From the IMG/VR virus record IMGVR_UViG_3300036830_000218, positions 1 through 30,623 of that record: DNA of 30,623 nt; one strand, 5' to 3'. Origin of the DNA: a virus (lineage: Duplodnaviria > Caudoviricetes). The position numbers and the translations under genes were made by a program. The notes under the pieces are model-generated. The model had not been told where the DNA came from, did not search any database, and saw only the letters and a program-made list of their open reading frames with translations. Positions 1 to 30,623 of the stretch are shown here, piece by piece. The first letter of the stretch is position 1; the number at the start of each line of letters is the position of its first letter.

Positions 1-315
1 CTGGATGACTTCCTGGGTGACGGCCTGCGCGTAGCCCGTGACCGAGCCGACGGCCTGGACGTGGCCCATGTTGGCGCCCTGCTGCACGTACGTGCTCGTG
101 CTGACTGGCCGGGCGCCACCGTCGGGCACCGCGCCGCCGGACACGTTCACGGTGCGCTGGTTGAAGTAGTACGTGGTGCTGTTGGTCTTCTTCGTGGAGA
201 TCGCCCGGCACCAGGGCGCGAACCGGCGCTGGTACTCGACCAGCAGCGGGTCGATGATCTTCGGGACGAACGGGGCTGCGCCGGCGGCGGTGAGCGCCTC
301 GCGGATTTCGGACAT
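1..315 (-). CDS. Major capsid protein, N-terminal part (runs off window)
   Basis: Not in ORF track. ATG at 315 with GGAAGG RBS; open for 105 codons to the window edge: MSEIREALTAAGAAPFVPKIIDPLLVEYQRRFAPWCRAISTKKTNSTTYYFNQRT... Follows scaffold in the canonical portal-protease-scaffold-capsid order; N-arm/E-loop-like pattern. Confidence 0.8.
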   Translation of the reverse strand, partial: MSEIREALTAAGAAPFVPKIIDPLLVEYQRRFAPWCRAISTKKTNSTTYYFNQRTVNVSGGAVPDGGARPVSTSTYVQQGANMGHVQAVGSVTGYAQAVTQEVIQ

Positions 316-414
316 GGCTGTATCGCCTTCCGTGACGGTGGGGTGTTCGGATGGGACCGTCGCCGCCAGGGAAGGCACCAGCGCGAGGGGCGCTGGCGGT
401 CAGGGTGGATCGGG

Positions 415-437
415 CGGGCGGCAGTGCGTGCCGCCCG
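415..437. promoter_or_regulatory. Stem-loop in scaffold-capsid intergenic region
   Basis: CGGGCGGCA-gtgcg-TGCCGCCCG, a perfect 9-bp inverted repeat just after the scaffold stop; no U-tract, so possibly an mRNA processing/stability element. Confidence 0.4.
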
Positions 438-443
438 GCGGTG

Positions 444-1535
444 CTACCTGCGGCCGGGGGCCGGGTAGGCAGCGGCGGCCAGCGCGGCGAGGTCGGCGCC
501 GCTGGCCTCCTGGAGCGTCTTGGTGGTGCCCGGCGCCTGCTCGGCGATGGCCTCCAGCAGGCCCTTTCGGCCCGTGCCGGCGCCGGTCTTCTCGGCCGCG
601 GCCTGACGCAGCGGGACCAGGCGCTCCTCGATGAGGCGCTCCATGATCTGCTCGTCGGTCTCGGTGACCGACAGGCCGGCCTTCTGCGCGGCCTCGGCGA
701 CCTTGGACTCCGCCAGGGCGGTCAGGCGCGCCAGGCGCTGGTCCGCGGTCTCCGCCACGGCAGCAGCCGGGGCAGCGGTCTCGGTGGCCGCAGGCGCGGT
801 CTCCGCGGCGGGCGCGGGGGCCGTCCGGGCCAGCAGGGCGTCGAACTGCTCCTGGGTCAGGGTGACGGATGCCGGGGGCGCAGCCGCGGTCTCCGTGGTC
901 GTGGTGTCGCTCACGGCTTCCTCCTCATCGGGCGCGGCTTCTGCCGCAGTGCCGTCCGCCTCGGTGGCGGGCGCTGTGTCGGTGGCGGGTGGTTCCGCCT
1001 CGGTGGTCTCGTCCTCGGCCGCGGTCTCGTCGGGCGCGGCGTCTCCGGTGGCGCCCGCGACGTCGATGTCGCCGTCCATGTCCGGGTCCAGGGCCGCCAG
1101 GGCCTTGCACGCGGCGTCAGCGGCGGCGCGCAGGACCGGGTCGAGGTCTTCGGGGTCCAGGGAGCAGCTCGAGATGGTCAGCGACGTCGGGCCGTTGCTC
1201 GCGGTCAGGCAGTACGACCCGGCAGTGCCCGGGCTGGGGTAGTCGCCGGGCCACCACTCGGCCACGGCCTCACTGACCGAGGCAGGCTCGCCGACGAGCC
1301 ACCCGGACTCTGCGGCCACGGAGATGCCGAACTTGCTCATCGCGGCCTTGATGCGGCCCTTGATGCGCTTGAGCTGGTTCGCCGAGTACTTGCCCGCGTT
1401 GTCCTTCTGGTTGATATACGACCAGGCACTTTTGGCATGAGCCTTTGAATCTAGTGGATACCTGGACTTTTTGTCGCTCTGATAGCCCGGATCGGCATAG
1501 GTGACACCGCCATAGGGCTTGCTTGAATCAGCCAA
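444..1535 (-). CDS. Capsid scaffolding protein with N-terminal DUF6582-like domain
   Basis: ADPGY..K.RYPLD...A.SAWSYINQ..N..KY....L..IK.RIKAA...FGI motif, then an acidic Ala/Glu/Thr low-complexity region and helical C-terminus; directly upstream of capsid. Likely start is TTG at 1535 with AAGGGG RBS rather than 1625. Confidence 0.7.
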   Translation of the reverse strand: MADSSKPYGGVTYADPGYQSDKKSRYPLDSKAHAKSAWSYINQKDNAGKYSANQLKRIKGRIKAAMSKFGISVAAESGWLVGEPASVSEAVAEWWPGDYPSPGTAGSYCLTASNGPTSLTISSCSLDPEDLDPVLRAAADAACKALAALDPDMDGDIDVAGATGDAAPDETAAEDETTEAEPPATDTAPATEADGTAAEAAPDEEEAVSDTTTTETAAAPPASVTLTQEQFDALLARTAPAPAAETAPAATETAAPAAAVAETADQRLARLTALAESKVAEAAQKAGLSVTETDEQIMERLIEERLVPLRQAAAEKTGAGTGRKGLLEAIAEQAPGTTKTLQEASGADLAALAAAAYPAPGRR

Positions 1536-1551
1536 AATTGTCAGCCCCTTT

Positions 1552-1566
1552 TGGTAATGTAGGCTC
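1552..1566 (+). promoter_or_regulatory. Extended -10 promoter, leaderless, for the endonuclease gene
   Basis: TG-g-TAATGT (1552-1560) lies 6 nt before ATG 1567; no SD. Confidence 0.45.
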
Positions 1567-2289
1567 ATGCCAAGAGGTCGAGGACAGAAGCCAATGCCCA
1601 TCAGTGCGGGCACCATGTTCGGCACGCTGGAGATTGTCAGCGAGATAGAGCGGCAAGGTCACAACCGGCGATTCAACTGCCGATGCATAGGCTGTGGCAC
1701 GACCGGGATGAAGTGGCTATCGAACCTGCTCCAGGGCAAGTTGACATGCACGGTGTGCACGCCATGGAGCGAGATCACCAAGACGGCGCGCGAGAGTGTG
1801 CTCGCCACCCGGAGGGCACGCTCGCAGGAATCCGACGACGGCCGCATCTGCCTGACGTGCAACGAATGGAAGCCGTGGAGCAAATTCAGCAACGACCTGC
1901 GCCGCGAGCGGGGCAAGGCGTCGAACTGCATCGAGTGCGCTCACTGGCGCACCGTCAAGGCCGCCTACGGAATAACCCGTGCCGAGTGGGAGTGGCTGTA
2001 CAGCCTTACGGAGGGCCGATGCACGCTGTGCGACGAAGACGACCCCGTCAACTTCGCAGTTGACCACGACCACTCATGCTGCGGGAACACGCGCGCTTGC
2101 AAGAAGTGCATCCGGGGGATGCTGTGCAGGAACTGCAACATGATGATCGGCAAGGTCGAGCAGAAGCCGGCCCTCCGGCAGCGCTTCGTGGATTACCTGG
2201 ACGGGACGCGCCCGTTTCAGTCATTCGGCGCAGGTGACGCAGTTGCCATCCTCAAAGACGTGGACGTTCAGGCCGAGCACGTCGCCTAG
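1567..2289 (+). CDS. Endonuclease VII / HNH-type homing endonuclease
   Basis: YGIT...W..L....GRCTLC....AVDHDHSCC....C..CIRGMLCRNCN..IG EndoVII signature; N-terminal 'FGTLEIV...CRC.CG' and CxxC Zn motifs; antisense within the head operon. Confidence 0.9.
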   Translation: MPRGRGQKPMPISAGTMFGTLEIVSEIERQGHNRRFNCRCIGCGTTGMKWLSNLLQGKLTCTVCTPWSEITKTARESVLATRRARSQESDDGRICLTCNEWKPWSKFSNDLRRERGKASNCIECAHWRTVKAAYGITRAEWEWLYSLTEGRCTLCDEDDPVNFAVDHDHSCCGNTRACKKCIRGMLCRNCNMMIGKVEQKPALRQRFVDYLDGTRPFQSFGAGDAVAILKDVDVQAEHVA

Positions 2290-2922
2290 TTCCTGAACCT
2301 GCCGCTTCTGCGTCTCGGTCAGTTCTGGACGCGGGCCATCCTCGCGAGTTTCGCCGGCGTCCTCGGTAATGGTGGTCACTCGCGCCTCCTGGACGCTCTC
2401 GGTGATGAGCACTCGCTCCGTGGTCTCCGACCGGGCGCCGCCGCGCGTCCAGGAGAAGCTGTCCACCTGCGCCCCGGTCACCCCGGGCGTCTTGGTGTAA
2501 TCCAGGCCGGACAAAGAGAGCGAATCGCCCGTCTCGCAGTCCTCGCCGTCCGGCCCCTTGACCTTGCGGACGGTGCCCTTCCAGAAGCCCCGGATCGAGA
2601 CGCCCTTCAGGAACGCCGGCTTGCCATCGCTCGTGTCGAGGAGGCTGGCCACAGTGCGCCCGTGCTGAGTGTCGGCCAGGTCGGCCGTGAACCGGGCGTT
2701 CCCGTCCTCGTCCAGCGACATGGACCGGATCCGGCCCACGATCCGGTCGCTCGCATCCTCGGCGCCGTGGTGCGTCAGCATGGACAAATCGGCGCCCGAC
2801 TCGATGGCGGACTGGGCGGCCGACACCATCGCGGCGATGACCGGAGCCGTGTAGAGCCTGCGGTTGGCCGATACGCCGGGGCGGATGGCCACGCCGCTCA
2901 CGGTTGCGATGGTCTTCGCCAC
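2221..2922 (-). CDS. Prohead (capsid maturation) protease
   Basis: PGVSANRRLY, M.THH, IVGRI, GRTVASLL and GVSIRG motifs typical of phage prohead serine proteases; AGGAGG RBS before GTG; position upstream of scaffold. Confidence 0.75.
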   Translation of the reverse strand: MAKTIATVSGVAIRPGVSANRRLYTAPVIAAMVSAAQSAIESGADLSMLTHHGAEDASDRIVGRIRSMSLDEDGNARFTADLADTQHGRTVASLLDTSDGKPAFLKGVSIRGFWKGTVRKVKGPDGEDCETGDSLSLSGLDYTKTPGVTGAQVDSFSWTRGGARSETTERVLITESVQEARVTTITEDAGETREDGPRPELTETQKRQVQELGDVLGLNVHVFEDGNCVTCAE

Positions 2923-2950
2923 GCCGCCTCCTTCGCTGGTGAGAAGCGGG

Positions 2951-3283
2951 CTAGGAGTACGTGATGGTGAAGGCCGGGCCGCTGGCCACGTTCACGACGG
3001 TAAGGCCGTTCGCCAGCGGGGCATCGAAGGGGAAGTTCGTCCCGACGGCGGTGCCGCCCGGGATGACAGCGACGATCGTGCCCGAGCCGGCGGTGTTGTC
3101 GTAGATCGTGGCGTTGTCGGTGGCGGTCCCGGCGGTGGTGACGACGACACGGGCCACCCGCCCCGGGCCGGTCTTGAGGACGGTCGTGGAGGCGCCAGCG
3201 GCGATGGCGGCGACGCCGGTCGGCTCGACCGCGTTGCCGGCAGTGTCGACCTGGGCCTGGAAGGTGATGGGTGCGAAAGCCAT
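2951..3283 (-). CDS. Hypothetical beta-rich virion (head decoration-like) protein
   Basis: RBS AAGGGGAG; A/T/G/V-rich, 'VLKTGPGRVARVVV...TIYDN' pattern; in head operon. Confidence 0.55.
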   Translation of the reverse strand: MAFAPITFQAQVDTAGNAVEPTGVAAIAAGASTTVLKTGPGRVARVVVTTAGTATDNATIYDNTAGSGTIVAVIPGGTAVGTNFPFDAPLANGLTVVNVASGPAFTITYS

Positions 3284-3332
3284 GGCTGAAGCTCCCCTTT
3301 CGTGGGAGTGGCAGTTACTTGGAAGGGGGCCG

Positions 3333-3770
3333 TCAGCGGCCGAACAGCGCGATCTGGGTACCGGTGACGCTGGTCGAGGTAAGGCCCGACCAGGACACGC
3401 GCGCCCAACGGGGCAGCACCAGGTAGGAACTCGCGGAGCCGCCGTGCAGGCCGCCGGCGACGGTCTTCGATCCCGCCGCGGCGAGGGATGCGGTGGACAG
3501 CACGGCGGCGAAGGCGTTACCCAGGTCGTCGAAAATGTCGAGGCTGACCACGAACGCGGGCGTCCCCGTCACGCCGCCGACGGTGACCATGAGCACGACG
3601 TCCGTGGTATCGCGCAGGTCGATGGCCGTCGCGGCGCTGACCTGCGGGAACAGGTTGCCGGAACCAAGCCCGGCCCAGTTCCCCGAGTTCCCCGCGGCGC
3701 TGAGCGTGGTGCCGTCACCTGATGCGGTGAGCGACCACAGGAGCTTGGCGAACGGGTACAGGTTCGACAT
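3333..3770 (-). CDS. Hypothetical beta-rich virion protein
   Basis: Starts immediately after the MuF stop, GGAGG RBS; S/T/G/A/V-rich. Confidence 0.55.
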   Translation of the reverse strand: MSNLYPFAKLLWSLTASGDGTTLSAAGNSGNWAGLGSGNLFPQVSAATAIDLRDTTDVVLMVTVGGVTGTPAFVVSLDIFDDLGNAFAAVLSTASLAAAGSKTVAGGLHGGSASSYLVLPRWARVSWSGLTSTSVTGTQIALFGR

Positions 3771-4697
3771 CTAGGCGGCCCTCCGCTGGGTGATGTAGGC
3801 GGCGTACATGTCGAACCGGACGGAATCGGTACCTTCGGACAAAGGGCTGCAACGGCACTTAATGTGGGCGGGCATCTCGGGGAAGGTCCCCGGAGTCCAC
3901 GGGTTCTCTTCCTCGTATTTGTCGCAAACTGGACAGACCCGGTCGTCCCCCGCCGTGACCCAGAGGACCCGCTCGACCTGCGCGGCGTCGTAGACGGCCA
4001 GCCACGCCGAGGACAGCGACGCGCCCATCGCGTGGTGCAGGTAGGCCGTCAGCGCCTTCGGGTCGCGCAGGTAAGCCCGGGCGAAGGCTTCCATCGCGGC
4101 AGCCGTGCCGCCCGCGACTGCCATCCCGGTCAGCGCGACCGCGAGGTCCGTGGCGCACCCGGCGATGACGGCCGCTGCGACGACCTCGGCGCTCCCCTCG
4201 GGCGCGGCCTGCTTCTGCCCGTCCTGCTCGGCGGCGTCCCAGTCGAACTGCTCGTAGCCGGCCTGGGATGCGGCCACCGCGAGCGCCGCGGCGAAGCCCT
4301 CGGCGGCAGCCAGCCCGAGGGCGGCCGTGATGTCGTCGAGGAACACGGCGAACCCCGGCTGCCCCGGCAGGATCGCGAGCATGCCCGCCGCCAGGGACAG
4401 CGCCAGCGCCCTGAGCTCGGCCTTGTGGTACCTGGCCGACGCCTGGGAGTCGCTGTCGGTGCCGAGGGCGGGCGAGCCGTCCCCGGTCATCCCGGCCTGC
4501 CTGCGCAGCGCCGTGACCATCAGGCTGACGTCGAGGCCGCGCAGGAGCTTCCGCCATGCAGCCAGGATCCCCACGGCGCTCAGGGCGTACAGGTCGTCCT
4601 GCCGCTTGTAGACGTCCGCCCACACCCCGGTCAGCGCGCCCAGCTTCAGCGTGGCCTCTGCGACGTCCGGGCCGGGCTCGCAGGTCACTCCGGGCAT
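3771..4697 (-). CDS. MuF / SPP1 gp7-like minor head (head morphogenesis) protein
   Basis: C-terminal WVTAGDDRVCPVC...PAHIKCRC motif; downstream of portal. Confidence 0.85.
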   Translation of the reverse strand: MPGVTCEPGPDVAEATLKLGALTGVWADVYKRQDDLYALSAVGILAAWRKLLRGLDVSLMVTALRRQAGMTGDGSPALGTDSDSQASARYHKAELRALALSLAAGMLAILPGQPGFAVFLDDITAALGLAAAEGFAAALAVAASQAGYEQFDWDAAEQDGQKQAAPEGSAEVVAAAVIAGCATDLAVALTGMAVAGGTAAAMEAFARAYLRDPKALTAYLHHAMGASLSSAWLAVYDAAQVERVLWVTAGDDRVCPVCDKYEEENPWTPGTFPEMPAHIKCRCSPLSEGTDSVRFDMYAAYITQRRAA

Positions 4698-4825
4698 CAG
4701 CTGATGATCTTCGGAACGAACGGCTTCGCCTCGGCGGCCGTCAGCGACCCGTCACCCGGCATCCCCGGAGCGGGGTTAGTGCCGGGGATCTGGTATGGCT
4801 GCTCCTGCACGGGAGGCTGGCTCAT
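4697..4825 (-). CDS. 42-aa microprotein ending in a copy of the capsid N-terminal motif
   Basis: MSQPPVQEQPYQIPGTNPAPGMPGDGSLTAAEAKPFVPKIIS. ATGA overlap with portal stop, TGATG overlap with MuF start, GAGGAGG upstream. Confidence 0.75.
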   Translation of the reverse strand: MSQPPVQEQPYQIPGTNPAPGMPGDGSLTAAEAKPFVPKIIS

Positions 4826-6333
4826 GCCGCGTCCTCCTCGATGGTGCGCCACCGGGCGAGCGCCTCGCGGAACCGGGCGTGGTAGGCGGCGCGGAACGCC
4901 TCGGCCGGATCGCTGGGCTCGTCGTCCTGGTCTCCGCCGGCCTGCCCGTCACCCGTAGGCGGCTGGCCGGGAACTGCGAGCACGGGAGGCGGCGGCTGCT
5001 CCGCCTTGGTGACCTGCGCCGCCGAGATCGCTGACAGGTCCCGGTACAGGACCATCTCCTGGCGGTTGACGATGAACGCGTCATCGCCGCCCTCCACCGG
5101 AGGCTCGTCGATGTCGGACGCGTACCGGTTGCGGGTCCAGGACCCGTTGCGGAGCCGGATGTCGCGGATCTGCTCGACGGTGAGGGAGTCCCGGTAGTCA
5201 ACCTCGCCGAACTTGGAGTGCCAGTCCTGCACCCCGAAACCCTGCACGGCGATGTGGAAGTTCAGCTTCTCCAGCACGATCGCGCCGAGCGGGTCGCAGG
5301 TGTTGATATGGAACATCCGGTGCTGCGCATCGCCCGTGCCGCCGCCGAGGTTCCCGGACTCGATGATGCCGGCCTCGGCGGGCGGGACCCCGTAGCCGGC
5401 GACGATCTCGTCGCGGCTGTCCTTCTTCGCCGCGAGGGCGTCGGCGAGCTTCCCGGACTGGAGCTCGGTCAGGGTGCCGCCGCCGCGGGTCATCCACGGG
5501 TTCCCGATGTTCCTCGACCCGATGTTCTGCACGGTGGCCTGGTTGCGCCACTTCTCCGCGTCAGCGGGCGAGACGCTCACGGGCAGGTCGGCGTGCACCG
5601 TCGGGGGGAGGCCCTTGCGGAGCATCTCTTTCGCCGTGCCGTGCGCGAACAGCCACGCCGCGATCGGGCCGAGCATCGCCTGCGTCGGCGAGATGCCGAA
5701 CACGCCGGGGCGGGCGCTGTCGAGGCTGATGTGGATGATCTCGCGGGGCTCGAACTCGGCGCGCTGCCCGAAGTCCGTCACCTGCACGTACTTGGAGATG
5801 ACGCCGTGCTCGTCGGCGTCCGGGTACGTCGTGGCGACGTCCTGGTTGTACAGGGCAACCGGGGTCGGCCCCGACCAGCACACCTCGAGCATGGCATCGC
5901 CGAACACCAGCAGGTCGGCAATGACGTTCCGGAGCAGTTGCCGGATGTCCTGCGTGGGGTTGCAGAACGCGTAGAACCGTTCCAGGGCGACAACCGCGGG
6001 CGGCTTGTCCGGGGCTTCCTGGTCGCCCTCGCCGTCGTCGGAGTCCCAGTCGCTGACGATGCCGCCCGCGGTGATCGTGCGGGCGATGGCCTGCACGCTC
6101 GTCCACGCCCACGGGCACGTCAGGTAGGCGTCATTCAAGTCCGACATCATCGACCGGCGGTCAGAGCCGGTCGATGCGCCTATGGCCTGGGTGTTCTCGT
6201 TGATGCCGCCCTGCGGGACGCCGGGGATGTAACCGGTGCGCGGGGGAAGCTGGTTGAAGCCCGGGCCGGCATCCGACGCGGCAGGCCGGCGGCGGAACGC
6301 GGGCGGGACGAGGCTGGAGAGGGGCACGCGCAA
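4822..6333 (-). CDS. Portal protein
   Basis: 503 aa; DLLVFGDAMLEV, EIIHI, GISP, RDEIVAGYGVPP..G and T.N motifs of HK97-like portals; GGGAGG RBS; follows TerL. Confidence 0.9.
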   Translation of the reverse strand: MRVPLSSLVPPAFRRRPAASDAGPGFNQLPPRTGYIPGVPQGGINENTQAIGASTGSDRRSMMSDLNDAYLTCPWAWTSVQAIARTITAGGIVSDWDSDDGEGDQEAPDKPPAVVALERFYAFCNPTQDIRQLLRNVIADLLVFGDAMLEVCWSGPTPVALYNQDVATTYPDADEHGVISKYVQVTDFGQRAEFEPREIIHISLDSARPGVFGISPTQAMLGPIAAWLFAHGTAKEMLRKGLPPTVHADLPVSVSPADAEKWRNQATVQNIGSRNIGNPWMTRGGGTLTELQSGKLADALAAKKDSRDEIVAGYGVPPAEAGIIESGNLGGGTGDAQHRMFHINTCDPLGAIVLEKLNFHIAVQGFGVQDWHSKFGEVDYRDSLTVEQIRDIRLRNGSWTRNRYASDIDEPPVEGGDDAFIVNRQEMVLYRDLSAISAAQVTKAEQPPPPVLAVPGQPPTGDGQAGGDQDDEPSDPAEAFRAAYHARFREALARWRTIEEDAA

Positions 6334-6380
6334 CCCTCCCGGCGCTCAGGCTAGCTGCGTGGTCGGCGGTGGGCCGGGCG

Positions 6381-6497
6381 TCAGGACGGGGTGCTGGCGG
6401 TCGTGCAGTCGCATCCCCGGCACTGGCAGTCGCAGTCCAGGTCGCACGAGCAGTCATCCGCCGGCCCGCAGCAGCGATAGCCGCGGCCTGCCTCCAT
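6381..6497 (-). CDS. 38-aa Cys-rich (metallothionein-like) peptide
   Basis: MEAGRGYRCCGPADDCSCDLDCDCQCRGCDCTTASTPS, 9 Cys in CC/CxC motifs; AGGAGG RBS overlapping the TerL stop; below the ORF-track size cutoff. Confidence 0.65.
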   Translation of the reverse strand: MEAGRGYRCCGPADDCSCDLDCDCQCRGCDCTTASTPS

Positions 6498-6507
6498 CGC
6501 CTGCCTC

Positions 6508-8076
6508 CTAGGCCCAGGGTGAGCGCTGCACGGTCGCGCGGGGCTCGTCGTCGGTGGCGCCGTCCAGGTAGAACGGTGCGCCGTCGTCCGGCGGCCGCAC
6601 CGCGAACTGGCCGAGCGGCTGGAGCTTCTCCGCGACGGACTGGCCCGGGACCTCGCCGAGGATGGGGAAGTCCGGGCCGGTGCCGAGGTTGATCAGGAGG
6701 TAGCGAGCGCAGTCAGGAAGGTGATCTTCGCTCGTCGTGTCGGCGTCCTCGGGATTGCCCTTGGCCGCATGGGGGAGATCGGCCAGCGTGCGGTAGAAGT
6801 TCTCGCACGTGCTGAAGATGTGCATTCCGGGGCAGGTGCTCCAGCCGAGCGCGCGGTGATGCGGGCAGGCTGGCCGCTCGGCAAGGTACGAGCGGATCCG
6901 CTGCCAGCCCGTAACGCGTGATCCCGGCCCCTTGCCGGCCTTGGTGAGGTAGACGCCGTTCTCGGCATAGACATCCGCCATGACCTTGGCGTCGCCAACG
7001 ACATTCCACATGGCGTCGTCGGCGAACCGGGAAGTGATGCGCTCGTCATCGGCCTCGGCGGCGAGGATGCGCCGGGCCTGGTCGGCCTCGCCGACCCCCG
7101 CGGAGTAAAGCTCGCGGTAGAACCACGCCCTGCCATCGGGGTCGACCGCGGCCCAGAGGACCCCCCAGGGCGCCCCGTAGCCCCAGTCGATGCCGTTGTA
7201 GCGCAGCCACGACTCGGGGAGCGCAATCGGCGCGATGACGTGCCGCTCCTGGGAGAGTTCCGGGAAGACCTGACCCGCGAAGACGTCCCAGTTGCCGTCA
7301 AGGAAGGCCGCACGCATCTTCGGCGGCAGCGCCTGGAGGTCCGCTGCGTACTCCGGGTTGACGTGCGGATTATCGCTCAGGCGGCTGGGGATAAATCGGA
7401 CCGTCCGGCCGCGCGAGTCGATCGCTACCTTCTGGCCATAGTTGGTCTTGGTGATGAAGGCTTCTTTTACGTCGCCATGAGAAGCGCCGCCGGGGTTCGC
7501 TGATGAGCGGATGCCCAGAACCGGGATGTCCGCGCGACCCGACCGGAGGCGGGATTCCAGGAAGGAGATGACCTCCGCCGGCGTCAAGGTTCGTTCATCA
7601 AATACCAGAAGTTGGTATTGTCCGCCTTGTCGCCTTGTGGCGTCCTGCAACGTTTCCGCGTACCGGAACATGAGCAGCGAGTCATTGGGAAAACGCAATT
7701 CGAAGGAACTGGAATTCCAGACTGCACCAAGCGACTGCGCAAAACCCATCTGCGCGAGCTCGGCGATCAGGGATTCCTTCAGTTCAGGGTACGTGCGCCG
7801 GAAGGCCCCGACGCGGATACCGGGGTAGCGGACGCATGCCCGGATCGCCTCCGCTGTAAGGGCGCGCGACTTCCCCCCGCCCGCGCTGCCGCCGAAAAGT
7901 ACCGAGAACTCAGTAGCTGCGTGGAATTCTGCCTGCTTGGGCGTCGGCACGTAACCGAGCAGCCCGAAGACGTCCACGGCCGCCATGCGCTCACGCTCGC
8001 GGCGGTCGGCCTCTCCGCGGAGCTGCCGCAGTTCCAGGAGCCGAGATGCCCGGACCTCGGCCAGGGACGAAGGCAT
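6508..8076 (-). CDS. terL: Terminase large subunit
   Basis: PTPKQ, Walker A GGSAGGGKS, Walker B LLVFDE, ANPGG, DNPH, nuclease GIDWG and EDHLPDCARY. Confidence 0.95.
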   Translation of the reverse strand: MPSSLAEVRASRLLELRQLRGEADRRERERMAAVDVFGLLGYVPTPKQAEFHAATEFSVLFGGSAGGGKSRALTAEAIRACVRYPGIRVGAFRRTYPELKESLIAELAQMGFAQSLGAVWNSSSFELRFPNDSLLMFRYAETLQDATRRQGGQYQLLVFDERTLTPAEVISFLESRLRSGRADIPVLGIRSSANPGGASHGDVKEAFITKTNYGQKVAIDSRGRTVRFIPSRLSDNPHVNPEYAADLQALPPKMRAAFLDGNWDVFAGQVFPELSQERHVIAPIALPESWLRYNGIDWGYGAPWGVLWAAVDPDGRAWFYRELYSAGVGEADQARRILAAEADDERITSRFADDAMWNVVGDAKVMADVYAENGVYLTKAGKGPGSRVTGWQRIRSYLAERPACPHHRALGWSTCPGMHIFSTCENFYRTLADLPHAAKGNPEDADTTSEDHLPDCARYLLINLGTGPDFPILGEVPGQSVAEKLQPLGQFAVRPPDDGAPFYLDGATDDEPRATVQRSPWA

Positions 8077-8094
8077 GGCGCCTCCACGGCCCAG

Positions 8095-9204
8095 TCAGGC
8101 AGCGAACAAGGCGGCCTGCACCCACACGGACGGGGCGGATTCGCCCGCGCACGTCGCACCAGGCTGAACGATAAGCCAGGATGCTGCAACGTCTAGAACC
8201 AAGGCGACGCAGGAGATGTCGAAATACTCGCGGCCCCTGATGGGCTTCTCGCCCGCAAGTTCCAAGGCCGCCATCACCGCGCGCTCGGCATCGGGGGCTA
8301 CGGTTCCCGGAAGCCCCGTCGCCAAGCGGACTACGTCGCGGTACCCCTGTGCGGCATGGGCGCGCAACCTAGGCCGGGGATCGCCTGACGTGATACCGAA
8401 CTTCACGCCGGCGGGCCCCGTGACAACGTAGAAGGCATCCCACGTCATGCCCCTGCACGCCCGGCAGACGCCGCCACCAGCAAGAACGCTGGCAGGCCAG
8501 GGGCTGCACGAGTGCCCGGCGGCGCACCTCACGGCGTGCGGGCGGCCAGTACCGGCCCACGCCTCGTAGAGCGGCACTGCGCCGAGCTCCGCGAGCCGGG
8601 CACGGAACCTTTTCTCGACCGTCGCCGAGTCGCGTCCGATACACACCCGGCAGATTCCGTCACCGTCTCGGACGTCGTTCGGCCGGGGGTAAGACTCATG
8701 CCCGTTCACACACCGGACATGATGGCCGGCACCGGAGCCCCGGTACTGCTCATACAAGGGAGTGGCCCCGAGTTCGGCCAGCCGAGCCAGGAACGCCGCC
8801 TCGGCCGTATCCGGATCCCTGCCTACGCAGACTCGGCAAGGACCGCGGCCCATTTTGAGGCTGTCCGGGGAGGGCCGGCATTCATGGCCTGCCGAGCACC
8901 GAACGCGATGGCCAGAGGAGCTCTTGATGTACGGCTCCAGCAGCGTGGCGCCGAACTCGGCGAGCCGTGCGAGAAACTCGGCTTCAGCCACGGCGGGGTC
9001 CTTGCCCGCGCATGTTATGCACAGGCCCTGGCCTTGCTGAAGGCTATTCGGGCGCGGTCGGCATGCGTGACCCGAACGGCACGTTACGCGATGTTTGACC
9101 AGAGCGCCCAGCCATACGGGCTCAAGTAATTCCGCGCCCAATTCGGCCAGTCGCGTCCTGAAGGCACCTTCGGCTGCCAGCGACGCGGGAGAACGGATGG
9201 CCAT
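8095..9204 (-). CDS. Zn-finger-repeat protein with C-terminal GIY-YIG (T5orf172-like) nuclease; probable homing endonuclease
   Basis: Four ~62-aa repeats F..RLAE.GA..L.......H.V.C..GH...P.P.....G.G.C..C, then FYVV....VKFGIT...RL..H...E...REYF; start ATG 9204; sits between terS and terL. Confidence 0.75.
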   Translation of the reverse strand: MAIRSPASLAAEGAFRTRLAELGAELLEPVWLGALVKHRVTCRSGHACRPRPNSLQQGQGLCITCAGKDPAVAEAEFLARLAEFGATLLEPYIKSSSGHRVRCSAGHECRPSPDSLKMGRGPCRVCVGRDPDTAEAAFLARLAELGATPLYEQYRGSGAGHHVRCVNGHESYPRPNDVRDGDGICRVCIGRDSATVEKRFRARLAELGAVPLYEAWAGTGRPHAVRCAAGHSCSPWPASVLAGGGVCRACRGMTWDAFYVVTGPAGVKFGITSGDPRPRLRAHAAQGYRDVVRLATGLPGTVAPDAERAVMAALELAGEKPIRGREYFDISCVALVLDVAASWLIVQPGATCAGESAPSVWVQAALFAA

Positions 9205-9215
9205 GCCCAATGATC

Positions 9216-9653
9216 TCAGGGGGTACTGACATTCTCCCTGGTCAGCGGAAGCCCGAGCTGGGCATTCAGCTTGGCGATCTCGCGGTCGATCGCGTCGAGG
9301 CTGATGTACTCGTGGCGCTCCGGCGCGTCCAGCCCGAGGAGCCGGGCCTTGCGCTCGGCCCACCCGCGGATCGAGTTCCACGCCTCCACCGCCGTGCGGG
9401 GACGGTCGTGGTCGCGGGCCAGGCCCAGCAGGTCGGAGATCGCGTCGTCGATGAGCATGAGCTCCTCGGCGCGGTGCTCCTCGACCTGGGCGGCCGGGAT
9501 CTCCGCGAGGGCCTGGGCGTAAAGCTGCTGGGCGCGCTGGCGGGAGATGCCCATGCGCTTGCCGATCTCGGCCATGGACAGGCGCTGGCGTCGCAGGCCG
9601 ACGACCTGGGCGCGGCGCTCGGCCTGCTCGGCGGTCCGCTGGTTGGTGGGGAT
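9216..9653 (-). CDS. terS: Terminase small subunit (HTH), probable non-canonical ATC start
   Basis: RRAQVVGLRRQRLSMAEIGKRMGIS HTH and ERKARLLGLDAP motif; AGGAGGT SD 6 nt before in-frame ATC at 9653. The ORF-track ATG 9575 lacks an SD and truncates the HTH. Confidence 0.75.
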   Translation of the reverse strand: MPTNQRTAEQAERRAQVVGLRRQRLSMAEIGKRMGISRQRAQQLYAQALAEIPAAQVEEHRAEELMLIDDAISDLLGLARDHDRPRTAVEAWNSIRGWAERKARLLGLDAPERHEYISLDAIDREIAKLNAQLGLPLTRENVSTP

Positions 9654-9867
9654 AGCTAGACCTCCTGACGCAAGTGGCGAGCCCGGCGTGGGCGCAATGT
9701 CGGATCTGGCGAGTACTGACCTGCGAAAACTCGGTAGATTGATCTTGGTCCGGGCCAGGTGGCAGCCCCGTCCAGCGTGCCCTCTGCTTGGAGCCCGGCC
9801 CTGGGGCCGCTCCTGAAACGGGGTGATGACTGCCCTTGGCCGGCACGCTCGACCTGGCCCGGCCGCC

Positions 9868-10140
9868 CTATTCGGGACCGGCTGCCATCGCCTCGATGAG
9901 CGGCGCGCAGTTCAGGGGCCGGTCGTCGATGGCTTCCCGCGCGTCCCAGCCCTTGCGTGCCGCAACCATCCCGGCCACGGGCCGCAGGGACCGCTCCAGG
10001 GCGCGCGCGCGGGCCTTGGCGGCCTTCCCGTCAGCGCACCCGAGGAGGGGGGCGATCTGCGCCCAGGTGGCCCCGTCGGCCTGGGCGATGCGGACGGTGC
10101 GCAGGCGCGTCGCGGCGTCGCGGATGTCGCGGGCGTTCAC
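9868..10140 (-). CDS. Hypothetical HTH-like protein
   Basis: GATWAQIAPLLG HTH-like segment; GTGA overlap with upstream ORF. Confidence 0.5.
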   Translation of the reverse strand: MNARDIRDAATRLRTVRIAQADGATWAQIAPLLGCADGKAAKARARALERSLRPVAGMVAARKGWDAREAIDDRPLNCAPLIEAMAAGPE

Positions 10141-10310
10141 CGCTCGTGCCTTCCGTGCTCCCCGTGGTGCTCGCGGGAGTCATGGTGGCGGTGGGGGCGC
10201 ACGAAGAACTGCCCCTCCCGGACCGCGCGGACGTTGCCTGCCGCGTCCGTGATCGTCGTCGTGGCGATCACGGGGAGCGGGGGGCAGTCACACGGCTTGT
10301 GCCACCACAT
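10137..10310 (-). CDS. Hypothetical protein with His-rich C-terminus
   Basis: MWWHKPCDCPPLPVIATTTITDAAG...HRHHDSREHHGEHGRHER; fills the gap between coupled neighbours. Confidence 0.5.
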   Translation of the reverse strand: MWWHKPCDCPPLPVIATTTITDAAGNVRAVREGQFFVRPHRHHDSREHHGEHGRHER

Positions 10311-10315
10311 CGCGG

Positions 10316-10615
10316 CTAGGCCGTGGTCTGGAAGACCGCGGTGCTGCCGTCGTCGGACGCGCTGGCCCACGTGCGGGCGCCCGAGTCGGTGGTGGAGACC
10401 ACGTCGCCGGCCGGCTGGGGGGTGTTGACGGTGAACGGGGCGGCGAGGGTGGCGACCTGCTCGCCGGCCGCGTTGGTGATGACCGTGGTGGCGCTGAACG
10501 GCACCGGGACCGAGCTGGGGCTGTCGGCCACGTAGACCACGGTGAAGGTGATCGGCTCGCCCTGGTCGTAGGTGGCGTCGGGCGCGTCGAACGTCTGCGA
10601 GGTGATGCTGGCCAT
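10316..10615 (-). CDS. Hypothetical beta-rich (Ig-like?) protein
   Basis: GAAGGA RBS; T/A/V/S-rich; strong GC3 bias. Confidence 0.6.
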   Translation of the reverse strand: MASITSQTFDAPDATYDQGEPITFTVVYVADSPSSVPVPFSATTVITNAAGEQVATLAAPFTVNTPQPAGDVVSTTDSGARTWASASDDGSTAVFQTTA

Positions 10616-10653
10616 GGCGGAATCCTTCCGGGTGGCGCGGAATGAGGGTGGGG

Positions 10654-10860
10654 TCAGGCAGCTACGCGGGTGAATCCGCGGAGCTTGTGTTCCGCCTTGG
10701 CCACGGCGAGGGCGGTGTAGACCGGCTGCCCGCCGGGATTCAGGCCGGCGCGCTCAAGATGGCCGCGCCGTTCCCAGGTGCGGATGCGCTCGACGTCCAC
10801 GTGAGCGACCTCGGCAGCTTCCTGCCGGGTGAGCAGCATCTCCGGTCCGGTGATGACCAT
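10654..10860 (-). CDS. MerR-type HTH DNA-binding protein
   Basis: LLTRQEAAEVAHVDVERIRTWERRGHL...G.PVY; GGAGGTG RBS before ATG 10860. Confidence 0.75.
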   Translation of the reverse strand: MVITGPEMLLTRQEAAEVAHVDVERIRTWERRGHLERAGLNPGGQPVYTALAVAKAEHKLRGFTRVAA

Positions 10861-10882
10861 GAACGTCACCTCCAGGCAGCGC

Positions 10883-10921
10883 AAAATGCCCTCTCACCAG
10901 CGGTTTCCTGGCGGAGGGCAT
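10883..10921 (-). terminator. Intrinsic terminator-like hairpin at the head of the late operon
   Basis: Minus strand ATGCCCTC-cgccaggaaaccgctggtga-GAGGGCAT-TTT. Confidence 0.55.
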
Positions 10922-10935
10922 AGATCTTCCCGCTC

Positions 10936-10964
10936 AGCATCGGGCGCGCCCACCCTGTTGTCAA
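10936..10964 (-). promoter_or_regulatory. Putative late promoter
   Basis: Minus strand TTGACA (10964-10959)-17 nt-GATGCT; perfect -35, imperfect -10. Confidence 0.5.
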
Positions 10965-10974
10965 GTCACACCGC

Positions 10975-11691
10975 TCAGGCGGCGTCAGAAAGCGCGGCGT
11001 AGTCCTCGAGCGAGAGCATCCGGCCGCAGTCCTCGTCGCGGCAGACGACGTACGGGGCGCCGTCCTCGCGCCAGAGGGTGAACAGGCTGCACCGGGGGCA
11101 GCGCTGCTTCATGTGCTTCAGGCCGGCGCCCGAGCTGGTCTTGCTCGTGAGCTCGCGGTGCCACTTGCGGGTCTCGGCTCCGAAGTCCGCGGCGACGTCC
11201 TCGTTGAGCAGCAGCCGCTCGAGGTGCTGCACCAGCCACGCCAGGATCGTGGTCAGCTCGGTGGCCAGGTAGCCGCGCCGTGCCCGCGGCTCGTCTCCCC
11301 GGGCGACCGCTTCCCAGTCGCGCGCCCAGGAGGTGAGCTCGTCGATGTCGTCCATCGCAGGCGACGGGCTGGGGGTGCCCTTGGTGCCGCCTACCCGGCC
11401 GGGGCCGTCTGCGGGCTGGCTGCTGCCGGGCAGCTGGGACATGCGGAGGGCGGCGAGGTCGTCGAGTTCGGCGAGGGCGGTGCGGATCGAGGCGGAGCAC
11501 CGGCCGCAGAACACGGGCTCCCCGTACCAGGGGAGGATGGCGGGGGGGGCGGGGGCCTGCGGGGGTTCCTGGCCGGCCAGGAGGCACCTGATCGCCTCGG
11601 CGTGCCTGGCTGTGGCGTCATCCCAGAGTGCGCGTGCCCTCCGGTATGAGTTGTTGCACGGACCAGGGCACTCGGCTGGGACCACGGCCAC
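10975..11691 (-). CDS. Zn-ribbon protein, candidate late transcription regulator
   Basis: CPGPC, FCGRC and C-terminal CPRC...VVCRDEDC; GGAGGT RBS; last gene before the promoter/terminator. Confidence 0.55.
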   Translation of the reverse strand: MAVVPAECPGPCNNSYRRARALWDDATARHAEAIRCLLAGQEPPQAPAPPAILPWYGEPVFCGRCSASIRTALAELDDLAALRMSQLPGSSQPADGPGRVGGTKGTPSPSPAMDDIDELTSWARDWEAVARGDEPRARRGYLATELTTILAWLVQHLERLLLNEDVAADFGAETRKWHRELTSKTSSGAGLKHMKQRCPRCSLFTLWREDGAPYVVCRDEDCGRMLSLEDYAALSDAA

Positions 11692-11779
11692 ACCTCCGGG
11701 GGAGCGCTGCTGCAGGTCAGGCTATCTTGCCCTATCCGGAGAGTAAGCGGGCCGTCACTCCCCGGCTACACCGGCAGGG

Positions 11780-11878
11780 CTAGGCGAACCAGTGGTCCAG
11801 GGCGCTCATGAGGCCATCGTGGATGTCCTGCACGGTCTGGCCGATGGCCTCGCCAATGCGGTGCAGCCAGCCGCTCAC
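11780..11878 (-). CDS. 32-aa amphipathic peptide
   Basis: MSGWLHRIGEAIGQTVQDIHDGLMSALDHWFA; GTGA overlap with upstream stop, GAGGGAG RBS. Confidence 0.5.
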   Translation of the reverse strand: MSGWLHRIGEAIGQTVQDIHDGLMSALDHWFA

Positions 11879-12222
11879 GGGGCTCCCTCGCACTCGTCGT
11901 CAGGCTCGTCGTCGAACGGGCCGAAGTGGATAACCTCGGGCCGCTGGCGGCTGCCGATCGCCGCGCCGGTCATCGTCCAGGTTGAGCCGTCCAGACCGGC
12001 AATGGGCATCGGCGCGGGGAACTCCACGGCGACCCACTCCACCGGGACGGAAAGGGTGACGCCGCCGCGGTCGTGCTCGGCCTGGTCCTCGCAGGGGCAG
12101 TCCAGGCAGACGCAGAACTTTGCGGTCCGCGTGGTGCACTGGTCGCAGGGGCACTGGCACAGGCCGTCCGGGGCGAAGTGCCCGGCGACGTGGCCGTTCA
12201 TCGGCAGGCCGATCGCGCTCAT
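11875..12222 (-). CDS. Cys-rich hypothetical protein (leaderless)
   Basis: CQCPCDQC...CVCLDCPC cluster; TAGGAT -10 located 7 nt before ATG 12222. Confidence 0.55.
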   Translation of the reverse strand: MSAIGLPMNGHVAGHFAPDGLCQCPCDQCTTRTAKFCVCLDCPCEDQAEHDRGGVTLSVPVEWVAVEFPAPMPIAGLDGSTWTMTGAAIGSRQRPEVIHFGPFDDEPDDECEGAP

Positions 12223-12250
12223 GCCCTCAATCCTATCGAATCGCCGCAGG

Positions 12251-12958
12251 TCAGACGGCTGAAATGGCCGCGTGCCACCCGCTCGCCAGCAGCGCCGGGT
12301 CGGCAGCCTGGACAGCCAGGACGGCGAGGGCGAGCACCAGGGCCGGGAACACGAACATGGTCTCTGGTCGCGTTCCTGTCGACCACGCAAAAGGCTCGGG
12401 CAGAAAGTGCACCCGGTACTGGCAGGGCCAGAGCCAGTTGACGCCCGAATCGGTGCAGCTGTCGAGCGCGGCATGCACGAGGCAGCCCAGGAGCACGGCC
12501 AGCGGGATCAGGGCGAGCCCCCAGCCGAACCAGATGACCGCCGCGGACACGAGGATGCCCGTGACGTCCGCGATGTGGCTGCGCGTCACGTGCAGGGCTT
12601 CCAGGCCGGCGGAGACGCTCAGGGTGATGAGCAGCGCCAGTCCCGCCATGCCGGCGTAGTCCCCGCGGAAGTGGCAGGCCAGGAGCGCGAGCCCGGTGAA
12701 CGCGGCAACTCCGATGAGGCTGTGCGTCGCATGCCTGTGGCCGCCGCTGACCTTGCGCACCAGGTGGGACACCGCGCCGGAGATCAGGCCGAGCGAGCGC
12801 GCGCCGGTCGAACCGCAGCTGTCCAGGTCGAGCAGGAGCGCCATTCCCGTGGTCAGGCCCGCGAGCTCGGCGTCGTGCTTCAGCGTCATGTGGGTGAAGA
12901 CCCCGACGCCCAGGCCGAGGACCGTTCCTGAAAGCGCATGGACGCGGCCGGTGCACAT
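12251..12958 (-). CDS. YdjM-family membrane metal-dependent hydrolase
   Basis: M.GRVH...G, LDLD, HR..THSL, G.LVH...D..T.SGV..LWP motifs; multiple TM segments; AAGGAGA RBS. Confidence 0.85.
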   Translation of the reverse strand: MCTGRVHALSGTVLGLGVGVFTHMTLKHDAELAGLTTGMALLLDLDSCGSTGARSLGLISGAVSHLVRKVSGGHRHATHSLIGVAAFTGLALLACHFRGDYAGMAGLALLITLSVSAGLEALHVTRSHIADVTGILVSAAVIWFGWGLALIPLAVLLGCLVHAALDSCTDSGVNWLWPCQYRVHFLPEPFAWSTGTRPETMFVFPALVLALAVLAVQAADPALLASGWHAAISAV

Positions 12959-13039
12959 GGTCGTTCTCCTTGGTCGGTTCGGGTGGAGGCCCGGCGGCGG
13001 CTCGGTCTGGATCCGCACCGCCGCCGGGGGTTCATGGGG

Positions 13040-13312
13040 TCAATCTCGGCTGAGCCAGCCAGCCATCTCGCGGCTGACAGACAGCAGGTTGCGGGGCTCT
13101 GCGGTAGCGCGTGCGGCCAGGACGACGGCCAGCCTGCGGCGATTGAACGTCACGTCGTCGTCGGCCTGCTGGATCCACTCGGCGACCTGCTCGGCCGGGC
13201 GGAACAGGGATGCGAGGTCAATAGGCGACTCGGCTGCCGGGCGCAGCATCGACGTGATCGCGGACATGGCCAGCGCCCGCGAACTGATCGGCCCCTGGAT
13301 GTCATGCAGCAT
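13040..13312 (-). CDS. Hypothetical helical protein
   Basis: Overlaps the end of the TraB-like gene and fills the gap. Confidence 0.45.
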   Translation of the reverse strand: MLHDIQGPISSRALAMSAITSMLRPAAESPIDLASLFRPAEQVAEWIQQADDDVTFNRRRLAVVLAARATAEPRNLLSVSREMAGWLSRD

Positions 13313-15167
13313 CTCGGAGTACCTGCCCTTCTCCTGTGTACTCCCAGGACGGGAGCCATTTCGGCGAGCCTGGCACGGCGTGCGGGACGCGGGCCGCGTT
13401 GGCGATGTCCTTCGCGAACGCCGCGTCGAGCGGCAGCAGGCCGCCCATCTCCGCTGCGTCGACCTCGGCCTCTTCCTCGCCGACCCACACGCTGCGGAAC
13501 GTCGCAGCTGACCGGTGGTCGACGGAGTTGATGTAGCCCAGTCCGCCGATGTCCGATGGCAGGTGGAACGGCTGCCCCTGGATCCCCAGGAACGTGGCGT
13601 TGAGGTTCTCCGCGCTGCGGAAGGCCACGGCCTGCATCGCGGCGAGGGACTGGCGCAGCGCCCGGGACTTCATCTCGGCCAGGCCGGCGAGCTGGTTGCC
13701 GACGACCAGCGCCATGCCGGCTTTGCGGCCCAGCTTGCCGATCTGGGACAGGATGTACTCGGCCTCGCCTGCGTAGTCGCGGTGCTGGAGCAGCAGGTGC
13801 ATCTCGTCGAGGATGACCAGCATCAGCGGCAGTTCCCAGGTGGGCCGGAACCGGCCGACGCCGCGGATCTCGCGGCCCTTGGAGTCGATCCAGGGCGTGT
13901 TCCCCAGCCGGGCCGAGCGCTTCAGCAGCGCCGCGTACAGGGACCGCAGGGCCGCCATCGACGAGTCGGTGCCCAGGGCGGTGAGGTCTACGCGGCCGGT
14001 CCAGCCGGGCAGCGACTGGGCCTGCGGGTCGAGGATCCACCGCCGGATCAGCCGGCGGCCCTCCGCGTCCACGGCCACCCCGGCCTCGGCCAGCAGCAGC
14101 GACAGGAACCCGGACTTTCCCGAGCCGGTGGAACCGGTGGCGATGCAGTGCGCGGCGCCGGAGCCGGGCTTCCAGAACCGGTACCGGGCAGGCTCGCTGT
14201 CGCCGAACCAGCCGGCGGTGATGATGCCCTCGTCCAGGTCGAGCGTGGAGCCGGCCCACATCTGGGCCTCGGTGAACTGCCGCGAGTTGGTGATGACCGA
14301 CACGTCGGCGCGGGACCGGGAACGTGACCTGCCGTGCTCGACGGCGACCTGCTCCCACGGCACGTCGTAGAGGGAGCAGATCCGGTCGTGGACCTGCGAC
14401 ACGCTGCCGGTGGTCTGCTTGCCGCGGACGAGCTGGACGCCGAGGCGGAACCCGTTGGTGATCGGCGAGAACGCCACGACCTCGGGCTCATGGCCGGTCT
14501 CGGCCTTATGGGTGCGGGCGGCCATCTCCAGCAGCGGCCCCTCGGCGCTGAACTTGCAGTCGCCGCCCTCGGGGCACCAGGCGTAGCCGCCGGGGTCGGC
14601 GAAGGCGAGCGGGCCGTCTTTCAGGCAGAACGCCTCGCGGAACGCGGCGACCTGAGGGGGGATGTGCGGACCGCGGGCCGGCTCGACCGAGGCCTGGGGT
14701 TCGTGCTCGCGGAACCGGCGGCGCTGCGCCCGCAGCCACGGGGCGGCGGCAATAGCGCCGCCGCCAAGGAGAAGCCCCTGGGCAAGCGGGCTGCTCACGC
14801 CGGCCGCTGCGCCGGCGAGAGCCGTAGCGGTCCCGGCACCCCAGTAGCCGGCCGCCTGCCACTGGACGCTGCGGTGGCGCTTGCGGTTCCGCCACGCCAG
14901 CCGGGCGCCGATGACGGCCGAGGACGTCCCGATGACATACGCGGCCCACGGGAACGGGATCAGGTGGCCGGCGAGCGCTGCGCTGTCGGCTGCGGCGATC
15001 CACGCGGGCGCGGCGAGGTAGGAGTGGTGGTGCACCATGGACGCAGGCCGGAACTCGGCAAGGCGTGCAGCCTTCTTCTCGGCCAGCGCCTGCGCCGCGC
15101 GGATATCCGCCAGCGCAGTCTCCATGCGCTTCAGCTCAGCCGGGCCGAGCGCGGTCTTGACTGCCAT
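13302..15167 (-). CDS. FtsK/SpoIIIE-family conjugative DNA translocase (TraB-like)
   Basis: N-terminal TM helices, Walker A GSTGSGKS, ILDPQ, Walker B LVILDEMH, GRKAGM, NQ and GLGY motifs; AAGGAGG RBS; Spd-like neighbours. Confidence 0.85.
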   Translation of the reverse strand: MAVKTALGPAELKRMETALADIRAAQALAEKKAARLAEFRPASMVHHHSYLAAPAWIAAADSAALAGHLIPFPWAAYVIGTSSAVIGARLAWRNRKRHRSVQWQAAGYWGAGTATALAGAAAGVSSPLAQGLLLGGGAIAAAPWLRAQRRRFREHEPQASVEPARGPHIPPQVAAFREAFCLKDGPLAFADPGGYAWCPEGGDCKFSAEGPLLEMAARTHKAETGHEPEVVAFSPITNGFRLGVQLVRGKQTTGSVSQVHDRICSLYDVPWEQVAVEHGRSRSRSRADVSVITNSRQFTEAQMWAGSTLDLDEGIITAGWFGDSEPARYRFWKPGSGAAHCIATGSTGSGKSGFLSLLLAEAGVAVDAEGRRLIRRWILDPQAQSLPGWTGRVDLTALGTDSSMAALRSLYAALLKRSARLGNTPWIDSKGREIRGVGRFRPTWELPLMLVILDEMHLLLQHRDYAGEAEYILSQIGKLGRKAGMALVVGNQLAGLAEMKSRALRQSLAAMQAVAFRSAENLNATFLGIQGQPFHLPSDIGGLGYINSVDHRSAATFRSVWVGEEEAEVDAAEMGGLLPLDAAFAKDIANAARVPHAVPGSPKWLPSWEYTGEGQVLRDAA

Positions 15168-15216
15168 CGAACTTCCTCCTTCCGTGTCGTCTCGCGGTTC
15201 CCGGCCTCCGGGGAAA

Positions 15217-15240
15217 GCCGCCAGCCGTGAAGCTGGCGGC
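15217..15240 (-). terminator. Hairpin upstream of the TraB-like gene (terminator/attenuator)
   Basis: GCCGCCAGC-cgtgaa-GCTGGCGGC, followed by TTT on the minus strand. Confidence 0.45.
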
Positions 15241-15263
15241 CACCCTGGCTGTCGGGGCAGCCC

Positions 15264-16340
15264 TTACGCCTCGACGTACCAGGGCGTATCGGCGACGTGT
15301 TCCTGGCCCCCGGCGGCGGCGTGAGCGTCGGCGATGTCGGTGTGGACGCCGCCCAGCAGCGCGCCGGACTGGTCGGCCAGGCCACTGAGCTCGGCCGCCT
15401 GCTCCTGCATCTGCTCGAAGTGAGCGATGACGTTGGGGTCGGCGTTCTTCGACAGCAGGTTGCCGATGATCCCGTCGATCTGCGCGGTCAGGCTGCCGGC
15501 GAGGCCCTTGAGGGCGCTGGCCGCGCCCTTGGTGCTGGCCAGGTCGGTGCCGGCATCGCCGTCGACCTCGGTGCCGGTGTTGAACCCGTCGGCGGTCGGG
15601 CGGATGCCAATCACGGTGTCTTCCATGTGGGTGTCTCCATTCGGGTTGGCGGTGTCGTCTTCGGAAAGGGCTGTCTCGTCGGGCGGCTCGGGGTCCCCGT
15701 CGTGGAATGCCGTGTCCCATACCTCGCCGGGACGTGGCTCCACGACGGAGGGGGCGTCCGGGTTCTCCCAGTCGGCCGGAAGTGGCTCGTCCCAACTGTC
15801 GGCTGGCGCGGCCGTCTTCTCGGCCTGCGCGCAGTCAATGTGCGCCAGTCCGTCGTTCGGCCGGGCATCCAGGTCTGTGCCGCAGAAGATGCACTGCGGG
15901 TCGCGGCGGCCACGGGCGATCCCCGCAGCCTCCCCGGCCCCGACCGCGCCCCCGCCGGCCGGGAGGCCGGCCTCGGGGTCGGCGAACACGTTCTCGGCGT
16001 CCCCGAATGCCTCGTCGTGCGCCTGGCGGTAGGCGTGGTAGCGAGCCCGGGCGCCCTCGCGGACGGTCTCGGCGCGGGTACGGGCTGCCTTGTGGGCCAG
16101 CCACCCGGCATGCAGCCCGGTGCGAGCGACGGGGAAGCCGTGGAAGACCTCCCCGGCGATGTAGCCCAGGGCGTGATGGCGGGCGATGCGGCCATGCTCC
16201 GCCTCGGGGATGACGCCGCCCGGATACTGGCGGGCGACCTCGGCGACGCGCGCCGCCCGGGACCGCCGGTAGTCGGCCTTCACGTGGTCGTACACATCCC
16301 TGAACGCGCAGCCGACCAGGAAGATGATCAGGATTTCCAT
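15264..16340 (-). CDS. Transfer-region protein (TraA-position), N-terminal membrane anchor, helical C-terminal domain
   Basis: Hydrophobic N-terminus, CIFC...HIDC motif, acidic linker, helical C-terminus; directly upstream of the TraB-like gene; internal GGAGA-ATG at 15626. Confidence 0.55.
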   Translation of the reverse strand: MEILIIFLVGCAFRDVYDHVKADYRRSRAARVAEVARQYPGGVIPEAEHGRIARHHALGYIAGEVFHGFPVARTGLHAGWLAHKAARTRAETVREGARARYHAYRQAHDEAFGDAENVFADPEAGLPAGGGAVGAGEAAGIARGRRDPQCIFCGTDLDARPNDGLAHIDCAQAEKTAAPADSWDEPLPADWENPDAPSVVEPRPGEVWDTAFHDGDPEPPDETALSEDDTANPNGDTHMEDTVIGIRPTADGFNTGTEVDGDAGTDLASTKGAASALKGLAGSLTAQIDGIIGNLLSKNADPNVIAHFEQMQEQAAELSGLADQSGALLGGVHTDIADAHAAAGGQEHVADTPWYVEA

Positions 16341-16341
16341 G

Positions 16342-16734
16342 TCAGCCGCCGTTCACGAACTGCCCGACGGTGGCGCCACCGCGCTGCTCCAGGTGGGTGA
16401 CGCCGCTGGCGACGGACCCGCCGAGGCTGCCGCCGAGGGTCACGATCATCACCCCGAACGCGAAGGCGACGAACGGGGTCCGCTTCGGGTGCGTCTTGTT
16501 CTTCTTGTGAACCTCGTGGTAGAAGGCGATGGCCAGCGCCACGAGCAGCGGGAACCCGATCGAGACCCCCAGCAGGGACCAGTGCAGGACGCCCGTCAGG
16601 GACAGGATGAGGGCGGAAAGCCCGACCCCGGCGAAAAACAGGCACCAGCAGGCGAACCGGAATGCCTTCCGGTAGAAGAACCCCAGCAGGAGGCCCACGA
16701 TTAGCAGGGCCGCGCTGAATGACGTGATGGACAT
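16342..16734 (-). CDS. Multi-TM membrane protein (Spd-like)
   Basis: About 4 hydrophobic segments; GGAGGT RBS; transfer-region context. Confidence 0.65.
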   Translation of the reverse strand: MSITSFSAALLIVGLLLGFFYRKAFRFACWCLFFAGVGLSALILSLTGVLHWSLLGVSIGFPLLVALAIAFYHEVHKKNKTHPKRTPFVAFAFGVMIVTLGGSLGGSVASGVTHLEQRGGATVGQFVNGG

Positions 16735-16757
16735 TGCTTACCTCCGTCTCCTGACGG

Positions 16758-17267
16758 TCAGGCCACGGCCGCGATGATCACGGCCCCGGCGATGAGAAGG
16801 ACGAGCCCGATCCGGACGGGCCGGGCGAACAGCCATGCGAGGCCGTAGAGCAGCGCGACGACGGGGATGCCGACGCAGTACCCGTAGGCCCGGCCGGCGG
16901 CGCGGAGCCACTCGGCCTCGTGGTGGTCGGGCACCCATGCGGATGCCCGGTAGTAGGCGGCGATGTGGGCGATGGACGGCGGCTCGTCGGTGAGGACGGT
17001 GCCGGGCTGGGACATGGACTTGCGGGCCGACGCCGTGACCATCCCGGCCCAGTGGCGGAGGGTCACGGCGACGACGTCCCCGGCCGTGACCGTCAGGCCC
17101 GGCATCTGCGGGGTGTCAGCGGAAGCGTCAGCCTTGGCGTCAACGCTGGCGTCAGCCGGGGCGTCAGCGGGAGCGTCAGCCCCAGCGTCAGTCACCGGGG
17201 CGTCAGCAGCGTCGGCGTCCGGGCCGTCATCGGCCGGCGGGACAAGGCGCAGCGCGGGCTCGCTCAC
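16758..17267 (-). CDS. Membrane protein with ADAP repeats (Spd-like)
   Basis: Two C-terminal TM segments; GTGA coupling, GGGAGG RBS. Confidence 0.6.
   Translation of the reverse strand: MSEPALRLVPPADDGPDADAADAPVTDAGADAPADAPADASVDAKADASADTPQMPGLTVTAGDVVAVTLRHWAGMVTASARKSMSQPGTVLTDEPPSIAHIAAYYRASAWVPDHHEAEWLRAAGRAYGYCVGIPVVALLYGLAWLFARPVRIGLVLLIAGAVIIAAVA
17113..17207. repeat. 12-bp-period GCGTCAG array
   Basis: GCGTCAG at 17125, 17149, 17161, 17173, 17185 and 17200; one-mismatch copies at 17113 and 17137. Confidence 0.8.
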
Positions 17268-17626
17268 CTGGAGCCTCCCTTCGCGCCCGGGATCTGCCGG
17301 GCGATGTCGTGGAGCTGGGCACCGAGATCACGGCGCCATTTCTCGGCCCGGGCCGCGTCGAGGCGCTCCAGGTTCTTGAGCCGGGCGAGCACGTGATCCA
17401 GGCCCGACTTGAAGGCTTGCGCCCCGGTCTGTGCTGATTCCGAGGCGGCGGTGTGCCTGGCCGCGCTCCTCGCCGCCCGGGCCTGCTGTCGGCCGGGACG
17501 GGTAGGCTTCTCGCGCGCGCCCGCACTAGCAGGCGCCCCCGCTAGTGCTTGCGCAGGCGTTGGGGTCTCAGGTGAGGCTGGCTGCGAGGTGAACAGCGGC
17601 TCGCGTCCGCCGGTTACGGGTGTCAT
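17264..17626 (-). CDS. Hypothetical protein
   Basis: MTPVTGGREPLF...GAKGGSR; ATGA and GTGA overlaps with both neighbours. Confidence 0.6.
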   Translation of the reverse strand: MTPVTGGREPLFTSQPASPETPTPAQALAGAPASAGAREKPTRPGRQQARAARSAARHTAASESAQTGAQAFKSGLDHVLARLKNLERLDAARAEKWRRDLGAQLHDIARQIPGAKGGSR

Positions 17627-18477
17627 CGGGTCGCCTCCTCGGTCTCCTTGCGCCACTTGATCGCGTTCTGCCGGCCCAGGCTCGACGTGGACGGGTCCAG
17701 GCCGGCCGCGCGCATGAGGTCCGCGCCCGACGGCTGCCGGCCCTCTGTGGCCTCCCGGTCCCAGAAGGCGCGCATCACGTCCGTGGCACTCAGGCTCCCG
17801 TCCGCCGGCGCGATGGCCCCCGAAGGCGCCGCGCCGTTCGCGAGAGCAAGCCGCGGGGTGCCGGAGGTGACGCTTCCCGGCGGCAGGGTGACGATCTGGG
17901 CGTTGCGCCGGGCCAGTTCCGCCTGACGCTCCTCGCGCCGCCGGCGGCCAGCCTCGGCCTGACGCTCCTCTTCCTCCTGACGCTCGCGCTGGGCGGCCAG
18001 GGCGGCCTGACGCTGACGCTCGGCGGCCTCGGCAGCCTGACGCCTCGCCTCCGCGGCGAGGTGACGGCGGCCGTCCTCCGCGGCCCGGCGCTCCATGAGC
18101 GAGATGGCCAGAAGCAGGAACGCGCCGGGCACCAGGGCCACGATGACGCCCCACGTGTCGACCTGCGCGCCGGCGACGTTGCCCGCCAGGGTCAGCAGGA
18201 TCCCGCCGCACATGACCAGCGTCGGCCACGACGCCCAGCCCTTCCGCTTGCGCCCGATGCGGGCGTCACGCTGCCGCTCCCGGGCCGCCATGTAGACGCC
18301 GAGGTCCACGCTGACCGCGATGGCCGGCGCGAGGATGCCCCGCTGGCCGTGGCTCGCCGCCAGGTGCACCCAGTGGTCGAAGCTCCCGCCGAACGCGATG
18401 AGGGCCAGGACCAGCGGGACCCCGTTGTCGGCCAGGAAGGTCCAGAACCGCCCCGACCCCTCGTGCTCGCCCATCAC
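17623..18477 (-). CDS. DUF2637 (Spd-family) membrane protein with coiled coil and C-terminal HTH-like region
   Basis: AF.GSF.H...LA..HG....A..IAVSVD, L.GNV and VPG..LL...L.E motifs; E/R/Q coiled coil; PSGADL...AG C-terminus. Confidence 0.75.
   Translation of the reverse strand: MMGEHEGSGRFWTFLADNGVPLVLALIAFGGSFDHWVHLAASHGQRGILAPAIAVSVDLGVYMAARERQRDARIGRKRKGWASWPTLVMCGGILLTLAGNVAGAQVDTWGVIVALVPGAFLLLAISLMERRAAEDGRRHLAAEARRQAAEAAERQRQAALAAQRERQEEEERQAEAGRRRREERQAELARRNAQIVTLPPGSVTSGTPRLALANGAAPSGAIAPADGSLSATDVMRAFWDREATEGRQPSGADLMRAAGLDPSTSSLGRQNAIKWRKETEEATR
17923..18043. repeat. CTGACGC cluster (reverse complement of the 17.1-kb array unit)
   Basis: CTGACGC at 17923, 17959, 17977, 18007, 18013 and 18037. 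Confidence 0.7.
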
Positions 18478-18707
18478 GGGCCTCCCGCAATGGACAGGAG
18501 GCTGGCGTGAACCCCGACCGTGGCCAGGATCTCCCCGGCCGCCTCGTCGCCCAGGATGACCGCGGCCTTGTAGAACCGCGCGATCAGCCGCAGCCGGGCG
18601 TCGTCAAGCTCGGCGACGTCAGCGTCCATGGCGAGCTCGAACTCGGCGCGCTCGGACGGCGTGAAGCCGGCGGTGCTCATGACGACATCGGCTGCGGGGC
18701 GGCTCAT
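18474..18707 (-). CDS. Hypothetical protein
   Basis: MSRPAADVVMST...; coupled stop/start overlaps on both sides. Confidence 0.55.
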   Translation of the reverse strand: MSRPAADVVMSTAGFTPSERAEFELAMDADVAELDDARLRLIARFYKAAVILGDEAAGEILATVGVHASLLSIAGGP

Positions 18708-18805
18708 GGCTTCCGCCGCCCCGCGCGGTCGATCGACACGATGATGAGGGCGGCGACCAGTCCGGCACCGCCGAGGATGCCCATGATGCCTGCGAGGATG
18801 ATCAT
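18704..18805 (-). CDS. 33-aa single-TM peptide
   Basis: MIILAGIMGILGGAGLVAALIIVSIDRAGRRKP; ATGA overlaps at both ends. Confidence 0.6.
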   Translation of the reverse strand: MIILAGIMGILGGAGLVAALIIVSIDRAGRRKP

Positions 18806-18999
18806 GACCGGACCGCCTCGATTCCGTGGGACTCATGAGCCCAGGACTTGGGGCCGATCCAGCCCAGCCGGTCACTGTCGGTGCCGGGCTTGCCGCACGC
18901 CGAGCAGTTCAGGGTGCAGTCCAGGTGGACGACGCCGTCGTGGGGACGGTCACGGAGCGGCTCGTTGCAGTCCGGGCACAGCGGCAGGTCGGGGCTCAT
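18802..18999 (-). CDS. Small Zn-finger protein
   Basis: CPDC...HLDC..CSAC; ATGA coupling. Confidence 0.6.
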   Translation of the reverse strand: MSPDLPLCPDCNEPLRDRPHDGVVHLDCTLNCSACGKPGTDSDRLGWIGPKSWAHESHGIEAVRS

Positions 19000-19382
19000 G
19001 ACCGGGCTCCCTTCGTCACGGTGGGGCGGTTGCGGCGGATGGCCTCGCGGAGCGTCTGGCGCTTGACGCGGGTGCAGTCGAAGGCCAGGACGACCGCGGC
19101 CTGGGGCCAGGTCCCGATCCCGGCGTGCTCGCCGTCCGGGCCGGTCATGTCCTCCAGCAGGACCCGGGCGGGCTGGTCGTACACCGAGGGGTAGAAGTCG
19201 GCGACAACGCCGCCGCTGCCGTCGGGGAGCTGCACGCGCCAGCCGGTGCGCGGACGGGCACGGCCGAGGCGGTCAGCCAGCCGGTCCCATGTCTCGCTGG
19301 CGAGGGCGACCAGGCCGGCCCAGGCGAGGATGCCCGTGACCCATCCGGCGGTGCCGTGGAACAGGGTGACGGTGACGTTCAT
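18996..19382 (-). CDS. Hypothetical protein with N-terminal TM segment
   Basis: AAGGAG RBS; ATGA coupling. Confidence 0.55.
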   Translation of the reverse strand: MNVTVTLFHGTAGWVTGILAWAGLVALASETWDRLADRLGRARPRTGWRVQLPDGSGGVVADFYPSVYDQPARVLLEDMTGPDGEHAGIGTWPQAAVVLAFDCTRVKRQTLREAIRRNRPTVTKGARS

Positions 19383-19669
19383 GACTGCGCTCCTTCCTGG
19401 CTTGCGATCTGCTGGCTGTAGCCGTCCGAGTAGCCGTCGGCGTAGCCCTGTGCACGGTCGAGGGCGAGGGCATCGTCACGGTCGCTGGCGGGCCAGCGGG
19501 TCCAGTAGGCGGTCATCTCCATGTAGGCGTCCGCGTCGCCGCACCGGAACGCGTCCAGGTAGGCGTCGGCCGCTGCCCCCATGTCGGGCACGATGCCGGC
19601 CGTGGGGCACTGGTGGCCGGGCTTCCAGCGCAGGCCGCAGGAGGCGCAGGTGTTCGGGCGGGAGGTCAT
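19379..19669 (-). CDS. Hypothetical protein (CxxC...HxC)
   Basis: MTSRPNTCASCG...HQCP; GYADGYSDGY motif; ATGA coupling. Confidence 0.55.
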   Translation of the reverse strand: MTSRPNTCASCGLRWKPGHQCPTAGIVPDMGAAADAYLDAFRCGDADAYMEMTAYWTRWPASDRDDALALDRAQGYADGYSDGYSQQIASQEGAQS

Positions 19670-20010
19670 GACCTCGGCCCCGCTTCCAGCAGCTCCAACT
19701 CGGCGTTGACGGCAAACCGTGGGTGGAACGGCTCGGGGATGACCGACCCGTTCCACAGGTTGTTGGTCTCGATGTCCCGGCCGTCGCGGAAGCGGATGCG
19801 CCAGTGAGCGCCGCCGAACCCGCGGCTGGTGACGGGCAGCGAGGACATTGGCTCGGCGGCGTCGATCAGCCAGTACCAGGCCCGCTCGCCGCGGTGGTCG
19901 AGGGCGATCACGGCGCCGGGCTCGGCGGCCTTGGCGGCGAGGCTCGTCCAGTACTCCTGCTCGCGCTCCTCGCGGGAGCGCTGGCACTCGGCGGGGGAGA
20001 TAGTCCTCAT
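19666..20010 (-). CDS. Hypothetical phage protein
   Basis: RGFGGAHWRIRF.DG..IETNNLW.G..IP motif; GAGGTG RBS; ATGA coupling. Confidence 0.6.
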   Translation of the reverse strand: MRTISPAECQRSREEREQEYWTSLAAKAAEPGAVIALDHRGERAWYWLIDAAEPMSSLPVTSRGFGGAHWRIRFRDGRDIETNNLWNGSVIPEPFHPRFAVNAELELLEAGPRS

Positions 20011-20270
20011 GACGCCACCTCGATCGTGAAGGAGTCGACGAACTCGGCGGACGATCCGCCGTCGGCGTCGCGGACCCACAGGTCGCCGTACTTGGCATCC
20101 CCGGGTGCGTGCTCGCGGACATCGGCGTGAGTGGCGGTGAAGTGGCGGGCGAGGATGACCTGCCCCTTGCGGCAGGCGGCCTCAAGGCTGCGGGCGGTGA
20201 AGTACTCGGAGGCCAGGACCACGGCGTGCGGGCTGGCGTCCTGCATGATGTCGATGCGGTACTCGCTCAT
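20007..20270 (-). CDS. Hypothetical protein
   Basis: ATGA coupling on both sides. Confidence 0.55.
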   Translation of the reverse strand: MSEYRIDIMQDASPHAVVLASEYFTARSLEAACRKGQVILARHFTATHADVREHAPGDAKYGDLWVRDADGGSSAEFVDSFTIEVAS

Positions 20271-20563
20271 GACGCGCTCCGCGCGTAGAACACGGGCACC
20301 GTGTGCCAGCGGGCGAGCCGGCCGTCAGCCTTGATCTGCTGCTCGCCGGCCTCCAGCACCACCGGGAAGCCGACCTGCGATTCGGTGACCAGGGCCAGTT
20401 CCCCGGACCGGGCACTGCGCGGCAGGTCCGCGCCGTCGTACTCGGGGGGGTCGCCAGCCTCGTGGGCGGCGGCGGTGCGGAGTGCCCAGAAGCCTGGCTC
20501 GGTGCGCCCGATGAGCCATCCGGGAGTCCAGGACAGGACGTGGGTGATGTCGGAGGCGGTCAT
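20267..20563 (-). CDS. Hypothetical protein
   Basis: MTASDITHV...; GGAGG RBS, TAATG overlap. Confidence 0.55.
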   Translation of the reverse strand: MTASDITHVLSWTPGWLIGRTEPGFWALRTAAAHEAGDPPEYDGADLPRSARSGELALVTESQVGFPVVLEAGEQQIKADGRLARWHTVPVFYARSAS

Positions 20564-20775
20564 TACGGCCTCCGCCTGCCTCGCCGGCGAACCGGCCGTG
20601 GCGTGTCGAGGAGCGCGGAAAGCTGCGCCGCGACCGCGCCGGCTGCCGCTGAGGCTGCCTGGGCGTAGACCGCCCGCTGCCACTGCGCCAGCGACTCCTC
20701 GGTGATCTCGCCGAGGTTCAGGGGCGGGAGCGGCGGAACGGGCGGCGAGGGGAAGTCGAAGGTAGTGTTCGTCAC
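20563..20775 (-). CDS. Hypothetical protein
   Basis: GGAGG RBS before GTG. Confidence 0.5.
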   Translation of the reverse strand: MTNTTFDFPSPPVPPLPPLNLGEITEESLAQWQRAVYAQAASAAAGAVAAQLSALLDTPRPVRRRGRRRP

Positions 20776-20871
20776 GGCTGGTTCCTCCGGGAGAGACGGT
20801 GGTGCTGGCTACCTGGGCCGTCACAGCGTCGGAAGCGCTGGGGCGGCCTTCATGCGCGATGGGGGTCATGA

Positions 20872-21129
20872 CTAGGCCACCGCCCCGGCCTGCTGGCGCG
20901 ATGCGCGCCACTCGCGGGCGAACTGGCCGAGCGAGCCGGTGCGGCCGGCGGCCATCTGGTCAGCGACGAAGCGGACCTGGCCGGCGTAGAGCTTGCGAAC
21001 GCGGCGGGGGCGGCAGTAGTCGAGGTCGCCGTCGGAGAGGAGCTTGCCGATGGTGGAGACGCCGACGCCAAGCAGCGTGGCCGCAGCGCGCTGCGCCATG
21101 AACGTCTCCGCTGCACTTAGGTCGGACAC
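20872..21129 (-). CDS. Excisionase/Cro-like HTH protein
   Basis: AAATLLGVGVSTIGKLLSDGDL...RVRK (HTH_17-like); GAGGGAG RBS before GTG 21129; first gene of the leftward operon. Confidence 0.7.
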   Translation of the reverse strand: MSDLSAAETFMAQRAAATLLGVGVSTIGKLLSDGDLDYCRPRRVRKLYAGQVRFVADQMAAGRTGSLGQFAREWRASRQQAGAVA

Positions 21130-21169
21130 TTCTGCTCCCTCGTTCTCGGCCTGTTCTCCCGTGCTTGTC

Positions 21170-21303
21170 TGTACGTAGTTAAGCATACCCAACTAGTTGT
21201 CGTCAACGGCACTCCTGGCGGTCTTCTGAACCCCGGGCACCGTGCTTGGCCCGTCCGGTCACCCATAGGTGACTAGGCAGCCTGCGGGCCGTACCCTTGG
21301 CGC
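21170..21303. promoter_or_regulatory. Divergent promoter/operator region
   Basis: Leftward TTGACG and TATGCT boxes flank palindrome CAACTAGTTG (21190-21199); second palindrome GTCACC-cata-GGTGAC (21258-21273); rightward GTGACT-17-TACCCT lies 6 nt before the leaderless GntR ATG. Confidence 0.6.
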
Positions 21304-21732
21304 ATGTCAGACGTGCCGAAGTACAGGCAGATTGCCGCGAGCCTGCGCGACGACATCACGGCCGGGCACCTCAGGCCGGGCGACCAGATGCCCACCAAGG
21401 CGCGCCTGATGGCCGACACGGGCGTCGCCCTGGGGACGGTCGACCGGGCGCTCGCGGAGCTGCGCCAGGAAGGGCTCATCCGCTCCGAGCAGGGCCACGG
21501 CATATTCGTGGCCCGCGTGCCAGACCCCCCCGCTGACCTTCCCGGCCAGCTTGACGCGCTGCGCGGCGGCCTCGCCGACCTGCGCGGAGAGGTTGCCGGG
21601 CCGATGGTGGACCGGGTGGCCGCGCTGGAGGCAAACCTGATGGACCTGTACGCGAAGCTGGGCTTCGAGTATCCCCACGACGGTGCCGCTGAGGCTCAGG
21701 CCCCGAAGCGGCGAAGGGCGGCCGGGGCGTGA
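21304..21732 (+). CDS. GntR-family wHTH repressor (Kor-like) with coiled-coil C-terminus
   Basis: PKYRQIAASLRDDI..G.LRPGDQMPT...L....GVA.GTV.RAL..L..EGLI....G.G.FV. Confidence 0.9.
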   Translation: MSDVPKYRQIAASLRDDITAGHLRPGDQMPTKARLMADTGVALGTVDRALAELRQEGLIRSEQGHGIFVARVPDPPADLPGQLDALRGGLADLRGEVAGPMVDRVAALEANLMDLYAKLGFEYPHDGAAEAQAPKRRRAAGA

Positions 21733-22592
21733 GCGCCGGGGACGGCGAGGTCGTCAGCCTCGCCGCGCGAGCCGGATACCGCCCGAACCTCGGAGCCCTG
21801 GCACGCGGCCACGTCGCCACCGCACGGGCCAGGACCGGGCTGTCCCTGGCCGCGTTCGCCGCCCGGCTCGGGCCGCTGCTCGGCTGGGACACCGACGGCC
21901 CGACCGTGAGGCGGTGGGAGACCACCACCACGCCCCCTACTGACGTGACGTTCGCCGCGATGCTGCTGGCGCAGGACGCGCCCGGAGACGTGCTGACCGT
22001 GCCGCTGAGCGCCGACGCCGCGCCGAGGGCGGCGGTCATGTCCGCCATCGGGTCCGCGCTGGAGCTGGCCGGGGGCGTGCGGCCCTACGGCGACCGGGCG
22101 ATGGTCACCCGGGCCGAGTGGAACGACATCATCACCGGGTCGGCTGACCGGCTGTGGCTGTACGGCATGGCCGAGTTCGGGTACGCGAGCGACCCGGAGG
22201 TCCCCGGCATCCTCGCCGAGGCCGCGGCGGACGGGGCTGACGTGCGGGTCCTGCTGCTGGCCCCTGCCTACGCGGGCATCCCGCAGATCGAGGCCGACGA
22301 GGGCAGCCCGCCGGGCACGCTGGCCGCGCGGATCACCGCGTCGCTGGCCCGGTTCCGGGAGATGCAGCGGGCGGCGCCGGGAATCAGCATCCGGACCTAC
22401 GACGCGCACCCCACGCTCAGCGTGGTCCGCGGCGACGGGGAGATGCTCGTCACCCCGTACCTGCGGTTCTTCTCCGGGTCCGCGAGCCCGACGTGGCGCC
22501 TGGACGCGACAACGGGGGGGCGCATGTTCGCCAGGTACGAGAGGCACTTCATCGACGCGTGGGACCGGGCAGCGGAAGGGGCGGCGGCGTGA
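21729..22592 (+). CDS. XRE-like HTH fused to DUF5919 (PLD-like) domain
   Basis: ARARTGLSLAAFAARL....TVRRWE HTH; GADVRVLLL.P, IRTYDAHP, D.EMLVTPYL and F..YERHF...W motifs. Confidence 0.75.
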   Translation: MSAGDGEVVSLAARAGYRPNLGALARGHVATARARTGLSLAAFAARLGPLLGWDTDGPTVRRWETTTTPPTDVTFAAMLLAQDAPGDVLTVPLSADAAPRAAVMSAIGSALELAGGVRPYGDRAMVTRAEWNDIITGSADRLWLYGMAEFGYASDPEVPGILAEAAADGADVRVLLLAPAYAGIPQIEADEGSPPGTLAARITASLARFREMQRAAPGISIRTYDAHPTLSVVRGDGEMLVTPYLRFFSGSASPTWRLDATTGGRMFARYERHFIDAWDRAAEGAAA

Positions 22593-23167
22593 GCTCAGCA
22601 CCGGGGGGCGGCATGGAAGATGCCGAGCTTGCGCGCCGGGAGGTGCTGCTCGAGTCGCCGAAGCGGTTCGTCCGCGACGAGCTCGTCATGCCCGACGGCG
22701 AGCGGGTCGACTGGTTCTACGTGGACACCCCGCCGTCTGCCCTGGTGATTCCGGTGACGGCGGCGGGGAACCTGGTGATGGTCCGGCAGTACCGGTACAA
22801 CCTCCGGGAGCACGTGACGGAGTTCCCGGCGGGGATCATCGCTGACGGGGAGAAGCCGGCCGACGCCGCGGCGCGGGAGCTGGCCGAGGAGACGGGCTAC
22901 GCGCTGGAGCCGGGCGCGGTGCTGGAGCCGCTGGGGGCGTGGTACTCGCTGCCGTCGGAGACGACGAAGCGGACCCACGTGTTCCTGGCCCGGCCGGTGC
23001 GGCGGGTGGGCACCCCGGTCCTCGACACCGAGATCGAGCGGTACTTCGACATGTCCGTCGAGGAGATCCCGGTGGGCGAGGCGCAGGCGGCGCTGGGCAC
23101 GCGGATCACGGGGTTCGAGACGCTGGCCGCGCTGCTGATGGCGCGCGAGGCGCTGCACCGGCCCTAG
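22589..23167 (+). CDS. Nudix hydrolase
   Basis: Nudix box PAGIIADGEKPADAAARELAEETGY; VRQYRY; GTGA overlap at 22589 (alternative ATG 22613). Confidence 0.92.
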   Translation: MSSAPGGGMEDAELARREVLLESPKRFVRDELVMPDGERVDWFYVDTPPSALVIPVTAAGNLVMVRQYRYNLREHVTEFPAGIIADGEKPADAAARELAEETGYALEPGAVLEPLGAWYSLPSETTKRTHVFLARPVRRVGTPVLDTEIERYFDMSVEEIPVGEAQAALGTRITGFETLAALLMAREALHRP

Positions 23168-23451
23168 CGGCCGAGGTTCCGCCCGCGCTCCTCGGCGGTC
23201 CGCTCGGGCCGCGTCTCTCCCCACACCTTGGCCCCGCCGTGGATGACCCGGACGCCGAGCCGTCCCCGCTTCCCGTTGCCGCCGCAGGCCGTGCAGGAGC
23301 GCTGGGAGTACTTGTACAGCGCCCCCCAGTGCCGGCCCGTGCCCTTGCAGGGGCGGCAGCGTCGCCACGGGTGAAGGCGCAGCGAGATCAGGTAGGCGGC
23401 CAGCACGATGAGCGCGACGATGACGAGGTCCCCCATGCCGGCCATTGTCAC
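23164..23451 (-). CDS. Small membrane protein with DnaJ-like CxxCxGxG Zn finger
   Basis: TM helix, then HPWRRCRPCKGTG...CTACGGNG..RLG; convergent on the Nudix gene. Confidence 0.7.
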   Translation of the reverse strand: MTMAGMGDLVIVALIVLAAYLISLRLHPWRRCRPCKGTGRHWGALYKYSQRSCTACGGNGKRGRLGVRVIHGGAKVWGETRPERTAEERGRNLGR

Positions 23452-23486
23452 CCGTTACCTAGATCAACGGGGCGTGCTGACGTGAA

Positions 23487-23519
23487 AGGCCGCCTCGCAG
23501 CGAATTGACGAGGCGGCCT
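23487..23519 (-). terminator. Intrinsic terminator-like hairpin
   Basis: AGGCCGCCTCG-11 nt-CGAGGCGGCCT with a short T run on the minus strand, downstream of the nucleotidyltransferase gene. Confidence 0.6.
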
Positions 23520-23548
23520 CTGCATCCCGGCTGGGGACGTGGAGAAGG

Positions 23549-23968
23549 CTACCCGGGAGGTCCGACAGTCAGCGGCCAGTCCGGTGTGGCGTCGCCGCCG
23601 CCGGCGAAGGCGCGCTTCATCCCGAGCGGGTTGCGCATCTTGCCGTCGCCGCGGCCGTGTCGGGCGTTGGCGATCTCCGCGTCCTGGACCTGGAAGTCCA
23701 CCGGGAGGCCCGTGGCTGCCTTCAGCCATGCGCTGATGGCCGCGCACAGCAGTTCCCACCGTTCGCGCGTCGGGCACACCGCGGCGAACTCGGCGGGGTC
23801 GAGCAGAAGGCGGACGTCAACGTCGCGGTAGGCGGTCGCACCGCCGAGCCCGGCCGTGCCGACCAGGTAAGGCGGGTTGCCGTCGAATGCGCGGCGGATC
23901 AGGTCGCAGGCCGCGTCGAGGTTGAACATCTCGCTGGTGGTCAGCAGGTCCGACCTGCCGGGGCTCAT
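23549..23968 (-). CDS. Minimal nucleotidyltransferase (Pol-beta superfamily)-like protein
   Basis: PYLVGT.......YRDVDVRLLL and LPVDFQVQ (G[ST], DxD, third Asp). Confidence 0.7.
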   Translation of the reverse strand: MSPGRSDLLTTSEMFNLDAACDLIRRAFDGNPPYLVGTAGLGGATAYRDVDVRLLLDPAEFAAVCPTRERWELLCAAISAWLKAATGLPVDFQVQDAEIANARHGRGDGKMRNPLGMKRAFAGGGDATPDWPLTVGPPG

Positions 23969-24132
23969 GCTGCGCTCTCGTACTCGTACTCGGCGCGCAT
24001 GGTGCAGCCGTGGCCGCAGGATGCGGGAGTCCCGGCCATGTCCACGTACGGGCCGGCGGTGATGCTCCAGTGGCCGCAGTGCCAGCCGATCACCATGCGC
24101 GGCGGGGCGGGCCGCTGAGGGCCGTCGCTCAT
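23965..24132 (-). CDS. 55-aa Cys/His peptide
   Basis: MSDGPQRP...WHCGH...SCGHGC...; ATGA overlaps at both ends. Confidence 0.55.
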   Translation of the reverse strand: MSDGPQRPAPPRMVIGWHCGHWSITAGPYVDMAGTPASCGHGCTMRAEYEYESAA

Positions 24133-24365
24133 GCGGTCGCCAGCACGGCCGGGCGCCGCGCCACTTCCTTGTCAGCCTGGGCCGCCGCCGACTGCCTCAG
24201 CCGCTCGCTGGAGTTGAGCAGCAGGATGTGGCTGTAGCGGGAGAACCACTGGAGCTGGGCGTCGGCAGGCCACGACGGGTCGGGGGCACCGTGAGCGGCG
24301 GTGTCCCAGGGTTTGGGGTCGGCTTCGGCCGGGCGCGTGGCCTGGGACTTGTCGTCGTAGCTCAT
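24129..24365 (-). CDS. Hypothetical protein (leaderless)
   Basis: TAGAAT -10 (24377-24372) located 6 nt before ATG. Confidence 0.55.
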   Translation of the reverse strand: MSYDDKSQATRPAEADPKPWDTAAHGAPDPSWPADAQLQWFSRYSHILLLNSSERLRQSAAAQADKEVARRPAVLATA

Positions 24366-24625
24366 GCTGCCATTCTACCTGCGGCGATTACGTTACGTGT
24401 TGGTCTGGGCGTATGGCGCGACGGGCCTTCCCAGGAAGCGCTAAGATGTTCGATGTGCCTCCTAAATGAAGGCGCCCCCGGCCGCAGACTCCCATCTGCT
24501 GGCCAGGGGCTAAGCCACACCGAATGGACCGGTGGACCTGATGAACACCATAATCTTAGCGGCCCGCCATCCGGCCCGCATCTGGCGCACGGCGCCTCCT
24601 ATTACCACCTCAGGGTGAGCCGCGA

Positions 24626-25255
24626 GTGGCGCCCGGACCCGAGTGGTACCGGCGCTGGTGCAAGGACAGGTGCGGCGACCAGGAGCATTGCTACAAGGCT
24701 CACGTCGCGATCCCCGAGCTCGGCCCGTCCAGGGGCAAGCCGGGAAGCCTCCGCTACCGCTGCCCAGTGCCCGAGCATGATGACCGCGGCTACCAGTGCT
24801 ACGTCAACCCCGGCACCGGGCCGAACCCGTGCTGGATGGTCTGGCACTGCCTCACCTGCACCGACGAGGCCGTGCGCGCAGCGCTGTCCGCGCTTGGCAT
24901 CGATGATGACTGCCTCGGGAGCTTCGGCACTGCGGGCTATACCGCGGACGTCCGGCAGCGCGACGACGCCGACGCCCGCCAGGCCGCGCTGCTCGCCGCC
25001 GCGATGGCCGACCAGCGGCGACTGCACGCGATCCTGCAACTGCCGGCCAAGCTCAGTGGCTATGAGACGCGGATGTGCCAGATCGTCATCTGCGGCACCG
25101 ACGATGACCTGCCGCCGGACCCGGCCGTGCTCATCGGCTCCATGCCCTACGAGGTCGCGGCCGAACTGGCGCGCACGATCGGGGCGCCCGTGTCAACTAG
25201 CTACCGGATCGCGGGCCGGTGGTGTGCTGCTCAGCAGATGCCTGAGGCCGGCTAG
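24626..25255 (+). CDS. Primase-type Zn-binding domain plus C-terminal HTH; candidate replication initiator
   Basis: RCPVPEHDD......V.......WHCLTCTDEAVRAALSALGI resembles CPxHxD...HC..C primase Zn fingers; AAELARTIGAPVSTSYRI HTH. Confidence 0.55.
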   Translation: MAPGPEWYRRWCKDRCGDQEHCYKAHVAIPELGPSRGKPGSLRYRCPVPEHDDRGYQCYVNPGTGPNPCWMVWHCLTCTDEAVRAALSALGIDDDCLGSFGTAGYTADVRQRDDADARQAALLAAAMADQRRLHAILQLPAKLSGYETRMCQIVICGTDDDLPPDPAVLIGSMPYEVAAELARTIGAPVSTSYRIAGRWCAAQQMPEAG

Positions 25256-25357
25256 TAATCCTGTACTCACTGCCCGGCGTAACAAGCAGTACTACCAGCC
25301 GGGAGCGGGAACCTGTCAAATCCGCAGGTCAGAGGCCATCGTTCGACGTCTAAGCAC

Positions 25358-25434
25358 TCCCAGTCTGGGAAAACGGACACCGCTCATTCCCATTTTGGGA
25401 ATCGTGAGGCACCGAAGCTTTCCCATTTTGGGAA
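25358..25434. repeat. Three palindromic TCCCA-N3-TGGGA boxes (iteron/operator-like)
   Basis: TCCCAGTCTGGGA 25358-25370; TTCCCATTTTGGGAA 25387-25401 and 25420-25434; located in a lower-GC intergenic region. Confidence 0.8.
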
Positions 25435-25486
25435 TCCCGACATACAGGACAGCGATCACTGACACCCCAGAGAGAGGATGCAGGTC

Positions 25487-26146
25487 ATGACCACCACCAC
25501 CGACACCCCCGAGAACTGGAAGCAGCCCTACGAGGGCGTGACCGGCACCGCCCGCGAGGATGACCTGCTGAGCCTGGAGGAACCCGCGGTCGCCGTCCGC
25601 AAGCTGTTCGCCGGCCTTGCGGGCGTGCTGATGAAGACCACGCTGGTCGGCCAGCCCGCGCCGATCGTGACGCGCATCTACGAGCGGATGAAGGCCCCGC
25701 AGCCCGGCGACATCGTGCTGGAGACCAGCACCATGTACCGGCAGGCCGAGGACTGGTACAAGGGCTTCGGCGTCCTGCTGGAGCACCGCCGGGAGTGGTG
25801 GGAGACCGACGCCGACTGGGAGAAGCACTGCGCCGAGGAACGCGCCGCCCACGAGGATTTCCTCAAGGGCCCGTACGCCCATCCGGGCGACGCTGACGAG
25901 CCGTGGGAGCCGGGCGAGCGAATGAAGGACCACGCCTGGTACATCCAGTACGGGTCCGGCGAGCGGGACATCTGCCGGTGGGTCAACTGCGAGTTCCTGG
26001 CCATCCCGACCGACCCGCGCGGCTGGGACTTCCCGGCCGGCTACCGCGATGGCACCGCGACCGTCTTCACCCGCGGGTCCCTGCTCGGCGGCCTCGCTGA
26101 CAGCGGCTTCGCGCTCCGCGACCCCTCTGCGGGAGCGTCATCATGA
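25487..26146 (+). CDS. Hypothetical phage protein
   Basis: Strong GC3 bias; GAGAGG RBS; start 25478 or 25487. Confidence 0.7.
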   Translation: MTTTTDTPENWKQPYEGVTGTAREDDLLSLEEPAVAVRKLFAGLAGVLMKTTLVGQPAPIVTRIYERMKAPQPGDIVLETSTMYRQAEDWYKGFGVLLEHRREWWETDADWEKHCAEERAAHEDFLKGPYAHPGDADEPWEPGERMKDHAWYIQYGSGERDICRWVNCEFLAIPTDPRGWDFPAGYRDGTATVFTRGSLLGGLADSGFALRDPSAGASS

Positions 26147-26445
26147 CCACCGACACCAACCCCGCGGCCTGCGCGGTCGACTGGGCGGCGTTCGGCCTGG
26201 CCGACGCTGCTGCCAGCCTGGGGCTCGGCGCGTGCACCGTGGAGGCGAGCTTCGAGATCTCCGAGGCGTGCGTTCACGAGCACGTCGCCCGGTCGCTGGC
26301 CTGCCACGAGTGCGTGGCCGAGATGCTGTCCTACGAGGGCGAGCCTGGTAACTGGTGCTGCGGGCCGTGCGCGGCACTCGGGCATCAGTGCCCCGCTCCG
26401 CTCATGATCGCGGACCTGGCCGAGACGGAAGGAGCCCGTCCATGA
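26143..26445 (+). CDS. Cys-rich hypothetical protein
   Basis: CVHEH, CHEC, CCGPC and HQC motifs; ATGA coupling. Confidence 0.6.
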   Translation: MTTDTNPAACAVDWAAFGLADAAASLGLGACTVEASFEISEACVHEHVARSLACHECVAEMLSYEGEPGNWCCGPCAALGHQCPAPLMIADLAETEGARP

Positions 26446-26750
26446 AGCGCCACTGGTTCCAGGATCGCGACGGCACGTTCTACCGGAACCTGCCGCTGAT
26501 CATGGCCGAGCAGGCCCGCTGCCGGCCGTACCCGTGGCTGTGGCGGCACCTGCGCGAGCTGGACGCCGAGTGGGACCGCGCATGGAAGGCCGGGGTGCTC
26601 CGCAAACCTGCCCTCGGCCGCGGCGACGTGCTGGCTCACCCGGCTCCGATGCGCGAGGCATACCCCGGCCGGCCTGGGCTGTGGGTGCTCGACGAGGAAT
26701 GGCCCATGGACCACATTGCGGACGCACCCCCGGAAGGAGCCCGTCCATGA
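26426..26750 (+). repeat. 20-bp direct repeat flanking one gene
   Basis: CGGAAGGAGCCCGTCCATGA at 26426-26445 and 26731-26750. Confidence 0.85.
26442..26750 (+). CDS. Hypothetical protein
   Basis: AAGGAG RBS; ATGA coupling. Confidence 0.6.
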   Translation: MKRHWFQDRDGTFYRNLPLIMAEQARCRPYPWLWRHLRELDAEWDRAWKAGVLRKPALGRGDVLAHPAPMREAYPGRPGLWVLDEEWPMDHIADAPPEGARP

Positions 26751-26962
26751 CCACCATCGCCGAATCCTGGGCGCACGGCTCCCGGCTCGGCCGCGAGCAC
26801 CGCAGCGTCCGCATGCACCTGGTGGAAGATCACGCCGTCGAGCCCGGCTGGGCCGAGAACGCGTCGGACGGAGCGGTTCACGGCAAGCACGACGGGCTGC
26901 ACCGTCACGTCTGGGCGTACGAGGCTGATCTGCCGCACGGCGCGAGGGAAGCGGCCCGGTGA
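26747..26962 (+). CDS. His-rich hypothetical protein
   Basis: AAGGAG RBS; HLVEDH...H...H...H.H. Confidence 0.55.
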   Translation: MTTIAESWAHGSRLGREHRSVRMHLVEDHAVEPGWAENASDGAVHGKHDGLHRHVWAYEADLPHGAREAAR

Positions 26963-27165
26963 CCGCTCCAGGCCCGGCGCAGCTCTGGCGCGAGGCGGGC
27001 GGCGGCACCGACCACTACGACCCGGAGCGCTACAGGGCGCTGATGCGCCAGCACGGCCACTTGCTGAGCCCTGGCGATGACGGGTACGAGCAGGGATCGC
27101 GCGACCTGCCGTGCGGATGGCCCGGCGGCCAGCGGACAGCCGGGCCGGAAGGGGAACAGCCGTGA
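26959..27165 (+). CDS. Hypothetical protein
   Basis: GTGA coupling on both sides. Confidence 0.55.
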   Translation: MTAPGPAQLWREAGGGTDHYDPERYRALMRQHGHLLSPGDDGYEQGSRDLPCGWPGGQRTAGPEGEQP

Positions 27166-27431
27166 GCGAGCCCTTCGAGGCGGCAGCGCGGCGGTCGATG
27201 CTGGAGCGGCTGGCCGGCGGCCTCGCCATCCTTTCGCATGCCCCTGAGCTGGAGTGGACGTGCTGCTTCCAGCCGTTCGAGCACGGCTGCTACAGCGACG
27301 GCTCGCCGCTTGCATGGGAGTGGCGGTTCTGCAACGGCGGGATGCCGGGCCGGTTCTTCGAGACCAGGCCATGCGGGCACTGGCACCACCGCCACGAGTG
27401 CCCGCCGGTTGCGCTTGGCGCGTCCTCATGA
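27162..27431 (+). CDS. Cys/His-rich hypothetical protein
   Basis: GTGA coupling; CC...HGC...C...CGHWHH. Confidence 0.55.
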   Translation: MSEPFEAAARRSMLERLAGGLAILSHAPELEWTCCFQPFEHGCYSDGSPLAWEWRFCNGGMPGRFFETRPCGHWHHRHECPPVALGASS

Positions 27432-27589
27432 CGGCCCCCGGCCCCGTCCTTTCCCGCCTCGCGGAGTGGTGGCGCCCGGTGATCGTTCCTCCCCTCGACC
27501 GCGCCTCTCCGGTACCGGACGGGGCAATGGGGGGCAGCCCGGCTGACGGCGCGGACCAGGACGGGGCTGCGGGTGATCACGGGTCGTGA
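27428..27589 (+). CDS. Small hypothetical protein
   Basis: ATGA coupling only. Confidence 0.35.
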   Translation: MTAPGPVLSRLAEWWRPVIVPPLDRASPVPDGAMGGSPADGADQDGAAGDHGS

Positions 27590-27608
27590 GACTGGCGCCG
27601 CGTTCCGC

Positions 27609-27646
27609 TTGACGGTGGAACCAGATCGGTTGCATAATGGTTGCAT
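27609..27646 (+). promoter_or_regulatory. Sigma70-type leaderless promoter with RHH-type operator repeats
   Basis: TTGACG-18-CATAAT-6 nt-ATG; GGTTGCAT direct repeats at 27628 and 27639. Confidence 0.75.
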
Positions 27647-27812
27647 GGCCCAGTTCACTATCCGCATCCCGGACGAACTCCGGGACCGCATTGTCAGCGC
27701 AGCCGATGCCGACAAGCGCTCCATGAACGGCGAGATCGAGTGGCTGCTGGAAGGCGCCTTGGCCGAGCGCGCCAAGCGCGGGACGTCAGGCGACGGGGGC
27801 TCACATGCATGA
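27645..27812 (+). CDS. Arc-family ribbon-helix-helix protein
   Basis: QFTIRIPDELRDRI...A....RSMNGEI..LLE. Confidence 0.9.
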   Translation: MAQFTIRIPDELRDRIVSAADADKRSMNGEIEWLLEGALAERAKRGTSGDGGSHA

Positions 27813-28323
27813 GATCGACCACCAACTGAAGATCCGCGGGGCCGCCGCCGTGTACCGGCTGTTCGCGGCAGACGGCGAGTTGCTGTACGTCGGAATGACC
27901 AAGGACGTCGGCCGCCGCTTCAGGGATCATTCACACGAGAAGGACTGGTGGCACCTAGTCGCGCGCCACGAGATCGTCCAGTACGAAACTCGCGGCGAAG
28001 CCGCTTGCGCTGAGGATCTGGCGATCAACACGGAACGGCCGACGCGCAATCGCTTCGACCCCATCGCGTCTCGCGAAGCGTCCTGGGCGCTGACCCCGCC
28101 GCCTCGCGAAGCGTCTGGCTCCAAGCTCAAGTTGCCGGCTCTCCGCAGTGGCGACCGCCACAAGGGGAAGATCATGACGGTTCGCTTTCCGGCGCCGCAG
28201 CGGGACCGCCTGAAGCAATACGCGGCGAAGGTCGGCAAGGGCGAGCGAGAGGTAGTCCGCGAGGCCATCACCGAGTACCTGGACAAGCACGACCCCGACA
28301 CCAACAGGGAGCAGCAGTCATGA
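27805..28323 (+). CDS. GIY-YIG nuclease fused to C-terminal RHH domain
   Basis: AVYRLF..DGELLYVGMT....RRF.DH...E..AI....P..N; MTVRFP......LKQYA.......EVVREAITEYL. Confidence 0.8.
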   Translation: MHEIDHQLKIRGAAAVYRLFAADGELLYVGMTKDVGRRFRDHSHEKDWWHLVARHEIVQYETRGEAACAEDLAINTERPTRNRFDPIASREASWALTPPPREASGSKLKLPALRSGDRHKGKIMTVRFPAPQRDRLKQYAAKVGKGEREVVREAITEYLDKHDPDTNREQQS

Positions 28324-28529
28324 GCCAGTCATACGACCTCACCATTCAGTTGCGAGTCGGCGCCCGCGACGGCGTGACCCGATCCCAGATCCTCGCGGGA
28401 GTGGAGGCCGCGGTGCGAGACGTCCGCGAGCAGCAGGACCCGGCAACCGCATGGTGGGCCGAGTCCGCAGCCGCTGTCTATGCCAACGTGGGCGACGGCC
28501 TCGCCGCTGAGCAGGAGCGCGACCGATGA
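28320..28529 (+). CDS. Hypothetical protein
   Basis: GGGAG RBS; ATGA coupling. Confidence 0.55.
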   Translation: MSQSYDLTIQLRVGARDGVTRSQILAGVEAAVRDVREQQDPATAWWAESAAAVYANVGDGLAAEQERDR

Positions 28530-28909
28530 GCAACACCATGGCCCCCTACCCGACCCACCGGTTCGCCGGCGTGAACAGCGAGCGCCAGGGTGTCGGCCTT
28601 CCCGGTCACTGCGAGCGGTGTGCCGAGTTCGGCCACGTCCGCGCTCACAAGAACCTCGGCTGCGGCGACGTGGGCTGCGAGGCCGCGCACGGCGACGCCG
28701 AGGAGGCGACCGCATCCGCCTTACCCGCCACGCAGCCCGCAGATGCCCGCTGGGACGCCCTGAAGGCGTACCTCCGCGACCGCATCGACGCCGAGACTCC
28801 CGTCATGGAGGGCTTCCGGGGAGGGATCACCGGGGCCGCGTCGGGCGGGATCGTGTCGGCGTGCAGGTCCGCGCTGGCCGAGATGAAGCGACTGGAGGAC
28901 GCGCGATGA
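28526..28909 (+). CDS. Hypothetical protein (Cys/His motif)
   Basis: HCERC..GH..AH...GCGDVGC; AGGAG RBS. Confidence 0.6.
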   Translation: MSNTMAPYPTHRFAGVNSERQGVGLPGHCERCAEFGHVRAHKNLGCGDVGCEAAHGDAEEATASALPATQPADARWDALKAYLRDRIDAETPVMEGFRGGITGAASGGIVSACRSALAEMKRLEDAR

Positions 28910-29037
28910 GCGACCACCCCGGCTACTGGTGCCATGACTGCCAGGTCGAGGTCATCTACTGGTCCGAGTTCCTGGAGCACGCGAACGCTGGCCATGCGAT
29001 CCAGGTCGGCGCACCGGAGGGGGAGAACGCACGATGA
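28906..29037 (+). CDS. 43-aa C2H2-like Zn-finger peptide
   Basis: YWCHDC........F.EH...GH; GGAGG RBS; ATGA overlaps. Confidence 0.6.
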   Translation: MSDHPGYWCHDCQVEVIYWSEFLEHANAGHAIQVGAPEGENAR

Positions 29038-29432
29038 GCACTCCGCTGGTCGACAGCATCATCGACACGACCCCTGCCGCTGACGTCCTGGCCATGGTGT
29101 CCGCCGCCATGCTGGCCCTGGCCGACGCCGCGACGCCTGACCGCTGGGTGGAGATGTGCCTGGGCTCGGAGGGCTGCCAGGTCATCCGTGACTGCGGCCC
29201 CCGCGAGCGGGACCGCCGCGTCGTAGCCCGGCTCACCGGCAAGCGGGAGTGGAAGCACGACCACGCCGACGCCGCCTACCTGGCCGGGATGCAGCCGGCC
29301 GTGGCCAGGGCAACCGCCCGCCTGCTCGCGGAACTGGGCGAGCACGCCGCTCACGGCAGCCAGGGCGCCCTCGTGGCGGATGGCATGGACATCGCCCGGG
29401 CCTTCATGGACGCGACGGGGTGGAGGCCGTGA
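29034..29432 (+). CDS. Hypothetical phage protein
   Basis: AATPDRW...ADAAYLAGMQP motif common in phage accessory proteins; GGGGAG RBS. Confidence 0.6.
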   Translation: MSTPLVDSIIDTTPAADVLAMVSAAMLALADAATPDRWVEMCLGSEGCQVIRDCGPRERDRRVVARLTGKREWKHDHADAAYLAGMQPAVARATARLLAELGEHAAHGSQGALVADGMDIARAFMDATGWRP

Positions 29433-29572
29433 GCGACGACCCGAAGCTCTGCGCCCGCTGCGATGACGAGCCTGTCGGCCCCGGTCAGATCCTCTGCCTG
29501 CGCTGCGCCGCGGACCTTGAGTCTCGCGGGGTTGAGTTCTGGTACGAGCAGGCCCTGGCCGACGAGGACTGA
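29429..29572 (+). CDS. 47-aa CxxC-CxxC Zn-finger peptide
   Basis: LCARC........LCLRC; GGAGG RBS; GTGA overlap. Confidence 0.6.
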   Translation: MSDDPKLCARCDDEPVGPGQILCLRCAADLESRGVEFWYEQALADED

Positions 29573-29750
29573 CCCCCCGAATACCGGTCTGTGTATTTTG
29601 CAGCCTGCATGCCACTCTTATCTGCATGGCCAGACTGCTCGCCTTCCTGCACATACGCCGGCGCCCGAAGCCCAGGCACGCCGGCGGGTACGCCCGCTAC
29701 ACCTGACGCCGGTCCCTGATTCCGTCCCACGTCAGCGGTACCATCAGGGC

Positions 29751-29936
29751 ATGGCCGCAGCCCTGCACGACACCTCCCTGGCGCCCCTCACGTCGTCGCT
29801 GCCGGACCTGGGACGGGTTCCCCTGGGGCGCATGCAGGAGCAGGGCGCGGAGGGGCTGAGCGAGACGCTGAACAGGGTGCTCCCGGCGCCCGAGGTGTCC
29901 CAAGTGCCCGTCGCTGCCTTTAATAGCAGCATATGA
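29751..29936 (+). CDS. FxSxx-COOH family RiPP precursor-like peptide (FxsA-like), 61 aa
   Basis: MAAALHDTSLAPLTSSLPDLGRVPLGRMQEQGAEGLSETLNRVLPAPEVSQVPVAAFNSSI*: LPDL..VPL..., L...L.RVL leader and terminal AAFNSSI; TACCAT -10 located 6 nt before ATG. Confidence 0.85.
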   Translation: MAAALHDTSLAPLTSSLPDLGRVPLGRMQEQGAEGLSETLNRVLPAPEVSQVPVAAFNSSI

Positions 29937-29956
29937 GTAGCTTGGCGGCGCAGGCG

Positions 29957-30238
29957 TTACCTGGGCTGGTAGCGCGGCTCCGGATCGCGCCACGACTCGT
30001 CTTCCGGCTCCCAGGGCTGCGTATAGCCGCTGAGCGGCGAGCCCGAGTGGTGATGCCTGCCGCTGCACGCCTGCGGCCCGTAGCCGATTCGCCAGCGGTC
30101 GCCCTGGTCGGTGTCCTCATTGTGGCAGCACTCGACCAGCGAGCAGCCGCACCACAGGCCGAGGTAGCGGTCGATGCCCAGGCGGTCGCGGGACAGCCGG
30201 TTGTCGCGGGTGTCAGGCCAGGAGCGGTGGCCGCTCAT
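29957..30238 (-). CDS. Cys/His-rich hypothetical protein
   Basis: ATGA coupling; CGC...CCH...C..HHH. Confidence 0.5.
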   Translation of the reverse strand: MSGHRSWPDTRDNRLSRDRLGIDRYLGLWCGCSLVECCHNEDTDQGDRWRIGYGPQACSGRHHHSGSPLSGYTQPWEPEDESWRDPEPRYQPR

Positions 30239-30438
30239 ATCCGCTCCACGCCCATCACCGCGACAGCCAGCTTCCCGCCCACTGCCGCGGTCTCGGCCAT
30301 GCACTTGAGGCACCGGACCACCCTGCATCCCCGGTCGGCGCAGTGCCAGCGGACGGTGCGGGACTGGCAGGCATGGCACCAGGGCGGGGAGCCCCAGCCG
30401 GACAGGTGGCCCGCGTAGAGGCCGCGAGGCTCGCTCAT
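30235..30438 (-). CDS. Zn-finger hypothetical protein
   Basis: CHAC...HC...C...CLKC; ATGA coupling. Confidence 0.55.
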   Translation of the reverse strand: MSEPRGLYAGHLSGWGSPPWCHACQSRTVRWHCADRGCRVVRCLKCMAETAAVGGKLAVAVMGVERI

Positions 30439-30623
30439 GGCGCCAGCGATTCCACGATGACGCCGATCCCCAGACCTCGCCGGTACGGGCGCGGGATCAT
30501 GAACGACTCGACCGCCCTGACCCGGCGCACCACGCCATCGAGAAGGACATCCTGGCCGACGAGGGATTCCGGGTAGTCCAGGTTCGGCTCGTCCACCACC
30601 CACAGCAGGCCGTGACCGTTGAT
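30435..30623 (-). CDS. Hypothetical protein, 3' part (starts outside window)
   Basis: Open frame ...LVGQDVLLDGVVRRVRAVESF... ending in an ATGA overlap at 30435. Confidence 0.5.
   Translation of the reverse strand: MNGHGLLWVVDEPNLDYPESLVGQDVLLDGVVRRVRAVESFMIPRPYRRGLGIGVIVESLAP

Follow-up and report, generated by a model that had tools for sequence, protein, structure and literature searches.

A 42-codon gene between the portal and MuF-like genes in the head module of a soil phage ends in a 15-residue copy of the N-terminal arm of the phage's own major capsid protein. By its reading frame, ribosome-binding site and signature of purifying selection, it is an independent, conserved, protein-coding gene. 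Its product (the mini-protein) is likely a minor head or portal-vertex protein or a capsid-docking peptide of an undescribed family. To judge from the sequences, the copied tail very probably binds the arm site on the capsid at some stage. We tentatively propose, at somewhat less than an even chance, that the mini-protein is a low-copy spare arm that would fill empty arm-binding grooves around the portal vertex.

The window, which is the whole stretch of DNA analysed here, is a single contig of 30,623 bases with a minus-strand phage head module in its left part (Table 1). PF17236 is present in homologs of the window capsid protein, and the scaffold role of the upstream neighbour of the capsid gene is probable from its position and composition.

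Table 1. Features of the window.
Feature	Position	Strand	Evidence or remark
Repeat-containing endonuclease gene	8095-9135	-	upstream of terminase
FtsK/SpoIIIE-like gene	13302-15167	-	phrog_1358, E 4e-6
Terminase	8076-6508	-	head module
Portal protein	4822..6333	-	PF04860 E 3e-19; phrog_12 E 2e-31
Shine-Dalgarno-like GAGGAGG	4833..4839	-	within the 3' end of the portal gene; from sequence, putative function
Mini-gene, 42 aa	4697..4825	-	Pro/Gln-rich N-terminal part and C-terminal capsid N-arm copy
N-arm copy, 15 residues (codons 28-42)	4700..4744	-	copies capsid residues 8-22; flush with the stop codon
MuF-like head morphogenesis protein	3771..4697	-	phrog_4728 E 2.5e-5, C-terminal part only (residues 217-285)
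Two small genes			between the MuF-like gene and the head protease
Head maturation protease	2221..2922	-	phrog_207 E 1.7e-6
Endonuclease VII-type gene	1567-2289	+	opposite strand, between protease and scaffold
Probable scaffold	444..1625	-	DUF6582 at the N-terminus; Ala/Glu/Thr-rich
Major capsid protein, N-terminal 105 aa	1..315	-	cut by the contig end; phrog_752; HK97 fold
Original motif, capsid N-arm residues 8-22	250..294	-	directly before the first well-predicted helix (residues 23-32)

The mini-gene begins with ATG and overlaps both of its neighbours, the portal stop codon at its start (ATGA) and the MuF-like start codon at its stop (TGATG), as the first-pass annotation had described. GAGGAGG, a strong Shine-Dalgarno-like element, lies 7 nt upstream of the start, and the GC content at the third codon position is 0.84. 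The gene reported by that annotation, which did not state the minus strand, thus stands up by its own ribosome-binding site, its conserved frame and purifying selection. Mini-protein residues 28–41 are identical to capsid residues 8–21 at 12 of 14 positions, which reproduces the reported match, and the last 15 residues match capsid residues 8–22 at 12 of 15 positions in the window. The local alignment between the mini-protein and capsid residues 1–45 scores 56, compared with a maximum of 39 in 500 shuffles, and the runner-up motif match across the six frames of the window reaches 6 of 14 positions. When an N-arm copy was sought in seven other head-module proteins of the window, the alignment scores were at chance level (p 0.36–0.98; head protease, p 0.40), and a copy in the portal, MuF, scaffold, protease or terminase protein was rejected; local alignment of the window portal with the capsid N-terminus is likewise at chance level. 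A contig from sequencing run X2 is identical to the window over positions 4672–4822, and either run X1 or run X2 may be the source sample. Among the listed variants of run X1, all four that fall inside the mini-gene are synonymous.

To model the capsid shell protein, the sequence of the relative L001 was used, which is 98% identical to the window fragment. A first model built from 39 sequences was poor (pLDDT 68.9) and was replaced by a 149-sequence AlphaFold model of the HK97 type with a pLDDT of 85.4. In a Foldseek search, the nearest solved fold is SPO1 gp6.1 (9vel, E 2.8e-20), and HK97 (1ohg) and encapsulins are also matched; a sequence profile further relates the L001 capsid to phage 812. 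Residues 2–9 and 12–20 of the model are of low confidence (pLDDT below 50 for residues 12–20), and an ordered helix spans residues 23–32. Because of these low-confidence residues and the helix start at residue 23, the copied residues 8–22 are taken as the free arm of the predicted capsid fold. Arms of this kind are usually predicted poorly, which one study, in its accessible part, attributes to their contacts with other subunits (10.1101/2022.09.09.507160). The last copied residue directly precedes the first ordered capsid helix. In profile–profile alignment, the mini-protein family aligns only to capsid residues 5–22 (E 9.6e-5), compared with an E value of 0.19 against the portal. L001 capsid residues of about 250–395 form an inserted β-rich domain that aligns weakly with the SPO1 and phage 812 capsids and suggests a link between these actinophages and Herelleviridae-type shells.

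The tail of the mini-protein and the capsid arm share hydrophobic residues at positions 1, 3, 9, 10 and 14 of the motif and differ systematically at two others. Position 5 is Gly in 90% of arms and mostly Asp, Lys or Arg in tails. Position 15 is Asp in 90% of arms, whereas the tails carry Gly, Ala or Ser followed by the stop codon, and 90 of the 100 mini-proteins end exactly at the motif end. The residues before the motif differ as well. The capsid motif is preceded by x-x-E-A in all 62 records, likely the maturation site with a cut after Glu6, as we presume from the specificity of T4-type proteases. The copy is preceded by Pro in 89 of 100 mini-proteins and by x-E-[AST] in none of the 100, and by this sequence criterion the tail is not a copied cut site. 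Since the cut site is absent and no protease is attached, binding itself, not cleavage, has probably been selected in the mini-protein family.

The mini-gene is close to universal among relatives of the window. Portal searches yielded 179 loci, including prophage or plasmid records from Streptomyces, Kitasatospora, Peterkaempfera, Saccharothrix, Amycolatopsis, Actinomycetospora and Streptosporangiaceae. The relatives comprise phages and prophages of actinobacteria whose capsid has an SPO1-like HK97 fold. A 15-column tail profile was built from 99 ORF ends near portal stops, chosen by a pattern that was written after both motifs had been seen. Above a cut-off of 14, it finds at most two sites per locus, namely the short-ORF tail and the capsid N-arm. 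Capsid N-arms score 14.5–38.5, compared with a maximum of 10.0 on 1.58 million reverse-strand windows. A complete portal gene is present in 158 of 180 records (179 loci and the window), and 139 of these 158 contain the tail; after deduplication, 102 of the 119 distinct portals that are complete have the tail, counting those with short flanks. Absence from relatives had been named in the first-pass annotation as grounds for doubt, and the mini-gene is instead found in 46 of the 50 distinct loci that span the portal to the capsid gene. The four loci without a tail match are L091 (divergent ORF), L086 (broken ORF) and the Streptomyces loci L081 and L085, which have neither the mini-gene nor any other copy. 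Because L081 and L085 lack the gene and L086 carries it broken, the mini-gene may be dispensable. Four distant Elusimicrobia portal loci (30–35% identity) contain neither a tail match nor a recognisable capsid gene. Cultured phages in GenBank include no close relative (portal matches of at most 29% identity and none for the capsid fragment), and a genome scan with a single portal protein as the query gave no matches.

The 100 distinct mini-proteins from the loci have a median length of 44 aa, and 97 of them are 25–60 aa long, with script-chosen start codons that leave some N-termini uncertain. Their N-terminal parts are Pro/Glu/Asp-rich across the family. Protein searches gave 145 matches among 348 candidates, and the 112 mini-protein representatives (50% identity, E≤0.001) are all 29–152 aa long; those with names are labelled 'hypothetical' or 'uncharacterized', and some have longer Cys-rich extensions. 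A zinc-finger-like N-terminal module (CxxC-x12-CxxxH) occurs in six of the 100 mini-proteins (L020, L022, L024, L054, L109 and L152), which fall in at least three separate tree branches. The mini-gene starts between -30 and +10 nt from the portal stop in 58 of 100 cases, and many family members have their own Shine-Dalgarno sites. Relocated mini-genes are found upstream of the portal (L152:9811-9957) and 3–5 kb downstream (L064:10806-10943 and L089:15145-15276).

Conservation at the protein level, proposed in the first-pass annotation from synonymous differences, is borne out in the window and across the family. In the window, 4 of the 12 shared codons differ synonymously. In 41 disjoint close pairs, the tail is under purifying selection (pN/pS 0.34), and its mismatches at codon positions 1, 2 and 3 number 84, 51 and 164. 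The 15 codons before the tail also exhibit a coding pattern, with 29, 25 and 97 mismatches over 24 pairs.

A second expectation, that the tail co-varies with the arm of its own capsid, fared less clearly. Across 42 unique pairs, the tail shares 7.0 of 15 residues with its own arm and 6.3 with shuffled arms (p 5e-5), a comparison in which related phages share states. To control for the tree, 68 distinct pairs were placed on a capsid tree made with FastTree and examined in 21 branch-disjoint comparisons; on average, 11 of these favoured co-variation, 3.5 opposed it and 6.4 were ties (median p 0.057, worst 0.61). The co-variation is significant without kinship correction and borderline with it, and it is suggestive at the sequence level. 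The identity between tail and arm ranges from 3 to 13 of 15 across the family with a median of 7, which places the window (12 of 15) near the top. All 10 loci whose arm carries Phe at position 9 carry it in the tail as well; in the arms this Phe arose twice on the capsid tree, in the window's clade and in Catenulispora, and in four further tails it is paired with Leu in the arm. No co-variation is seen at position 8. Every one of the 42 tails keeps Lys12, although 12 of the 42 arms have Thr there, and thus the tail does not simply track its own arm. Single-position tree tests gave no significance, with too few independent pairs.

Searches of family, structure and literature resources returned no description of the mini-protein. 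No family of Pfam, PHROGs or NCBIfam is matched by more than one of the 65 aligned members at E≤0.1, PADLOC gives no match at 0.01, the best PDB match is unrelated (E 0.1), and the atlas contains no match. In the accessible full-text literature, neither the mini-protein family nor proteins that copy a capsid arm are described. The same literature contains no description of the Herelleviridae protease arm copy presented below, and the accessible parts of the reports on Douge (PMC13033339) and the phage 812 neck (PMC12886913) contain nothing relevant.

Two other phage groups contain protein-level copies of their own capsid N-terminal regions. In SPO1, residues 161–217 of the gp3.2 prohead protease, encoded at L276:28158-28928, match gp6.1 residues 15–71 (E 2.4e-6). 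An arm copy is found in seven of seven Herelleviridae proteases, those of SPO1 and of six phages from a spread list of 759 records (P108, LP-Mix_6.1, phi EF7H, Bcp1, LfeInf and 010DV005), with scores of 61–115 against shuffle maxima of 44–58; the best match of the protease is its own capsid in only two of the seven. Among SPO1 genes, gp2.7 (a chain of 9vel) and six other small genes have no arm copy, only the protease matches in 37 kb, and no PDB chain corresponds to the gp3.2 arm-copy fragment. The Herelleviridae protease is a low-copy head protein with such a copy, as the mini-protein is proposed to be. The Herelleviridae copy is 35–60 residues long, is fused behind the protease domain and spans the presumed capsid cut site, whereas the mini-protein is free, its 15-residue copy is terminal and has no cut site, and the window protease contains no copy. 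In purified particles of CKA15, a P100-like Listeria phage, the protease was detected by four peptides (29.5% coverage), which the authors regard as residual amounts in the accessible text (PMC12282133).

T4 gp61.1 (NP_049649.1, 54 aa, annotated as hypothetical) copies gp23 residues 57–93 with a score of 82 against a shuffle maximum of 51. It resembles the mini-protein as a small stand-alone copy of its own capsid N-terminal region. In T4 gp61.1, however, the copy occupies an N-terminal to central position after a Glu site and the tail is basic; the gene belongs to the replication region, and the sequence exhibits no similarity to the mini-protein tail profile (score -26.6). Because the mini-protein keeps the copy without a cut site, self-cleavage alone cannot account for such copies, and the family helps interpret the unexplained arm copies in SPO1- and phage K-type proteases and in T4 gp61.1.

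The near-core gene, its coupling to the portal, the copy of exactly the free arm and its end at the point where the arm joins the capsid body all fit a spare arm at the portal vertex. In HK97-fold shells, N-arms make inter-capsomer contacts, as stated in the available part of a preprint (Jabs, 10.64898/2026.07.24.740622), and the 80alpha arm reaches onto neighbours (PMC5744158, accessible sections). The mini-protein tail would take the site that the capsid arm uses on an adjacent subunit, with its free C-terminal carboxylate standing in for the side chain of arm Asp22. Translational coupling would yield the mini-protein at about the level of the portal and hence few copies per head, which would go to the single vertex where the arms of a penton are missing. 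Contacts with the portal or the MuF protein would fall to the N-terminal part, which is Pro/acidic or zinc-finger-like. If the arm site lies within capsomers, the portal hexons would have no vacancy. The borderline co-variation, the invariant Lys12, the loci that lack the mini-gene and the motifs distant from the portal stop also count against the spare arm.

Other phages compensate for the missing penton either by rearranging arms or with additional proteins. In the available text of the respective reports, the PVP and Dec arms make up for it in P74-26 (PMC12407722), gp57 does so in crAss001 (PMC10172136), and the T4 portal whisker is counted among portal-vertex compensations (PMC9958956). 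The P74-26 PVP and the crAss001 PVA gp57 are low-copy proteins that replace contacts lost at the portal, as proposed for the mini-protein. The accessible parts of these two reports describe folded or dimeric bodies, with the PVP arm adding a strand to the capsid P-domain, and report no sequence copy of a capsid arm; the vertex location of the mini-protein, in contrast, is only proposed. How a 12-fold portal sits in a 5-fold hole without the arm contacts of a penton is a standing question that has been answered phage by phage. It is conceivable, but doubtful, that an encoded spare arm is a general solution in many HK97-fold phages, supplied as a free mini-protein in actinophages and T4 (gp61.1) or as a released protease tail in Herelleviridae. 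If so, the spare arm would be a general, overlooked portal-vertex component and a solution that is recognisable and predictable at the sequence level, and the mini-protein family without a cut site would be its minimal form.

The main rival to the spare arm, itself unlikely on balance, is a transient loading tag or adaptor. In the immature procapsid, with the real arm folded away elsewhere, the tail would occupy the arm groove. It would carry into the head the portal, the MuF protein or the variable module at its own N-terminus, and expansion would displace it. The architecture suits this role, given a C-terminal motif behind a Pro-rich linker and variable N-terminal parts that include the zinc-finger-like pattern and the Cys-rich extensions. 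Encapsulin cargo-loading peptides have a similar design, with a terminal motif on a flexible linker. Docking on an HK97-fold shell near the N-arm is what the mini-protein would share with them and with the C-terminal helix of the 80alpha scaffold. In Herelleviridae, moreover, the copy is carried by the protease, which has to get inside the prohead. According to the accessible sections on 80alpha, the scaffold holds the arm in the procapsid and the arm shifts on maturation; this scaffold binds the arm helix instead of copying the arm (PMC5744158). The mini-protein, however, has no enzyme cargo fused to it, unlike encapsulin-type peptides, and its usual 25–60 residues leave it without folded cargo. 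A long fused form was not found among 7,999 longer candidates, which gave only three matches of 110–152 aa and count as weak evidence.

It is quite improbable that the mini-protein acts across the shell as a cement or assembly modulator by binding arm sites on many capsomers or by capping growing shells. Small minor capsid proteins that are disordered when free can stabilise actinophage shells, as described in the available text on Patience gp4 (102 aa) and Adjutor gp4 (54 aa; PMC11965321). In that text, the two proteins occupy split hexamers throughout the shell without being called arm copies, and their sequences are not similar to the mini-protein. The mini-gene is coupled to the portal gene and not to the capsid gene, the arm sites of a complete shell are already filled by the capsid's own arms, and the mini-protein has no similarity to solved minor capsid proteins.

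A decoy against capsid-sensing host immunity, put forward in the first-pass annotation, or a weapon against rival phages is poorly supported and very unlikely. The tail does reproduce a capsid surface motif, and late expression would presumably coincide with capsid synthesis. The mini-gene is nevertheless near-core, unlike patchy accessory genes, and is fixed in the head module across Streptomyces, Pseudonocardiaceae, Catenulispora, Streptosporangiaceae and metagenomic lineages; the same design also occurs inside an assembly enzyme in Herelleviridae. Similarly remote is a non-cleavable substrate mimic that times the head protease, in which the tail would present the residues after the presumed cut site with Pro replacing the cleavable bond. 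The contrast between x-x-E-A before the capsid motif and Pro before the copy agrees with such a mimic. The cut site itself is only presumed, and the scaffold contains 17 E-[TAS] sites in 393 aa that lack the 15-residue context, which makes it unlikely that the protease depends on this context.

It is scarcely credible, and largely refuted, that the mini-gene is merely an extension of the portal by frameshift or readthrough, the product of a recent DNA duplication, or a neutral remnant. The overlap with the portal stop and a slight family-wide excess of identical tail/arm codons (177 of 322 against 159 expected; z 2.1, from non-independent pairs) speak for it. Adjacent starts, however, lie in the +1 frame in 42 of 58 cases and in the -1 frame in 16, which rules out a portal frameshift fusion. 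In 24 of 100 cases, the motif is located upstream of the portal stop or at a distance of more than 250 nt, which disfavours frameshift or readthrough; many mini-genes have their own Shine-Dalgarno sites, and the tail is under purifying selection. In the window, the codons shared by tail and arm are identical about as often as chance predicts (8 identical codons against 6.7 expected from codon usage), which argues against recent DNA copying or gene conversion there.

Related prophages reside in cultured strains of Streptomyces, Saccharothrix and Catenulispora, among them Streptomyces xanthochromogenes JCM 4612 (L082) and Saccharothrix hoggarensis (L087), and the spare-arm proposal is thus experimentally tractable. 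A 15-residue capsid-docking peptide is also a possible tool for loading cargo into phage heads.

Further features were observed in the portal genes and in the surrounding loci. The C-terminus of the window portal (4822-4890) contains [RK]-[LF]-x-E-A-[LM], which resembles the residues right before the capsid arm motif, and a conserved helix with this pattern lies in the last 40 residues of 62 of 125 distinct portals. This helix could serve as a protease site or represent a second short capsid-like element. In L009–L017, L101, L104, L108 and others, the portal frame is longer and ends in a domain with a conserved W-A-Y-[VT]-G, which is not found in the window and which, judged by eye, is at a guess ParB-like. 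The relative L091 was deposited as pCMC57_01, a complete 97.9-kb plasmid of Kitasatospora, and given this record and the FtsK/SpoIIIE-like gene of the window, the phages that carry the mini-gene may be phage-plasmids. Downstream of the capsid and head–tail genes, two loci (L005:10132-10740 and L006:19105-19770) encode a very basic protein with tandem Lys/Ser/Arg-rich repeats.

Follow-up and report, generated by a model that had tools for sequence, protein, structure and literature searches.

Introduction

The closest described counterpart of the gene studied here is the bacterial Fxs system, for which we take as reference the families TIGR04268 (FxSxx-COOH/FxsA precursors), NF040585 (SjiA), TIGR04269 (FxsB radical SAM/SPASM), TIGR04267 (HExxH hydroxylase), NF040588/TIGR04276 (FxsC) and NF040586 (FxsT). 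In the available portions of the published accounts, FxsB is described as forming cyclophanes (PMC10114670), and the HExxH domain fused to the radical SAM protein, which a preliminary description of the present DNA had listed as a protease, is nowadays placed among the alpha-ketoglutarate-dependent peptide beta-hydroxylases (TIGR04267.2; PMC12636437). Likewise, the available part of Kaur et al. (2020; PMC7159879) ties FxSxx-type peptides to AP-ATPase-TPR conflict systems and predicts that the peptide serves, as a toxin or a signal, to amplify the system. Though the chemistry of FxSxx-COOH peptides has been characterised, our literature search returned no biological role for them and no report of an Fxs locus restricting phage. 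It also returned no paper on virus-borne FxsA, in a coverage that left subscription journals mostly aside; supplements, such as the source tables of Kaur et al., might list copies. Here we describe a virus-borne member of this peptide family, follow it through other virus records and weigh what it may do to the Fxs loci of bacterial hosts.

Results

The window, that is, the whole stretch of DNA analysed, is a linear virus record (G000) of 30,623 nt, taken in full and 34% complete according to CheckV. Its head-tail phage genes include, on the minus strand, a terminase large subunit (6508..8076), a portal protein (4822..6333) and a head maturation protease (2221..2922), and the virus is an actinobacterial phage. 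The packaging and head module is broken up by two nuclease-like genes: an endonuclease VII gene lies on the opposite strand (1567-2289, plus), and a 583-aa ORF matching endonuclease PHROGs is located directly upstream of the terminase (8095-9846, minus). Beside the head genes, at 13302-18477 (minus) and 21304-23167 (plus), are an FtsK/SpoIIIE-like ORF and DUF2637, GntR, HTH-DUF5919 and NUDIX genes, which we take to be the set known from actinomycete conjugative elements; the phage possibly carries a plasmid-type transfer module. The FtsK/SpoIIIE-like ORF has a weak PHROG match (E of 4e-6) and no match among solved structures.

The gene of interest is an fxsA-like ORF on the plus strand, only 687 nt from the end of the record, which runs from an ATG at 29751 to a TGA ending at 29936 (186 bp) and encodes a 61-aa FxSxx-COOH precursor. 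The preliminary description had given the feature as 29739..29936; the end of that span is the end of the ORF, and its start is the first base of a TACCAT hexamer ahead of the ATG. The peptide features that it had read from the translation are all present. Leader motif 1, SLPDLGRVPL (residues 16-25; 29796..29825, plus), falls in conserved alignment columns, and leader motif 2, LSETLNRVL (residues 36-44; 29856..29882, plus), holds positions L36, E38, T39, L40, R42 and L44, invariant across 24 aligned sequences. By translation and alignment, the short ORF closes with FNSSI and a stop codon in a C-terminal core, VAAFNSSI-stop (29910..29936, plus), whose Phe57 and Ser59 are the predicted cross-link pair. 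Membership in the FxSxx-COOH family, for which an HMM search had been proposed as the check, was borne out by a TIGR04268 score of 38.9 bits (E of 7e-10; cut-off 28); the SjiA equivalog NF040585 gave 27.3 bits, under its cut-off of 75, and no Pfam or PHROG model matched. With the tail removed, the leader scored 50.2 bits on the host subtype-I model, compared to a shuffle maximum of 9.6. Furthermore, the G+C content by codon position (0.72/0.51/0.87) is of the coding type for such a G+C level.

The window peptide has 23 homologues at E<=1e-3, the best of them 90% identical. Its nearest chromosomal-type relative, at 68% identity, heads the full fxsA-fxsB-HExxH-fxsC-fxsT locus of L005, and its last eight residues are those of the host peptides in L005, L006, L008 and L031. 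The nearest named homologue, labelled Streptosporangiaceae (76% over 84% of the query), is identical in sequence to the peptide of L004, a 2-kb metagenome contig whose next genes match two PHROGs, one of which is also matched in the window.

In agreement with the earlier placement of the gene at the end of an accessory-gene string, overlapping accessory genes lie upstream and are followed by 178 nt before the ORF; the previous ORF has its stop at 29570-29572, and the gap proper spans 29573..29738. One upstream accessory gene (29034..29432, plus) encodes a family-less product whose homologue in complete phage G001 is likewise encoded upstream of fxsA (L001 8671-9129; 44% over 78 aa, E of 2e-16). 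Downstream, the ORF list shows a convergent ORF (29957..30379, minus) that ends 21 nt past the fxsA stop and drew no match in Pfam or PHROG searches. No convincing repeats were found near the gene. Contigs from other soil runs cover both of its junctions: X3 spans the promoter-ORF junction (29665-29820) with zero differences, and the ORF end with its downstream DNA is covered by X3 (29791-30042) and X4 (29915-30110). An assembly chimera is therefore ruled out. A relative's contig shows seven listed differences within the ORF; the four that alter a residue all fall within residues 2-14, ahead of the conserved motifs, and the two at codons 26 and 42 leave the residue unchanged.

A leaderless promoter of its own had also been ascribed to the gene, and this claim fared less evenly. 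The hexamer TACCAT (29739..29744, plus), the predicted -10, does lie 6 nt before the ATG, which has no Shine-Dalgarno-like word ahead of it, and a TAnnnT word precedes the start by 6-7 nt in 4/29 other viral copies compared to 0.8% before any ATG (p ~9e-5, with viral start codons picked by eye). However, sigma-70 promoter and terminator scans around the gene found nothing. The relative's contig with the seven listed differences, X2, aligns with gaps across the hexamer, and most other viral copies have a Shine-Dalgarno-like word.

No Fxs partner gene had been recognised in the window by eye, and none emerged here: FxsB, FxsC and FxsT are absent from it by HMM and by tblastn. Five CxxxCxxC motifs occur in its six frames, among which the FxsB model gives no candidate. 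A scan for fxsB in the rest of the contig had been proposed, and the window is itself the whole record, with no fxsB adjacent or elsewhere on it; since that record is 34% complete, the term orphan holds for the window and not for the whole phage. The window peptide is thus an FxSxx-COOH family member outside any Fxs cluster found.

The same arrangement recurs in other viruses. IMG/VR was searched once by alignment and four times by pattern, a phage survey that the preliminary description had called for, and this yielded 28 further virus records with an FxsA-like ORF, or 29 with the window, of which about 26 are distinct (three pairs are identical or 98% alike). Whole-record searches of these 29 records found fxsB in none, fxsC in none and fxsT in none, and each is likewise missing from all 12 records that are at least 90% complete; as a positive control, genome G008 was matched by the fxsB, fxsC and fxsT models. 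The stand-alone viral fxsA-like gene is therefore supported as a recurrent phage trait, as opposed to a one-off.

Not every search was equally productive. The alignment search of viral contigs found three copies. One pattern scan had 15 real matches out of 15, another nine real stretches out of 15 (six chance), another four out of 16 (12 low-G+C chance matches), and another gave one new copy, three repeats and one chance match; in all, 19 chance stretches were dropped. A single-protein search of viral contigs returned 45 pattern matches, none of which was confirmed. Since the scans required V[SA]AF[NQHK]S, conservation of the Phe and Ser among viral copies is circular, and dominant-negative variants would be invisible to them. 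Among cultured phages (50,697 records, four queries) there was no real match by short-query tblastn, a weak search; a match in Streptomyces phage Frankenweenie was discarded, being antisense to an annotated gene and devoid of the tail. Plasmids gave only chance matches to FxsA-like queries.

For peptide-level comparisons, L004 was treated as viral on account of its two PHROG matches, in the leader test and the tree but outside the 29 records, and L057, cut by a contig end, was omitted from both. All 30 viral peptides besides the window's (29 from records plus L004) match TIGR04268 at E<=0.05, and nine of the 30 pass its cut-off. Complete phage G002 has a tandem pair of divergent FxsA-like genes (L002 9807-10159), with products ending FQSSI and FNSSL. 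The set's weakest family score belongs to a divergent copy with a clear Shine-Dalgarno sequence in a 45% G+C virus stretch (L081 3857-4027, from G147). The neighbours of viral fxsA vary, with DUF6221, Rv2179c-like exoribonuclease, TROVE, NUDIX and GIY-YIG genes recurring. TROVE (Ro60-like) genes adjoin viral fxsA in otherwise unrelated phages (L050, L061 and L062), as do Rv2179c-like exoribonuclease genes (L050, L058, L059 and L067).

What the viral copies keep is the leader as well as the tail. With the tail removed, 29/30 viral leaders outscore 200 shuffles at p<=0.05, which argues that the presumed maturase-recognition part has been kept. Furthermore, of the two subtype models, the one for peptides encoded ahead of FxsB-HExxH, in which the window's relatives are over-represented, gives the better score for 29/30 whole viral peptides. 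Support is weak in a tree of 87 peptides, which rests on 60 columns with 12/84 branches well supported, but those well-supported branches demand at least three changes between virus and host labels. An AU test rejects a single viral clade (p=0.0009), and with it a single viral origin. Together with a median pairwise identity of 35% among viral peptides and the tandem in G002, this points to repeated capture and retention.

In hosts, the peptide gene keeps its partners. A survey of hosts for fxs loci, also part of the earlier proposal, found fxsB in 63/121 sampled genomes of the actinobacterial family of G009 and in 331/401 sampled genomes of Streptomycetaceae, the family of G008; the likely hosts commonly have Fxs machinery. 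The statement that FxsA is normally encoded next to FxsB agrees with the 121 genomes, in which 50 of 56 TIGR04268 matches lie within 10 kb of fxsB, four adjoin fxsT or Fxs remnants and two are false. Compared to linkage in 0/21 on the other side, this gives a Fisher p of 7e-14, a value that ignores relatedness. In the family of G008, each of the best 30 of 111 listed peptide matches lies no more than 1.5 kb from fxsB or fxsC, and 15 further stretches comprise 14 Fxs loci and one false match. Of 26 metagenome loci, 19 have an adjoining fxsB and five lie at a contig edge; the remaining two are L004 and a weak unrelated match. Host copies thus sit in Fxs loci and viral copies lack the partners, so that the stand-alone state tracks viruses. 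No prophage-borne fxsA turned up among the 6 + 15 candidates examined in bacterial genomes; these are a subset of the hits, since the fxsB listing available for comparison with the 149 pattern hits covers 150 of 487 matches.

The host loci themselves combine a peptide, a maturase and TIR-bearing proteins. Locus L005 encodes FxsA, a radical SAM-HExxH protein, an FxsC with Pfam TIR_2 and an FxsT with ParA-like, TIR_2, NB-ARC and TPR domains. A C-x-x-E-W motif, which we take to be the catalytic-Glu helix of TIR NADases, is present in 34/34 FxsC TIRs vs 0/20 FxsT TIRs. In PADLOC, neither FxsC nor the peptide is modelled, and FxsB and FxsT draw partial generic matches only. Many host loci hold two peptide-TIR-STAND units; second FxsC-FxsT units are seen in L166 (G530:C13), L164 (G174:C113), L169 and L176. 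Genome G530 (L166) has two peptides and one fxsB among the matches listed, and it looks as if use of the maturase in trans may be natural in hosts. In L164, a peptide-FxsC-FxsT unit has its nearest fxsB, among the matches listed, 16 kb away. L021 has an aminoglycoside 3-N-acetyltransferase-family gene (12660-13511) between fxsB-HExxH and fxsC, possibly an extra tailoring enzyme. Finally, L074 (G033:C50) and L077 (G033:C56) are decayed Fxs loci in which an intact peptide gene stands beside small fxsB remnants.

Discussion

Here the genomic pattern is strong, and the counter-defence mechanism that it brings to mind is evenly poised. The interpretation in the preliminary description is partly supported: family membership, the stand-alone state and recurrence in phages hold, whereas production of the peptide, its modification and its action on a host system that would restrict phage are predictions. 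Our best explanation, which we consider to have an even chance of being right, is that the viral peptide is a counter-defence mimic matured by host FxsB, or an unmodified competitor variant of one. Within the host module, FxsT would be the sensor and FxsC an enzyme with a toxic or signalling role, and the peptide modified by FxsB would be their ligand, given that TPRs commonly bind free C-termini; the FxsC TIR would provide a putative toxic, NAD-cleaving output. As a ligand, host FxsA would hold FxsT or FxsC in check in the manner of an antitoxin, its presence signalling that all is well, and it would be lost when infection shuts the host off. The viral copy, expressed from its own predicted leaderless promoter and cross-linked in trans by host FxsB, would stand in for the lost peptide and keep the predicted TIR/NLR-like suicide module FxsC-FxsT from firing. 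In a near variant with the same outcome, the viral peptide would stay unmodified and, present in excess, would compete for FxsB or for the TPR sensor.

Several observations count for such a mimic: the lack of partners in 29 records, the contrasting linkage of host copies to Fxs loci, the retained leader, the better fit to the FxsB-HExxH subtype, the several origins, the domains of the host locus, the apparent use of a maturase in trans in G530 and the tie to conflict systems drawn by Kaur et al. Because the 29 records are partnerless and have more than one origin, we class the gene as a candidate orphan mimic, and since leader and tail were kept and the enzyme dropped, reliance on host FxsB is the simplest reading. 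A restraining ligand is favoured over an activating one, since a lytic virus would be harmed by faithfully copying a signal that activates the system. Of the 12 near-complete carriers, four are not proviruses and show neither an integrase nor a serine recombinase, which makes a benefit in lytic growth plausible.

The remaining eight carriers (seven with a tyrosine or serine recombinase, one more a provirus) are temperate, which weighs against the mimic and fits a lysogen benefit, in which a prophage would supply additional activating peptide for host FxsB to mature, priming the Fxs TIR/NLR-like system to act on competitors or superinfecting phages. We consider this unlikely, though several viral copies have their own predicted promoter, and if the peptide is the amplifying signal predicted in the available part of Kaur et al. 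(PMC7159879), a copy with an intact leader would be an agonist that turns the system on, again contrary to the mimic. However, the four carriers named above speak against it, as does the setting of the gene among small accessory genes (DUF6221, Rv2179c-like exoribonuclease, TROVE, GIY-YIG), as opposed to a shared lysogeny module; moreover, the host already produces the peptide, so that an extra copy would add little.

The host counts bear on another alternative. An fxsB frequency of 331/401, or even of 63/121, is high for a defence system and makes a core signalling or developmental locus as plausible as a defence island, which again counts against the mimic. Fxs could then be a cell-fate or developmental unit of filamentous actinobacteria, through which the phage steers host physiology or its own choice between lysis and lysogeny. 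The paired peptide-TIR-STAND units of many host loci and the lack of a dedicated PADLOC model suit such a non-immune hijack. Nonetheless we judge it quite improbable: the virus records yielded no recognisable receptor or export signal, and the host locus has a TIR catalytic motif and STAND-TPR architecture, a combination typical of immune or death modules. Lastly, a neutral passenger acquired from a host through recombination and now without function, or part of a cluster on an unseen part of the genome, is very improbable: the 34%-complete record ending 687 nt past the gene, the 68% identity to the chromosomal FxsA of L005 and the four of seven differences in the relative that alter a residue would suit it, but some 26 distinct viruses have kept the frame, the leader and the signals for translation or a promoter intact and never have an adjacent fxsB, which in hosts lies ~20 nt downstream of the peptide gene, and the relative's residue changes are confined to the stretch ahead of the motifs.

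The counter-defence mimic can be carried one step further, to a proposal that we put forward tentatively and regard as possible: Fxs would be an undescribed anti-phage system in which a peptide cyclised by a radical SAM enzyme restrains a TIR-STAND-TPR sensor and a TIR NADase, and actinophages would have repeatedly stolen the precursor as an off-switch matured by the host enzyme. Many unrelated viruses keeping the precursor alone are natural evidence of a role for the peptide in phage-host conflict, and with a gene of 186 bp one can test directly whether the peptide turns a bacterial NLR/TIR module on or off. In the latter case, Fxs would be a RiPP-gated immune system, met by a counter-defence dependent on host post-translational modification.

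Comparison with known systems

Like FxsA precursors, the window peptide exceeds the family cut-off at a length of 61 aa, has both leader motifs and ends in a free C-terminal FxSxx. Unlike host FxsA, its gene is virus-borne among accessory genes and has no partners, and where host FxsA shares an operon with fxsB, the window gene has its own predicted leaderless promoter. The peptide-processing modules of actinobacterial VMAP and stand-alone AP-ATPase conflict systems are similar in that they associate the same peptide type with radical SAM-SPASM and TIR-AP-ATPase-TPR genes; that account, in its available part, covers cellular systems and mentions no viral stand-alone copies (PMC7159879).

Phages also carry orphan restraining components of other kinds, among them pseudo-ToxI, Dmd and solitary CRISPR repeats. 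If the mimic reading holds, a similar case is AdfN, as the available part of its report describes it, which acts against DarTG1 and is likewise the restraining component of a host system carried alone by a virus (Johannesman et al., 2025; PMC11825919). Phage orphan antitoxins, whether enzymes, RNAs or unmodified proteins, are backed by experiment; the window product, unlike them, is a RiPP precursor that would need a host enzyme, and its defence and counter-defence roles are predicted. RiPPs also enter phage conflict in the anti-phage lanthipeptide clusters of Actinobacteria, which, as far as the available text describes them, are whole, host-encoded and of another RiPP class (bioRxiv 10.1101/2024.06.26.600839), whereas the window has the precursor only, and on the virus side.
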